From assembly GCA_965226235.1 (NCBI GenBank), contig OZ245335.1:1385552-1449551 (forward strand): 64,000 bases of DNA, given 5' to 3'. Below the pieces are notes generated by a model. It had not been told where the DNA came from and did not search any database. It saw only the letters and a list, made by a program, of their open reading frames with translations. Both the position numbers and the translations under genes were made by a program. Shown in pieces: positions 1-64,000 of this stretch. Source of the DNA: Candidatus Oxydemutatoraceae bacterium. Lineage in GTDB: Bacteria > Pseudomonadota > Gammaproteobacteria > Poriferisulfidales > Oxydemutatoraceae. How positions within the stretch are numbered: position 1 is the first letter of the stretch; every line of letters begins with the position of its first letter.

Positions 1-2
1 AA

Positions 3-389
3 AAAGAACAGGCTTATGGAACCGGAAGGCGCAAGAGTTCGGTCGCGCGAGTATACATGCACACGGGCACGGGTGCTTTCAGCGTCAACAACCGCGGGAT
101 GGAAGAGTACTTTGGCCGGGAGAGTCTGTGCATGCTGATCCGCCAGCCGCTGGATAAAACCGAGATGAACGGAAAGTTCGATTTCAAGGTGATGGTCAAG
201 GGGGGAGGGACCTCGGGTCAGGCAGGCGCTGTCCGCCTGGGCGTCGCCCGGGCGTTGCTTCAATACGAAAAAGAATTGCGCCAGCCGTTGAGGGAAAGCG
301 GGTTTCTGACTCGCGACGCGCGCATTGTCGAGCGCAAGAAAGTCGGGCTGCACAAAGCCCGCAAGGCTACACAGTACTCCAAACGCTGA
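3..389 (+). CDS. rpsI: 30S ribosomal protein S9, 5'-truncated by window edge
   Basis: Frame open from position 3 ([17 protein letters not shown]). Contains [38 protein letters not shown]. Confidence 0.98.
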
Positions 390-393
390 TTGG

Positions 394-421
394 TGCCGGT
401 CGCTGTTCATCGCGACCGGCA
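394..421 (+). terminator. GC-rich hairpin after rpsI, possible terminator
   Basis: tgccggtcgc-N8-gcgaccggca stem, with no clear U-tract. Confidence 0.4.
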
Positions 422-481
422 TTACTGAATCACCCGCGACGGAACGGTTCTAATTGCCAACAAACCTCGAGAAACGAAGCG

Positions 482-682
482 ATGACCAAGCAAGAAAAAA
501 TTCTCAGGATGATCGAGATGCAGAAAAAGTTCATCGAAAAAGAACAGGCAAGCGGTGTAACCGCTGAAGAGTATTTCGTACCGACGGGAGATTCGCCCTT
601 GAAGGGCTACCGCGAGGAGTACCTGAAGCTCGCCATGGAAGTCCTTGATGACGCGCATGAGGAAGTCGGCTCTCACCGCTGA
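482..682 (+). CDS. small hypothetical protein (66 aa)
   Basis: ATG start and a natural charged, helical composition. Same orientation as the next ORF. Confidence 0.7.
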   Translation: MTKQEKILRMIEMQKKFIEKEQASGVTAEEYFVPTGDSPLKGYREEYLKLAMEVLDDAHEEVGSHR

Positions 683-721
683 CAGGGCATCCGCGACTCC
701 AGCGTCTGCTACCGCTTTCGC

Positions 722-1066
722 ATGGTGCTGAACATCCAGATCAACGACCGGGAATACCCGGTGGAAGTGCCGGATCCGTTGCTGGATGACGCAGAAGATT
801 TTTTCCGCAGATTGAATCAAGACATGGATCGAGGCTACCAGATGAGTCGGCAATGGGTGGACAACCCAAGCGTGGAGCAGCGCTGCCAAATCGTCGCCGA
901 CCGTATCCTGACGGCGGTCCATCAAAAAAACCGTTACATGGTAGGCTTGGGCAGTGCTTACATCCTGAAGCACATGCCGGGTGTCAGTCGCGTCAGAATA
1001 GATACCGCAGGCGATATGATGCACACCGCGTTTGAATTCCGTGCAGCGGAACCGCAGACGGCCTAA
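722..1066 (+). CDS. hypothetical protein (114 aa)
   Basis: Protein-like composition. Stop overlaps the convergent lysA stop. Confidence 0.75.
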   Translation: MVLNIQINDREYPVEVPDPLLDDAEDFFRRLNQDMDRGYQMSRQWVDNPSVEQRCQIVADRILTAVHQKNRYMVGLGSAYILKHMPGVSRVRIDTAGDMMHTAFEFRAAEPQTA

Positions 1067-2339
1067 ACCACGATTTCTCCGGCGACCAGTGCCTCGAATG
1101 TCTCCCTGCTGCGGATGAGCAGTGCCTTGCCGTCACGAATCAGCACTTCGGCAGGGCGCTGCCGTGAATTGTAGTTGCCCGCCATCGAAAACCCGTACGC
1201 GCCTGTTGACAAAACGGCGAGCAGATCCCCTTCGGCAATCGTCAGGTTGCAGTCTTTGGCGATAACGTCGGTGCTTTCGCACACAGGGCCGACAATGTCG
1301 TAGTCGGCCGCCGGTAGGCTGCGGGGGGCGGCCTCGACAGACACCACGCGGTGGCTGGCAGCATACAGGGCCGGCCGTAACAAGTCGTTCATTGCTGCGT
1401 CGACCACGGCAAAGTTGCGCGGGCTTTCGGTTTTCAGATAAATAACGCGCGTCAGCAGCAAGCCGGCGTCCGCGATGAGCGCACGCCCCGGTTCGATCAG
1501 AACCGTCCAGGGGCATCCCTGATGGCAATGCTCGGCCAGTGCTTCAAGCAGACAGCCGACATATTCATCTGCTGCGGGGACTTCCCTGCCATCGTAGGAG
1601 ACACCGAATCCTCCACCGAAGTCGATCTGGCGCAGTTCGATGCCACGGGCTTCCGCCGCGTGAGCAAACTGCAGCATGCGCGCGAACGCCGTCGCAAAAG
1701 GTGCCAGCGCCGTGATTTGTGAGCCGATATGGCAACTGATGCCAACGACTTCAAGAAAGTCGCTTTTTGCTGCAACCTGGCATAGTTCCATCGCTGTTTT
1801 CTCCGGCAGACCGAACTTGTTTTCTTTCATGCCCGTTGCGATATGCGCGTGGGTGTCGACTTCCACGTCCGGGTTAATACGCAGACATACCGGCGCCACT
1901 TTCCCCAGGCTCCTGGCGTAGCGCTCGATCGCTTTCAGTTCGGAAACCGATTCGATGTTGAAGCAACGGATACCGACTTCCAAAGCGCGACGGATTTCGC
2001 TTTCGCGTTTTCCGACGCCGGAAAAAACCACGCGCGATGGTTCTCCTCGCGCCAGCAACACCCGTTCGAGTTCTCCCCCGGAGACGATGTCGAAGCCGCT
2101 ACCGAGGCGCGCGAAAGAATTGAGTACGGCGATGTTGGAACACGCCTTGACCGCGTAGCAAACCAGATGCTTTTGATCACCGAACGCGCGATCAAAAGCT
2201 TGCCATCTTGCCGTCATCGCCGCGTGTGAATAGACGTAGGTGGGGCTGCCAAACTCCCGCGCCACTTCGACCAGGGACACACCATCCAGACAAAGACCCG
2301 TGTCGGTGGGTTGCAAAGAAGGCAAGGTCGATTTCCGCA

Positions 2340-2340
<1 letters not shown>
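1063..2340 (-). CDS. lysA: diaminopimelate decarboxylase
   Basis: YAVKAC (PLP lysine), HIGSQ, EPGR, GPVCES, GAYG and NYNSR motifs. Confidence 0.97.
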
Positions 2341-4988
<2,648 letters not shown>

Positions 4989-5078
4989 AATCAGGTGGCG
5001 GCAGGCCGATGAAACCGGCAGGAACAGACGCGGCTTTCGTTACTCGGCCCTGGCGTTGTCGGTTCTGACCGCGATGAG

Positions 5079-5864
5079 ATGAAAATAGCGTCCTGGAATG
5101 TCAATTCCCTGAGGGCGCGGATGCCGCATGTGCGGGCGTGGCTGGAGGCAGCCTCGATTGATGTGCTCGCGCTCCAGGAGACCAAGGTGCAGGATGCCGA
5201 TTTTCCCTACGCCGAGATCGCAGGCTGGGGATACCATGTCGCGTATTCGGGGCAAAAGACATATAACGGCGTCGCCGTATTGAGTCGCGGCATGCCTGTC
5301 GAAGAGATGTCCACCGAGGAAACGGCCGGGCTTGACCCAGGCCAGAAGCGAATCCTGGCTGTGTCTGTCGGCGACATACGCGTGATCGACCTGTACGTGG
5401 TACAGGGAAGGGCAGTTGGCTCTGAAAAGTATGCCTACAAACTGGAATGGCTGAAATCGGTGACGGCGTTTGTCAGGCAGGAACTGGCGCGATACCGCAA
5501 GCTGGTCGTGGTGGGCGACTTCAATGTTGCGCCCTTGGATGAGGATGTACACGATCCTGAAAAATGGGACGGCGCAATCATGTGTAGCCGCGCCGAGCGC
5601 GCAGCGCTCCGCGAGATACAGGCACTCGGTCTCACCGATACGTTTCGCTTGTTCGATCAGCCCGCGGGCGAGTTCAGTTGGTGGGACTATCGTGGCGGCG
5701 GATTTCGTCGCAATCACGGGCTGCGCATCGACCTGATTCTCGCGAGCCAGGGAATGTCTCTCTGCTGCCATCGCGCCTTCATAGACAAGGAGCCAAGAGG
5801 GTGGGAACGGCCATCGGACCATGCTCCGGTAGTCGCCGAGTTCAGAGAAATCGAAGTGGTCTGA
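5079..5864 (+). CDS. xth: exodeoxyribonuclease III
   Basis: SWNVNS, LQETK, GDFN, WWDYR, GLRIDL and SDHAPV motifs. Confidence 0.96.
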   Translation: MKIASWNVNSLRARMPHVRAWLEAASIDVLALQETKVQDADFPYAEIAGWGYHVAYSGQKTYNGVAVLSRGMPVEEMSTEETAGLDPGQKRILAVSVGDIRVIDLYVVQGRAVGSEKYAYKLEWLKSVTAFVRQELARYRKLVVVGDFNVAPLDEDVHDPEKWDGAIMCSRAERAALREIQALGLTDTFRLFDQPAGEFSWWDYRGGGFRRNHGLRIDLILASQGMSLCCHRAFIDKEPRGWERPSDHAPVVAEFREIEVV

Positions 5865-5961
5865 ACTTCGGGTTCAAACCAGCTTCAATCTGGTGCCAGG
5901 ATTACCGGTGTCTGCAATTCGCCCGACTGTTTTCACTTCCCATTCGACGGTGTCCCCAGAG
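5843..5961 (+). repeat. left copy of ~118-bp degenerate direct repeat (intact xth 3' end plus decayed FAH 3' end)
   Basis: Aligns to 7107-7224, e.g. tgcaattcgcccgactgttt and cattcgacggtgtc are shared. Confidence 0.9.
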
Positions 5962-6040
5962 TACCCTGCGGAAGCGATGCAGTGCTCCGCCCCCCACACC
6001 GGCGCGAGGTAGCGCACGCCACCTTCGCTCGGGGAAAGCT
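5962..6040 (-). pseudogene. decayed copy of the 5' end of the DASS transporter gene (source ~46361-46470)
   Basis: Reads SEGGVRYLA..EHCIA versus SEGDVRYPA..EHFIA in the source, with an internal ~27-bp deletion. Confidence 0.8.
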
Positions 6041-6117
6041 CTACAGAGGTGCCGGATGGCCCGGAGCAATCGCCGGCCAGAGGGGGCACCCGGTTGCGTT
6101 ATCGTCCGCTCATCGCA

Positions 6118-6960
6118 TCAGTCGCCGAACCGGTAACCGAACAAGTCAATATCTTTTGCATATTTACGCGCAACCAGGTCACGGGTTTCCTTGGTGTAAA
6201 GACCCATGTAGCTGTCGGTGGATGCCTGTGTCACGTTGGTTTTTGTCTGTGCCCATTTGAGCAGGCGTTGGTCGAGACCGGTGCGACGGATGATGGCGGT
6301 AAGGTCATCGGCAAAACGCTCCATATGCCCGATAAAGTCAATGGCATCGCGGTCGATAAACCGGTGCTGGGGTCTGAAATGCGGTTCGCACAAGTCGTCC
6401 GGAACACGGCAGACGAAACGTACAAAATCAGGGAACGTCATTCGTTCGAACCTGATCCCGGGGTATAAGTTGTTGAACTCAAGGAATCGGCGCGGGCGTG
6501 TATTGAGGACTTTGTTGGTATAACACGAGGCGAGTCTCGACCAGGGATTTCTGACAAATGTAAAATGAAACACATGGTCGAATCCGGGCGGATCCGATGG
6601 AGACTTGAAGCCATCTTCGTGCCTTCTTACAGATACCAGACGATTGTCATCACTTTCAAGGGTGTTGAGGCGCGCAGCCACCCTGTGCACGTGCGCTGCT
6701 TTTGCAGGCAATGGATGACCTATGGCGTCGAAGAGTAGAAGTTTGACCGTCGTGCACCCGGTTTTGGGAATCGAGTGGTAGGCAAGGCAACTGCCATTGC
6801 TTTTCACAAAGAGGGTTTGACGATTATTGATCCCGGGCAGGTATCTTTTCCAGCGCAATGCCGGGGCACAACCGAAGTAACCGTAGTAGGGCACCTTGTA
6901 AACAAGCAGAATCTGGTATTTTAGATGCCACCAGAATTTTCGGATTTTTTTATTGATCAT
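6118..6960 (-). CDS. sulfotransferase family 2 protein, paralog of 45445-46278
   Basis: 5'-PSB motif IPKTGCTT, 3'-PB motif FVRNPWSRLAS, HFRPQ, and C-terminal YAKDIDLFGY. Confidence 0.88.
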   Translation of the reverse strand: MINKKIRKFWWHLKYQILLVYKVPYYGYFGCAPALRWKRYLPGINNRQTLFVKSNGSCLAYHSIPKTGCTTVKLLLFDAIGHPLPAKAAHVHRVAARLNTLESDDNRLVSVRRHEDGFKSPSDPPGFDHVFHFTFVRNPWSRLASCYTNKVLNTRPRRFLEFNNLYPGIRFERMTFPDFVRFVCRVPDDLCEPHFRPQHRFIDRDAIDFIGHMERFADDLTAIIRRTGLDQRLLKWAQTKTNVTQASTDSYMGLYTKETRDLVARKYAKDIDLFGYRFGD

Positions 6961-6972
6961 GGCAATGTTGTT

Positions 6973-7106
6973 TATGGCGCAGGATCATTGCCCCTTTTGC
7001 GATGCATCCAGGCTTCCAGCGTTGCTATCAGCGCTCGATCTCATACGCGAATACCCACTCAACACGGCGATACATAGCTGTAATAATACCCTCGGGAACG
7101 CTTGAG
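6973..7106 (-). pseudogene. decayed copy of the bioF 3' end (source ~45297-45433)
   Basis: Reverse complement shares caagcgttccc, atgagatcgagcg, ctggaagcc and gccataaacaac with the bioF end. Confidence 0.85.
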
Positions 7107-7224
7107 CAGAGCGACCGACACGGTCTGGACCCCGGATTCAGGCCAGCTTCAACCTGATGCCGGAACCACCGTGTTTGCAATTCGCCCGACTGTTTCCACT
7201 TCGCATTCGACGGTGTCTCCAGGG
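7107..7224 (+). repeat. right copy of ~118-bp direct repeat (decayed xth 3' end plus intact FAH 3' end)
   Basis: Aligns to 5843-5961. Confidence 0.9.
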
Positions 7225-8042
7225 CGCAGATATTCCGGTGGTTTTCGGGCGTAGCCGACGCCGGCCGGGGTTCCCGTGGCAATGATGTCACCCGCTTCAA
7301 GCCCCGGACATTTCGAGATATACGAAATGACGGTCGCCACGTCGAAGATCTGGAACGCCGTCGAAGCATCCTGCTTCAGTTCACCATTGACCCGGCATTG
7401 AAGCCGCAGTACCTGTGGGTTCGGGATTTCATCGGCGGTCGTGATCGCGGGACCGATCGGGCATGAGGCCGGCAGGCTCTTGGAGAGGTAGAACTGCTTA
7501 TGGCGCTTTTGCAACTCGCGCGCGGTGATGTCATTGATCACAACGTAGCCGAACACATACTCCAACGCTTTTTCGGGGGGAACCTTGTGCCCGGCGCGCC
7601 CGATGACGACACCCAGTTCGACTTCCCAGTCGAGTTTGTCCGATATCCCGGGGTCATGCGGGATATCGTCGAACGGCCCCGTCACGCAGGAAGCCGCCTT
7701 GGTAAACATGATTGGATACTGTGGCAAATCGGGATGATCGCCAGCGGTTTTGGTTTCCCGCAGGTGATCGGAATAATTCCAGCCCATGCAGATAATGTTT
7801 TTTCGTGGCCGCAGGATCGGCGCCATGAGCCGCACATCATCCATCGCCACGGTGATTTCGTCTCCCGAAGCAGCGATGAACGCGCGCAGTGCCTGCATCC
7901 CTCCGTCGCCCGCCTCAATCAGCGATTGGACGTCGGAGAGCCGGCTGTCCCAGTCCTGCGACAACATGGGCAGAGCAACCCCGTTACCGGTCATGACACC
8001 CATGCAGACCTGGTTTCTATATCGGCAGGTCACCAGTTTCAT
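7149..8042 (-). CDS. fumarylacetoacetate hydrolase family protein
   Basis: ICMGWNYSDH, DWEVELGVVIG, NDITAR, GDIIATGTPAGVG. Start set at MKLVT. Confidence 0.92.
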   Translation of the reverse strand: MKLVTCRYRNQVCMGVMTGNGVALPMLSQDWDSRLSDVQSLIEAGDGGMQALRAFIAASGDEITVAMDDVRLMAPILRPRKNIICMGWNYSDHLRETKTAGDHPDLPQYPIMFTKAASCVTGPFDDIPHDPGISDKLDWEVELGVVIGRAGHKVPPEKALEYVFGYVVINDITARELQKRHKQFYLSKSLPASCPIGPAITTADEIPNPQVLRLQCRVNGELKQDASTAFQIFDVATVISYISKCPGLEAGDIIATGTPAGVGYARKPPEYLRPGDTVECEVETVGRIANTVVPASG

Positions 8043-8276
8043 GAGGGAATTATACACATTGGCGATACCGGTTTCGTATCTCACCATGGAGGCCTGCCAG
8101 ACCGCAGAGGTGAAAGTTCGCTGGCAATCAGGTGTCGGTTGGTAAAGAGTCGCGCTTGCAGACTTCCATGGCCGCAGTAGTTTCGCTTTTGCAAAAGGCG
8201 GCGACCGATATAATGTCTCCAAACTGTTGCCGTCGATTGGCTACAATGCGTCGGTACATCCTGCCACAATCTCTCG

Positions 8277-9362
8277 ATGAGGACGTTTCATACAATCCGC
8301 CACGCGACGGTTGCCGCGACGGTTGCCTTCGGGCTGCTCGGTTATGCCGGGGTTGCGTTGTCGCAGCCGCCGGCGGTGCCGGTGGTCACTGCCGACACCG
8401 TTCGTGGCAAAGTCCAGAGCACCCTCCAGTTCAGCGGAGCCTTGATCAGCTTCAACGAGGCCGCATTGTCGGCGGAAATCGAGGCCCGCGTAATCCAGGT
8501 GGCAAAGATCGGCACTCGCCTGCTCAAGGGGGAAGTGATCGCGCAGTTGGACGACACACTGTTACGGCAGGTTCTTGCCGAGAACCAGGCCGACGTGCAG
8601 ACCCGTCGCGAGCGCATTGGATTTTTGCAAAATGAAGTGAAACGGCTGCGGGAGCTGACAACGCAGAACAACGCCGCGATCAGCCTGCTTGAAGAAACGC
8701 AGGCCGACCTGGGTGCGACACGTAGCGAACTGGCGGCGGCTTTGGCACGCGTGGCGCAGACCGAGGAAAGAATCCGCCGCACCAAACCCGTTGCCCCTTT
8801 CGCCGGCGTGATCAGCAGGGTGCACACCGAGGTTGGCGAATGGGCGTCCGTGGGCGACCCGATCGTGGAACTCGTCGATACTGAAACGCTGGAGATTGAA
8901 ACGTTCGTGTCTGCCGAGGTTCTTCCCCACATAAATGTGGGTGATTCGATCGGGATCAAAGCGGAAGGGCAGATCCATCGGGCCACGCTGCAGGTCATTG
9001 TGCCGGTTGGCGACCCGGTATCGCGATTGTTTGAACTACGCTTGACGCCGCAGGAGGCAATCGGCCCACCGGGTCTGGCGGTACAGGTCCTGGTGCCTGT
9101 GGCTTCGCCCCGCGACAGCCTGCTGGTTCCCGAGGATGCGCTGGTGATCCGCCGTGATGGCATCAGCGTGTTCCGCATCGAGGAAGATATGACCGCGTCG
9201 CGTATCCCGGTAACAACCGGCTTGTCGGCCCAGGGAGGGCTGGTGGAGGTGATCGGCGCGCTTGAGGCTGGCGACAAGGTTGTGGTTCGCGGCGGGGAGC
9301 GTTTGCGCGATGGTGCCGCGGTGCGACTGGTGCCACCCGTCAGCGGCAACGACAGCAATTGA
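8277..9362 (+). CDS. RND efflux periplasmic adaptor (MFP)
   Basis: Signal peptide, lipoyl-like KGEVIAQLDD and APFAGVI halves, and a coiled coil. Confidence 0.9.
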   Translation: MRTFHTIRHATVAATVAFGLLGYAGVALSQPPAVPVVTADTVRGKVQSTLQFSGALISFNEAALSAEIEARVIQVAKIGTRLLKGEVIAQLDDTLLRQVLAENQADVQTRRERIGFLQNEVKRLRELTTQNNAAISLLEETQADLGATRSELAAALARVAQTEERIRRTKPVAPFAGVISRVHTEVGEWASVGDPIVELVDTETLEIETFVSAEVLPHINVGDSIGIKAEGQIHRATLQVIVPVGDPVSRLFELRLTPQEAIGPPGLAVQVLVPVASPRDSLLVPEDALVIRRDGISVFRIEEDMTASRIPVTTGLSAQGGLVEVIGALEAGDKVVVRGGERLRDGAAVRLVPPVSGNDSN

Positions 9363-12300
9363 TGCAGGCGGCGCGGGCGATTCTGGATAACCCCATCGCG
9401 GGTTACGTCGTGCTGCTTTTCTTCGTGATTTTCGGTGGGGTTTCGCTAAGCAAACTTCCCGTGCAACTCACGCCGGAGGTACAGGAAGCGGAGATCAAAA
9501 TCACGACCAACTGGCGCGCGGCGACACCGGAGGAGATAGAGTCCGAGATTATCGAGCCGCAGGAAGACGCGCTGAAGGGATTGCCCGGGGTCACCCGGAT
9601 GTTGTCCGAAGCGCGCCGGGGCAACGGCACCTTGACGCTGACTTTCGAACTCGGATTCAGCCTTGAGCGGGCGTTGATCGAGGTGCTCAACGGGCTCAAC
9701 CGCGTACCTTCCTACCCGCCTGACACCGACGAGCCAATTCTCAGCACGACCGGCGAATCGAGTCGCCCGATTGCCTGGTTCATCCTCAAGACATTGCCCG
9801 GCAACGACAACGATATCAGCAACTATCAGTACCTGGTGGAGGAACTGGTGCAAACGCGGTTTGAACGCATTCGAGGCGTTTCCCAATCAGAGGTGCGAGG
9901 CGCGCTGGAGCAGGAGTTGCGTATCACCATCGATCCATACAAAGCCGCGAGCCGCAACATTTCACTGCCCGAGTCTGCCGAGCTCATCGGTGGGCAGGAA
10001 GACATTTCCGGCGGCACCAAGGACATCAACAAGCGTGCGTACAACATTCGCTTTCTCGGCAGCTACGATGCTGAAACCCTGGGGGACATGGTGCTCGGTT
10101 GGCGCGACCAAAAGCCGGTCAGGCTGCGCGATATCGCCGATATCGAATTGCGCCCGATCGATCGCAACACCTTTGTCGTCAATAACGGAGAACGCGCCAT
10201 CGCGGTCAACGCTTCCCGCGAGTCGGGCGTCAACGTCATCGAAGTCATGAATCAACTGAAAGCGGCCGTTGCCGAACTTCGGGAAGGGCCGCTGAAGCGG
10301 ATGGGATTGAGCCTGGAGCAGGTTTATGACGAGACGCTTTATATCGAAGACGCGATCACCCTGTTGTTCACCAACCTGGGCGTTGGCCTGTTGCTTGCGA
10401 TCGCCGTTCTATGGTGGTTTACAAGGCGCTTACGTGTCACGCTGATCGTTGCCGTCAGCATTCCGATTTCATTGTTTGCCGCGCTGATCACGCTCCAGAT
10501 CACAGGCCGCACGCTGAACACGATATCGCTCGCGGCACTCGCACTCGCGGTGGGCATGGTACTCGATGCCTCCATTATCGCGATCGAGAACATTCTGCGC
10601 CTGCGAGCGACCGGCCTTTCTTCGTCCCGGGCGGCGCTGAAAGGAACCGGGCAAGTCAGAGGCGCATTGATCGCGTCTACCGCGACGACCGTGGCCGTTT
10701 TCCTGCCGATTCTGCTACTTGAGGGTGAGGCCGGACAACTGTTTGCAGACCTCGCCATTGGTCTGTCCGCGTCGATCCTGGTGTCGTTGTTCGCGGCACT
10801 GATTATCGTCCCCGGGCTGAGCCATGAATGGCTCCAGCACGGCACGACCTCGGATCACCTGAGTGCGGTATGGGATCGCTGGACCGACAAGATCATGCGC
10901 CTGACCGACGATGTGCGTCGCAGGCGTGCCTTGATCGTGACACTGTTCCTGGTGCCGGCGGTATTGAGCGTGATGCTGGTTCCCAAGGCCGACTATTTGC
11001 CGGCGGGCAGCCGCAACCTGATTTTTGCGTATCTGTTGCCGCCGCCCGGGACGAATATCACGACGCTTGAAAAAGAAATGGGGGATGTCATCGCGGCAAA
11101 GCTGGCGCCGTACATGGTGGGAGAAAAGACGCCCCGAGTCAGCCAGTACTTTTTTGTCGCCTTCCCGCAAGGCGCGTTCATGGGAGCGCGCGCGGAGAAT
11201 GCCGACGAGGCCGACGAACTGGTTCCTGTAATCAACGGCCTGTTTCAGGATTTCCCCGACACACTGGCGTTTGCGCAACGCGCCTCGTTGTTCAGTCGAG
11301 GCAACACACGCACGGTCGAGTTGAACCTGCAAAGCCGCGACATCGAGGCTTTGCTGAATGCCGGAACGGTCGCCTATGGGCTGATTCCCCAGGCACTTCC
11401 TGGCGCGCGCATCAGACCGCGCCCAGGTCTGGAACTCGCCGAACCGCAGTTGTTGCTTGAGCCCAATGAAATACGCATTGCCGAAATCGGTTGGACAAGA
11501 CGACACGTCGGAATGATTGCGCGAGCGGTTGGCGAGGGTCTTTTCCTGACTGATTATTTCGACGGCGATCGCCGTTTCGATGTGATTGTACGCATCGACG
11601 ACTGGAGCACACCGGAGGAACTCGCGGCCATCCCGCTGGCGACGCCGCAAGCACAGATGCTGCCGCTTGGCGAGTTGGTTTCCATCCGCCGCATCGCAGG
11701 CCCCGATCGCATTCGCCGCCTGGATCGCCGGCGCACGCTTACCCTGGAGGTGATCGCACCGCCAGAGACATCGCTGGAGGACACCCTGTCGATACTGCAA
11801 CAACAAATCGAGCCTGTTCTGTATCAGCAACTGCCTGCCGAAGCCACGATCACCTACACGGGAAGCGCGGACAAACTGAAAACCGCGCTGTCAGGAATGC
11901 AAGGGGCCTTCCTGCTCGCTGTAGTAATTCTTTACCTGCTGATTTCGGTGCTGTTTCGCTCCTTCAAAGACAGCCTGCTCGTGGTCGTCAGCCTGCCACT
12001 GGCCGCGGTGGGCGGCATCCTGCTGCTACGGGGATTGAATCTGTTTCTATTCCAGCCGATGGATCTCCTGACGATGATCGGCTTCGTGATCGTGCTCGGG
12101 CTGGTTGTCAACAACGCGATACTGCTGGTGCACCAGACGCGCGCGGCGCAGCGTGAAGGCACCCCCCTTACCGACGCGGTACGTCAGGCTGTCAACCTGC
12201 GGCTGCGTCCGATTCTGATGAGCACGACGACCAGCTTGTTCGGGATGCTGCCGCTGCTGGTTGCACCCGGCGCCGGGGCCGAACTGTATCGAGGACTGGC

Positions 12301-12400
12301 CGCCGTGATCATCGGCGGACTGCTGATCAGCGCATTGTTTACCCTGGTATTGCTGCCGAGTCTGCTCCGCGGGGTCAGGGGCAATCGGCCCACGGCTTGA
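9359..12400 (+). CDS. RND efflux permease (AcrB/AcrD/AcrF family)
   Basis: 1013 aa with RND topology. GMVLDASII-ENI and RLRPILMST motifs. Confidence 0.93.
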   Translation: MMQAARAILDNPIAGYVVLLFFVIFGGVSLSKLPVQLTPEVQEAEIKITTNWRAATPEEIESEIIEPQEDALKGLPGVTRMLSEARRGNGTLTLTFELGFSLERALIEVLNGLNRVPSYPPDTDEPILSTTGESSRPIAWFILKTLPGNDNDISNYQYLVEELVQTRFERIRGVSQSEVRGALEQELRITIDPYKAASRNISLPESAELIGGQEDISGGTKDINKRAYNIRFLGSYDAETLGDMVLGWRDQKPVRLRDIADIELRPIDRNTFVVNNGERAIAVNASRESGVNVIEVMNQLKAAVAELREGPLKRMGLSLEQVYDETLYIEDAITLLFTNLGVGLLLAIAVLWWFTRRLRVTLIVAVSIPISLFAALITLQITGRTLNTISLAALALAVGMVLDASIIAIENILRLRATGLSSSRAALKGTGQVRGALIASTATTVAVFLPILLLEGEAGQLFADLAIGLSASILVSLFAALIIVPGLSHEWLQHGTTSDHLSAVWDRWTDKIMRLTDDVRRRRALIVTLFLVPAVLSVMLVPKADYLPAGSRNLIFAYLLPPPGTNITTLEKEMGDVIAAKLAPYMVGEKTPRVSQYFFVAFPQGAFMGARAENADEADELVPVINGLFQDFPDTLAFAQRASLFSRGNTRTVELNLQSRDIEALLNAGTVAYGLIPQALPGARIRPRPGLELAEPQLLLEPNEIRIAEIGWTRRHVGMIARAVGEGLFLTDYFDGDRRFDVIVRIDDWSTPEELAAIPLATPQAQMLPLGELVSIRRIAGPDRIRRLDRRRTLTLEVIAPPETSLEDTLSILQQQIEPVLYQQLPAEATITYTGSADKLKTALSGMQGAFLLAVVILYLLISVLFRSFKDSLLVVVSLPLAAVGGILLLRGLNLFLFQPMDLLTMIGFVIVLGLVVNNAILLVHQTRAAQREGTPLTDAVRQAVNLRLRPILMSTTTSLFGMLPLLVAPGAGAELYRGLAAVIIGGLLISALFTLVLLPSLLRGVRGNRPTA

Positions 12401-12430
12401 CCGCATCTGCCCGGATCAGCCGGATCGGCT

Positions 12431-14302
12431 TTAGCCGATGTCTCCTCCATCATCCCTCTCTATCGCGACGATGGACGAGCGAGGGAGCGTGTCACCGCTG
12501 CCACCGGGGGGAAATTTTCCCTTCGGATGCTGTATGCCGACAAACATCGTTTTCTTATCCGGGCTCCAGCACAGACCGGTAATCTCAGCCCCCTGAGGTC
12601 CTGCCAGGAAGCGTTTGATCGTGCCGTCTCCAGGATCGGCCATCAGCATCTGGTTGTTGCCCTGCCCTTCGAAGTCGCCGGTATTCGAGTCTTTCCCGTC
12701 GGTCTGAATCCACAGCCCGCCCCGGGAATCAAAAGCCATCCCGTCGGGTGAGTTGAACATGTTATCTACAGAGATGTTGCTTGATCCGCCGTACACATCA
12801 TCATGCCGGGCAGGGTTCCCGGCCATGACGAACAGATCCCAGTGAAATTCCCTGCTGGTGTGGTCGCTGCCATCCGGGCGCCAACGCACGATTTGCCCGT
12901 ATTGGTTTTTGCGACGAGGATTGGGCCCGCCGACCGGTGTTGCATCGCCGCCCCAATTGGGCCGTAGACCGCGGCCGGGGTTGTTTGTCAAGGCACAGTA
13001 CACCTCTGCCCTGCCCGGATGTGCGGCGATCCACTCCGGACGGTCCAGCGTCGTTGCCTGGACCTTCGAAGCCGCGATCCGGGTGAAAATGCAGATTTCC
13101 GCCAGCGGCATACCGGTGGATTCCGGCTCCAGCGGTAGCCACTCGCCTCGCCCGTTGTCGTAAAACCTTGCCACGGATAGCTGTCCGCTGTCGAGAACAT
13201 CGTGGTTACCCGGCTCATGGCTGTCACGGGAGATAAACCGATAGAGGAATTCACCGGCTTCGTCGTCCCCCATGTACACGACGACCCTGCCATCCTCGGT
13301 GAGGATGACTTCCGCGTTTTCGTGCTTCAAGCGCCCCAGCGCGGTACGTTTCCTGGGGACGGAGGCGGGGTCGCCAGGGTTTATCTCCACTACGTAGCCA
13401 ACGCGGTTGGCTTCGTTGGGCTCGGCGCCCACGTCGAACCGTGAATCCACCTTTGTCCAGCCATAGCCGCAGATCCTGCTGTATCCGACCCCGTAGCGTT
13501 TCATTGCTGCTGTTGGCTCGACGCGGTTTTCATTGCCGAAGACGAGATCAAAGTTTTCCTCGCAAGTCAGATAGGTTCCCCAGGGCGTCTTGCCGCTACC
13601 GCAGTTGCTCCAGGAACCACGGGCGAGCTTGCCGGAGGGATCGTACGAGGTTTTCATGTCTTCGTGTCCCGACGCCGGGCCGGTTATTTCCATCTCCGTG
13701 ACGGCAGTCACACGGCGGTTTGCCGGGGAGTCCTTTACAATGCCCCAGCGGATCGGTTGGCGTGCGATTTCGAACAAGGATACGCCGACGGCGGCCATGC
13801 CTTTATGGACGTCATCGGCGGTTTCCGGCAGCCTCGACCTGCGATTACCGAACAGAACCTCTGGGTTCAGGGATTCGTTGTTGACTGCCAGCAGTACCCG
13901 CCCGTTTTTTTCAAACAACTCCATGCCGTCATTGTTGTCACCCAGGGAAAGCGCCTGACTTTCAGCGTTTCCGCGCGTTACCGGATCAAAAGGCGAGGTT
14001 TTTGTCCACAACGGATCTCCCCACGAACCGACCACGTACCAACTGAATCCCCTGGGCAGGATCACCGTGTTTCCGGTATCCGCGCCGACCGGGGTAAACT
14101 CCAGGAGCGCTTGCGACACCGCTTCGGAGATGGCCGCCACACCTCGCGCCCAGGGCGTGACCTGGGACAGCAAAGCGACCGACCCGCCAGCAACCGTGCT
14201 ACGGAGAAACCTGCGGCGTGAACTCATGAAGTGGGCGTCGAGTGCCCGAATCAACCTGGGTCGTTTCCACCGCCACCGGGTTCCGGTCGAGTTTGATCCC
14301 AT
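12431..14302 (-). CDS. phoX: PhoX-family alkaline phosphatase (Tat exported)
   Basis: SRRRFL Tat motif, NNDGM, TPWGTYLTCEEN, GRLKHEN, SPDG, QTDG, EITG, IQHP. Start could be ~14227. Confidence 0.9.
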   Translation of the reverse strand: MGSNSTGTRWRWKRPRLIRALDAHFMSSRRRFLRSTVAGGSVALLSQVTPWARGVAAISEAVSQALLEFTPVGADTGNTVILPRGFSWYVVGSWGDPLWTKTSPFDPVTRGNAESQALSLGDNNDGMELFEKNGRVLLAVNNESLNPEVLFGNRRSRLPETADDVHKGMAAVGVSLFEIARQPIRWGIVKDSPANRRVTAVTEMEITGPASGHEDMKTSYDPSGKLARGSWSNCGSGKTPWGTYLTCEENFDLVFGNENRVEPTAAMKRYGVGYSRICGYGWTKVDSRFDVGAEPNEANRVGYVVEINPGDPASVPRKRTALGRLKHENAEVILTEDGRVVVYMGDDEAGEFLYRFISRDSHEPGNHDVLDSGQLSVARFYDNGRGEWLPLEPESTGMPLAEICIFTRIAASKVQATTLDRPEWIAAHPGRAEVYCALTNNPGRGLRPNWGGDATPVGGPNPRRKNQYGQIVRWRPDGSDHTSREFHWDLFVMAGNPARHDDVYGGSSNISVDNMFNSPDGMAFDSRGGLWIQTDGKDSNTGDFEGQGNNQMLMADPGDGTIKRFLAGPQGAEITGLCWSPDKKTMFVGIQHPKGKFPPGGSGDTLPRSSIVAIERDDGGDIG

Positions 14303-14343
14303 TGATCTTATAATGGATTGCTATGGCGGGCGCATCATAGCAA

Positions 14344-15297
14344 ATGGAACTGATACGCGGCAGTGCTAAGCTCCATCCGCATCACCGGGGGTGCGTAACG
14401 GCTCTCGGTGGCTTTGACGGCTTACACCTGGGGCATCAAGCGGTTATCAGGCGCGCGCTGCACTGTGCAAAAGCCGGTTTGCACAGAGCCGGCGTCGTGC
14501 TGTTCGAGCCACTTCCGCATGAGTTTCTCAACCCATCCGGAGCAGTGCCGCGCCTGTACTCGCTGCGCGAGCGGTTGAAAATCATCGCGTCGCTTGGCGT
14601 AGAGCAGGTTGTCTGCCTGCGCTTCGGTGCAGAGATCGCGGCGATGCCAGCCGAAGAATTTGTCGAGCGGGTTCTGGTCAACCAGCTACAGGTGCACACA
14701 TTGCTGGTCGGCGAAGGGTTTCATTTCGGGCAGGACCGAGGGGGGGACATTGCCTTGCTCCTTGATTGCGCCAGACGGCACGGCTTTGCCGTTGAATGCG
14801 TCCCCCCCGTGCTTGCCAGCGGCGGGGAGCGCATCAGTAGCACCTGGGTGCGCGCAGTGTTGACCGATGGCGATTTCTCGCTTGCGGCACGCTTGCTTGG
14901 ACGTAACTATTCGGTGAGCGGGCGGGTCGGGCACGGCGACAAGCGCGGACGGAAACTGGGGTTTGCCACAGCCAACCTGTTTATCGGACGCCAACCGTTC
15001 CCGTTGCGTGGCGTTTTTGCCGTCCTCGTCGAGGGTGTTGGCCCCAGTGCGTTGCGTGGCGTCGCCAATGCCGGCTATCGTCCGACGTTCGGCAGCGGGG
15101 GGTTTCATCTCGAAGTCCACCTGCCAGGGGTTTCGAGCGATTTATATGGCCGGCGCCTGCGGGTGCGCTTCCTGAAAAAAATCAGAAGCGAGCAGCGTTT
15201 TGACAACGTGGAAGCGCTCAGGGAACGTATCCGTGAAGACATCAAGGCGGCGATGCGAACCGCCTCCCATCCGCCGCCCGTGCCTTCGCTGCGATGA
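14344..15297 (+). CDS. ribF: riboflavin kinase/FAD synthetase
   Basis: FDGLHLGHQ, ISST, GRKLGFATAN, EVH. Lies upstream of ileS. Confidence 0.96.
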   Translation: MELIRGSAKLHPHHRGCVTALGGFDGLHLGHQAVIRRALHCAKAGLHRAGVVLFEPLPHEFLNPSGAVPRLYSLRERLKIIASLGVEQVVCLRFGAEIAAMPAEEFVERVLVNQLQVHTLLVGEGFHFGQDRGGDIALLLDCARRHGFAVECVPPVLASGGERISSTWVRAVLTDGDFSLAARLLGRNYSVSGRVGHGDKRGRKLGFATANLFIGRQPFPLRGVFAVLVEGVGPSALRGVANAGYRPTFGSGGFHLEVHLPGVSSDLYGRRLRVRFLKKIRSEQRFDNVEALRERIREDIKAAMRTASHPPPVPSLR

Positions 15298-15364
15298 CTC
15301 GCGCCATTGATCGTTCGCCCTTGCACACATGCTCGCGCGGGGTCGAAACCCGGAAACCACCTGC

Positions 15365-18187
15365 ATGACGAGTAGCTACAGAAATACGCTCAATTTGCCG
15401 GACACCGCGTTTCCGATGCGCGGCAACCTGGCCGCGCGCGAACCGGGGTTTCTCAAGCACTGGCAAACAATCGATCTCTACCGGTTGGTTCGCGCCCACC
15501 GCAAAGGCTGCCCCCGGTTCATCGTGCATGACGGCCCGCCCTATGCCAACGGCAACATCCATATCGGCCACGCGATCAACAAGGTGCTCAAGGATATCGT
15601 GGTCAAAAGTCGTCTGCTTGATGGTATGGATACCCCGTTTGTACCGGGCTGGGATTGTCACGGGCTGCCGGTCGAACTGGAGGTCGAAGCGCATCGAGGG
15701 AAGCCTGTCGACGCGAAGCAAGCAGCGGCATTCCGCCAGGCGTGTCGGAATTACGCACAGCAGCAGGTAGAGCGTCAGCGCGCCGACTTTATTCGCCTTG
15801 GGATGCTCGGCGACTGGATGCGTCCATACCTGAGCATGGACTTTGCCATCGAAGCCGACACTTTGAGAGCACTCGGGCAAATCATCGCCAATGGGTATTT
15901 TTCCAGAGGCGCGCGACCGGTTTACTGGTGCTGCGAATGCACCTCGGCCCTGGCCGAGGCCGAAGTCGAATACTACGACAAGACTTCGACCGCCGTGGAC
16001 GTCGGGTTCGAAGTGGTCGAGGTCGATGATCTCGGACACCGTTTTGGTGACACGAAGGTCCTTGCCGCAACGGTCGTGATCTGGACGACGACGCCGTGGA
16101 CGCTACCCGCCAACCGCGCAGTCGCGGTGCATCCGACACTTGACTACCTGCTGGTCGATACCGAGCTCGGCACATTGATACTCGCCGAGGGGCTCGTCGA
16201 GGAGTGCCTCGAGCGCTACGGCGTGAAACGGTATCGGCGCATAGGGAAATGCGCGGGGCAGGCGCTCGATGGCTTGCGACTACGTCACCCTTTCTACCGG
16301 CGCGAAGTCCCGGTGGTGCTTGCCGACTACGTGACCCTCGATGCCGGTACCGGTGCGGTACACACGGCACCGGCGCATGGCGAGGACGATTACCGTACCG
16401 GTCTCACGCACACGCTTGCAGTGGACAACCCGCTCGACCGACATGGGGTATTTCGGGACAGCGTCGAGCTTTTTGCGGGAATACACGTTCGCAAGGCCGA
16501 CGCCGCCATGATTGAGGTATTGCGAGAGCGCAAAGCGTTGCTGTGCCACGCCGGACACGAGCATAGCTACCCGCATTGCTGGCGGCACAAAACGCCGCTG
16601 ATTTTTCGCGCGACCCCACAGTGGTTTATTTCCATGGACGTGTCTCCCGACCATGGCGGGACGTTGCGGGAACGCGCCAGGGCAGCGTGCGAAGAAGTGC
16701 GCTGGATTCCCGACTGGGGGCGCGAACGCATCGCGGGCATGATCGAGGATCGCCCGGACTGGTGCGTGTCGCGTCAGAGAAACTGGGGGGTGCCGATCGC
16801 GGTATTCATTCATCGTGATACCGGGGAATTGCACCCGCGTACCGCAGAGCATATCGAAGCTGTTGCCCGCCGGATCGAGTGCGACGGAGTGCAGGCCTGG
16901 TTCGACCTCGACCCGGCAGAGTTGCTCGGCGATGAAGCACAAAAGTATGAAAAGGTCACCGACGTGCTCGACGTCTGGTTCGATTCAGGTGCAACCAGTA
17001 TCTCGGTGCTCGATCGCCACGATCAGCTACGAACCCCCGCTGACTTGTACCTGGAAGGTTCCGACCAGCACCGCGGCTGGTTTCAGTCCTCGTTACTGGT
17101 TTCGCTGGCGCACCGTGGCAAACCACCGTACCGGGCGGTAATGACACATGGTTTCGCGGTGGATGCCCGTGGGCAGAAGATGTCCAAGTCGCGAGGCAAT
17201 GTAGTCCCGCCGCAAAAGGTAGTGGACACGTTGGGGGCCGATGTGCTTCGCCTGTGGATTGCCGCCACCGACTTTAGCCGCGAGATGGTGGTTTCCGAAG
17301 AAATTCTGAAGCGTACCAGCGAAGCGTATCGGCGTATCCGGAACACGGCGAGATTTTTGCTCGCGAACCTGAACGGGTTTGATCCAACCGCTTGTCTCGA
17401 CACGAGCAATATGCTGTCACTGGACCGGTGGGCTCTCGACTGCGCGGCGCAGGTCCAGGACGACATCCGTCAGGCATACCGCGACTATGCATTCCACCGC
17501 GTGTGCCAACACATCCACAACTTTTGTTCCGTGGATATGGGCGGGTTTTACCTTGACGTCATCAAGGACCGTCTCTATACCATGCGCGCGGACAGCCAGG
17601 GACGCCGGTCGGCACAGACGGTGCTGCTGCGAATCGTCCATGCGCTGGCACGCTGGCTGGCGCCGATCGCAAGCTTCACCGCAGACGAAATATATCGCGC
17701 TATTCCGGGACGCAGCCATGAGGTCGTGTTTACCTGTGTATGGTCCGAGGAGTTGCCGAGGCTGGACGCCCTGGCCGCGCTGTCGTCAAGTGACTGGCGG
17801 CGTGTTCTGGAATTGCGTCGGTATATTGATAAACAACTCGAAGTGCTTCGCGAGTCCGGGGATATCGGTTCGTCTCTCGACGCGGCAGTGCAAATTTTTT
17901 GCGGCGCCGAAGATCAGGAGATCCTGTCGAGACTGCAGGAAGAACTGCATTTCGTTCTCATCACATCAGCGGCCCGCGTCGCCGACGCGAATACGCGCCA
18001 CGCCGACGCGGTTATGGTCGAAACGGGCGTATGGGTGCACGTTGCTGCCAGCGATGCGGACAAATGCAAGCGCTGTTGGCACCGTCGTAGCGACGTGGAC
18101 TCTGATCGCGCGTTTCCCGGGGTGTGCGGGCGTTGCGCCGACAACCTGCGCGGCGTTGCAACCAGCGAACACCGGCACCATGCGTAA
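15365..18187 (+). CDS. ileS: isoleucine--tRNA ligase
   Basis: HDGPPYANG-HIGH, KMSKS, and C-terminal CxxC zinc motif. Confidence 0.98.
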   Translation: MTSSYRNTLNLPDTAFPMRGNLAAREPGFLKHWQTIDLYRLVRAHRKGCPRFIVHDGPPYANGNIHIGHAINKVLKDIVVKSRLLDGMDTPFVPGWDCHGLPVELEVEAHRGKPVDAKQAAAFRQACRNYAQQQVERQRADFIRLGMLGDWMRPYLSMDFAIEADTLRALGQIIANGYFSRGARPVYWCCECTSALAEAEVEYYDKTSTAVDVGFEVVEVDDLGHRFGDTKVLAATVVIWTTTPWTLPANRAVAVHPTLDYLLVDTELGTLILAEGLVEECLERYGVKRYRRIGKCAGQALDGLRLRHPFYRREVPVVLADYVTLDAGTGAVHTAPAHGEDDYRTGLTHTLAVDNPLDRHGVFRDSVELFAGIHVRKADAAMIEVLRERKALLCHAGHEHSYPHCWRHKTPLIFRATPQWFISMDVSPDHGGTLRERARAACEEVRWIPDWGRERIAGMIEDRPDWCVSRQRNWGVPIAVFIHRDTGELHPRTAEHIEAVARRIECDGVQAWFDLDPAELLGDEAQKYEKVTDVLDVWFDSGATSISVLDRHDQLRTPADLYLEGSDQHRGWFQSSLLVSLAHRGKPPYRAVMTHGFAVDARGQKMSKSRGNVVPPQKVVDTLGADVLRLWIAATDFSREMVVSEEILKRTSEAYRRIRNTARFLLANLNGFDPTACLDTSNMLSLDRWALDCAAQVQDDIRQAYRDYAFHRVCQHIHNFCSVDMGGFYLDVIKDRLYTMRADSQGRRSAQTVLLRIVHALARWLAPIASFTADEIYRAIPGRSHEVVFTCVWSEELPRLDALAALSSSDWRRVLELRRYIDKQLEVLRESGDIGSSLDAAVQIFCGAEDQEILSRLQEELHFVLITSAARVADANTRHADAVMVETGVWVHVAASDADKCKRCWHRRSDVDSDRAFPGVCGRCADNLRGVATSEHRHHA

Positions 18188-18659
18188 ATGGTTGTGGCTG
18201 TCCGCCCTGGTCGTAGCGTTCGATCAGGTCAGCAAGCGGGTCGCCAGTGAACTGCTGACACTGTATATCCCGGTTGCAGTGATGCCGTCCGTCAACCTCA
18301 CCCTGGCGCACAATTCCGGCGCAGCGTTCAGTTTCCTCAGCGAAGCGGGTGGTTGGCAGCGTTGGTTCCTGCTGAGTATCACCGTCGTCATCTGTGTGTT
18401 TCTGTACCATTGGCTGAAGCAACTGGACTCGGGTGAATCGGTCTCATCCGCTGCGATTTCCCTGATTATCGGTGGCGCCATAGGCAACGCGCTCGACCGC
18501 CTGGTTTACGGCTACGTAGTGGATTTCATCGACGTGTACTACGGCAAATATCACTGGCCGGTATTCAATCTCGCGGATATGACGATCACCGTGGGGGCGC
18601 TGGGTTTGATTCTGGCTGCCGTCACAGGCCGCCAGGATCAGCGTGGTCGCAACCGGTGA
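18180..18659 (+). CDS. lspA: lipoprotein signal peptidase II
   Basis: MRKWLWLS start overlaps ileS. NSGAAFS, GNALDR, VVDFI and FNLAD motifs. Confidence 0.96.
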   Translation: MRKWLWLSALVVAFDQVSKRVASELLTLYIPVAVMPSVNLTLAHNSGAAFSFLSEAGGWQRWFLLSITVVICVFLYHWLKQLDSGESVSSAAISLIIGGAIGNALDRLVYGYVVDFIDVYYGKYHWPVFNLADMTITVGALGLILAAVTGRQDQRGRNR

Positions 18660-19122
18660 ACGCGGGGCGCAAAACAATCTCGGTAATGCCCTCCTCACCT
18701 TGGGCAAGCGTGAAAGCGATACAAAACGTCTGGAGGAGGCAGTAGCTGCTTGCCGCACCGCGCTTGAAGTGTGGACTCGGGAGGATGCGCCGTATGGCTG
18801 GGCCTGGACGCAAAACAACCTTGCCACCGCCCTCCTCACCTTGGGCAAGCGTGAAAGCGATACAAAACGTCTGGAGGAGGCAGTAGCTGCTTGCCGCACC
18901 GCGCTTGAAGTGCGGACTCGGGAGAACGCGCCGTACGACTGGGCCTGGACGCAAACGAATCTCGGCAAGACCCTCTTAGTCTTGAGCGAGCACAAAAACG
19001 ACGAGGAACTCCTTAAACAGGCTAATGTCATCTTCCGCGAGGTGCGTAGCGTGTTAACCGATTTAGAGACCACCGCTTCAACCAAAACTGATTCCAGGAC
19101 CTGCACGAAGCCAGGAAAATGA
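18643..19122 (+). pseudogene. TPR-repeat protein fragment
   Basis: Two near-identical 141-bp (47-aa) repeats QNNL..LEEAVAACRTALEV..APYxWAWT plus a partial third. No N-terminal domain, and the C-terminus runs into an IS3 relic. Confidence 0.75.
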
Positions 19123-19190
19123 TCGAAGATTGGCGTTGTTACTACAGCGAGGAACAATCGTATAAGCTCGTTGGGCCATGCCCCCAGCCG
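19089..19190 (+). mobile_element. IS3-family transposase C-terminal relic
   Basis: Translates as *FQDLHEARKMIEDWRCYYSEE.. then SSLGHAP after a frameshift, resembling WFxxLxEARxxIExWRxxYNxxRPHSSLG. Confidence 0.65.
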
Positions 19191-19202
19191 AGCGCACGAC
19201 AC

Positions 19203-20233
19203 TGTATGAGTTCAGAAACATATAGGACAACGGGGTTGATCTGAAAAGGAAGCCGACATGCTGATGTAGCACATCGGCTTGCGCGTCCGAGGTTTCTATA
19301 GAATCGCCCGTTTATCTGACAAATGGGAGGCGATGATGGGAACCAATGCCCAACAGAAACCGGACGCGCTAACATTCTGGAACAATCACGGATTGAATGC
19401 CACCCGGGATGCTTTCAAGGTCGGCCGCTCGACACTGTACCGCTGGCGTAACTGGCCACCGACGCTGTGCGCTGAAATGCGCCGGCTACGCAACGTTTTT
19501 CCAAACCTGGGCAAGGACAAGCTGCACGTACTGTTGCGCCCCTGGTGTGAACGTCACGAGCTGGCCTGTCCCGGTGCGAGCACCATCGGGCGCTTGATCG
19601 GCGATACACCGGACAAGGTGCGTCTTGTGCCGACGCGCTTGACGCCGAAAAGCAAGACCAAATCATTGCGCCGCCAGCGTTTCAAGCAACGGCTGGGCAA
19701 AGGCTTCTGCGCGGATTACCCGAGGCATTGCGCCGCTTCCGACACGGTAGTGCGCTTTATCTGGCGCACCCGGCGCTATCTGCTCACGACCACCGATCAC
19801 GCCAGCCGCTTTGCCTTGGCAATCGCGGTACCACGTCACGACAGCCAGCACGCCGCGCGCGCTTCGCGGCATTGGTCAAAACCCTGTTCCCAGGGCGCAT
19901 CGAGCAGGTGCTGACTGACAATGGCAGCGAGTTTCAGGGCGCCTTCGCAGACTATGCCAGAGCGCAGGGTTGGCGTCATTGCCATACCTACCCGAGAAGC
20001 CCGAAAATGAACGCTTTCAACGAGCGTTTCAATCGCACCGTACAGGAAAGACTTTATTGATTATGAAGAAGGATCTCATGGCCGAGGATCTACGATTGTT
20101 CAACCACCGCCTGCTGGACTACCTCGACCGCTATAATGGCCAGCATCCCCACCGAGGAATCGACAACCGCACACCCTGTCAAATGCTTGCTCAACACTGG
20201 CTTCATTTGTCCCCTATGTGGTGAACCCATATA
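19203..20233 (+). mobile_element. IS481-family element, degenerate
   Basis: Ends TGTATGAGTTC.. and ..GAACCCATATA. HTH RSTLYRW and integrase motifs TDNGSEF, PKMNAFNERFNRT, YN..HPH. Premature stop, frameshifts and a ~70-bp deletion relative to copy 2. Confidence 0.88.
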
Positions 20234-21100
20234 ATGCGCGATATGGAAACGATGGCTAAGCCAAACGCGACGGCCACCTTCAACCTGCCTGCCGGATGCT
20301 CCGCCGGCGAGTCGCGTCCGCGGGCTCATACGGATGCACAACGACCCTTGGTGGACTTCATGATTGTCGGCGCGCAGAAATGCGGTACGACCGCGTTGAG
20401 CGAATTTCTCCGCAATCACCCGGAAATTGGAATGTCGCAACCGAAGGGGATTCACTTGTTCGACCGCAAGGAGTACGATGACGCTTGGACGGTTCGCGAA
20501 ATTGACGCGAAGTATGCGGAAGCATTCGCGCATTGCCCGTCGGTGTCGATTCGCGGCGAAGCGACCCCCAGTTACCTGTACCTGCCGGAGGTCGCGGCCA
20601 GGCTCAGGCGCTACAACCCGGTATTGAAGCTGATCGTACTGTTGCGTGATCCGGTGGATCGTGCGGTGTCTCAGTACCGTATGAACATCACGGTGAGGTT
20701 TCGTGAGAGGGAGCACTGGCCGTTCTGGTTGGCACTGCTCCTGGAACCGTTCCAGCTCCGCCGAGGTCGCTATCTGGGATTGCCGCGTCTACGAAGGCAG
20801 TTTTCGTATCGTGGCCGAGGTCTCTACAGCGCACAGTTGCGGAACCTGTATCGGCACTTCCCGAGGAATCAGGTGCTCGTGGTCTGGAGCGAGAATCTGC
20901 GTGAACGGCATGACGCGACGATGGGACGGATCCTGCGGTTCCTCGGCGTGTCGGGTGACGTGTGCATCCCAGGCAAAATTTCTGGCGGCAAGTCGCGTAA
21001 GCGGTATCGTGTCACACGCGCCATTTTGAGAGTTGCCTATCGGACGGAACCCGCCAAGCTACGCCGGCTGTTGGGCGACCAGTGGAAGCTGGATAGATGA
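20234..21100 (+). CDS. sulfotransferase (heparan-sulfate O/N-sulfotransferase-like)
   Basis: GAQKCGTTAL, LFD, GEATPSY, LRDPVDRAVSQY, GLYSAQL. Confidence 0.9.
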   Translation: MRDMETMAKPNATATFNLPAGCSAGESRPRAHTDAQRPLVDFMIVGAQKCGTTALSEFLRNHPEIGMSQPKGIHLFDRKEYDDAWTVREIDAKYAEAFAHCPSVSIRGEATPSYLYLPEVAARLRRYNPVLKLIVLLRDPVDRAVSQYRMNITVRFREREHWPFWLALLLEPFQLRRGRYLGLPRLRRQFSYRGRGLYSAQLRNLYRHFPRNQVLVVWSENLRERHDATMGRILRFLGVSGDVCIPGKISGGKSRKRYRVTRAILRVAYRTEPAKLRRLLGDQWKLDR

Positions 21101-21299
21101 TTGATCAGCAAAACCGACTGAGGGGCTTGACGATGGCACCTTTTTTTGCCCCCGTCATCCCCGGGCGCGCCGGATCAAGCCGTCGCCCGGTTCGAGGGAG
21201 GGGACCAGGCGCCGAGGAAGTCGTTTGCCTCGCATTGCTGGTGTGGGGCAGTCGGATGGCGGCGTATGTCGTCGTCATCCCGGGGAAAGGAGTGGTCGA

Positions 21300-22394
21300 A
21301 TGACCGGCACCGACGGGCTTGCGGCGTTCGACACGAAGACGGACCAGCCGGTGACCATCGTGTTCGGCACGTTCAACTACCGCGAGGTGATAGAGAAGTG
21401 GATCGCCGCCGTGCACAAGCTCGGGTATGACGGCTGGCGCATCGTGTGCATGGATCGGGAACTCATCCAGTGGCTCGAGCAGCGCGGCGATGGCGCGCAG
21501 GCCGTGGATTACTACGCAGTGCTGCCGGACGCGCCACGGTACGACTTCGGCGCGTTGTCGCGCGGAGAACTGATGCGTGCGCTGATGCCGCTACGGACAT
21601 GCTTGTTTCTGCATCTGGCGAAGGCTGGCCACGACTTTCTGCACAGCGACGCGGATGCGTTCTGGATGCGGGACCCGCGGCCGTACCTGGCGCAGCATTG
21701 CGAATACGATCTGCTGATGTCGCAGGGCATAGCATATCCACTCGGTCATTACCAGCGTTTCGGCTTCGTGGTGTGTGCAGGATTCTTCGTTTGCCGCGCG
21801 AACGCGCGTACCCGCGCATACTTCGAGCGGATCGAGGCACTCGTGAATCAGCAGCCGCTGGATCAGCAACGCATGAACCTGCTCCTGGAGCACGATCGGG
21901 AAGGTCGCTGGGAGATCCACCGACCGGTGCTACGCAAGTGGCGTCTCCAGACATTTTCCCGACGAACTACCCATATGAAGAAGAGCCTGAAAGTTTCCTC
22001 ACCGTCAATTTACAAGCTTCTTTTCCGTCTCAAAATATTTTCCCTTATGGGGAAGAGCCTGAAAGTTTCCTCACCGTCAACTCACAGGCTTCTTGCCCAT
22101 CTCAAACCATTTCTCCCCCTCCGAAAGGGATGGCAACCGGTGGCTGCAGGACTTCACTCCTCCCGTCTGCGTTGGGGATGGATGGACGTGCGAGCATTGG
22201 CGGGGATGTTGGCAAAGGCGCGCCACGGCAGAAGCTTGACGATGGGCCTGCTCCCGACACATAAGTGTGTCATCACGAGCGAATCGGTGATCCGGGGTCG
22301 GTTCAGCGATGGCTTGACGGTGGGCGTGATCCCGATGCACCTCGTTACCCGGATGGACGTTATGCCCAGGGACCGCTCCCTGGTTGTGCACTAG
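21300..22394 (+). CDS. nucleotide-diphospho-sugar transferase (GT77-like), copy 1
   Basis: FNYxE, SDADAFW DxD motif, CAGFF, DQQxMN. RBS ggag lies before ATG 21300. Confidence 0.8.
   Translation: MTGTDGLAAFDTKTDQPVTIVFGTFNYREVIEKWIAAVHKLGYDGWRIVCMDRELIQWLEQRGDGAQAVDYYAVLPDAPRYDFGALSRGELMRALMPLRTCLFLHLAKAGHDFLHSDADAFWMRDPRPYLAQHCEYDLLMSQGIAYPLGHYQRFGFVVCAGFFVCRANARTRAYFERIEALVNQQPLDQQRMNLLLEHDREGRWEIHRPVLRKWRLQTFSRRTTHMKKSLKVSSPSIYKLLFRLKIFSLMGKSLKVSSPSTHRLLAHLKPFLPLRKGWQPVAAGLHSSRLRWGWMDVRALAGMLAKARHGRSLTMGLLPTHKCVITSESVIRGRFSDGLTVGVIPMHLVTRMDVMPRDRSLVVH
21975..22118 (+). repeat. in-frame 72-bp tandem duplication inside the GT77 variable region
   Basis: gaagagcctgaaagtttcctcaccgtcaa occurs twice, 72 bp apart. 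Confidence 0.9.
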
Positions 22395-22408
22395 ACGCGG
22401 AAACAGCA

Positions 22409-23490
22409 ATGACGAAGCGCCTGATCGTGCATGTGGGCCCGCGCAAGACGGGATCGACGTCAATCCAGCGAATGTTGTTCGCGTGCCGGGACAAGCTGCG
22501 CGCTAACGACGTACACGTACCCGAGACGGGCGTAGGCCAGTGCCAGGGCCATCTGTCTCACCGGATGTTGGTATCAGGTCCGAGGCACAATTTGAAGAAT
22601 GTAAAGGCGCTGTGGAAACAACTCGCAGAAGAGATCGCGGTCACCGATGCACAGACATTTGTGGTGTCTGCGGAGGACCTGACATCGCCGGGTTTCGCGT
22701 CACGAGTGCCGAGCTGTTGGCAGAACTCGCTGCGCGCGCAGACGTAGAAGTGGATGTCGTGGGCTTCGTGAGGCCACAATGGCAACTTCTGGAATCAGAG
22801 TACTCGCAGCGGGTGGGGAACGGACGGGAGAGAGGAACGTTCTCGCAATTCGTCGGAAAGATGCTTGACGCAGGTGAAAAGACGATCCTCGACTACCGCG
22901 TGGTGTTCGCGCCCTGCCGGGCTCGGTTTGGAGACCGCGTCAGGATTTTCCCGCTGGAAACAACCCAGAATCTGATCGTGCGCTTTCTGACCTTTGTGGG
23001 CATAGATACCACTGTGGTGAAGGAGCACTTGACGGGACCAAAGGCCAACCAGCGGCTTGGAGCGAAGTTGCTCGAGGTCCATCGTTGCGTGTGGGGCCGA
23101 CTTGACGCACGATGCCCACCGCACTTGCGAGAAAAACGCAATAATATCCAACGCCACCTGCGCGAATTGTCGGCGCTATTGGATGGGGACGCTCCGTTCG
23201 CCGGCTTCTCCCAGGCTGAGATTCAGCAGATGGAAGATCGTTTTGCTTCGGCAAACGCCGCCTTTGCGTGCGAAAACGGCATCTGCACAGACGGCACGCT
23301 GTTCCAGGACGCGGTGGCCAACGACACCATGCGGCCGAATATCGCACGGTGGGAGAATTTCGGCAGCGAAGAGAAGCACCGGGTGCACCGCTACGTACTT
23401 GAACATATCGGGGTGGATCTTGAACGCAAGCCTGCGTCTGTGAGAAAGAAGAAATTGATGGAACTGCTGGCTTCCTGGATCCGGTCATAA
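22409..23490 (+). pseudogene. sulfotransferase-like protein, frameshifted at ~22690
   Basis: HVGPRKTGSTSIQ and VSAEDL in one frame, VRPQ..SEYSQ in another. This copy has GGG where the paralog has GGGG (49737-49740). Confidence 0.8.
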
Positions 23491-23595
23491 AAGAGAGACG
23501 TTGTGTTTGACGGCCCGGGAGCCGAGGTGCCAGGCCCAGGCCGTGTGCCCCTGCCGTGCGAAAGGATCCGGAGAGCTGAACCGGCGACCAACCAG

Positions 23596-23773
23596 TGTCA
23601 ACCCAATCCATAGATGTCCCCTTTTACCCCAAGCCAGAATGTCCTCTTCCGGGCTGTTTGGCGGTCTTGCATCATATTGTAGGGGCGACGCATGCGTCGC
23701 CCCTACGAATGCCATAATCAAAAGAGGATATTTTAGAATTGGGCAAAGGTGACATTACCGCTTTGGGCTAACA
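23596..23773. mobile_element. 178-bp MITE with IS1202/ISNCY-like ends
   Basis: TGTCAACCCAA..ATGTCCCCTTT..AATGTCCTCTT on the left and AAGAGGATATT..AAAGGTGACAT..TTGGGCTAACA on the right. No transposase. Confidence 0.7.
23679..23706. repeat. GTAG-type REP palindrome
   Basis: Perfect 28-bp palindrome GTAGGGGCGACGCATGCGTCGCCCCTAC. Confidence 0.85.
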
Positions 23774-23861
23774 CCTCTGATCCACAGGTGCTTCGCGTCG
23801 CAAAAATAAGGTACCATTCAATACAATTTCTTTGTGCGGTTACATTTCCTACTTGGTGAAT

Positions 23862-24149
23862 ATGAACGCGATATTTTCAACCTGGGCACTGGTTGCCTGG
23901 GGGCTGACCATCATTTTGGTATCGCAACTGCTGGGAGGAACTTTTGATACGCGCGCATGTCGCACGGATTGTGTGCAGATCCTTTACTGGAGTGCGTTCG
24001 TGGTTACCCTCACCGGGTGTATCGCGGGAGGCTGGTACTGGCTCAAGAAAGGCGATGCCAGACAGTTGCCTGCGAAGGCAGGCGTAGGCGCATTATTGGC
24101 ACTGCTGGTGATTTTCCTGACAACGATGGCAATCGGGACTTTCGGATGA
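23862..24149 (+). CDS. small hypothetical membrane protein (3 TM)
   Basis: Three hydrophobic segments and a CxxxC loop. Confidence 0.7.
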   Translation: MNAIFSTWALVAWGLTIILVSQLLGGTFDTRACRTDCVQILYWSAFVVTLTGCIAGGWYWLKKGDARQLPAKAGVGALLALLVIFLTTMAIGTFG

Positions 24150-24254
24150 GGGTTTAGCCGCATGTGTGTGCAAAGCGGCTTCCCGAGGGTTCGCACTCGA
24201 CTGGTGGAGCACGCACGGGTCGCCTGAGTTTCTCTTTCCCCGTTAATTCAGCTT

Positions 24255-25097
24255 ATGTCAGGTCGTGATTCGCGAATGTTTATTTTTGGTGTGGGCACTT
24301 CCAAAGCGGCTACTACCTGGCTTTTCAAATACATTGAGAGCTCATGCCCCGGTTACTCCCGGTTTTTCTTAGTAAAGGAACTTCAGGTCTGGGATCGTCT
24401 ATTCGTTCCGCAGATCTTAAGAAGACCTAAGTCAAGACGCCCCAGGCGTCCGCGCTCTATTCCTTGGAGGCTGCGCCGTATCCTTATGAGGTATTTTAGG
24501 AGCAAGCCAGCGTATTATTTTTTGCTTTTAAGGTGGAGGCTTCGCAATAAGGGACGCGTTACATCAGACATCACCCCGACTTATTGTGCTCTGCCGAAAG
24601 AGCATTTTATTAAAATCCGCAGGGAGGTGACAAAGCACGGCATAGAAATGAAAGTCGTCTTTTTAATGAGGGATCCCGTTGAGAGATGTATCAGCGACTA
24701 TAAACGATCTATACATCTTTTTGGAGCGGCTGGCGTGAGAAAATTTTGCGTATACGAAGGAACCCGGCTTAGAACGCGTTATCAGGATACCGTTATGAAT
24801 CTGGAGGCTGCGTTTCGAAAAGATGAGTTGTTTTTTGGTATTTACGAGAACCTTTTTGAAGAGCGATCGATAGTTGCATTATCCGATTTCCTGGGAATGC
24901 CTCCCAATCCCGCACTTGGAAGGAAGCGCGTCAACGCAGGCCCTACCGGTGTGTCTTTTGATGACGACACAAGAAGATTTATCGCTGAAACATACAAGGA
25001 TACCTATGCGTTTTGCGCAAGTAGGTTCCCGGTGACCAGGGAATTGTGGGGCGGTTTTCAATGGCTGGATGGTGCCCTGCCGGAAGAGGCGGGCTAG
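24255..25097 (+). CDS. sulfotransferase family protein
   Basis: GVGTSKAATTW, KELQVWD, DITPTY, MRDPVER-IS, YENL. Lower GC than its neighbours. Confidence 0.85.
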   Translation: MSGRDSRMFIFGVGTSKAATTWLFKYIESSCPGYSRFFLVKELQVWDRLFVPQILRRPKSRRPRRPRSIPWRLRRILMRYFRSKPAYYFLLLRWRLRNKGRVTSDITPTYCALPKEHFIKIRREVTKHGIEMKVVFLMRDPVERCISDYKRSIHLFGAAGVRKFCVYEGTRLRTRYQDTVMNLEAAFRKDELFFGIYENLFEERSIVALSDFLGMPPNPALGRKRVNAGPTGVSFDDDTRRFIAETYKDTYAFCASRFPVTRELWGGFQWLDGALPEEAG

Positions 25098-25136
25098 CCT
25101 GAGCATCCGCGAGATTCTGCCTGGTTGCCTATAGCT

Positions 25137-26114
25137 CTATTCGGTTTCAGGCGGTGAGCTACCTTCATTACCTGGGCAGGCGGTGAAGAGGGCGCTATCC
25201 ATTGGGTGGCCATTCAGGAAATCTTTCGCGCACAGGCTTCTTTTCCCCGGCATTTGCAGTTTCTTGACTTCAAGGAGCCCCTGTCCGCAGTGTACGAGCA
25301 GGCGCTGATCCATAACCCTGACCTTTCCGGGAAGCTTGTCTTCCGGTGGTGCCGGATACACACGGCTCTCCCAGATCCGAACGACCGATTTCTCCATGTG
25401 GGTTTGCGCGATCGGCCAAGGGTACAACGCGCGCACCTTGCGGTCGATCGCAACCGCCGTTTGTCGCCAGTCGATTTCCGCTTCGGCCTTGCTCAATTTT
25501 GGAGCGTGACACACGCTGGTTCGCTGTTGCGGTACGGCGCTGGCGAGCAAGTGTTCACGCTCCCGTTGGGACCGCTGCAAAAATAAGCGTAGCACCTCCG
25601 CTCCCAGCGCGGCCAGTTTCCGCTCCAGAGCGGCAGTTGTGTCGCGGGGGGCTATCGGGCAGTCGCGCTGATCTACGATGGGACCAGCGTCGAGTTCGCC
25701 AACGAGTTTCATCAGACAGACGCCGGTGATCGTGTCCCCCGCTTCGATTGCCCGCGCGATGGGCGCCGCACCGCGCCAGCGTGGCAGCCGCGATGGGTGC
25801 AGGTTGACACAGCCCAAGCGCGGGGTGTCAATTACCGCTTCGGGCAGCACCATGCCGTAAGCGACGACGATACCAAGATCGGCACGGAATCGTGCAAGCG
25901 CGTCATGGGCGAGCGCGTCCCACACATGCGGTTGGATGACAGGCAAGGCGTGTGCCTGCGCCGCAACCTTCACCGGGCTTGCATGCAGACGCCGTCCCCG
26001 TCCTGCTTCGCGATCGGGTTTGGTAAACACAGCAACGATTTTGGCGTTGCCATCGACCAGTGAGTCAAGAACGGTAGCCGCGAGGGGAGAAGTGCCAAAA
26101 AATACGATGCGCAA
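25137..26114 (-). CDS. fmt: methionyl-tRNA formyltransferase
   Basis: PDR-GRG, VAYG, NLHPS-LPRWRGAAPI, LDAG. Confidence 0.96.
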   Translation of the reverse strand: MRIVFFGTSPLAATVLDSLVDGNAKIVAVFTKPDREAGRGRRLHASPVKVAAQAHALPVIQPHVWDALAHDALARFRADLGIVVAYGMVLPEAVIDTPRLGCVNLHPSRLPRWRGAAPIARAIEAGDTITGVCLMKLVGELDAGPIVDQRDCPIAPRDTTAALERKLAALGAEVLRLFLQRSQREREHLLASAVPQQRTSVCHAPKLSKAEAEIDWRQTAVAIDRKVRALYPWPIAQTHMEKSVVRIWESRVYPAPPEDKLPGKVRVMDQRLLVHCGQGLLEVKKLQMPGKRSLCAKDFLNGHPMDSALFTACPGNEGSSPPETE

Positions 26115-26143
26115 CGAGGTATCCCGGCCAGTGCGGAGTGGTA

Positions 26144-26737
26144 TCAGACGACTCGTTGCTTTGCTTTTTTCCGCTGCTTCCTGGCCAGGGCAACAAATTT
26201 CATCCGCTTCAGTGGCGACAGGTGGTCAATAAACAGCTTTCCGTCCAGATGATCTATTTCATGCTGCACGCAGTCCGCGAGCAACCCGTCCGCTACAAAC
26301 TCGATCGCATGCCCATCGAGATCCATCGCTGCAATTTTTACCTGCTCCGCACGCTTGACCTGTGCATAAAAGCCAGGGACCGACAGGCAGCCTTCCTGGT
26401 TGATGACTTCTCCATGCCGCTCTGTGATCTCCGGGTTGGTAAGGCACACTGGATGATTCCGGTCGTCGGATATGTCCATTACGATCAGCCGTTTGTGAAT
26501 GTTTACCTGGGTTGCGGCAAGTCCCACCCCCGCGTGTGCGTACATGGTGGTAAGCATCTTCTCGGCGATGCCACGGATTTCATCGGTCACCTGCTCGATC
26601 GCTTGTGCAGGCTTTCGCAGTCTTGGGTCAGGAAATTCCAGTATGGTCAGCGGTGCCGTTGGGGGATGTTTTTTCAGCCGTTCGCGCACTGCAACGAGAC
26701 TGCCATAGTCGATTTCCTTGTAGTGTAGGGATTCCAT
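26144..26737 (-). CDS. def: peptide deformylase
   Basis: GVGLAATQ, EGCLS and QHEIDHL motifs. Start uncertain (N-terminal extension). Confidence 0.96.
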   Translation of the reverse strand: MESLHYKEIDYGSLVAVRERLKKHPPTAPLTILEFPDPRLRKPAQAIEQVTDEIRGIAEKMLTTMYAHAGVGLAATQVNIHKRLIVMDISDDRNHPVCLTNPEITERHGEVINQEGCLSVPGFYAQVKRAEQVKIAAMDLDGHAIEFVADGLLADCVQHEIDHLDGKLFIDHLSPLKRMKFVALARKQRKKAKQRVV

Positions 26738-26813
26738 GCTTTCTTGGAGATGAGCAAGATGTTTTTCCTGACGATTTATTATAGGACACTATCGAATCCA
26801 CGCGGCATCGGCG

Positions 26814-27941
26814 GTGAACGGTTCTGACCACGAGCGTCTTCTGGCGTTGCGCCACGCCCCGGGGGTTACCGACACGGTCGCCTGCACACTGCTCGCCCGT
26901 TACGGCAATGCCGCTGCCGTATGCGCCGCAAACTGTGCCGAATTGTGTGCAACAGGCATCAGCAGAGAGGCCGCGAGTTTCCTGCACGCGCCTGGCGGAG
27001 AAGCGTACGAACGTGATCTGCGTTGGTCTCAAGGTGCGGGGCACACCCTGCTGGGCTGGGGGGATGCGTGCTACCCCCGGCAGTTGATCGACATCCAAAA
27101 CCCGCCAGTGTTGCTGTTTGTCATGGGGTCGGTCGCGTTGCTCGACGACCCGCAACTCGCCGTCGTCGGATCCCGCCGTCCTACGCCCGGCGGGCTCAGG
27201 AACGTGCGCCACTTCGCCGACGCAATTGCCCGCTCGGGACTGGTCGTCGTCAGCGGCCTTGCGGCCGGTATCGATACGGCAGCACATGTCGCGGCACTCG
27301 AAGCGCGGGCACCAACGGTGGCCGTCATTGGCACCGGGCCCGATGTAGTGTATCCGTCCAGGAACAAGGCACTGACGCAACGCATCGTTGATGGCGGTGC
27401 CGTAGTCTCCGAGTTTGCCTGCGGCACGCCTCCTCTCGCAGGCAACTTTCCACGCCGCAATCGGCTGATGAGCGGGTTGTCGCTCGGGGTGCTGGTGATC
27501 GAGGCGGCCGATCGAAGCGGCACACTGATTACCGCGCGGCTCGCAGGAGAGCAAGGCCGCGAGGTGTTCGCGGTGCCTGGGTCGATCCGAAACCCGGTGG
27601 CACGTGGCTGTCATCGCCTGATACAGCAAGGCGCGAAGCTGGTGCAATCGATCGAAGATATATTGATCGAGCTTTCGTCTGTGGTAGATTTACGCTTGCG
27701 TGAAGCCGATGCATCCGTGGTTCCACCAGGCACAGATCGCCAGCAGCGCCCTGCATGCGATATCGTCGGCGTCGGGCAGCACCGTTTGCTTGAGCACATG
27801 GAGTACGATACGCCACTGAGCGCAGATGCGCTGGTTGAACGTAGCGGACTTGCCGTGGCGGAAGTTTCTGCCATGCTTTCGATGCTGGAACTCGAAGGTC
27901 GCGTGGTCAGTGAAGGACATCTTTATACACGAGTGGAATGA
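26814..27941 (+). CDS. dprA: DNA-processing protein DprA
   Basis: AVVGSR, SGLAAGID, FPRRNR, SGTLITA. Confidence 0.95.
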   Translation: MNGSDHERLLALRHAPGVTDTVACTLLARYGNAAAVCAANCAELCATGISREAASFLHAPGGEAYERDLRWSQGAGHTLLGWGDACYPRQLIDIQNPPVLLFVMGSVALLDDPQLAVVGSRRPTPGGLRNVRHFADAIARSGLVVVSGLAAGIDTAAHVAALEARAPTVAVIGTGPDVVYPSRNKALTQRIVDGGAVVSEFACGTPPLAGNFPRRNRLMSGLSLGVLVIEAADRSGTLITARLAGEQGREVFAVPGSIRNPVARGCHRLIQQGAKLVQSIEDILIELSSVVDLRLREADASVVPPGTDRQQRPACDIVGVGQHRLLEHMEYDTPLSADALVERSGLAVAEVSAMLSMLELEGRVVSEGHLYTRVE

Positions 27942-27945
27942 TCAA

Positions 27946-30342
27946 ATGAGCACTATGAACCTGGTTATTGTTGAATCCCCGGCAAAATCCAAAACCATCA
28001 AGAAGTACCTGGGCGAGGGCTTCGAGGTGCTGGCGTCTTACGGCCACGTGCGGGACCTGGTGCCCAAAACGGGAGCGGTCGATCCTGATAACGCATTTCG
28101 CATGCACTACGAGGCGATCAAGAAGAGCGTGCGGCCGGTAAACAAGATCATCGCCGCGCTGAAAAAATCCGACAGCCTTTACCTCGCTACCGACCCCGAT
28201 CGGGAAGGCGAGGCCATCGCGTGGCACTTGAGCGAACTGCTCAAGGAAAAGGGTCTGATCGGAGACAAGAACATCTACCGCGTTGTGTTTTACGAAGTGA
28301 CCCAGCACGCGGTGCAGGAGGCTTTCGCGAAGCCACGTGCGTTGTCGCAAGAGCTTGTCAATGCACAGCAGGCGCGCCGCGCACTGGATTACCTGGTGGG
28401 CTTCAACCTCTCGCCGCTACTGTGGCGCAAGCTGCAAGGCGGCCTTTCGGCAGGACGCGTGCAAAGCCCGGCGTTGCGCATGATCGTGGAGCGGGAACTG
28501 GAGATCGAAGCGTTCCAGCCACGTGAATACTGGACCATCGCGGCGTTGCTCGACAAGAACAGCGAGAAATTTACAGCCCGCCTGTACTCGATCGAGGGCA
28601 AAAAAGTAGAGCAGTTCGATATCGCCGAAGGGCAGGTGGCCGAAAAGATCCGCGAGGATATCGCCGCGTCGGCAAGGGAAGGCATTGGCGTCGTCAGGAT
28701 CGAAAAAAAGCAACGCAGGCGCAAACCGCCCCCGCCGTTCATTACCTCTACCTTGCAACAGGAAGCCATTCGCAAACTCGGGTTTTCCGCGAGCCAAACG
28801 ATGCGTGTCGCGCAGCAGTTATACGAGGGGGTCGATTTTGGTGAGGGGGCAACCGGGCTGATTACCTATATGCGTACCGACTCGGTGGCACTTTCCACCT
28901 CCGCCGTCCAGGAGATACGCGATTATGCTTCTGCAACCTATGGCGACGCGTGTTTACCAGAGAAGCCTCGTGCGTACAAAACAAAATCGAAAAGCGCGCA
29001 GGAAGCGCACGAAGCGATTCGCCCCACCTTGGTAACACGCACGCCCAAAGATCTCGAAGCGGCGTTGGAGCACAAGCAACTGCGGTTGTACGAGTTGATT
29101 TGGAAACGCACTGTCGCCTGCCAGATGACGGATGCGATTTTCGATACCGTGGCTGCCGATATCGGTTGTGGTCATTACCTGTTACGTGCTACTGGATCGG
29201 TGCTGCGCGAGCCTGGATTCATGCAGGTCTATACCGAGAGCGAGGAGGAAGGAAAGGGCCATCACGAGGATGCCAACGACCGCAAACTGCCACCGCTGGC
29301 AGAAGGCGACCCACTGCAGTTGCACAAGGTGGAAGCCGAGCAGCACTTTACCGAACCCCCTCCGCGTTACAGCGAAGCGAACCTGGTAAAGACGCTTGAA
29401 GAGTATGGCATTGGTCGCCCTTCGACGTACGCTTCGATTATTGCGACCCTGTTGAACCGGGAATACACGGTGCTGGAGAAAAAACGATTTCACCCGACGG
29501 ATACCGGCCGTGCCGTCAATCGGTTCCTGACCGATCATTTCAAACAATACGTCGATTACCAGTTCACTGCCAACCTGGAAGACGAGCTCGATGAAATCGC
29601 CCGTGGCGATCGTAGCTGGGTGCAGGTTCTGCAGACCTTCTGGGAGCCGTTCATCCGTCTGGTAGAAGAAAAAAACGAGCACGTTACCCGCTCCGAAGCA
29701 TCGCAGGCGCGCGAGTTGGGCGTGGATCCCAAGAGTGGCAAACTGGTCAGCGTACGCTTGGGACGCTATGGCCCGTTCGCCCAGTTAGGCACACGCGAGG
29801 ACGAAGAAAAGCCCAGGTTTGCGAGTTTGAAGCCAGAGCAGAAGCTCGCCAGGATTACCTTTGAAGAAGCGTTGGCTTTGTTCGAATTGCCGCGGCCTCT
29901 CGGCGAAACGCTCGAAGGAGAACCGATACAGGTTGGCTCCGGACGTTTTGGTCCATATATCAAATACGGCACCAGATATGTCTCTCTGCGCGGCGAAGAC
30001 CCGCACACGATCACCCGGGAACGTGCGCTTGAGTTGATTGCAGAGAAGCAGAAAGCCGACAGGGAGAAAATCATCCTCGTATTCGAGGAGGACGGCATCC
30101 AGGTATTGAAGGGACGGTATGGGCCGTATGTTACCGACGGGGACAAGAATGTAAAAGTGCCCGAGGAACACGACCCCGCCAGTTTGACGCTTGAAACGTG
30201 CCGCAAACTGATCGAACAAGGGGCGAGCAGGAAGCGCCGTGGCGGAGGAGCGAAAAAAAAGACGAAGAAGACCCGGACCCGATCCTCGGATGAACCAACC
30301 ACGCCGCCCAGGTCTGCCAACGCGTCCCGAAAACGAGCATGA
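27946..30342 (+). CDS. topA: DNA topoisomerase I
   Basis: IVESPAK, ATDPDREGE, SAGRVQS, ITYMRTD, and C-terminal GRYGPY repeats. Confidence 0.97.
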   Translation: MSTMNLVIVESPAKSKTIKKYLGEGFEVLASYGHVRDLVPKTGAVDPDNAFRMHYEAIKKSVRPVNKIIAALKKSDSLYLATDPDREGEAIAWHLSELLKEKGLIGDKNIYRVVFYEVTQHAVQEAFAKPRALSQELVNAQQARRALDYLVGFNLSPLLWRKLQGGLSAGRVQSPALRMIVERELEIEAFQPREYWTIAALLDKNSEKFTARLYSIEGKKVEQFDIAEGQVAEKIREDIAASAREGIGVVRIEKKQRRRKPPPPFITSTLQQEAIRKLGFSASQTMRVAQQLYEGVDFGEGATGLITYMRTDSVALSTSAVQEIRDYASATYGDACLPEKPRAYKTKSKSAQEAHEAIRPTLVTRTPKDLEAALEHKQLRLYELIWKRTVACQMTDAIFDTVAADIGCGHYLLRATGSVLREPGFMQVYTESEEEGKGHHEDANDRKLPPLAEGDPLQLHKVEAEQHFTEPPPRYSEANLVKTLEEYGIGRPSTYASIIATLLNREYTVLEKKRFHPTDTGRAVNRFLTDHFKQYVDYQFTANLEDELDEIARGDRSWVQVLQTFWEPFIRLVEEKNEHVTRSEASQARELGVDPKSGKLVSVRLGRYGPFAQLGTREDEEKPRFASLKPEQKLARITFEEALALFELPRPLGETLEGEPIQVGSGRFGPYIKYGTRYVSLRGEDPHTITRERALELIAEKQKADREKIILVFEEDGIQVLKGRYGPYVTDGDKNVKVPEEHDPASLTLETCRKLIEQGASRKRRGGGAKKKTKKTRTRSSDEPTTPPRSANASRKRA

Positions 30343-30887
30343 TGGTGAGCGTAGAGAATGCCGCCGTCATCGTGCAGGCGGGTGGTGTCGTCGCTTGCCC
30401 GACCGAGGCAGTGTTTGGGCTCAGTTGTGATCCACGCGACGAAGCGGCGGTAAGCAGGATCCTCTCGCTCAAAAACCGCCCCCCGCACAAGGGACTGATC
30501 TTGATCGGCGCGAAGTTTTCGCAACTGGAATGTTTCTGCGCCATCGACGCGACCGTGCGTTGGGAAGCCGTGCAAGCGACCTGGCCAGGACCGCACACCT
30601 GGTTGTTTCGTGCGAGCGCCGCCTGCCCGGGCTATCTGCATGGTACTCATACGACCATCGCGGTGCGGGTAACCGCGCACGCGGTAGCATCTCGCCTATG
30701 CAGCTTGAGCGGCACCGCGTTGGTTTCCACGAGCGCCAACGCAAGCGGCCACCCGCCTACCCGCGCCGCCGGCGATATCGCTGCTGCGTTCGGTGAGAGG
30801 ATCGATGGCATTGTTGAAGGCGAGATCGGGGGGGACGCAGCGGTGACTTCCATCAGGGACGCGGTGACGTGTCAGAGGCTCCGGTAA
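30339..30887 (+). CDS. tsaC: L-threonylcarbamoyladenylate synthase
   Basis: PTEAVFGL, KNR..KGLIL, WPGP, STSAN. Confidence 0.93.
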   Translation: MMVSVENAAVIVQAGGVVACPTEAVFGLSCDPRDEAAVSRILSLKNRPPHKGLILIGAKFSQLECFCAIDATVRWEAVQATWPGPHTWLFRASAACPGYLHGTHTTIAVRVTAHAVASRLCSLSGTALVSTSANASGHPPTRAAGDIAAAFGERIDGIVEGEIGGDAAVTSIRDAVTCQRLR

Positions 30888-30948
30888 TGTTGCCGGTATC
30901 GAGGTCGGTACAAGCGCAAACGAGAGCGGCTTCGTGGCGCAGTGATGC

Positions 30949-33690
<2,742 letters not shown>

Positions 33691-33696
33691 CCTGGG

Positions 33697-34674
33697 TCAG
33701 AACCGGGTCTGGTCAAATCCTTCAAGCGTACCGGTTAGATCGCTGGTGCCGGACAGGTTGTGCCGGTCGAGGTAGTCCCGAAGGCCGCGGATAATCCTGC
33801 GGCACAGCAGAGGGTCGTAAAACAGCCCGGTGCCGACACCGATGGCGCTGGCACCGGCAATGATGAACTCGATCGCATCCTCAGCAGAAGTGATGCCACC
33901 TTGCCCGATGATCGGGATCCCGTGCGCCTTGCACAGCGGGTAGATTTCGAACACCTTGTACAGCGCGATCGGCTTGATCGCGGGGCCGGACAAGCCGCCG
34001 TAGTTGTTGCCGATAATCGGTTTCCTGGTACTGATGTCTATCGCCATCCCGCTCACCGTGTTGATGGCGGAAAAAGCATCGCTGCCCGCTTCGATACACA
34101 GCCGCGCATTTTCTGCGATGTCGGTCTGGTCGGGGGACAGCTTCGTGATGAGCGGTTTGTTCGTTGCTTGCCGACAACCTGCGACAACCCGCGCCGAGGC
34201 CACAGGATCGTTGCCGAAAGTGCGCTTCCCCTCTTTTACATTTGGACAGGAAACGTTGATTTCTATCGCGTCGATGGGCGAGTCGTCGAGGCGGCGGGCA
34301 AGCTCGGCGTACTCTTCAACACTCGCGCCGGAGATGTTCGCGATAAAACGGGTTTCTTCGAAATCGAGCAGCGGTAGCTTCTCCTTGATGAACGCTTCGA
34401 CCCCCGGGTTTTGCAAACCGATCGAATTCAGCATGCCGTCCTGCGTTTCAGCGATGCGGTGTGCGGGATTTCCTGCCCGGGGTTCGAGGGTGATGCCTTT
34501 CAGGCAGATTGCGCCAGCGTCGCGGTTGGAAAACCCCTCGACGCGGCTGTATTCGTCGCCAAAGCCAACGCAGCCGGACAGCAGTACGATCGGGGTGGCA
34601 AAGTCAAGACCGCAGAACTCGACGCGGAGATTCAAGTCTGCTGTGTCTGCAACGTGTTCGGTTGATTCAGGCAA
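33697..34674 (-). CDS. pyrD: dihydroorotate dehydrogenase, class 1 catalytic subunit
   Basis: NSIGLQNPG, NVSCPN, KLSP, GGLSGPAIKP. Confidence 0.9.
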   Translation of the reverse strand: MPESTEHVADTADLNLRVEFCGLDFATPIVLLSGCVGFGDEYSRVEGFSNRDAGAICLKGITLEPRAGNPAHRIAETQDGMLNSIGLQNPGVEAFIKEKLPLLDFEETRFIANISGASVEEYAELARRLDDSPIDAIEINVSCPNVKEGKRTFGNDPVASARVVAGCRQATNKPLITKLSPDQTDIAENARLCIEAGSDAFSAINTVSGMAIDISTRKPIIGNNYGGLSGPAIKPIALYKVFEIYPLCKAHGIPIIGQGGITSAEDAIEFIIAGASAIGVGTGLFYDPLLCRRIIRGLRDYLDRHNLSGTSDLTGTLEGFDQTRF

Positions 34675-34682
34675 GCGAGGGT

Positions 34683-35705
34683 TCAGTCTTCAGGTTTAGG
34701 GGGGCGCTCGAGCAGTTTTTTCACTGCCTGCGCCGGGTTTATCCTGCCGGCCAGGATGTCGCTGACCTGTTCGCAAATGGGCAGGTCGACGCGATAGCGG
34801 CGCGCCAGTTGTTGCGCGACGGTGGCGGAAGATACCCCCTCGGCTACCTGGGTGATCTTTTTGCCGATTATGGCGGTGCTGTGACCTTCAGCAATCAACA
34901 GGCCAAAGCGGCGATTCCTGGATTGGTCGCTGGTGCAGGTGAGTACCAGGTCTCCGATGCCCGCGAGACCGTTGAGCGTATCACTTTTGCCGCCCATGAC
35001 AACAGCCAGACGACGAACTTCGCTCAACCCGCGGGTAATCAGCGCCGCTCGGGCGTTCGAGCCAAACCCCAGACCGTCGGAAATGCCAACCGCGATGGCA
35101 ATGATGTTTTTGAAGGTGCCGGCGATCTCGGTCCCAACGACGTCGTCGCTGGTGTAGACGCGGAAGGTGCGATGACGGAACAATTCAGCGGCTTTGTTCG
35201 CGAACCCGCTGTCTTTCGATGCGGCGATCACAGCAGTCGGTGCCCCCCTTGCGACCTCGTCTGCAAACGAGGGACCGGACAGACAGGCGTGCGGGAGGTT
35301 GCAGCGCATCGCTTCAGCGAATACCTGGTGTGCCAGTTTTGCGGACAAAGGCTCTATGCCCTTGGTCGCCAGCACGACACCTTGGTGCCGCACCCCGATT
35401 TCTTCGCCCGCCTTTTCGCAAACCCGCCGCAACGCAGCGCTGGGGATTGCGATTACCAGGATACGGCATGCCGCAATCGCTGTCGCCAGATCGGCCTGGG
35501 GACGCAGGTTGCGTGGTAGCCTGCAGCCGGGCAGGTAAACATCGTTACAGCGGGTTTGGGCGATTTTTTCAAGCAGGGCTTCGTCGCGCCCCCACAGCGT
35601 CACACGGTGGCCGTTATCGGCCAGCCGTATTGCGAGGGCGGTTCCCCATGAGCCGGCTCCCAGAACACTGACGGGTTCTCCCTTGCGCTCGTTCTCGGAT
35701 GGCAT
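34683..35705 (-). CDS. gpsA: NAD(P)H glycerol-3-phosphate dehydrogenase
   Basis: GAGSWGTA, SGPSFA, KNIIAIA, GDLVLTC..SRN. Confidence 0.96.
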   Translation of the reverse strand: MPSENERKGEPVSVLGAGSWGTALAIRLADNGHRVTLWGRDEALLEKIAQTRCNDVYLPGCRLPRNLRPQADLATAIAACRILVIAIPSAALRRVCEKAGEEIGVRHQGVVLATKGIEPLSAKLAHQVFAEAMRCNLPHACLSGPSFADEVARGAPTAVIAASKDSGFANKAAELFRHRTFRVYTSDDVVGTEIAGTFKNIIAIAVGISDGLGFGSNARAALITRGLSEVRRLAVVMGGKSDTLNGLAGIGDLVLTCTSDQSRNRRFGLLIAEGHSTAIIGKKITQVAEGVSSATVAQQLARRYRVDLPICEQVSDILAGRINPAQAVKKLLERPPKPED

Positions 35706-35738
35706 AAAGCTACATGGCTGATTGCGCCGTTTTCCCGA

Positions 35739-36197
35739 TCAGTGTGTGACCGGCAAGGCTTTCTGTTCCTTCAGCGCCTTTACTTTTTGCTGGTAGAAAG
35801 ACTGAAAATCCATGGCCCCAAGCAGCAACTGAGGAAAGCCGCCCTTGGTGACCAGGCTCGAAATCGCTTCCCGGGCAAAGGGGAACAACACGTTCGCGCA
35901 GTGAACCTGGACGACCTCGGCTACTTGAGGCTCCTTGATCTCGCTCAGCTTGAAAATTCCTGCCTGATGCACTTCGACCAGGAATGCAACGGCTTCCTCC
36001 TGCTTGGCAGTAATGGTGACGCGTAAGATCACCTCGTGAACCCCCTGTTTCTCCAACTTCTGGTGTGACGTGTTCAAAGTGACATCGAGGTGGGGCTTCC
36101 ATTGCTGCGGAAAGTTTCCTGCATTTTGTTTTGGCGTCTCAAAGGAAGCGTCCTTGAGATACACCCGCTGGATTTCAATGCGTATGCTGTCTGCCAT
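35739..36197 (-). CDS. secB: protein-export chaperone SecB
   Basis: IQRVYLKDASFE, QAGIF, LFPFARE. Confidence 0.96.
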   Translation of the reverse strand: MADSIRIEIQRVYLKDASFETPKQNAGNFPQQWKPHLDVTLNTSHQKLEKQGVHEVILRVTITAKQEEAVAFLVEVHQAGIFKLSEIKEPQVAEVVQVHCANVLFPFAREAISSLVTKGGFPQLLLGAMDFQSFYQQKVKALKEQKALPVTH

Positions 36198-36203
36198 ATC
36201 GCT

Positions 36204-36464
36204 TCAGTTGCTCACCTGGAGCTTGTTCAGCCCTCCGTCCTGATCCAGTTCAATCAGGTCGTCGTAACCGCCGACATGGTTTCCGTCGATGAAAATTTGC
36301 GGAACCGAGCGACGGTCGGTGCGGGTTGACAATTCTTCACGCTTTTCTGCATCGAGATCAATGCGGAATTCTTCGTAGGCGATGCCTTTCCTGTCCAGCA
36401 AGCGCTTGGTCCAGCCGCAGTATGGACAGTTGGCAGAGGTAAAAATTTCAACTTTGGCAACCAT
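36204..36464 (-). CDS. grxC: glutaredoxin 3
   Basis: CPYC, SVPQIFI and GGYDD motifs. Confidence 0.95.
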   Translation of the reverse strand: MVAKVEIFTSANCPYCGWTKRLLDRKGIAYEEFRIDLDAEKREELSTRTDRRSVPQIFIDGNHVGGYDDLIELDQDGGLNKLQVSN

Positions 36465-36476
36465 GGTCTTTGCCCG

Positions 36477-36902
36477 TTATTTTCTCACAAGCGGCATATT
36501 AGCCTGTTGCCAGGAAGTGATGCCCCCCTTCAGATGATAGACCCTCGAGAACCCATGCTTCCTGAGCAATCGACAGGCGGCGGGCGCACGGAGTCCGTTC
36601 GCGCAGAATGCGACCAACGGTGTGTTCTTGAGCGAAGAAATATCGGCGAGGCGTTGCTGTAATGCACTGACGGGAAGATGTTTCGCGTTCTGTATGGTGC
36701 CATTGCCGATTTCGTGACTCTCGCGCAAGTCAAGGAGAACTGCGCCTTCCCGGTTGATGAGACGCACGGTTTCATTGGGGCCGATGTCGCTATAAGGCTT
36801 GGCAAGCTTCTGTATCTCGAATGCTATCGTGATGATGATCAAGGCGGCGAAAGCCCCGACCAGGAAAACATTGCCTTGCGCGAACGCAATGAAATTCGAC
36901 AT
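36477..36902 (-). CDS. membrane-anchored rhodanese-like protein (YibN-like)
   Basis: N-terminal TM, LDLR, C-ANG and LKGG..W motifs. Conserved position before grxC-secB-gpsA. Confidence 0.9.
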   Translation of the reverse strand: MSNFIAFAQGNVFLVGAFAALIIITIAFEIQKLAKPYSDIGPNETVRLINREGAVLLDLRESHEIGNGTIQNAKHLPVSALQQRLADISSLKNTPLVAFCANGLRAPAACRLLRKHGFSRVYHLKGGITSWQQANMPLVRK

Positions 36903-36960
36903 GGGGGGTATTGTAAGGCAATTGAAGCGCCGCGTGGAGCCGGGCCCATTGCAACCCGTT

Positions 36961-37758
36961 TCAGGGAGATGGAAATAAAGCGGAAGCTTTGCCGGTTACA
37001 TAATAGGCTATCAGCCCCACCCATTCCCTGGATGCGCCATTGAACCGCGATACCCGACGAAAAGAAAGCCAGCCGGGCATGAATCGGTAAACTCCCTCCG
37101 TCATGTAGCCGGTTTGCGCCGCAATGACATCCCAGCCGATTTCCCGAAATACGCCAACGCTTCGGGGCATATGGAACGCGGAGGTTACCAGGAGCCAGGT
37201 CTGTCCGGGCTTTGGCTGAGCCAGAGCCTGGGTATAGACCCCGTTCTCATAGGTATTTCTCGCACGCTTTTCATAGTGGATGCGGGAGAGATCCGCACCT
37301 TGCTGTTCAAAGAATTTCTGTGCCAGTTCATACTCGGCGGGGCCACGAGGAATGATTGCCGGTGAAAACCCGCTGAAATATACCTGTGCGTTTGGGTATC
37401 TCTGCATCAAGGTCAGCACCTTTCTCAAACGGGTGGTGCCCATGCTCTCCTCAGGGTCCCGAAGAGACTGCTCTGACGTGAGCTGGCCACCGAGTGCAAT
37501 GATGCCATCCGCGTCGTCAGGCAAGCGCACATTGGCGAACCGGTTCTCAAGCAGGGTATATGCCCATTGCCATACAGGAAACACGCCCAGTACCAACACG
37601 GTAAGTCCGACCACAGTGATGATCAGCCGACCGGTCTCAGGGAAATGCCACCACAGGAGCACCGTGCCGACGGCAGACAACCACGTCAGCAGGTGTGCTG
37701 GCTGTACTACTTCCCAGAGTAGCTTCGAGCTGACGAAGAATGTAGTGTTGCCTGTCAT
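36961..37758 (-). CDS. YdcF/ElyC (DUF218) family protein
   Basis: IIALGG, ARNTYEN and LVTSAFHMPRS motifs. Confidence 0.9.
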   Translation of the reverse strand: MTGNTTFFVSSKLLWEVVQPAHLLTWLSAVGTVLLWWHFPETGRLIITVVGLTVLVLGVFPVWQWAYTLLENRFANVRLPDDADGIIALGGQLTSEQSLRDPEESMGTTRLRKVLTLMQRYPNAQVYFSGFSPAIIPRGPAEYELAQKFFEQQGADLSRIHYEKRARNTYENGVYTQALAQPKPGQTWLLVTSAFHMPRSVGVFREIGWDVIAAQTGYMTEGVYRFMPGWLSFRRVSRFNGASREWVGLIAYYVTGKASALFPSP

Positions 37759-37784
37759 CGTTTCTGCAGAAACATCAGGTTTGC

Positions 37785-37816
37785 GTAGAGCAGTGCCTCG
37801 CCCAACGATGCTCTAC
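37785..37816. repeat. GTAG-type REP-like hairpin
   Basis: GTAGAGCA..TGCTCTAC inverted repeat. Confidence 0.5.
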
Positions 37817-37825
37817 TCCAAGTAT

Positions 37826-37890
37826 TGTATGAGGCTGGAAACATATGATACAAACGAGGCAGGTGCTGGGCAAACATTTGGCAAGGTGTG
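37826..37890 (-). mobile_element. isolated IS481 right end, inverted
   Basis: Reverse complement matches 38917-38979 (tgccaaatg..cccagcacctgcctcgtttgt..cataca). Confidence 0.85.
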
Positions 37891-37896
37891 AGGTTA

Positions 37897-38979
37897 TGTA
37901 TGAGTTCGGAAACAAATGGGACAGATGGTCTGATGTAAAAAGGAAGCCGACATGTTGATGCAACACATCGGCTTCCGCGTGCGAGGTTTCTATAAAATCG
38001 CCTCTTTAAGCAATCAACAGGAGGCGATGATGAGCACGAATGCCCAGCAGAAACTCGACGCACTTGGATTCTGGAACAAACACGGCCTGAATGCTACCAG
38101 TGACGCATACAAGGTGAGCCGCTCGACGCTGTACCACTGGCGCAAGTCTCCCTGTGAAGGCGGCATAAGCGGCCTGCATGACCGCAGCCGAGCACCACGG
38201 CAGCGCCGCCGTCGCAGTTGGCCGCCGGCACTACGCGTTGAAATACGCCGGCTGCGAACGGTTTTCCCGAACCTGGGAAAGGACAAGCTACACGTACTAC
38301 TGCAGCCATGGAGCGCGCACCGCGGCTGGTGTGTCCCAGTGCGAGTACGATCGGGCGCTTAATCGCCGACACCCCGGACAGGATGCGTCTGGTGCCAACC
38401 CGTCTAACCCCCAAAGGCAAGACCAAACCATTACGCCGCCAACGTTTCAAGCAACGGCTGGGCAACGGCTTCTGCGCGGATTACCCGAGGCACTGCGTCG
38501 CGTTCGATACGGTGGTGCGTTTCGTCGGACGCACCCGTCGCTACCTGCTCACTGCCACCGATCACGCCAGCCGCTTTGCCCTGGCGATCGCTGTGCAACG
38601 CCACGACAGCCACCACGCCGCGCGCTTCGCGGAATTGGTCCAAACCGTGTTTCCAAGGCGTATCGAACAGATCCTGACAGACAACGGCTGTGGGTTTCAG
38701 GGCGCCTTTGCCGATTACGCCAGGGCGCAGAGGTGGCGCCATTGCCACACCTACCCGAGAAGCCCGAAAATGAACGCCTTCAACGAACGTTTCAACCGTA
38801 CCGTGCAGGAAGATTTCGTCGATTACGAGGAGGAGCTGCTGCTCGAAGACCTGCGGCTGTTAGATTATCTTGATCGCTACAACGGACAGAGACCGCACCA
38901 AGGAATCAATTGCCGAACACCCTGCCAAATGCTCGCCCAGCACCTGCCTCGTTTGTCCCATCTGGGGTGGACCCATACA
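37897..38979 (+). mobile_element. IS481-family element, frameshifted transposase
   Basis: Ends TGTATGAGTTC and GGACCCATACA. ORFs 37952-38362 (HTH) and from 38308 (AFDT, TDNG, ERFNRT, RPH). Homologous to 19203-20233. Confidence 0.9.
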
Positions 38980-39052
38980 ATTGATTCCTCGGTTATTGGA
39001 CGGTATTGTCCCGGGATCATTCATTCTCGACTACAGCAACCGGGACCGTGGA

Positions 39053-40390
39053 TCAGAGTTTTCTCTCCAAGTAGTGAATGTCAAGACCGCCTTCCGCAAA
39101 AGCCGCGTCGTTTATCAACTGCAGCTGCAGTTCAATGTTGGTCTTGATGCCTGAGATGATAATTTCTTCCAGCGCGTTGCGCATTCGCAGACGCGCGACG
39201 TTTCGGTCGCCGCCATACGCGATCAGTTTGCCGACCAGCGAGTCGTAGTACGGCGGCACGGAATACCCCGTGTACAGATGCGAATCCACGCGAATACCTG
39301 GCCCGCCGGGCGCATGAAACATCTCTACTCGCCCCGGCGAAGGTGCGAAATTTGCCGCCGGATCTTCGGCGTTGATCCGGCATTCGATCGCGTGTCCCTG
39401 GAATTCAATGTCGCTTTGCGTGAAACCAAGTTTTTCTTTCGCCGCGATCCTGATCTGCTCCTTGACGATATCGATGCCGGTAATCATTTCCGTTACCGGG
39501 TGCTCGACCTGCACCCGGGTATTCATTTCAATGAAGTAAAACTCGCCATCCTGGTAAAGAAACTCGAGGGTGCCTGCGCCACGGTACCCGATCTTGGCAC
39601 AGGCCTCGATCGCACGCTGGCCGATATCACCGCGCTGCTGATCACTGAGACCGATCGCGGGCGCCTCTTCGATCAATTTCTGATGCCGGCGCTGCATTGA
39701 GCAATCGCGTTCGCCCAGGTGCACAATGTTGCCATAATGATCGGCGAGCACCTGCACTTCAATATGCCGCGGCTTTTCCAGGAATTTCTCCATGTAAACA
39801 GTATCGTCGCCAAACACTGCCAGCGCCTCGGAGCGCGTGATCATCAGCGCGTTCGCCAGGGCCCCTTCGCTGTGAACGACGCGCATCCCGCGGCCTCCCC
39901 CCCCACTCGCTGCCTTGATGATCACCGGGTACCCGATTCCCCGCGCCAGCGCCAGGCCTTCCGCCGGATCATTGCCGAGCGGCTCGTTCGAACCGGGCAC
40001 GCAGGGAATATTCGCCTTTTGCATCAGCCGTCGCGCGGAAATCTTATCTCCCATCAGGCGAATGCTTTCGGGTCCAGGCCCAATGAAGATGAATCCGCTC
40101 GATTCGACCTGTTCAGCAAAATTCGCCTGCTCGGAAAGAAACCCGTAGCCTGGGTGGATCGCCACCGCGTCGGTCAATTCAGCCGCACTAATGATCGCGG
40201 GAATGTTCAAATAGCTGTGCTGTGACTGGGCGGGACCGATGCAAACCGATTCGTCGGCAAGCTTTACATGCTTCAGGTCCACGTCTGCTTCGGAATGCAC
40301 CGCGACGGTCTTGATGCCCAGTTCTTTGCACGCGCGCAGGATACGCAACGCGATTTCCCCGCGGTTGGCAATAACAATCTTGTCCAGCAT
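39053..40390 (-). CDS. accC: acetyl-CoA carboxylase biotin carboxylase subunit
   Basis: [34 protein letters not shown]. Confidence 0.98.
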
Positions 40391-40415
40391 CACATCGCGG
40401 CTGCGTGCCGCCTGC

Positions 40416-40910
40416 CTATGAGGACTTGCCGATGATGGCAACCGGCTGGCCAAATTCCACTGGGTCGTTACTCTCCACCAGGAATTTCTTCACAACCCCG
40501 GCAACGGGTGCTTCGATCTGGTTCATCATCTTCATCGCTTCGATAATGTATAGCGTTGCCCCTGCTTCTATGGTCTCGCCCACTTCTACAAACGGTGCAG
40601 AATCAGGAGCGGGGGCGCGGTAAAAAGTGCCAACCATCGGTGACTTGACGATTTCTTCATTGCCGCTGTCCGGTTCACCCTGGCTTTGGGAAGTCTTGTC
40701 GGGAGGTTGTACAACGATCCCCGGGGAGGCGATTGCGGCTTGTGGATCGGGAATGGCACCAGGGCCGCTATGGTGTGCCACAAACTGCGGCTGTTGCGGA
40801 TGCACGGCGCGGCTGATGCGTACTGATTCATCCGCTTCATGTACCTCGATCTCCCCGACGCTGGACGCTTCGACCAACTCGATCAGTTTTTTGATTTTCC
40901 TCAGATCCAC
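40416..40910 (-). CDS. accB: biotin carboxyl carrier protein
   Basis: GTG start [19 protein letters not shown] and EAMKM motifs. Confidence 0.96.
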
Positions 40911-40914
40911 CCCG

Positions 40915-41355
40915 TTATTTTCTCCCGTATTCCAAAGCCGCCATGGTCGCAAGCTCATAGCCCCGGGCACCGAAACCTGAAATGACGCCGACAGCGATGT
41001 CGGATAAATAAGAATGCCGCCGAAAGGCTTCGCGGGCAAAGATGTTGGACAGATGCAACTCGATGAATGGCTTGGACACGCTCAACAGTGCGTCTCGCAG
41101 CGCAATGCTCGTGTGGGTAAGCGCCCCAGGGTTGATGATGATGACACGGGTGCCGTCGTCAAGCGTTTGGTGGATGCGCTCGATCAGCACTGCTTCGTCA
41201 TTGGACTGCAGATGAGCGAGCCTTGCCGCGCTTTCCTCGGCAACGCGTTGCGCCCGTGCGACGACATCATGCAGCGTTTCCTCGCCATACACTTCCGGTT
41301 CACGGCGTCCAAGCAGGTTCAGGTTGGGGCCGTTTAACAACAGAATCTGAAACAT
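40915..41355 (-). CDS. aroQ: type II 3-dehydroquinate dehydratase
   Basis: [31 protein letters not shown]-like motif. Confidence 0.96.
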
Positions 41356-41474
41356 ATCTTTAGCCTGCCGGATAGATGCGAAGTCGGCAAATTCCAAACT
41401 TTACGAGATTTTATCAGGTTTTAGCCGACGATCAATGAGAACGGATGGCTCGATGAAACCCACCCAACAATCCA

Positions 41475-42416
41475 TCAATCCACGGGAGCCACCCCATCGG
41501 GCTTGCCGATCGAGTCTGGGGCATATTCCGGGAACATCTCGAAATAGACCCAGTCTTTCTCGTAAACGTAGCGCAGCAACTCGGCGTCATAGAAATCCTG
41601 CCACTTTTTCTTGCTGGCAGGGGAAGTGTTTTCCATGCTCTGCGTAAGGATAAATTCTATTTTCTCCGCAGGATAGCCCATCTCAAGCAGGAATCGATGC
41701 AACTCGTGGTTCAGGTTTTCCATATGCAGCACCCGCACTCGCTTGAACCAGTCCCTGTATCCTCCGCCCTTGAAAAAGGCGGTAAATTCGTCGGTGGGCA
41801 TCTCCATGATTTCCCGGGGATTGGGTGCAGCAAAAAAAATCAATTGTAGCGAAGAAAAACCGATGTCATGCTGCCTCTCAAGACCCGGGAAGTATTCCTC
41901 GCACCGCCTTCTGAACTTGCGCGTTTGCATTTCCATCAAGTACTCCCGGAACGAGCACATATCCCGGGTCAATCCTCTGCCAGGTACGGTTCGATTGATT
42001 TCAGTGTTGTAGTAATAAGCCGACAGATAGCGGGCAAAGGGATTTCGCACCGTGAGCAAAATCGGCTTCTGTCCCTCCCGGTTCGATAAAAACCAGTCGG
42101 GTAGCTGATGAAAACTTCCATGGTTCCACCGAAAATGCGAAAGGATTTGAGGGTTGTGCTTGGCTAACATGCAAACCAGGAAAGGAAACTTTTCCCCCGC
42201 CGGCAAAGCATTTTCGGAAAAAACGATGGAGCGCTCCCGGTTGCGCGTAAAACGGAATCTACGCTGGGGGTTGCTGCAGAGGAGTAGAAAAGCCTTCGTG
42301 TAGCGGCTGATCACCCCGGGCGGAGTGCCGGGACAGACTTGATTGAGGACCTTGCGCACAAAATTTCCGCCGGTTTTCTGGAAATGCACGAAAATAAATC
42401 TTGGAGTAATAATCAT
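41475..42416 (-). CDS. sulfotransferase family 2-like protein
   Basis: FIFVHFQKTGG, VRNPFARYLSAY, MENL, NTS, WQDFYD. Start could be at 42452. Confidence 0.8.
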   Translation of the reverse strand: MIITPRFIFVHFQKTGGNFVRKVLNQVCPGTPPGVISRYTKAFLLLCSNPQRRFRFTRNRERSIVFSENALPAGEKFPFLVCMLAKHNPQILSHFRWNHGSFHQLPDWFLSNREGQKPILLTVRNPFARYLSAYYYNTEINRTVPGRGLTRDMCSFREYLMEMQTRKFRRRCEEYFPGLERQHDIGFSSLQLIFFAAPNPREIMEMPTDEFTAFFKGGGYRDWFKRVRVLHMENLNHELHRFLLEMGYPAEKIEFILTQSMENTSPASKKKWQDFYDAELLRYVYEKDWVYFEMFPEYAPDSIGKPDGVAPVD

Positions 42417-43228
42417 GGGGCTTGAGTCCATGGCTCTGGATCGGGCCTCCATGCCTCTCTGTGGGTCCTCGCAACGACCCAGGCCTCCACGCGCGCGACG
42501 CCTGCCTTGTGTAGCAAGCGGGCAGCCTCCCTGACCGTTGCCCCCGTCGTCATGACATCATCGACGATCGTTACAAACTGTGCCCGCGGCAACTTGCGCA
42601 CGGAGATCGTTCCTCGTGGATTTCGGCAGCGGCGCAAAGCAGGTAATGCCGTCTGAGGCACGCAGGCACCTGTTCTTTCCAGACACGCGTGGTAAAACGG
42701 CACGCGCAGGTGACGCGACAGGGTGCGGGTAATTTCCATAGCCTGATTGAAGCCGCGTTGCTGCAGGTGCTCACGATGCGTAGGAACCGGTATAAAGCAA
42801 TCAGGCAAGGAAATCGCGGCATCTTTGGCGCGCGCTGCCAGCAACTTGCCAAGAATCCGTGCACAATACAAATGTTTACCGAATTTCAACTCGTGAATTA
42901 TAGCATCGACCGGCGGAGCATAAAGGAACGCGGCAAACGTGCGGTCAAACGCCGGAGGGTGGGCGATACAACTGCCGCAAATCGCCCGTGGAGCACTGCC
43001 CGCAGGCAAGCAATCGGCACATGAAAAACAGACATTGTCCGGCACCGGCAGGGTGGCAAGGCAGGCATCGCAAAGATCGCTTTCCGGGTTACCCGGGTCC
43101 TGGCAGACCAGGCAGGTCGGGGGAAAGAGCCACGACACGATCCTGCTCCCGCAGGATGGCTTGGTGGGGGGGCGCCTTGAAACTGACACGTCGGCAACTC
43201 TCCTGTAAACTAGAGGCGCTTTTGCCAC
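42413..43228 (-). CDS. comF: ComF family amidophosphoribosyltransferase-like protein
   Basis: N-terminal Cys pairs, RGFNQ and [11 protein letters not shown]. Divergent from bioB. Start uncertain. Confidence 0.9.
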
Positions 43229-43254
43229 TTGAAATGCTTTACAAGCTTCTCCCG

Positions 43255-44244
43255 ATGCCCTCTACCACTGCTCGACCCATTCGCCACGACTGGAAGCGTG
43301 ACGAGATACTTGCCTTGCTTGGCTTGCCTTTTCATGACCTCCTGTACAGCGCCCACAAAACCCATCGCGATTTTCACGACCCCGCGCGCATCCAGACCAG
43401 TTCCCTGCTTTCGATCAAGACCGGCTCGTGTCCGGAGGACTGCGCCTATTGCCCACAAAGCGCGCACCATAATACTGGCTTGGAAAGGGGCAGCCTGATG
43501 CCGCTTGAACAAGTGGTCGCCGCTGCCGTGCAGGCGAAGCGACAAGGCGCCGAACGCTTCTGCATGGGCGCGGCATGGCGCAAACCCAGTGAAAAAGACC
43601 TCCGGCAGGTAGCTGAAATGATCCGTGCCGTCAAGCGGCTCGGGCTTGAAACCTGCGTTACGCTAGGCATGCTCGATGCTGCTCAGGCGCGACACCTGAA
43701 GACTGCCGGGCTCGATTTTTACAACCACAACCTTGATACTTCCCCGGAGTTTTATGGGACGATCATCACCACCAGGGTATATCAGGACCGTCTCGACACA
43801 CTGGAAAACGTACGACGGGCGGGTATCAAGGTATGTGCCGGCGGCATCCTCGGCATGGGCGAGTCACGTGAAGACCGTGCCGGCTTGCTGGAACAACTGG
43901 CCAACCAGCCTGGTCATCCTGAGTCGGTGCCGATCAACCTGCTCGTTCGGGTGGAGGGAACGCCGCTGGAGCGGCTACCCGACTTTGACCCGATCGAGTT
44001 CGTCCGGGTCATCGCTACCGCCAGGATTCTGATGCCAAAATCCTGGCTACGTCTTTCTGCAGGGCGCGAAGAGATGTCTGACGAAATGCAGGCGTTATGT
44101 TTTTTTGCTGGTGCCAATTCGATTTTCTGGGGGAACCAGCTACTAACGACAGCCAATGCCTCGACACAGCATGACCATGATCTGCTGTCACGGCTGGGGC
44201 TTGAACCCGGTGAGAAACAATCAGTCAGCTACAGGCTTTCTTGA
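43255..44244 (+). CDS. bioB: biotin synthase
   Basis: [11 protein letters not shown] radical SAM motif, [14 protein letters not shown]. Confidence 0.97.
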
Positions 44245-45433
44245 CGATATTCGCCAGCGGCTGGAAAGTAAGCGTCGGCAGGGAACCTACCGTGTCCGCC
44301 ATGCCAGCACGGGAAAAACACAACCTCACCGTGTTTGCTCCGGACAGAAAGTATTGTCTTTTTGCAGCAACGATTACCTGGGGCTCGCCTCGGACGCGCG
44401 GGTCATCGCAGCCTTCTGCCACGGGGCTGAAACCTTCGGCGTCGGCACTGGCGCAGCTTGCCTGATCAACGGGTATACAAGCGCGCACCGTCAACTGGAA
44501 GAAAAGCTTGCCGACTTCACTGGGCGTGACAAAGCGCTTTTGTTTTCAACCGGCTATATGGCGAACCTCGGGGTCGGATATGCGCTGGCCGGCAGCCATA
44601 CCTTCAGAGACAGATGCGTGTTCGAGGATCGGCTCAACCACGCCTCGCTGATAGACGCGGCTGCGTTCTCGCGGACGCGGCTGAGGCGCTATGCACATGC
44701 GGACCCTCGCTCGCTGCAACGAATGCTGCACCAGGAGAGTGACGGAGCCGCGGCTTTGGTTGCCAGCGATGCCGTGTTCAGCATGGATGGCGACATCGCC
44801 CCCCTCGCGGATCTTGCAGCAACCTGTAAAGCGCACGGTGCGATCCTGCTCGCAGACGACGCGCATGGCTTCGGCGTTGCTGGCGCACGCGGTGCCGGGA
44901 CACTTGAGCAGCAAGGGCTGTCGCAGGGTGACGTACCGCTGTTGGTGGCAACCTTTGGAAAGGCCTGTGGTACCTTCGGTGCTTTCGTCGCGGGCAGTGA
45001 AGAGCTAATCGAGTGGTTGATCCAGGAGGCACGCACCTACATTTATACGACGGCGCCGCCACCGGCTATCGCCTGCGCGACGCTGGAAAGCCTGCGGATC
45101 ATCGAACACGAAGGCTGGCGACGTACCAGGCTGCATGACAACATCGCTCACTTTCGGCGGTTGGCGCAGGACGCCGGCCTGCGAATTTCGGCGTCATCGA
45201 CCCCCATACAACCGTTGATCCTGGGTTCGGCAACGACGGCACTGGCACTGAGCGCGGCATTGGCAAAATCCGGCTTGCAGGTGGTTGCCATACGTCCTCC
45301 AAGCGTTCCCCAAGGCACTTCACGATTACGTATCACCTTGTCGAGCGCACATTCGCGCCATGAGATCGAGCGGCTGATCGACACCCTGGAAGCCCAGATG
45401 CGCCGCGCAAGGGCCAACGACCCTGTGCCATAA
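44210..45433 (+). CDS. bioF: 8-amino-7-oxononanoate synthase
   Basis: SNDYLGL, NHAS, FSMDG, DDAH, TFGKA, RPPSVP. Start approximate. Confidence 0.95.
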
Positions 45434-45444
45434 ACAACGTTGCC

Positions 45445-46278
45445 ATGACCAATAGAAAATCCCTGCAGCAGCTAAAACACCGGGTGCTGCTTGTCTACAA
45501 GGCGCTTTACTACGGTTATTTCGGTTGTGCCCCGGCGTTGCGCTGGAAAAGATGCCTGCCCGGTATCGACGACCATCAAATCCTGCTGGTGAAAAGCGAC
45601 GGCAACTGCCTTGCCTACCACCCGATTCCCAAAACCGGGTGCACGACGGTCAAATTTCTACTCCTCGACGCCATAGGTTCTCCTTTGCCTGCAGACGCAG
45701 AGGAAGTGCACAGCATGACCGAGTGCTCCGTCACCCCTGAAAATTCCGACAATCATCTGGTCGCTGCACGAATGTTTGAAAATGGCTTCAAGCTGCTACC
45801 GGATCTGCCCGAATTCAAGCATGCGTTTCATTTTGCATTCGTCAGAAATCCTTGGTCGAGACTCGCCTCGTGTTATACCAACAAAGTCCTCGACAAACGC
45901 CCGCGCCGATTCTCCGAGTTCAAATATCTTTACCCCGGGATCAGGTTCGAACGGATGACGTTTCCTGATTTTGTGCGTTTCGTCTGCCGTGTTCCGGACG
46001 ACTTGTGCGAACCGCATTTCAGACCCCAGTACCGGTTCATCGACCGCGGTGCCATCGACTTTATCGGGCAGACGGAGCATTTTGCCGATGACCTTGCTGT
46101 TATCATCCGTCGTGCCGGTCTCGACCAGCGCTTGCTCAAATGGGCACAGACAAAAATCAACCTGACACAAACGTCCCCCCGTGGCTATGTGGACCTTTAC
46201 ACTGCAAAAACCCGTGATCTGGTTGCACGCAAGTATGCAAAGGATATTGACTGGTTCGGTTACCGGTTCGGTGACTGA
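45445..46278 (+). CDS. sulfotransferase family 2 protein, source copy of 6118-6960
   Basis: IPKTGCTT, FVRNPWSRLAS and HFRPQ motifs. Confidence 0.88.
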   Translation: MTNRKSLQQLKHRVLLVYKALYYGYFGCAPALRWKRCLPGIDDHQILLVKSDGNCLAYHPIPKTGCTTVKFLLLDAIGSPLPADAEEVHSMTECSVTPENSDNHLVAARMFENGFKLLPDLPEFKHAFHFAFVRNPWSRLASCYTNKVLDKRPRRFSEFKYLYPGIRFERMTFPDFVRFVCRVPDDLCEPHFRPQYRFIDRGAIDFIGQTEHFADDLAVIIRRAGLDQRLLKWAQTKINLTQTSPRGYVDLYTAKTRDLVARKYAKDIDWFGYRFGD

Positions 46279-46369
46279 TGCGATGAGCAGACAACAACGC
46301 ACCCCCCGGAGGTGGCACCCTGGCCGGTAACTGCTGTTCGGGCCGTCTGGCATCTTTGCAGAGCCCACC

Positions 46370-47866
46370 GTGAGCGAAGGCGACGTCCGCTACCCTGCGC
46401 TGATCGCAGGCCCGCTGCTGGGCGCGCTGGTGTATGGGGTGCTGCCGGAACACTTCATCGCGCCGGATGGCGCCCCCGCCGCACTCGCCCCTGCGGCGAA
46501 AGCAACCATTGCGATCATCGTCTGGATGGCGGTGTGGTGGTTTACCGAAGCAGTACATATCGCCGTCACTTCCCTGTTGCCGCTGGTATTGTTTCCATTA
46601 ACCGGCGTAGCCGATATCAAGACAACGGCGGGCGCTTATGCCTCGGATCTGATCTTTCTGTTTATTGGCGGTTTCATCCTGGGGATGTCCATCCATCGCT
46701 GGCATCTGGACAAGCGCATTGCGCTGGCGGTTCTGCTCATGGTAGGGGAAAAGCCACAGAACATCGTTGCGGGCTTTATGCTGGTAGCCGCCTTCCTGAG
46801 TGCTTTCATATCCAATACGGCGACCACGGTGATGTTGCTCCCCATCGCTTTGAGCGTGCTGTCTTTGCGCCGCCCGACCCATTCCACAGTCCAGCCTCCT
46901 TCGACCACGGACGATTTCCCGACGTGCCTGCTGATCGCTACTGCTTACGCAGCAAGCCTGGGAGGTATATCCACCATAATCGGCACGGCGCCGAACGTGT
47001 TCACCGTGAATTTCATTCAAAATATGCCAGCCACGGAAGCGGTCGAGATTTCATTCGTTGGCTGGATGAAAATGGCACTTCCTGTCAGCCTGACCCTGCT
47101 GGTTGCCTGCTGGTTGCTGCTCACGCGCTTTGTCTTCCGGCTGGATCGGCAACCGTCCGGCATCCAGCGCAAGCAACTGCTGGAACAGTACCGTGCCCTT
47201 GGGCCGATGCGTGCCGGTGAATGGATCAGCCTGGGCGTGTTTACGCTGGCGGCGACACTGTGGATAGCGCGGCCGGCGATCAGCCAGCTTGCTATTGAAA
47301 TTGCCGGCATTTCCTATTCGCCGCTTTCCGGCCTGTCCGACGCAGGCATCGCCATGTTCGCCGCGCTACTGCTGTTTGTGCTGCCCGCAGGCAATAAGCA
47401 GGCGGCAATGGATTGGCAAACTGCCACGCGTTTACCCTGGGGGGTCATTATCCTGCTTGGGGGAGGCTTTGCGCTGGCACAAGCGGTCAAAAGCAATGGT
47501 ATCGACCTGTTGCTTGGGAACCAGGTTGCCGGTCTGGCACACTTGCCCGATTTCGCCGTGTTGCTGTTGCTGGTGGCCGTGGTCGTATTCCTGACCGAAT
47601 TCACGTCGAATACAGCAACGACCGCGGTATTGATCCCCGCGTTCGCTGCGTTTGCTCCATCGTTCGATCTTCCTCCGTTGTTGTTATTGATCCCGGCAAC
47701 TTTCGCTGCCAGTTGTGCATTCATGATGCCGATCGCAACCCCGCCGAACGCGGTAGTATTCGGCTCCGGGCAGATACGTATCCCGCAGATGGTTCGTGCC
47801 GGTTTCTGGATGAACCTGATCGCGATTGGTTTGATCACGTGTATTTCCTGGCTGTGGATCGCATGA
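46370..47866 (+). CDS. SLC13/DASS sodium:sulfate/dicarboxylate symporter
   Basis: ISNTATT, IGTAPN, EFTSNTAT, PIATPPNA. Multi-TM. Confidence 0.92.
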   Translation: MSEGDVRYPALIAGPLLGALVYGVLPEHFIAPDGAPAALAPAAKATIAIIVWMAVWWFTEAVHIAVTSLLPLVLFPLTGVADIKTTAGAYASDLIFLFIGGFILGMSIHRWHLDKRIALAVLLMVGEKPQNIVAGFMLVAAFLSAFISNTATTVMLLPIALSVLSLRRPTHSTVQPPSTTDDFPTCLLIATAYAASLGGISTIIGTAPNVFTVNFIQNMPATEAVEISFVGWMKMALPVSLTLLVACWLLLTRFVFRLDRQPSGIQRKQLLEQYRALGPMRAGEWISLGVFTLAATLWIARPAISQLAIEIAGISYSPLSGLSDAGIAMFAALLLFVLPAGNKQAAMDWQTATRLPWGVIILLGGGFALAQAVKSNGIDLLLGNQVAGLAHLPDFAVLLLLVAVVVFLTEFTSNTATTAVLIPAFAAFAPSFDLPPLLLLIPATFAASCAFMMPIATPPNAVVFGSGQIRIPQMVRAGFWMNLIAIGLITCISWLWIA

Positions 47867-48095
47867 AGATGAATGTCTGCAAGCAACGTTGCAACTGCGC
47901 CTTACAGGAAGATTCTGTGGGTTACGAGGAGGACCTGCTGCTCGAAGACCTGCGGCTGTTCAACCAGCGCCTGTTCAATTATCTCGATTGCTACAACGGA
48001 CAGCGACCGCACCAAGTAATCAATTACCGAACACCCTGCCAGATGCTCGCCCAACGCCTGCCACGTTTGTCCCATATGTGGTGGCTCATGCATCA
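47865..48095 (+). mobile_element. IS481 3' fragment with right end
   Basis: QED.V.YEEDLLLEDLRLFNQRL..YNGQRPHQ..TPCQMLAQ and tttgtcccatatgtggtgg. Confidence 0.85.
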
Positions 48096-48358
48096 TACAC
48101 ATCTCTCAAAATCGGGGCTCTTGCAGGATATTTGCGCCGAAGTTTCACGGCTCTGGTTATTGATAAGCAACAGGGCGAACAGTCCCAACCGGGTTCTTGT
48201 CGAGATGCGCGCGGCTTCCGCGTAGCGGTGGCAATCGATGGTGAGAGAGGACCCGGTAGCGCCAGTGAAAAAATCGGCAGCGGCGCGGCAGCATCACGGA
48301 TGTATGCAAGCCGAATGACAGCGCGCGATGGCGCCACCCGAGGAAACAGGACCACAAC

Positions 48359-49423
48359 ATGACCGGCGACGACAGGCTTGCAGCGTTTGACACGAAGACG
48401 GACCAGCCGGTGACCATCGTGTTCGGCACGTTCAACTACCGCAAAATGATAGAAAAGTGGATCTCCGCCGTGCGCAAGCTCGGGTATGACGGCTGGCGCA
48501 TCGTGTGCATGGATCGTGAACTGGTGCGATGGCTCGAAGAGCGCGGCGATGGCGCGCAGGCCGTAGATTACTACGCAGTGCTGCCGGATGCGCCGCGGCA
48601 CGACTTCGGGACGTTGTCGCGCGGAGAACTGATGCGTGCGCTGATGCCGTTGCGGACACGCCTGTTTCTGCATCTGGCGAAGGCTGGCCACGACTTTCTG
48701 CACAGTGACGCGGATGCGTTCTGGATTCAGGACCCGCGGCCGTACCTGGCGCAGCATCGCGAATACGATCTGCTGATGTCGCAGGGCGTAACATGTCCAT
48801 TCGGACATTACCAGCGTTTCGGCTTCGTGGTGTGTGCAGGATTCTTCGTTTGCCGCGCGAACGCGCGTACCCGCGCATACTTCGAGCGGATTGAGGCACT
48901 CGTGAATCAGCAGCCGCTGGATCAGCAACGCATGAACCTGCTACTGGAGCACGATCGGGAAGGTCGCTGGGAGGTCCACCGACCGGTGCTCCGCAAGCGT
49001 CGTCTCCAGACATTTTCCCGACGAGTTATCTGTATGTGGCAACGCTTGATAGACTATTCATCGATCCTACGGACGTTCGTTTCTCGTCTCAAGCAATTTT
49101 ATTCGCCGGGAGTTGGCCGGAAAACCCACCGATCGGCACTACGCAAGCACAAGGATAAAGGATGGCAACCGGCGGCTGCAGGACTTTACTCCCCTCGCCT
49201 GCGTTGGGGATGGATGGACGTGCGGGCATTGGCGGGGATATTGGCAAAGGCGCGCGGCAGAGGCTTGACGATGGGCCTGCTCCCGACACATAAGTGTGTC
49301 ATCACGAGCGAATCGGTGATCCGGGGTCGGTTCAGCGATGGCTTGACGGTGGGCGTGATCCCGATGCACCTCGTTACCCGGATACGCGTTATGCCCAGAG
49401 ACCGCTCCCTGGTTGTGCACTAG
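48359..49423 (+). CDS. nucleotide-diphospho-sugar transferase (GT77-like), copy 2
   Basis: Close paralog of 21300-22394 except for the central variable block. Confidence 0.8.
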   Translation: MTGDDRLAAFDTKTDQPVTIVFGTFNYRKMIEKWISAVRKLGYDGWRIVCMDRELVRWLEERGDGAQAVDYYAVLPDAPRHDFGTLSRGELMRALMPLRTRLFLHLAKAGHDFLHSDADAFWIQDPRPYLAQHREYDLLMSQGVTCPFGHYQRFGFVVCAGFFVCRANARTRAYFERIEALVNQQPLDQQRMNLLLEHDREGRWEVHRPVLRKRRLQTFSRRVICMWQRLIDYSSILRTFVSRLKQFYSPGVGRKTHRSALRKHKDKGWQPAAAGLYSPRLRWGWMDVRALAGILAKARGRGLTMGLLPTHKCVITSESVIRGRFSDGLTVGVIPMHLVTRIRVMPRDRSLVVH

Positions 49424-49437
49424 ACGCGGAAACAGCA

Positions 49438-50160
49438 ATGACGAAGCGCCTGATCGTGCATGTGGGCCTGTGCAAGACGGGATCGACGGGATCGACGTCA
49501 ATCCAGCGAATGTTGTTCTCGTGCCGAAACAGGCTACGTGCCGATGGAGTACATGTGCCCGAGACGGGCATAAAAGAAAGGGGCAGCCATCTGTCTCACC
49601 GGAGGTTAATATCAGCTCAGACGCTCAATTGGAAGCATAAAAAGGCTAAAAAGGCACTGTGGAAACAACTTGAAAAAGAGATCGCGGTTACCGATGCACA
49701 GACCTTTGTGGTGTCTGCGGAGGACCTGACATCGCCGGGGTTTCGCGTCACGAGTGCCGAGCTGTTGGCAGAACTCGCTGCGCGCGCAGACGTAGAAGTG
49801 GATGTCGTGGGCTTCGTGAGGCCACAATGGCAACTTCTGGAATCAGAGTACTCGCAGCGGGTGGGGAACGGACGGGAGAGAGGAACGTTCTCGCAATTCG
49901 TCGGAAAGATGCTTGACGCAGGTGAAAAGACGATCCTCGACTACCGCGTGGTGTTCGCGCCCTGCCGGGCTCGGTTTGGAGACCGCGTCAGGATTTTCCC
50001 GCTGGAAACAACCCAGAATCTGATCGTGCGCTTTCTGACCTTTGTGGGCATAGAGGCTACTGCGATAGAGGAGCATTGGGAGAAACTGCACGTCAACAAG
50101 CGGCGGGGGGCGAAGGTGCTTGAGCTCCACCGTTGCGTGTGGGGCCGACTTTATGACGCA
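49438..50160 (+). pseudogene. sulfotransferase-like protein copy 2, C-terminally truncated by an IS481 relic (frame reads on to 50316)
   Basis: Paralog of 22409-23490, with homology ending at ~50160. A 9-bp duplication gives KTGSTGSTS. Confidence 0.78.
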
Positions 50161-50306
50161 CGACAGCCACCACGCCGCGCGCTTCGCGGAATTGGTCCAA
50201 ACCGTGTTTCCGGAGCGCACCGTGCAGGAAGAGCTTCTGTTGGAAGATCTACGTACATTCAACCAGCACCTGCCCCGTTTGTCCCATATGTGGTGGCGCA
50301 GTACAA
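50158..50306 (+). mobile_element. miniaturised IS481 relic with multiple internal deletions
   Basis: Four IS481 segments joined in order, ending in a right-end-like sequence. Confidence 0.8.
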
Positions 50307-50476
50307 CACATTGTGAAAGAGAAACGTCTGGAATAAGCTTTGCCAACAGAGACACGCCCGGCTCCCTCGGGCAAGCACATCAAATAACGCGGCAATGGAG
50401 GTCGGCAACAAGCATCACTGACCGCAACTGATCTGTTCGCCGACGGTTGTTTTATACTACAGGGCATTGGTTCCAC

Positions 50477-50550
50477 GGCTATGTAGCTCAGTCGGTTAGA
50501 GCGCAGCACTCATAATGCTGAAGTCGCTGGTTCAACAGCCATAGCCACCA
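50477..50550 (+). tRNA. elongator tRNA-Met(CAT) with 3-nt T-arm deletion, possibly a pseudo-tRNA
   Basis: Acceptor stem GGCTATG/CATAGCC-ACCA, D arm TAGCTCAG..GGTTAGAGC, anticodon loop CTCATAA. T arm reads GCTGG-TTCAA-CAGC. Confidence 0.85.
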
Positions 50551-50612
50551 CCTAAGGTCGCGTGGCAGTTGCAGCAGGCGGGTAGCATTGTGCTGATATG
50601 CCGCAGTCGCCT

Positions 50613-52045
50613 ATGACCCTCATTCCACATTTCACCGATAGCATCAACGCGGTCGCGTGGAGGATTCCAATGGTCGCCGCCATCATTGGCGTCGGACTGT
50701 TCCTGATGTTTCGACTGGCTTGGATGCCACTCAAGAAAATCGGCTATGGCCTGTGTCAACTCTGGCTTGGGCGTCATTCCGAGGGGGTCGGAGACATCAG
50801 CGCATTCAGGGCTTTGATACCGGGAATATCGTAGGGGTCGCTACCGCGATTTCCATCGGTGGGCCCGGCGCCTTGTTCTGGATGTGGATCACCGCATTGG
50901 TCGGCATGGCAACCAAGTACTCCGAAGCCGTCTGTGCCGTTAAGTACCGGGAAACCGATGTGTGCGGGAGCCAGATCGGGGGGGGCGATGTATTACATCA
51001 AGAACGGGTTGAGCAAACGATGGCACTGGCTCGCTTTCCTGTTCGCGCTGTTCGGCGCGATCGCAGCCTTCGGCATCGGCAACAGGGTGCAATCCAATTC
51101 AATCGCAGACGCGGCAGACGATTTCGGGGTGCCCCCGCTTGCCACTTCCGTCGTCCTGGTTGTCCTGGTCTCGCTTTCCCTGCTTGGCGGTATCAGAAGT
51201 ATCTCCGCATGGGCAAGCAAACTGGTACCGTTGATGGCGACCCTGTACGTGAGTGCAGGCCTTGTCGTGCTACTGTTCAACGCGACCGAAATCCCATCGG
51301 CACTCGCTCTGATTGTCACGAGTGCGTTTACCGGAAACGCTGCGACCGGGGGCTTCGCCGGCGCGACGCTCATAATGGCAATCCAGTTCGGGGTGGCACA
51401 AGGGTCTCCAATGAAGCAGGGCTCGGTAGCGCACCCATTGCTCACGCTGCCGCCAAAACCGATAACCCGGTACGGCAAGGGTCCATTGCCATGCTTGGCA
51501 CCTTTATCGACGCCATCATCGTGTGCTCGGTGACCGGTCTGGTCATCATCACCACGGGAGCATGGACAAGCGATGAAACGGGGGCTGACCTGACGGCCAT
51601 GGCGTTTTCCTCCCCACTGCCCCTGGGTCATTACATCGTCAGTAGCGGACTGGTGATCTTTGCCTTCACAACGATCCTTGGCTGGAGTTACTACGGTGAA
51701 AAATGCTGGCAGTTTATCTTCGGTATCGACCGGGTTTTCATCTACCGCGTGATCTGGGTTTTGGCGGTGTTCATAGGCCCGTGGGCCTTGACCTGGGATA
51801 GCGGCACCAAGGCCGGTATCACGTTGGTCTGGATCATCGCGGACACACTGAACGCCTTCATGGCGCTACCCAACCTCATCGCGTTGGCACTGCTTTCCCC
51901 GATCATAGTCAAGCTGACAAAAGCGTACTGGGACAACGTGGATCAAACGAAGCCAGGTAAGGTCACGGAGGGAAACCGACCGTCCCCCAGATCATTTACC
52001 GATACAAAAGCGGGAAAAAATATGCCCGAGCAATGCTTCGGTTGA
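50613..52045 (+). pseudogene. alanine/glycine:cation symporter (AgcS) pseudogene
   Basis: TGNIVGVA, GGPGALFWMW, MYYI, SNEAGLGS and PNLIAL are spread over different frames, with lesions at ~50818, ~50980 and ~51403. Confidence 0.88.
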
Positions 52046-53335
52046 CTGCTCCCCCAGGATAGCCCCGAGCGCGCTTCGCGCCCGTCGCAACTCTTCTGCT
52101 ATCAATTCGAACGCGTTGGCGGCATGATGCTGTGCTGCGAGCCGGACGGCGCACGCCGCCTCCTGCAGTGCCACCAGGTGGCGTCTGCGTGCAATGATCG
52201 CATCGTCGGCGTCTGCCACGATATCGACGCCGCTCAGGCAAACGGCAATATGCGTCGCCAACGCGTCGATACCCAGCCCGGTTTTTGCTGAAACACACCA
52301 GCGGCCAGACAATCCGGCCTGCTCAACCAGATCCTGCTTGTTATAAACAATCACCCACGGCACCCCTCGTTTCCCCAACTCCGCTTGCAGCGCGCTCTCA
52401 ACTTCACCAACGCCATCGCGCACATCGACGACCAGTAGCACCAGGTCTGCGCTGCAGCACGCCGCCCGAGCGCGCTCGACCCCTTCCTGCTCGATTTCAT
52501 CCGCGGATTCGCGCAGGCCGGCCGTGTCCAGAACCCGCACCGGCAGGCGGCCAATGAGCACATCGCGTTTCAAAACATCACGGGTGGTTCCGGCGGTCGC
52601 GCTGACAATCGCCTCATCGCATCCGGCGAGCCGATTCAGCAAGCTTGATTTGCCGACATTGGGTCTGCCGGCAATAACGATTTCCCCCCCGGCAAACAAC
52701 CGGGCACCCTGCGTGGCACGGTGCTGCAACCTGCCGATCCGTGCCGAGATGTCGCCCAGCGCCGCGCCGACCTCGTCGCGCGATACAAACGTGATGTCTT
52801 CATCCGAAAAATCCAACGCCGCCTCGACCTGTGCCTGCAATCCGGCGAGCGCGTCACCGATTTCGGAAATCCGCATGGAGAATTCACCTCGCACCGATCG
52901 CTGAGCACAACGCGCGGCGGCAGCGTCGGCGCTGTCAATCAAATCAGCAACGGCTTCAAGCTGCGCCAGATCGTACTTGCCGTTCAAAAACGCGCGGCGG
53001 CTAAACTCCCCGGGCCCTGCCGGACGCGCGCCAAGCGCACTGATTCTTGCTACCAGACGATCCAGCACGACCGGGCTACCGTGTGCGTACAACTCCAGGG
53101 TGTCCTCTCCGGTAAAGCTCGCGGGTGCCTTGAAAACCACAGCAAGGCCTGCGTCGATGGTTTCTCCGTCCGCGCCACGAAACCGGCGGAAAGCCGCCTG
53201 CCGCAGCGACGGCAGCCTGCCGAGCAATGCTTTCGCTATCTCGGTCACCCCTGGCCCACTGGCGCGCACAACCCCCAGCGCACCTCGCCCCGGCGGTGTC
53301 GAGATGGCAACGATGGTGTCTCCCGCGCCGATCAC
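51992..53335 (-). CDS. mnmE: tRNA modification GTPase MnmE
   Basis: GRPNVGKS, GTTRD, DTAG, NKxD, FCIGK. GTG overlaps the yidC stop. Confidence 0.97.
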   Translation of the reverse strand: MIGAGDTIVAISTPPGRGALGVVRASGPGVTEIAKALLGRLPSLRQAAFRRFRGADGETIDAGLAVVFKAPASFTGEDTLELYAHGSPVVLDRLVARISALGARPAGPGEFSRRAFLNGKYDLAQLEAVADLIDSADAAAARCAQRSVRGEFSMRISEIGDALAGLQAQVEAALDFSDEDITFVSRDEVGAALGDISARIGRLQHRATQGARLFAGGEIVIAGRPNVGKSSLLNRLAGCDEAIVSATAGTTRDVLKRDVLIGRLPVRVLDTAGLRESADEIEQEGVERARAACCSADLVLLVVDVRDGVGEVESALQAELGKRGVPWVIVYNKQDLVEQAGLSGRWCVSAKTGLGIDALATHIAVCLSGVDIVADADDAIIARRRHLVALQEAACAVRLAAQHHAANAFELIAEELRRARSALGAILGEQSTEALLGHIFSRFCIGK

Positions 53336-55032
53336 GCCGTCTTTGCTGGTTGACCCAGCACTCGGCGTGTAATCACCCACTGCTGGGAAATCGAGAGCAC
53401 ATTGTTGACCACCCAATAGAGCACGAGTCCCGCCGGGAAAAAGGCAAAGAAAACGGTAAACACGACCGGCAAAAGCATCATCAGCCTTGCCTGCATCGGA
53501 TCAGGCGGCGTCGGATTGAGTTTGTTCTGAGCGACCATGCTTGCCCCCATCAGCAACGGCAACACAAAATACGGATCGCGCACCGACAGATCATGAATCC
53601 AGAGTATGAACGGCGCCTGGCGCAGTTCAACGCTCTCAAGCAACACCCAGTACAACGCAATGAACACCGGCACCTGCACCAGGATCGGCAAGCACCCCCC
53701 CAGCGGGTTTACTTTCTCCTTCCGGTACAGGTTCATCATTTCCTCGCTCAGCCGCGAACGATCATCCTTGTAGCGTTCGCGCAGTGCCACCATTCGCGGC
53801 TGAAACCTGCGCATTTTCGCCATGGAGCGGTAGCTGGCTTCAGACAACTTGTAGAACACCAGCTTGATAATCAACGTCAAGACCACGATCGCCCAGCCCC
53901 AATTACCCAACACCGTGTGAATTCTGCTGAGCAACCAGAACAGCGGCTTCGAAATTACCGTGAAAATGCCGTAATCGGTTGTCAGCTCAAGCCCCGGCGC
54001 CGTCTCGCTCAAGCGGGCCTGCAGCTTGGGCCCGAGATAGGCCCGCATCGAGAATTGGTCCTCCGTGCCCGGCGCGACCACGCGCGGCGGCGAACGCAAA
54101 CCGATCAGGTATTGCTCCTGTCCCAGTTCCCGAATGGCCTTCGTGTAGTAATCATTTTCTGTCCCTCGGTCGGGAATCAGAGCACTGACAAAATAATGCT
54201 GTAGCATGGCGGCCCACCCCCCTGTAATCGCTTTGGAAAGCACTGGCCCCTCGGTAATTTCATCGAACGCCACCTTGTTGTATTTGCCGTCGTAATAAGC
54301 GGCGCCCGTGAAGGTATAGAGCAGTGGCGACCCTGCATCTTTCGGCATGGAACGTCGCAACTGAGCGTACTGCCGGCCCACCCAGACATCGCCACCACGG
54401 TTGATGACCTTGTGCTCGATCTCGATGAGGTAACTGCCTCGTCGCAAAATGTATGTTTTCTCTACGCTGATGCCTCCATCACCCTGCCACAGCAACGGAA
54501 CCCGTAAAACCTCTTCTCCCGAAACCATTTCATATAGCGCACGGTCACTGCGGTACGCCTCATGGTGCGACGGTGCGCGCAGCTTTGGATCCCCGCCTCC
54601 GCCGATGTGATCGTGCAACAAACCACTTTGCAGCCAATAGAGATCAGGCTTGTCACTGAGCAGGCGAAAGGCCTGGTCCGGAAGATCGACGGCAACCGGC
54701 ACCTTGAGCAGATCTACCCCGCGGATGTCGCCACCCTGCAAACCCAGTTCGACACGCAACAAATCGGTAACGACGACAACCCGTTCTCCTGAGAAGTAGC
54801 CGGGCTCGCTGGAGGACGACTCACTCGGAACAGCCAGCGCCTCACCTTTATCAGGAACTGGAACGTCCCCCCAATCATCCGCCGCCGATGGCTGGGTTCG
54901 AGGCTGTGTTTGCACGCTCGGTGGCTGTACCGCCTGCACATCCTCTTTCCTGTTCCATTCAACCCAGCGCTCCCACAGCAATAGCGAAACAAACGCCAGG
55001 GAAACGTACAGGAAGAGGCGCGCACTAGCCAT
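53332..55032 (-). CDS. yidC: membrane protein insertase YidC
   Basis: QHYF, GPK, DYG, GNWG, NPLGGCLP, GLVLYW. Confidence 0.97.
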   Translation of the reverse strand: MASARLFLYVSLAFVSLLLWERWVEWNRKEDVQAVQPPSVQTQPRTQPSAADDWGDVPVPDKGEALAVPSESSSSEPGYFSGERVVVVTDLLRVELGLQGGDIRGVDLLKVPVAVDLPDQAFRLLSDKPDLYWLQSGLLHDHIGGGGDPKLRAPSHHEAYRSDRALYEMVSGEEVLRVPLLWQGDGGISVEKTYILRRGSYLIEIEHKVINRGGDVWVGRQYAQLRRSMPKDAGSPLLYTFTGAAYYDGKYNKVAFDEITEGPVLSKAITGGWAAMLQHYFVSALIPDRGTENDYYTKAIRELGQEQYLIGLRSPPRVVAPGTEDQFSMRAYLGPKLQARLSETAPGLELTTDYGIFTVISKPLFWLLSRIHTVLGNWGWAIVVLTLIIKLVFYKLSEASYRSMAKMRRFQPRMVALRERYKDDRSRLSEEMMNLYRKEKVNPLGGCLPILVQVPVFIALYWVLLESVELRQAPFILWIHDLSVRDPYFVLPLLMGASMVAQNKLNPTPPDPMQARLMMLLPVVFTVFFAFFPAGLVLYWVVNNVLSISQQWVITRRVLGQPAKTA

Positions 55033-55384
55033 TCTCTCTCACCGAGCCAGAAGAAATTCCGGTCCAGATCTGTAATAGCTGCCTGCGTATTTCTTTGGAC
55101 GACACCCCGGTAAACGATACCTTCTCGCGATTGTGCCGGGTGGCGCAGGCAAAGACGAAATCCATCGGGGGTAACGCCGACTGCTGCCTGAACGTCTCTC
55201 TTATTCTACGCTTTATCCAGTTCCGATCCACCGCTTTCCTGGCAAATTTGCGGGAAATCGCAATGCCTAGCCGCGCATGCCCCTGGTGGTTGTCGCACCG
55301 ATAGACACGGAACAGGGAAGTCCGGATCGCCGGGTAGTCGTGCTTCGCGGCAAAAGCCACTTTGAATTCACCGGTATGGTGCAA
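55025..55384 (-). CDS. rnpA: ribonuclease P protein component (start uncertain)
   Basis: RLGIAISRK..AVDRNWIKRRIRETFR. Located between rpmH and yidC. Confidence 0.9.
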   Translation of the reverse strand: MHHTGEFKVAFAAKHDYPAIRTSLFRVYRCDNHQGHARLGIAISRKFARKAVDRNWIKRRIRETFRQQSALPPMDFVFACATRHNREKVSFTGVSSKEIRRQLLQIWTGISSGSVRENG

Positions 55385-55467
55385 GCGAAAGCGCCACCCA
55401 AAAGGAGCTCGGTGCGTGGCTATCTTGGCGTTCCCGAACCGGCGGCGGCACTTCTTCCGGCCAAAGC

Positions 55468-55602
55468 TCAGGAAGCAAGCCGGCTACGGCCTTTGCGGCG
55501 GCGAGCACTGAGAATTGCGCGCCCTGCGGCGGTTCTCATTCGCGCACGGAATCCATGCCGGCGCTTGCGCTTGATATTGCTTGGCTGGAATGTACGTTTC
55601 AT
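55468..55602 (-). CDS. rpmH: 50S ribosomal protein L34 (not in ORF track)
   Basis: [44 protein letters not shown]. Confidence 0.98.
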
Positions 55603-55769
55603 CCTGCAGCACCCAAAGTGGCTGTGATGTCATAAGCTGGCCTGACACCCCCGGATGCCTGGCACCCACGGATGCAAGAGGGAAAAGAGTACCTCACTTT
55701 CTACACCGAGGTCAATTTGATGTATGCCCACCCGCCTGGGAGGCCGTCTTGTTGGACCGGACGGGTGTT

Positions 55770-55797
55770 GTCGGTGCGATGCATGCGTCGCCCTTGC
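55770..55797. repeat. degenerate REP palindrome
   Basis: gtcggtgcgatgcatgcgtcgcccttgc resembles 23679-23706. Confidence 0.6.
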
Positions 55798-55990
55798 TTC
55801 TGCGCGCATTTGGGGCCGAACAAACGGACATCTTGCCAGATACCTGCTCGACACGGGTCACATTGTGTCCCATGATATGGTGGCCTCAAACATGCGCTTG
55901 ACGCGTTTTCGAAAAAGTTGATAAAGTGATTCCATCGCCTGTCTTCCATATCCACGGTCAAGCGCCAGAACCAACCCCGGGAAAAGCACG

Positions 55991-57313
55991 GTGCAGTCAC
56001 TTTGGCAACAATGCGTAAAAGAACTTGCAGTAATTCTGCCTGAAAACGAAATTGATACGTGGATACGCCCCCTTCAGGCAAGACAGGACGACAACGGTCG
56101 ACTATGTTTGTTCGCACCGAACCTGTTTGTCCTGGATTGGATTCGCAAGAACTGCCTTGAGAAGATTCGGGAAACACTGGCTCGGCTAAGTTCCAAAAGC
56201 ATCTCCCTAAAGCTTGAAGTAGGCTCGCCTTCGACACAAAAAAACAATGTAAAACAAAGAAATAATGGATCCGCAACCAAGCCTGGCTCTGCCAGGGGTC
56301 TGAACGTTGAATATCGATTTGATCTGTTCGTCGAAGGAAAGTCAAACCAAATGGCGCGCGCCGCGGCTATTAATGTCGCAAACAACCCTACCAAATCCAT
56401 CTTCAACCCACTCTTCCTTTACGGTGGTGTAGGCCTTGGCAAAACCCACTTGATGCACGCGATCGGCAATGAAGCCCTCCGGCAGAAGCCCGCGTTGAAG
56501 GTGACTTATATTCATGCCGAGCGCTTCGTCACTGAAATGGTCTCGGCAATCAGTTGCGGAAAAATGGCCCGCTTCAAGGAAACCTATCGCTCTGTCAATG
56601 TGTTGCTGATTGATGACGTTCACATGTTCGTAGGTAAAAAACAGACCCAGGAAGAGTTCTTTCACACTTTCAACGCGTTGCACGATACAGGCCAGCAGAT
56701 CGTGCTCACCAGCGACCGCTATCCAAAGGATATAGAAGGCTTGGAAGATCGCCTCAAGTCCCGCTTCGGCTGGGGTCTCGCTCAAGCCATCAACCCTCCC
56801 GAGTTCGAAACACGTACAGCGATCCTGAAAAGCAAAGCGGAACAAATGAGGTACGAGCTTCCTGACGATGTCGCTTTCTTCATGGCCAGGCACCTGCGGT
56901 CCAATGTTCGGGAACTGGAAGGCGCATTGCGGCGGGTCGTTGCAGACTCTCGCTTTTCCGGGGAAAGTATCACGCTCGCTTCGACAAAAAATGCTCTGAA
57001 GGATTTGCTGAGCTCAAACCAGCGCCAAATGGCGATCGGGAACATCAAGGAAATTGTCGCCATGTTCTACCATTTACGCACTTCCGACCTGTCTTCAGTG
57101 CGGCGTACACGCTCGATCGTCAGACCCAGACAAATTGCAATGGCCCTGGCCAAGGAACTTACTTCGCACAGTCTGGCGGAAATCGGGCGGGCATTCGGCG
57201 GAAGAGATCACACAACGGTCCTGCACGCACATCGCAAAGTGACCGAACTGAAAAAACAGGACGCGCAGATAGAAAAAGACTACTCTTTTCTGCTTCGCAC
57301 AATTCAGAGATAA
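55991..57313 (+). CDS. dnaA: chromosomal replication initiator DnaA
   Basis: NPLFLYGGVGLGKTHL, LLIDD, NVRELEG, FGGRDHTTV. Confidence 0.98.
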   Translation: MQSLWQQCVKELAVILPENEIDTWIRPLQARQDDNGRLCLFAPNLFVLDWIRKNCLEKIRETLARLSSKSISLKLEVGSPSTQKNNVKQRNNGSATKPGSARGLNVEYRFDLFVEGKSNQMARAAAINVANNPTKSIFNPLFLYGGVGLGKTHLMHAIGNEALRQKPALKVTYIHAERFVTEMVSAISCGKMARFKETYRSVNVLLIDDVHMFVGKKQTQEEFFHTFNALHDTGQQIVLTSDRYPKDIEGLEDRLKSRFGWGLAQAINPPEFETRTAILKSKAEQMRYELPDDVAFFMARHLRSNVRELEGALRRVVADSRFSGESITLASTKNALKDLLSSNQRQMAIGNIKEIVAMFYHLRTSDLSSVRRTRSIVRPRQIAMALAKELTSHSLAEIGRAFGGRDHTTVLHAHRKVTELKKQDAQIEKDYSFLLRTIQR

Positions 57314-57324
57314 CATGGGTACAC

Positions 57325-57510
57325 AACCTGTGGGAAAGCTGTGGATCATTTCACGACGCATCCTCATTCAACAGGCTATCCACTAGCAATACCTGCGAAA
57401 TAAGATTGATAAACACATGTAAAACAAACAGTTAGAGCAGAAGAAGCAAATATGCACAGCCTCTACTACTAAAAAAGCATAAAATTAGTTTTATAGTACT
57501 TGTCAAACAA
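57325..57510. other. probable oriC
   Basis: Degenerate DnaA boxes (tgtgggaaa, tgtggatca, ctatccact, atatgcaca). Box-GCCT-CTACTACTA DnaA-trio motif at 57450-57471, followed by an AT-rich tract. Confidence 0.7.
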
Positions 57511-57522
57511 AGCAATACGTTC

Positions 57523-58656
57523 ATGCAATTCACACTGGAAAATTCAATCCTTCGTTCAATCCTTCGCCCACTGCGTGGTTTGATTCAGGCAGATAACCGA
57601 ATGATCCCGGCAACAGCCTTTCTTCATCTGCAACTACCTCAGGGGGAAACTGCTGAAACCTCGCTGATTGTGACGGCCAGCAACGCGAGCGTTGAAATAA
57701 GCCAGCGCGTGAACTCGGTCGACATCCAGGATCCTCATCCAGGAGAAGTGTTGCTATCTGCCAGGAAAACAGCGGTAATATCCGACAACGCCTACGAAGA
57801 TGCAATATTTTCTTTTAACTGCTCCACCACTGCAGTCGAAATAAAGTCCGGGCATAGCAAATTTGAATTAGATGCCCTGGCACCAGAACAGTTTCCACAC
57901 ATGGAAGCAAATTCCAGCGAATGGGCCGATCTCAGCATGCGATCAAGTGATCTGCGCTACCTGATCACGCAAACAGAATACGCAATGTCAAAGACGAGTG
58001 ACCCGAGAGACTATCTGAAAGGCATCCTGTTATCAGTGGAAGGCGAGAATATGGTCGCTGTAGCAACAGATGGACATCGCCTCGCTCAGTGCAGCATAAA
58101 GCACCAGGGGGAAAGTCCGGCGGGGAGACGTGCGGTTCTGCCAGCGCCTGCGATCAAGGAAATAAAAGGTATGGCGTCCCCCGATGGAGATGAGATGATC
58201 TCGATGCGGGTCGATGAAAAGCTTATTGTTGCTGAAACAGCTAACATAAAGATCATGGCGAAGGTCTATGAAGAAAAGAGATACCCTGACTACAACCGCG
58301 TTATGCCCAGTGATTTTGCTTATACGGTTGCGGTAGATAGCGAGGAATTACGAAGGGCCCTGGCAACCATGAAAGTGGTCGACAACGCACTCGCCGAGAT
58401 TGAGATGGAAAAAGGGACTTTGAGAATCAAATCGAAGAGTAAGAGTAAGCAGGAGACAGTACAGATTGAGCAGGAGACAGACTATGCAGGAGAAAAGTTT
58501 CGTGTGGGGGTCAATCATGAATATCTGGCCCAGGTATTTGGCGTCATTGATTCCAAGGAAGCCATATTTCAATTTAAGGATGCTAATAGTGCGATGCTAA
58601 TCACGGAAAAAGATGGTTGCAATGCCAGGCATGTAGTGATGCCACTGAGGATGTAA
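57523..58656 (+). CDS. dnaN: DNA polymerase III beta sliding clamp (divergent)
   Basis: 377 aa after dnaA. RDYLKG, VATDGHRLA, YPDYNRV, GVNHEYL, VVMPLRM. Confidence 0.9.
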   Translation: MQFTLENSILRSILRPLRGLIQADNRMIPATAFLHLQLPQGETAETSLIVTASNASVEISQRVNSVDIQDPHPGEVLLSARKTAVISDNAYEDAIFSFNCSTTAVEIKSGHSKFELDALAPEQFPHMEANSSEWADLSMRSSDLRYLITQTEYAMSKTSDPRDYLKGILLSVEGENMVAVATDGHRLAQCSIKHQGESPAGRRAVLPAPAIKEIKGMASPDGDEMISMRVDEKLIVAETANIKIMAKVYEEKRYPDYNRVMPSDFAYTVAVDSEELRRALATMKVVDNALAEIEMEKGTLRIKSKSKSKQETVQIEQETDYAGEKFRVGVNHEYLAQVFGVIDSKEAIFQFKDANSAMLITEKDGCNARHVVMPLRM

Positions 58657-58747
58657 TCAGGTTTCGCCTGAAGAGTATCCGGTCGGATGGGTGCGCCTCG
58701 GAGGGGCATCTGCACAGACATGGAGGGAAAGAGGCGCTTGAGTAGAT

Positions 58748-58763
58748 GGTTTCACGTGAAACA
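58748..58763. promoter_or_regulatory. parS site
   Basis: GGTTTCACGTGAAACA, one mismatch to consensus TGTTTCACGTGAAACA, close to oriC. Confidence 0.85.
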
Positions 58764-58852
58764 TACCTCATGCAACCCCGCGCCTGCTTCCTCTGTCCCC
58801 GCAGAAGATTAGCAACATCTTTCCCTGTTTCCCTAGAGGTGCTTGATTAGAT

Positions 58853-58868
58853 GGTTTCACATGAAACA
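58853..58868. promoter_or_regulatory. parS site (variant)
   Basis: GGTTTCACATGAAACA. Confidence 0.7.
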
Positions 58869-59394
58869 TACCTCATGCAACCCCGTACCTGCTTCCTCTG
58901 TCCCCGCAGAACACCAGCAATGTCTTTCCCTGTTTTCTTGTCGGGTGGGGTATATCATTTGCATGTCTTTGGTGCGTCACCCAATCCGAACAGGGTACGT
59001 AAAAAATGGAAGATTGCAGCTATAGAATCCAGACAGGAAAGGGATGTCACAGGTGGAATGTTGAGGGTGTATCAGGCTGGTGATTACCTTCGAAGGTGTG
59101 CAAGAGCGGATCAATCAGGATGGGTGCCCTTGCACTAACACCAGTGGATATTTTCATGGGATAGCCGAGGGTCCGGGGTCTTGGGTAAGCCGGTTCCAGT
59201 GCCTCTCGGGCAGCATCCGATTGAAATATGAAAATAGCAGAATATAAGTGAAGTTATGGTATTTTAATGGAATTTAGCATCCGAAAAAGCGTTTTTAATT
59301 TTGCTTCGATAAATTGCTCGCGTGGTGAAGATGCACCAAACAAACCGGCCGTGCTTTTATTAGCTTCGTTGTATTCCTGGGTCAGGGGAAGAGA

Positions 59395-60273
59395 ATGATC
59401 GCCATAACGCAGTGTCTAACCCATGTCTTGCTACGTATACCAAGAATGAAACGCTGGCATGACAATCTGGTAAACGAGGGTACCGTTGGCATATTTCCGA
59501 CCCCGGGCAAGCTGTTGCGCCAGTTGTGGAAGGATCTGTGGGCAGTGGTCCGTATGCGGATGCGATCAATAACTCTTTTTTCCGAGGGAGTCGGAGTTTT
59601 TGTACGTACCGGCCGGCTGCCCCAGATAAAACTGTCTCGGAAGTTCATTATCACCTTGGTTGACATGCCACTATCGATGCAGTCTGCACAGCGCTGTATT
59701 GAATCGGCAAGCCGGCACGGCGAAGGGCGGCACCTGGAAATCATGCCTGCGATAGACAAGTTTCATTCCGAAGAGGTTTTCAGGAAACACGGTTTGATCT
59801 GGGACACGGAATACTCTGCTGTGACAAACTCTTTTGCCGGCATGGGGTGCTTTGCGTCCCATTACAAGCTGTGGTCCTACTGTGTTGAGGCAGGTACCCC
59901 GCTGGTCGTACTTGAGCACGACGTCGAATTTATTCGGCCCATTCCATCGCTACGTTTCCGGGACGTCATCGTCCTTGCAGAAGGAGGGAAACGTCCTTTT
60001 ATCCTGGACAGCTTGCTGTCTTCTACGCAGGAAGCCGTCTACGTGGGCAGCCATCTGTATGGCACACATGCCTACGCGATTACCCCGGAGGGCGCTCAAA
60101 AGCTGATGGAGCAGGCACGGCGGCAGTTTTTACCGCCAGCAGACTGGTTTATACACAAGCGGCACATAGATGTCATTGCCTGCAGGGAACCTCCCCTACA
60201 GTTGGTTTCAAGGTTTTCTTCGATCGCTACCTGGAACAAGGATGTGCACGCTCCAAAAGTTTACGGGAAATGA
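59395..60273 (+). CDS. glycosyltransferase family 25 protein
   Basis: GCFASHYKLW, VLEHDV, GTHAYAITPEGAQKL, PADWF. Start uncertain. Confidence 0.85.
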   Translation: MIAITQCLTHVLLRIPRMKRWHDNLVNEGTVGIFPTPGKLLRQLWKDLWAVVRMRMRSITLFSEGVGVFVRTGRLPQIKLSRKFIITLVDMPLSMQSAQRCIESASRHGEGRHLEIMPAIDKFHSEEVFRKHGLIWDTEYSAVTNSFAGMGCFASHYKLWSYCVEAGTPLVVLEHDVEFIRPIPSLRFRDVIVLAEGGKRPFILDSLLSSTQEAVYVGSHLYGTHAYAITPEGAQKLMEQARRQFLPPADWFIHKRHIDVIACREPPLQLVSRFSSIATWNKDVHAPKVYGK

Positions 60274-60602
60274 AAAGGCTGCTTGCGGCACCGTTGCGCC
60301 TGCGGAGGAGAATGGCAAGCCAACCAGGATGCTGTCATCTCAAATGGGAGAAACGGCTTACGCTGCACCGAACACGCCACGAAAACGCCAGATTGCAGCA
60401 GGATGCCTTGCAGCGTTCGCTAACCACGAATCCAGCGGCTTCCTCCATTGTTAACACCTTCGGCGCCCCCCTGGCCACCGAGATTGCCGGTTGCGCGACA
60501 GATGGAGAAACAAGGGCCGCAACCTTGCATAATTTGCTTCGCACCAGCGCGTGTCGTCCTCGATAGGGGACACCAGATACGGCAACTCCTTATCTCGGCG
60601 GG

Positions 60603-61568
60603 ATGCAGAGGATGGGGGCGGAATGTGCTTTCCGGCAGGGTGTCGGCGTGGTCCCTGCGGTAATTGACGAGGGGTCGCCACGTTATATACTGCCACCGAG
60701 TTTTGAAAACCGATGTACATGGTTGCCTGTCTTGTTTCATCCGATCCGTAAATTTATTGTGCGAAAGGCGCGGGAGCACCTCTGGTCCCCGGGGAGTCTG
60801 CTTGGTGCGCCTGCGGATATCGATAGGTACCAGGATCATGTCCAGCAGCAAAAATGGGATGTTTCCCGCAGGCTGTTTCTGATGTGGTGGCGAGCCAGGA
60901 AACTTTCCACGGCGGCAGGTTTCCCGCATGAGAAAGCACCCCCGGCAAGAAGGATTTTGGTTCCGGCTAACAGGTGGGTAGTGCTACAACCGTCCACAAA
61001 CGAAGAGTTCTTGGCGTATACAAAGAAATACAAAGGGTATGAAGCGCTCGTAATGAGCAAAGAAGAAGCAAGGTCACTTCAGGAGAAATACATACTAAGC
61101 TGGAATATCCGTTATAAGGAAAAGAATCGTTCCCAAAGGGAGGTAATGCACTTTATGCTCCATATCAAGGCATGGGCGCATTGTCTGGAATCGGGAAAGT
61201 CGGTTCTGGTAAGCGAATATGGCAGCCCTCCTCTGACACGCGTACCTGCGGTCCGTTTCAAGCATCTGGCTGTGCTGATTGCGCAGAGGCAGACCACGCT
61301 ACGGGAAAGGGATTTCCGGTTTCCGTTTATGGACACCCCTCTCTGTTATGCCATAACGCCTGACGGAGCGAACAGGCTGATTACAACCGCTGGGAGGATG
61401 TTGCTGCCGTCCTTCCATAGCTATATGGAGAAAATGTTCAAAAAACTCAGTGTGGTTTACTGGCCCCTTTTATCGCAACCAATCGACTATGAAGCCAGGG
61501 TCCTTATTGCCGGGAAAGCCCCCCATCCATTGCAGGAAGCCTTCTGGGATGGTGGTGATCCCAGCTAG
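60603..61568 (+). CDS. divergent GT25-like protein
   Basis: HIKAWAHCLESG..VLVSEY and CYAITPDGANRL align to the upstream GT25. Start uncertain. Confidence 0.65.
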   Translation: MQRMGAECAFRQGVGVVPAVIDEGSPRYILPPSFENRCTWLPVLFHPIRKFIVRKAREHLWSPGSLLGAPADIDRYQDHVQQQKWDVSRRLFLMWWRARKLSTAAGFPHEKAPPARRILVPANRWVVLQPSTNEEFLAYTKKYKGYEALVMSKEEARSLQEKYILSWNIRYKEKNRSQREVMHFMLHIKAWAHCLESGKSVLVSEYGSPPLTRVPAVRFKHLAVLIAQRQTTLRERDFRFPFMDTPLCYAITPDGANRLITTAGRMLLPSFHSYMEKMFKKLSVVYWPLLSQPIDYEARVLIAGKAPHPLQEAFWDGGDPS

Positions 61569-61642
61569 GCATCGAGCATGATGGGCTTGGGAGCCGGGGT
61601 TGCGGTGCCTGGGGGCGCATCTGTATAAGGCCGGAAACAGAT

Positions 61643-61691
61643 GGGTTATTTTAAAATTGGACAAAGGCGACATTACGGCTTTTGGCTAACA
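61643..61691 (+). mobile_element. isolated IS1202/ISNCY-like right end
   Basis: attttaaaattggacaaaggcgacattacggcttttggctaaca matches 23730-23773. Confidence 0.75.
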
Positions 61692-61777
61692 CAAACAGCA
61701 ACCTGTCCTCCTGATGATCAAAGGGGGTGATATAATCGCAACGGTTCTTAGGGGCGTCACTGAGGGCGTCACTTCAG

Positions 61778-62230
61778 ATGAAGCTTGAACGAAGAGAATT
61801 TCTGGTCCTTGGTGCTGCGGTGAGCGCCTCCTGCGTGCTGCCTTTTGGCCTGTCGAAAGATGCGATTGCCTGGCCCAAAGATGTTTTTACGTCGACCGAA
61901 TTACAGGAAACACTGGCGGATTTGTTGCAAGGTCAGAGCCCGATCGAAGGAAAGGTCTCACTTACCGTTCCAGGCATAGCCGAGAATGGGGGGCAGGTTC
62001 GCGTGTCCGTAGAAACCGATCTGCCTGATGTCGAGGCCATCAGCCTGTTAGTGGAGAAAAATCCGGTTCCCCTGACGTCCCAGTTCATTATGACCCTGCG
62101 TTCAAAACCTGAAATTGCGATCAACCTCAAGGTGAGAGAAACCTCCAGGGTCATTGCGCTGGTTAAGGCCGACGGCAAATTCTATATCGCGAGCAGCGAG
62201 GTGCGCGTCACTGCTGGCGGGTGTGGTTGA
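61778..62230 (+). CDS. soxY: thiosulfate oxidation carrier SoxY
   Basis: Tat signal RREFL, AENG, KNPVP, and C-terminal VTAGGCG. Confidence 0.93.
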   Translation: MKLERREFLVLGAAVSASCVLPFGLSKDAIAWPKDVFTSTELQETLADLLQGQSPIEGKVSLTVPGIAENGGQVRVSVETDLPDVEAISLLVEKNPVPLTSQFIMTLRSKPEIAINLKVRETSRVIALVKADGKFYIASSEVRVTAGGCG

Positions 62231-62240
62231 GAGGGGCGAC

Positions 62241-62555
62241 GTGTCGGACTCCATCAGAATGCGGGCCAGCCTGAAGGACGATATTGTCGTGGTGAAAGCA
62301 ATCATTCGGCATCCCATGGAGACCGGGCGGCGCCAGGATGCGGAGTCGGGTGAAACTGTCCCAGCGCATTTCATCCAGAAGGTGCAGGCCGAGTACAAGG
62401 ACCAACAGATATTCCAAAGCTACTGGGGCACGGGCGTGTCAGCCAACCCATTTATTTCTTTCTCGTTTGAGGGAGGCAGCAAGGGTGAGCTTGTCAAATT
62501 GACCTGGGTGGATAACCAGGGGCAGTCCGGCTCGGCAGAGGTGGAGATTCAGTAG
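62241..62555 (+). CDS. soxZ: thiosulfate oxidation carrier SoxZ
   Basis: HPMETGRR, PAHFI, SANP, WVDNQG. GTG start with RBS gagg. Confidence 0.93.
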   Translation: MSDSIRMRASLKDDIVVVKAIIRHPMETGRRQDAESGETVPAHFIQKVQAEYKDQQIFQSYWGTGVSANPFISFSFEGGSKGELVKLTWVDNQGQSGSAEVEIQ

Positions 62556-62690
62556 CAGTCGATTGAAACAGGATCTCCGATGCGTGGGTGTGCCCGGGGG
62601 CCTGGATGTTACACCGGGGAGGCGTATCCTGCGGGCAAGCCTTCACCAGCGGTGGCGGGCGCAGTAGATCGAGGCAACCAGGCGAATCGT

Positions 62691-63425
62691 ATGCTGCCGG
62701 TTTTACACGCGCATTCAAAGGCGAGCGACATTGCTCCCGATCTCGCATCAGGCGCAACCTGCCCAAGTGTGACCTGTATTCTGTTGCATGGTCTCGGCGC
62801 GCAGGCCGACGACTTGCGCGGTATTGCCAGGGATCTCTCCCTGCCGAACGCCAACATAGAGTTCATTTTGCCGCAGGCGCCGACGAGATCGGTCACCCTC
62901 AATGGAGGAGCGGCCATGCCGGCGTGGTTTGATATTTTTTCCTCCCGCGGTTCGCGGCAGGACGGTCCCGGCATCCGGCGCGCCTGCGCCGAACTCGATG
63001 AGATCATCGCCGATCGACACCCCGTAACCACCACAGGGCAGTGTCGTGTTTTTGTCGGGGGATTCTCCCAGGGAGGTGCCGTCGCATTGCATTACGCGAC
63101 CCGTTCGCCGAGGCTACTCGCTGGCGTGATCGCACTCTCGGGGTATTTGCCGCTCGCGGACGAGCTCGCGCAAGCCGCCACAGCAAGTGGGCGCGAGACA
63201 CCCGTATTCCTGTCGCACGGCACCCGTGACAATGTCATTCCTATCGGTTACGCGGCTACGGCGCGCGATCTGCTCAGGCAGAACGGCTTTCGGGTTGCAT
63301 GGCATGAATACCCCTTGGCGCACAGCGTCGACGCGCGGGTGCTCCGTGATCTGTCTGGCTGGATGGCAGACAGGCTCGGTGAGGTCAAGCCTGATAAGTC
63401 TCGAGGTAACGCCGGGCCGCGGTGA
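62691..63425 (+). CDS. phospholipase/carboxylesterase (alpha/beta hydrolase)
   Basis: LHGLG, PAWFDI, GFSQGG, HG..D, H. Start approximate. Confidence 0.9.
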   Translation: MLPVLHAHSKASDIAPDLASGATCPSVTCILLHGLGAQADDLRGIARDLSLPNANIEFILPQAPTRSVTLNGGAAMPAWFDIFSSRGSRQDGPGIRRACAELDEIIADRHPVTTTGQCRVFVGGFSQGGAVALHYATRSPRLLAGVIALSGYLPLADELAQAATASGRETPVFLSHGTRDNVIPIGYAATARDLLRQNGFRVAWHEYPLAHSVDARVLRDLSGWMADRLGEVKPDKSRGNAGPR

Positions 63426-64000
63426 TTTGTGTCCTCACTTGCGCCGGGGCGGTACCACCGTGGCAGTTGCGTAAAGCGACCGAGCCAGCCGGGCTCAGCA
63501 AGGGATACACATCGTCCCCAATCGTCGGGCACAGGGCTTGCAGGGCGGTCAGGTCCAGTTTCTCCAGCGTGCACCCGCGCTTGATCGCGGCCTGCACAAT
63601 GCGCCCGGTGGCCTCGTGGGCGTCACGAAAGGGAATCCCCTTACCCACCAGGTAGTCCGCAAGGTCCGTTGCCGTGGCGTAGCCGGATGCGGCGACGGTT
63701 GCCATGCGTTGCCGGTTGACGCGTAGCGCGGCGATGGTCGCAGCCATAATCCGCACGCAGGCGAGCGTAGTGTCGACCGAATCGAAGACGGGCTCCTTGT
63801 CTTCCTGGTTGTCGCGGTTGTAAGCGAGGGGCTGCCCCTTCATCAACGTCAACAGGCTTACCAGGCTTCCAAAGACTCGTCCTGCTTTGCCGCGCACAAG
63901 TTCGGCGACGTCCGGGTTCTTTTTTTGCGGCATCAGGGAGGATCCCGTGCAGTAGGCGTCTGGGAGTTCGATGAAGTCAACCATTTGCGAGGCCCAAAGG
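63385..64000 (-). CDS. argH: argininosuccinate lyase, 5'-truncated by window edge
   Basis: GSSLMPQKKNPD, YNRDNQEDK, ATDLADYLV, PFRDAH. Confidence 0.96.
   Translation of the reverse strand, partial: LWASQMVDFIELPDAYCTGSSLMPQKKNPDVAELVRGKAGRVFGSLVSLLTLMKGQPLAYNRDNQEDKEPVFDSVDTTLACVRIMAATIAALRVNRQRMATVAASGYATATDLADYLVGKGIPFRDAHEATGRIVQAAIKRGCTLEKLDLTALQALCPTIGDDVYPLLSPAGSVALRNCHGGTAPAQVRTQITAARRYLETYQA

Follow-up and report, generated by a model that had tools for sequence, protein, structure and literature searches.

The sulfotransferase gene ST-A lies in an insert that very probably entered its present site in one step, without a transposase, as a fragment of the resident chromosome, and with a long duplication of the target. 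The insert stands between the genes xth and FAH in the 64,000-nucleotide stretch of DNA that we analysed (the window). Its features at and around the insertion site are as follows.

5079-5864, plus strand: xth, intact gene of the exonuclease III family (PF03372 Exo_endo_phos, 113.3 bits)
5843-5959, no strand: left copy of the putative 117-bp target duplication, with the xth end, a spacer with a hairpin and a relic of the FAH 3' end
5857-5881, minus strand: retained terminator-like hairpin, downstream of ST-A (minus) and of xth (plus), with a 10-pair stem and a T-rich tail
5886-5959, minus strand: decayed relic of the FAH 3' end, 63 of 73 positions identical to 7149-7222, two gap columns
5960-7106, minus strand: 1,147-bp insert, inverted copy of donor 45298-46470, 81 % identical
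5962-6032, minus strand: relic of the 5' end of a DASS transporter gene, 71 bp remaining of 101 bp, with a deletion of ~27-30 bp and smaller indels
6118-6960, minus strand: ST-A, intact 280-residue Sulfotransfer_2 enzyme, the retained cargo (PF03567, 74.9 bits)
6971-7106, minus strand: relic of the bioF 3' end, 136 bp, 101 of 134 positions identical to the donor, four gap events
7107-7222, no strand: right copy of the putative target duplication, 116 bp, with a decayed xth tail and hairpin and the working FAH 3' end
7149-8222, minus strand: intact gene for an FAH-family hydrolase, on the ST-A strand and upstream of ST-A (PF01557 FAA_hydrolase, 227.2 bits)

The genes xth and FAH are convergent, meeting 3' to 3' at the target junction. 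Two direct copies of this junction, put at ~118 bp each by the first-pass annotation, do bracket the insert. They measure 117 and 116 bp, agree at 94 of 117 positions (81 %) with one gap (E = 5e-23 within the window), occur nowhere else in the whole 2.109-Mb genome, and both run through an xth end, a spacer and an FAH end in the same order. The working ends are divided between them just as had been described. The last seven codons and the stop of xth fall inside the left copy, as judged by comparison with the C-terminus of xth in genome G001, and the FAH relic of that copy has the conserved ECE altered to EWE and a frameshift near its end. The right copy carries the working FAH C-terminus, which agrees with the '...GD(T/V)VECE(V/I)E...' of relatives. 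With a target duplication of 117 bp each host gene would thus have retained a complete 3' end, and both genes survive.

These observations support reading the repeat as a duplicated target; that it arose with the insert is supported by the ages given below. The reading as a target duplication rests on internal logic, since the empty xth-FAH site was found in none of the 40 relatives searched, four genomes of the same genus among them. In all four of the latter xth and FAH are non-adjacent, and a metagenome scan with FAH gave a best match of 55 % amino acid identity and no closer relative. An artefact of assembly is a negligible concern. Divergence of about 20 % in both the repeats and the paralogs makes their collapse or confusion impossible. 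In addition, contigs from two public runs (X1 and X2), which may come from the very sample used for the genome assembly and so offer consistency and not independent proof, bridge both junctions without differences (5600-6396 in record 1 and 6744-7500 in record 8 of X1, and likewise in X2), the deleted form being seen in none of them.

The source of the insert can be identified in the same window, at a bioB-bioF-ST-DASS locus with these features.

44156-45433, plus strand: bioF, intact donor neighbour (PF00155, 158 bits)
45298-46470, plus strand: donor segment (from self-alignment; bioB-bioF-ST synteny in genomes G001 and G003)
45445-46278, plus strand: ST-B, the parental sulfotransferase (PF03567, 70.9 bits)
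46370-47866, plus strand: DASS-family (Na_sulph_symp) transporter, intact donor neighbour (PF00939, 222.4 bits)

In self-BLASTN positions 6002-7104 pair with 46400-45300 on the minus strand (81 %, 900 of 1112 positions, 20 gap columns, E = 0), and in a global alignment the pairing continues over the deletion of ~27-30 bp in the copy as far as about 5962-5964 / 46470. The earlier description of 5962-7106 as an inverted copy of ~45297-46470 is right to within a few bases. Exactly one other copy of the insert sequence exists in the 2.109-Mb genome, and the insert contains ST-A and the two gene relics and nothing else; the DASS relic is identical to the donor at 55 of 68 positions, with five gap events. 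Both sulfotransferases are to be read against a PF03567 cut-off of 22 bits.

At the 45-kb locus bioF, ST-B and DASS are co-oriented, with spacers of 11 bp and 91 bp, and are probably carried on one transcript. Because bioF and DASS are intact there, and because the gene order bioB-bioF-ST is kept in G001 and G003, this locus is the donor, as the first reading of the sequence had it. The adjacency of DASS to ST is seen in the present genome only and in none of the four same-genus genomes. Donor and target share a replichore, with the GC-skew minimum 6 and 45 kb away, and the chance that they would be only 39 kb apart in a 2.1-Mb genome is about 0.04 if no rearrangement has occurred since. A tandem or segmental duplication was rejected as the origin of the copy, which is 39 kb from its source and inverted, hence neither adjacent nor co-oriented.

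The repeat and the insert appear to be of the same age. By JC distance the repeat stands at 0.22 and the relic flanks at 0.22-0.30, and the mismatches (22/116 in the repeat, 65/286 in the relic flanks) do not differ significantly (p = 0.43). Such equal divergence points to a single old event with a resident donor. The junctions are tight: donor homology stops no more than four bases short of either repeat, and 2-4 bases per junction belong to neither side.

Two alternatives bear on this conclusion. The first is that several rearrangements produced the arrangement, either a tandem duplication over target and donor followed by internal deletion and inversion, or the integration of a Campbell-type circle that held target and cargo. 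The genome is indeed repeat-rich and rearranged, with 21.9 % of it in repeats, and the insert region itself is rearranged relative to G001, where xth sits just ~6 kb from bioF-ST in a different orientation. Nevertheless, we consider such a history decidedly unlikely. It requires three events, or a circle in which both illegitimate joints were preformed, while a single event explains both the tight junctions, with four or fewer unassigned bases, and the equal ages of repeat and insert; moreover, the 39 kb that separates target from donor has left nothing at the junctions. The second alternative is that a close relative in which bioF, ST and DASS stand in the same order supplied the fragment as taken-up DNA, which was then inserted by the same chemistry. 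It might be favoured by the intact ComEC and two intact DprA homologs of this genome, by the foreign cassettes that entered it with an identical layout (see below), and by the nominally greater divergence of the relic flanks than of the repeat (77.3 vs 81.0 % identity). However, this last difference is the non-significant one given above, ComEC and DprA are found in 10-11 of 14 control genomes and therefore say little, and the required ST-DASS adjacency is missing from the four same-genus genomes. A foreign donor is, in our estimate, quite improbable.

Of the copied fragment, what has been kept is the enzyme. ST-A and ST-B share 73.6 % amino acid identity (dS 0.32), and their dN/dS is 0.47 (p = 1.4e-4). 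ST-A has a single in-frame indel in 843 bp, whereas the relic flanks have accumulated 12 indel events in ~322 bp (p = 1.7e-6). Sequence comparison thus supports purifying selection on ST-A, and the first-pass annotation, which had proposed selection on the new copy, is borne out on both counts. The segments 'PKTGCTT' and 'RNPWSRL', putative PAPS-binding motifs, are present in ST-A, ST-B and the outgroups. Divergence between the two enzymes peaks in a stretch of 34 residues, including a 16-residue segment missing from the outgroups. No significant rate asymmetry between ST-A and ST-B was detected with any of three outgroups (11 vs 4, 10 vs 4 and 9 vs 7 changes).

The duplicated spacer may also say something about expression. 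The hairpin at 5857-5881 has a folding energy of -21.5 kcal/mol (z = -5.8), which none of 200 shuffles equalled. Its counterpart in the right repeat copy, between FAH and ST-A, is lost (z = -1.1 and -1.6), and no terminator-like site was called there. Going only by this decay, with the copy downstream of ST-A kept, ST-A is probably read through from FAH, that is, co-transcribed with it. A promoter-like site at 6965-6936 was disregarded because it overlaps the ST-A start codon, and a 71-residue fusion ORF at 5874-6089 has no Pfam match.

The same layout is found elsewhere in the genome. A genome-wide scan gave 32 low-copy repeat pairs, of which 17 were looked at, and three cases were counted: the ST insert and two restriction-type cassettes, C and G. 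Cassette C encodes MT-A70 and a BglII-type endonuclease within a 159-bp repeat; cassette G encodes Dcm and a GHKL ATPase within a 485-bp repeat. The cargo of both is foreign, their junctions are sharp and lack terminal repeats, and for each the empty site is present in all four same-genus genomes. The edges of the cassettes are variable. A relative of cassette C in another genome (L166) is a 1,412-bp insert bracketed by a different repeat of 55 bp, and among 80 loci with relatives of this cassette a bracketing repeat of at least 35 bp occurs in three and is absent from 77. Three further cases are candidates and stand outside the count, namely I (SIR2-like, 133-bp repeat), F (ParA-like with a weak PIN, 116-bp repeat) and K (a KatG-type peroxidase, 87-bp repeat, 1 kb from a tRNA-Ser). 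Cassette D, a Thoeris pair, has the tmRNA 3' end as its repeat and was for that reason left out, and the pairs B (1913926) and 1029568/1029747 were left out as tandem duplications. For E, H and J the analysis covered the lists of ORFs, and the dsr cassette (A) also came up in the scan. It had been suggested that this could be how the sulfotransferase gene family spreads. This is not what the genome indicates: ST-A is the only dispersed sulfotransferase copy found in it with the long-duplication layout, and the other pair examined, at 1.03 Mb, is a decayed tandem duplication.

Machinery that could have moved the fragment was looked for in the insert and in the genome. The insert contains no transposase and no tyrosine or serine recombinase ORF, there is no tRNA or tmRNA at the site, and no IS ends are found at the breakpoints, the sole match that resembles an IS1634 end having 5 mismatches in 17 positions and lying internally, at 7008. 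The statement that IS ends, att site and integrase are all missing therefore stands, with donor homology running almost up to both repeats. An integrase-mediated island was rejected for want of a recombinase ORF and of a tRNA or tmRNA. An IS of the IS1634 family, or a derivative of one, was likewise rejected: inverted repeats and transposase are absent, though the 117-bp duplication fits the long and variable range of the family. A further possibility raised at the outset was a cDNA, with part of the bio-operon transcript being reverse-transcribed and then inserted. In favour of this route, the inserted sequence derives from the interior of what is probably a single transcript. Yet RVT_1 has no match in this 99.7 %-complete genome, while control genomes were matched as expected; a tail or other retro-signature is absent from the insert; and the foreign DNA cassettes have the same layout. 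We regard the retro route as extremely improbable.

The first-pass annotation had also named an IS that makes long duplications as a possible agent, and such an IS is present. An IS1634-family element of 1,893 bp (NF033559, 364.8 bits) has two intact copies with duplications of about 98 bp and 255 bp, and a related element in genome G009 has duplications of 433 bp and about 22 bp. In all there are seven IS1634-family matches in the genome, every one of them away from the ST insert. Long duplications are not a general trait of IS in this host: none were found at a 2.09-kb IS1634-type element or at IS families of 1.28 kb and 1.34 kb. Mobilisation in trans, as first suggested, fails for lack of IS ends on the insert. 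A different scenario is that the resident type-1 transposase of the IS1634 family cut the target with a long stagger and that the site took in a loose piece of chromosome in place of the IS, or after its loss. The duplications of the resident copies and of G009 would suit this scenario, and those of the transposase-free inserts (117-485 bp) are within the range of 8-514 bp reported for repeats of the IS1634 family, in an account that gives no model for them (PMC2266710). But no IS-end-like sequence is present at or near the ST junctions, nor at either edge of cassettes C, G, F, I and K. The two intact copies of the IS, at 99.8 % identity, are therefore recent, against an old ST event (dS 0.32); Ku, which would serve end joining, has no match in the genome; and the sharing of one genome by IS and inserts is co-occurrence, not association. 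We know of no IS1634 elements in the hosts of the published transposase-free cases. Those cases are also described, in the account of them, without other mobile elements (PMC2853133). Capture by a transposase is, on this evidence, unlikely.

What, then, could have happened? A stretch of 1.15-1.17 kb, comprising the last 136 bp of bioF, the entire sulfotransferase gene and ~100 bp from the start of DASS, was very probably inserted in inverted orientation at the 3'-to-3' xth/FAH junction, with the donor left in place 39 kb off and the target duplicated over 117 bp by the insertion event. The ends of the fragment would be arbitrary, and the fragment would have been built in during replication or repair. 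There are two ways to imagine this. A nascent strand might switch to the donor and then back, landing 117 nt behind its departure point; or an ectopic single strand might be joined at a fork or in a staggered gap by illegitimate joins. Microhomology at the junctions is unreadable at about 20 % divergence, so the sequence cannot separate a polymerase switch from a ligation route. In either form the event might be a kilobase-scale cousin of SPDIR or of template switching. Afterwards the duplicated hairpin between FAH and ST-A would have decayed and the one downstream of ST-A been kept, which would place ST-A in the FAH transcript. We tentatively favour replication- or repair-coupled copy-in chemistry over each of the other routes, although with less than even confidence. 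When this tentative part is blended with the firmer one, an old, transposase-independent copy-in coupled to replication or repair is the best overall explanation, and a reasonably probable one.

A broader and rather doubtful suggestion is that these inserts reflect a general, cargo-blind pathway in which stray kilobase-sized strands, whether the cell's own or foreign, are built in at forks or long staggered gaps with duplication of 50-500 bp. If correct, one pathway would import defence cassettes and make dispersed gene duplicates, and the long duplications of IS1634-type elements would be the output of the same host step, or else the transposase would supply the staggered cut.

Judged by its sequence layout, the ST insert is a case of the published insertion with long target duplication (Nobusato et al. 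2000, Gene 259:99; Furuta, Abe and Kobayashi 2010, PMC2853133) and not an undescribed system, for which it had been put forward as a candidate. Inserts of this kind, as described, are of gene size and shorter than 20 kb, lack transposase, integrase and terminal repeats, are flanked by direct duplications of unique target DNA of 46 to >400 bp, which greatly exceed the footprints usual for transposons, and often lie at gene ends, so that the neighbours survive (PMC2853133). Comparisons of genomes brought the phenomenon to light in 2000, with no mechanism given in that account; the screen of Furuta et al. admitted inserts that contain R and M genes, and the leading idea is DNA breakage through cutting by the cargo restriction enzymes (PMC2853133). 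Another account recognises this mechanism for R-M systems 'and other DNAs' (PMC3457768). The ST insert resembles the Furuta cases in its repeats of more than 30 bp (117 and 116 bp), its length below 20 kb (1,147 bp), the absence of a mobility gene and the low copy number of the repeat. An empty-site comparison like theirs, made here, gives four of four for cassettes C and G each; for the ST insert the target genes are non-adjacent in four of four. It differs from these cases in that its cargo is a sulfotransferase, without R and M genes or a nuclease, and in that the donor is on the same chromosome and still present, truncated donor neighbours having been carried along.

With IS1634 and IS1549 the ST insert shares variable duplications of tens to hundreds of bases; those inserts, however, are IS with inverted ends and a transposase (PMC2266710), and the ST insert has neither. 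Campbell-type insertion-duplication gives the same target-cargo-target product but needs a preformed cargo-target circle, and where the fragment is self-derived and has two illegitimate joints this only moves the problem. FoSTeS and MMBIR are template-switch models in which nearby DNA is copied at a break or stalled fork and the donor is kept. A copying route described in vertebrates in 2009 is similar in that nearby chromosomal DNA is copied to a break or stalled fork, with the donor kept and closely linked and orientation free; its pieces are up to 619 bp and have the SDSA hallmarks of eukaryotic repair, and, as described, it is not defined by long duplication of the target (PMC2671141). In SPDIR, ectopic single strands of own or outside origin are built into the nascent strand at the fork through two microhomology joins, as was demonstrated experimentally (10.1101/2023.11.22.568220). 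The SPDIR patches described there are 3 to ~100 bp long, give microindels and replace sequence instead of duplicating it, whereas the ST insert is 1,147 bp long with a 117-bp duplication and joints blurred by about 20 % divergence.

Relative to the restriction-gene cases published in the main text of Furuta et al., what is new here is the combination of a donor in the same genome with a cargo free of nuclease. Since the donor is known and still present, the fragment was copied in and not cut out; since its ends fall inside neighbouring genes, it was not a defined element. The resident donor, the undefined ends and the nuclease-free cargo together argue that the process is cargo-independent and driven by the host. 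Dispersed gene duplicates that survive and diverge can arise by this process. The ST insert is thus a clean and datable example of a known scar, and its genome, with two verified foreign cassettes and a long-duplication IS besides, is a place where the linkage of these phenomena can be tested.

Near the left end of the window (G000:C1:1385552-1449551), the genome of Candidatus Oxydemutatoraceae bacterium (G000; one contig, 2.109-Mb, 57 % G+C) holds an inverted second copy of part of its own bioB-bioF-sulfotransferase (ST)-DASS locus, lying within the convergent junction of xth and an FAH-family gene.

Insert and target repeat (window coordinates)
5960-7106, minus strand (inverted): insert, 1,147 bp; source 45298-46470
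within the insert, minus strand: relic of the bioF 3' end, 136-bp
within the insert, minus strand: bioF-ST spacer, 10-bp, 9/10 bases kept
6118-6960, minus strand: ST-A, intact 280-aa Sulfotransfer_2 gene
within the insert, minus strand: ST-DASS spacer and DASS 5' relic (71-bp, remaining from 101 bp at the start of the transporter gene)
5843-5959 and 7107-7222, direct copies: target repeat, 117-bp segment, 94/117 identical, one gap, E = 5e-23

Self-BLASTN of the window pairs 6002-7104 with the opposite strand of 46400-45300 (81 % identity, 900/1112), and global alignment extends the homology to about 5962-5964 / 46470, past a ~27-30-bp deletion in the copy. The layout of insert, donor and repeat described in the first-pass annotation is thus reproduced, with boundaries within two or three bases. 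The 117-bp segment occurs twice in the whole genome and no more; it contains the final seven codons of xth with the stop, a spacer of ~20 bp that includes a hairpin and, in the convergent direction, the final 24 codons of FAH with the stop. In the left copy the xth end works and the FAH end is broken (EWE in place of the conserved ECE, and a frameshift); in the right copy the FAH end works and agrees with relatives, and the xth tail is decayed. Contigs from public runs, possibly from the source sample, span both insert junctions, and the deleted form was not seen in them. Read along the minus strand, the present order is FAH, a decayed repeat copy, the bioF relic, ST-A, relics of DASS and FAH, and the hairpin. 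A 71-aa open frame at 5874-6089 (minus strand) joins the start of the DASS relic to the end of the FAH relic; it matches no Pfam family and is probably of no significance.

The 45-kb locus, with its parental gene ST-B (45445-46278, plus strand), is the source, because bioF and DASS are complete there and the order bioB-bioF-ST is common to two related genomes, G001 (with two ST genes) and G003. Adjacency of ST and DASS is found in 0/4 same-genus genomes, hence the copied fragment reflects a lineage-specific arrangement.

Divergence of the copied and duplicated segments
target repeat, copy against copy: 81.0 % identity, JC distance 0.22
bioF relic against donor: 75.4 % identity, JC distance 0.30
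ST-DASS spacer against donor: 77.4 % identity, JC distance 0.27
DASS relic against donor: 80.9 % identity, JC distance 0.22
ST coding sequence, ST-A against ST-B: 84.3 % identity, dS 0.32

The non-coding distances are comparable, since each pair consists of one functional and one free partner. Mismatches do not differ between the pooled relic flanks (65/286) and the repeat (22/116; p = 0.43), so repeat and insert are of the same age, the donor was the locus still in place or one not distinguishable from it, and all belongs to one old event. Less probably, in a genome as heavily rearranged as this one, the layout arose by rearrangement in several steps or from a circle of the Campbell type, either of which requires more events than the single copying that we prefer. 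The insertion postdates the separation of this lineage from its congeners, because their xth and FAH DNA is about 70-77 % identical and their ST proteins only 39-45 %. Donor and target lie 39 kb apart on the same replichore, an arrangement with a chance of about 0.04. The cumulative GC skew has its minimum at genome position 1385140, about 400 bp ahead of the window start, which places the replication origin probably at the window's left edge, beside gyrB (2403-4988); measured from this minimum, the target is at 6 kb and the donor at 45 kb, in one replichore.

Selection on the new copy, suspected in the first-pass annotation, is supported by two comparisons. The proteins of ST-A and ST-B are 73.6 % identical with dN/dS = 0.47, below 1 (p = 1.4e-4), and 12 indel events fall in about 322 bp of relic flanks as against one, in-frame, in the 843-bp gene (p = 1.7e-6). 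Relative-rate tests with three outgroup proteins gave 11 vs 4, 10 vs 4 and 9 vs 7 changes in A and B, none of them significant; without significant rate asymmetry, ST-A is not drifting freely. The difference between the paralogs peaks in a 34-residue stretch, which may be where acceptor specificity diverged; a 16-residue segment within it is present in both and absent from the outgroups (the congeners' ST proteins). In the left repeat copy the hairpin is strong and resembles a terminator (-21.5 kcal/mol, z = -5.8). Since its twin between FAH and ST-A has decayed and is now unremarkable (z = -1.1), and nothing resembling a terminator was called between these genes, transcription may read through from FAH into ST-A.

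What could have brought the fragment to its present place? No ends resembling those of the resident IS1634-family element are found at or near the junctions, no recombinase gene in the insert, and no tRNA or tmRNA at the site, in agreement with the earlier impression that IS ends, att sites and an integrase are lacking. The donor homology ends four bases or fewer from the left repeat and two or fewer from the right. Searches of the G000 genome for RVT_1 and Ku gave no match, while control genomes gave the expected ones; this makes classical end joining unlikely, as well as the cDNA route that the first-pass annotation had considered. Tandem duplication is ruled out by the inversion of the copy and its distance. 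Elsewhere in the window, a 1.1-kb element at 37895-38979 has three copies genome-wide, and 47900-48230, just 3' of DASS, looks like the C-terminus of a transposase of the integrase-core type.

A search for IS1634-type transposases, also suggested earlier, did find one such element in G000: 1,893 bp, bounded by perfect inverted ends of 17 bp and coding for a transposase of 555 aa (NF033559, 364.8 bits; cut-off 100). Its two copies (G000:C1:31376-33268 and 198816-200707) are 99.8 % identical and have target duplications of about 98-bp and 255-bp; fragments lie at 1362538-1363093 and 1638138-1638512. No long duplication accompanies another IS1634-family type, which is 2.09 kb long and present in two copies, or the clean 1.28-kb and 1.34-kb IS families of G000, so the trait is not common to every transposition in this host. 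In another relative, G009, a related element of about 1.9 kb is present in 13 or more copies, one with a perfect 433-bp duplication (G009:C1:590082-594731; locus coordinates 941-1373 and 3286-3718) and another with about 22 bp. Repeats of 8-514-bp have been reported for IS1634 and IS1549, no model being offered (PMC2266710). The main rival to a copying mechanism, less probable but attractive because the duplications share one size range, would be the capture of a fragment at a staggered cut made by an IS1634-type transposase. Against such capture, published restriction-modification (R-M) cases are described (PMC2853133) as being without other mobile elements.

As an architecture, an insert between long direct repeats is not a one-off in G000. 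We searched the genome for direct repeats in low copy number, 50-600 bp long and 200-8000 bp apart, and inspected 17 of the 32 pairs obtained. Cassette C (G000:C1:115552-117618; 1,749 bp) encodes an MT-A70 methylase and a BglII-type endonuclease, has 46 % G+C against 59.5 % in its flanks, and lies between 159-bp repeats at 96 %. Cassette G (G000:C1:1000620-1005785; 4,196 bp) encodes a Dcm methylase and a 697-aa GHKL-ATPase protein, between 485-bp repeats that are 99.4 % identical. Both have razor-sharp junctions without terminal repeats, and for each an empty site, where the flanks meet on a single target copy, exists in 4/4 same-genus genomes (flank overlap 153-160 bp for C, 308-475 bp for G). 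These are textbook cases. Three further transposase-free cassettes with unique repeats, all in variable regions, share the layout and are candidates for the same kind of insertion.

Further cassettes of the same layout (G000:C1)
418763-423197: 1,221-aa SIR2-like protein, 133-bp repeats
886142-888919: ParA-like ATPase and weak (sub-threshold) PIN, 116-bp repeats
2091018-2094613: KatG-type peroxidase, 87-bp repeats

A dsr-operon cassette (~469-bp repeats) was also among the matches. A Thoeris cassette (G000:C1:453713-455518; ThsA Macro and ThsB TIR, 1,540 bp, 133-bp repeats) was dropped from the count, since its repeat coincides with the tmRNA gene's 3' end, a site that integrases classically use; the repeat resembles an att site, though no integrase was seen inside the cassette, and the DNA to its right is not conserved in relatives. 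Among 80 loci from many phyla related to cassette C, bracketing repeats of at least 35 bp occur in three, one of them convincing. This BglII-type R-M relative in another genome (L166; 1,412 bp between 55-bp direct repeats, locus coordinates 3282-3336 and 4749-4803, 96 %) is probably a further long-target-duplication insertion, and its edges differ from those of cassette C, as would not be expected of a unit with fixed ends.

As a means of spreading sulfotransferases, the pasted copy is a one-off among the paralogs compared, contrary to the earlier idea that the gene family spreads in this way. By tblastn, ST-A and ST-B are the only close paralogs in G000; of three more distant ones, one lies near genome position 772,935 and two form a decayed tandem duplication. 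This tandem pair (G000:C1:1028745-1033321) is 74 % identical (DNA); after its first gene come two remnants of the 585-aa gene that lies downstream, and then a 1.1-kb multi-copy element. Tandem amplification of ST genes does occur in this genus, since the same-genus genome G002 has a tandem row of four sulfotransferase-like matches, repeated every 934 bp (G002:C9:502-3629).

The insert is a copy and not a move, made in a single event, with arbitrary ends and no element machinery. We favour a replication- or repair-coupled copy-in on indirect grounds: the donor is retained and lies nearby on the same replichore, Ku is absent and precedents exist. In one version, a nascent strand would copy 117 bp of the target, leave for the donor, copy it and return to the target 117 nt behind. 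Alternatively, a single strand of ectopic origin would be incorporated at a fork or long staggered gap by two illegitimate joins. In SPDIR, own or foreign single strands have been shown experimentally to integrate at forks via microhomology, but the patches described are only 3 to ~100 bp (10.1101/2023.11.22.568220), against 1,147-bp here; repair duplications from proximal donors are reported for vertebrates (PMC2671141). Junction microhomology is obscured by about 20 % divergence, and the sequence does not separate these routes. The same scheme would apply to the foreign cassettes if DNA taken up were the strand. G000 has an intact ComEC and two intact DprA homologs, which is weak evidence for uptake because such genes are common.

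The first-pass annotation suspected an undescribed system, whereas the kind is already known: judged by its architecture, the ST-A insert would be an insertion with long target duplication. Such insertions were found by Furuta et al. for all R-M types in several phyla, mostly in naturally competent species (PMC2853133), and have been recognised for R-M systems "and other DNAs" (PMC3457768); insertion at replication-error breaks has been suggested as an alternative (PMC11708052). Keyword searches of the literature turned up no insertion in bacteria whose donor had been identified in the same genome, and we do not claim that there is none. The ST-A insert cleanly preserves the trace of an insertion that was self-derived, used no transposase and very probably duplicated 117 bp of its target, and the same process also imported foreign cassettes into G000. 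It reveals no new system; it bears on an old unsolved mechanism and argues that the process is independent of cargo. Compared with known insertions of this kind, it adds a donor that is resident and still present, a fragment whose ends fall inside neighbouring genes and, in contrast to the R-M cases, a cargo without a nuclease.
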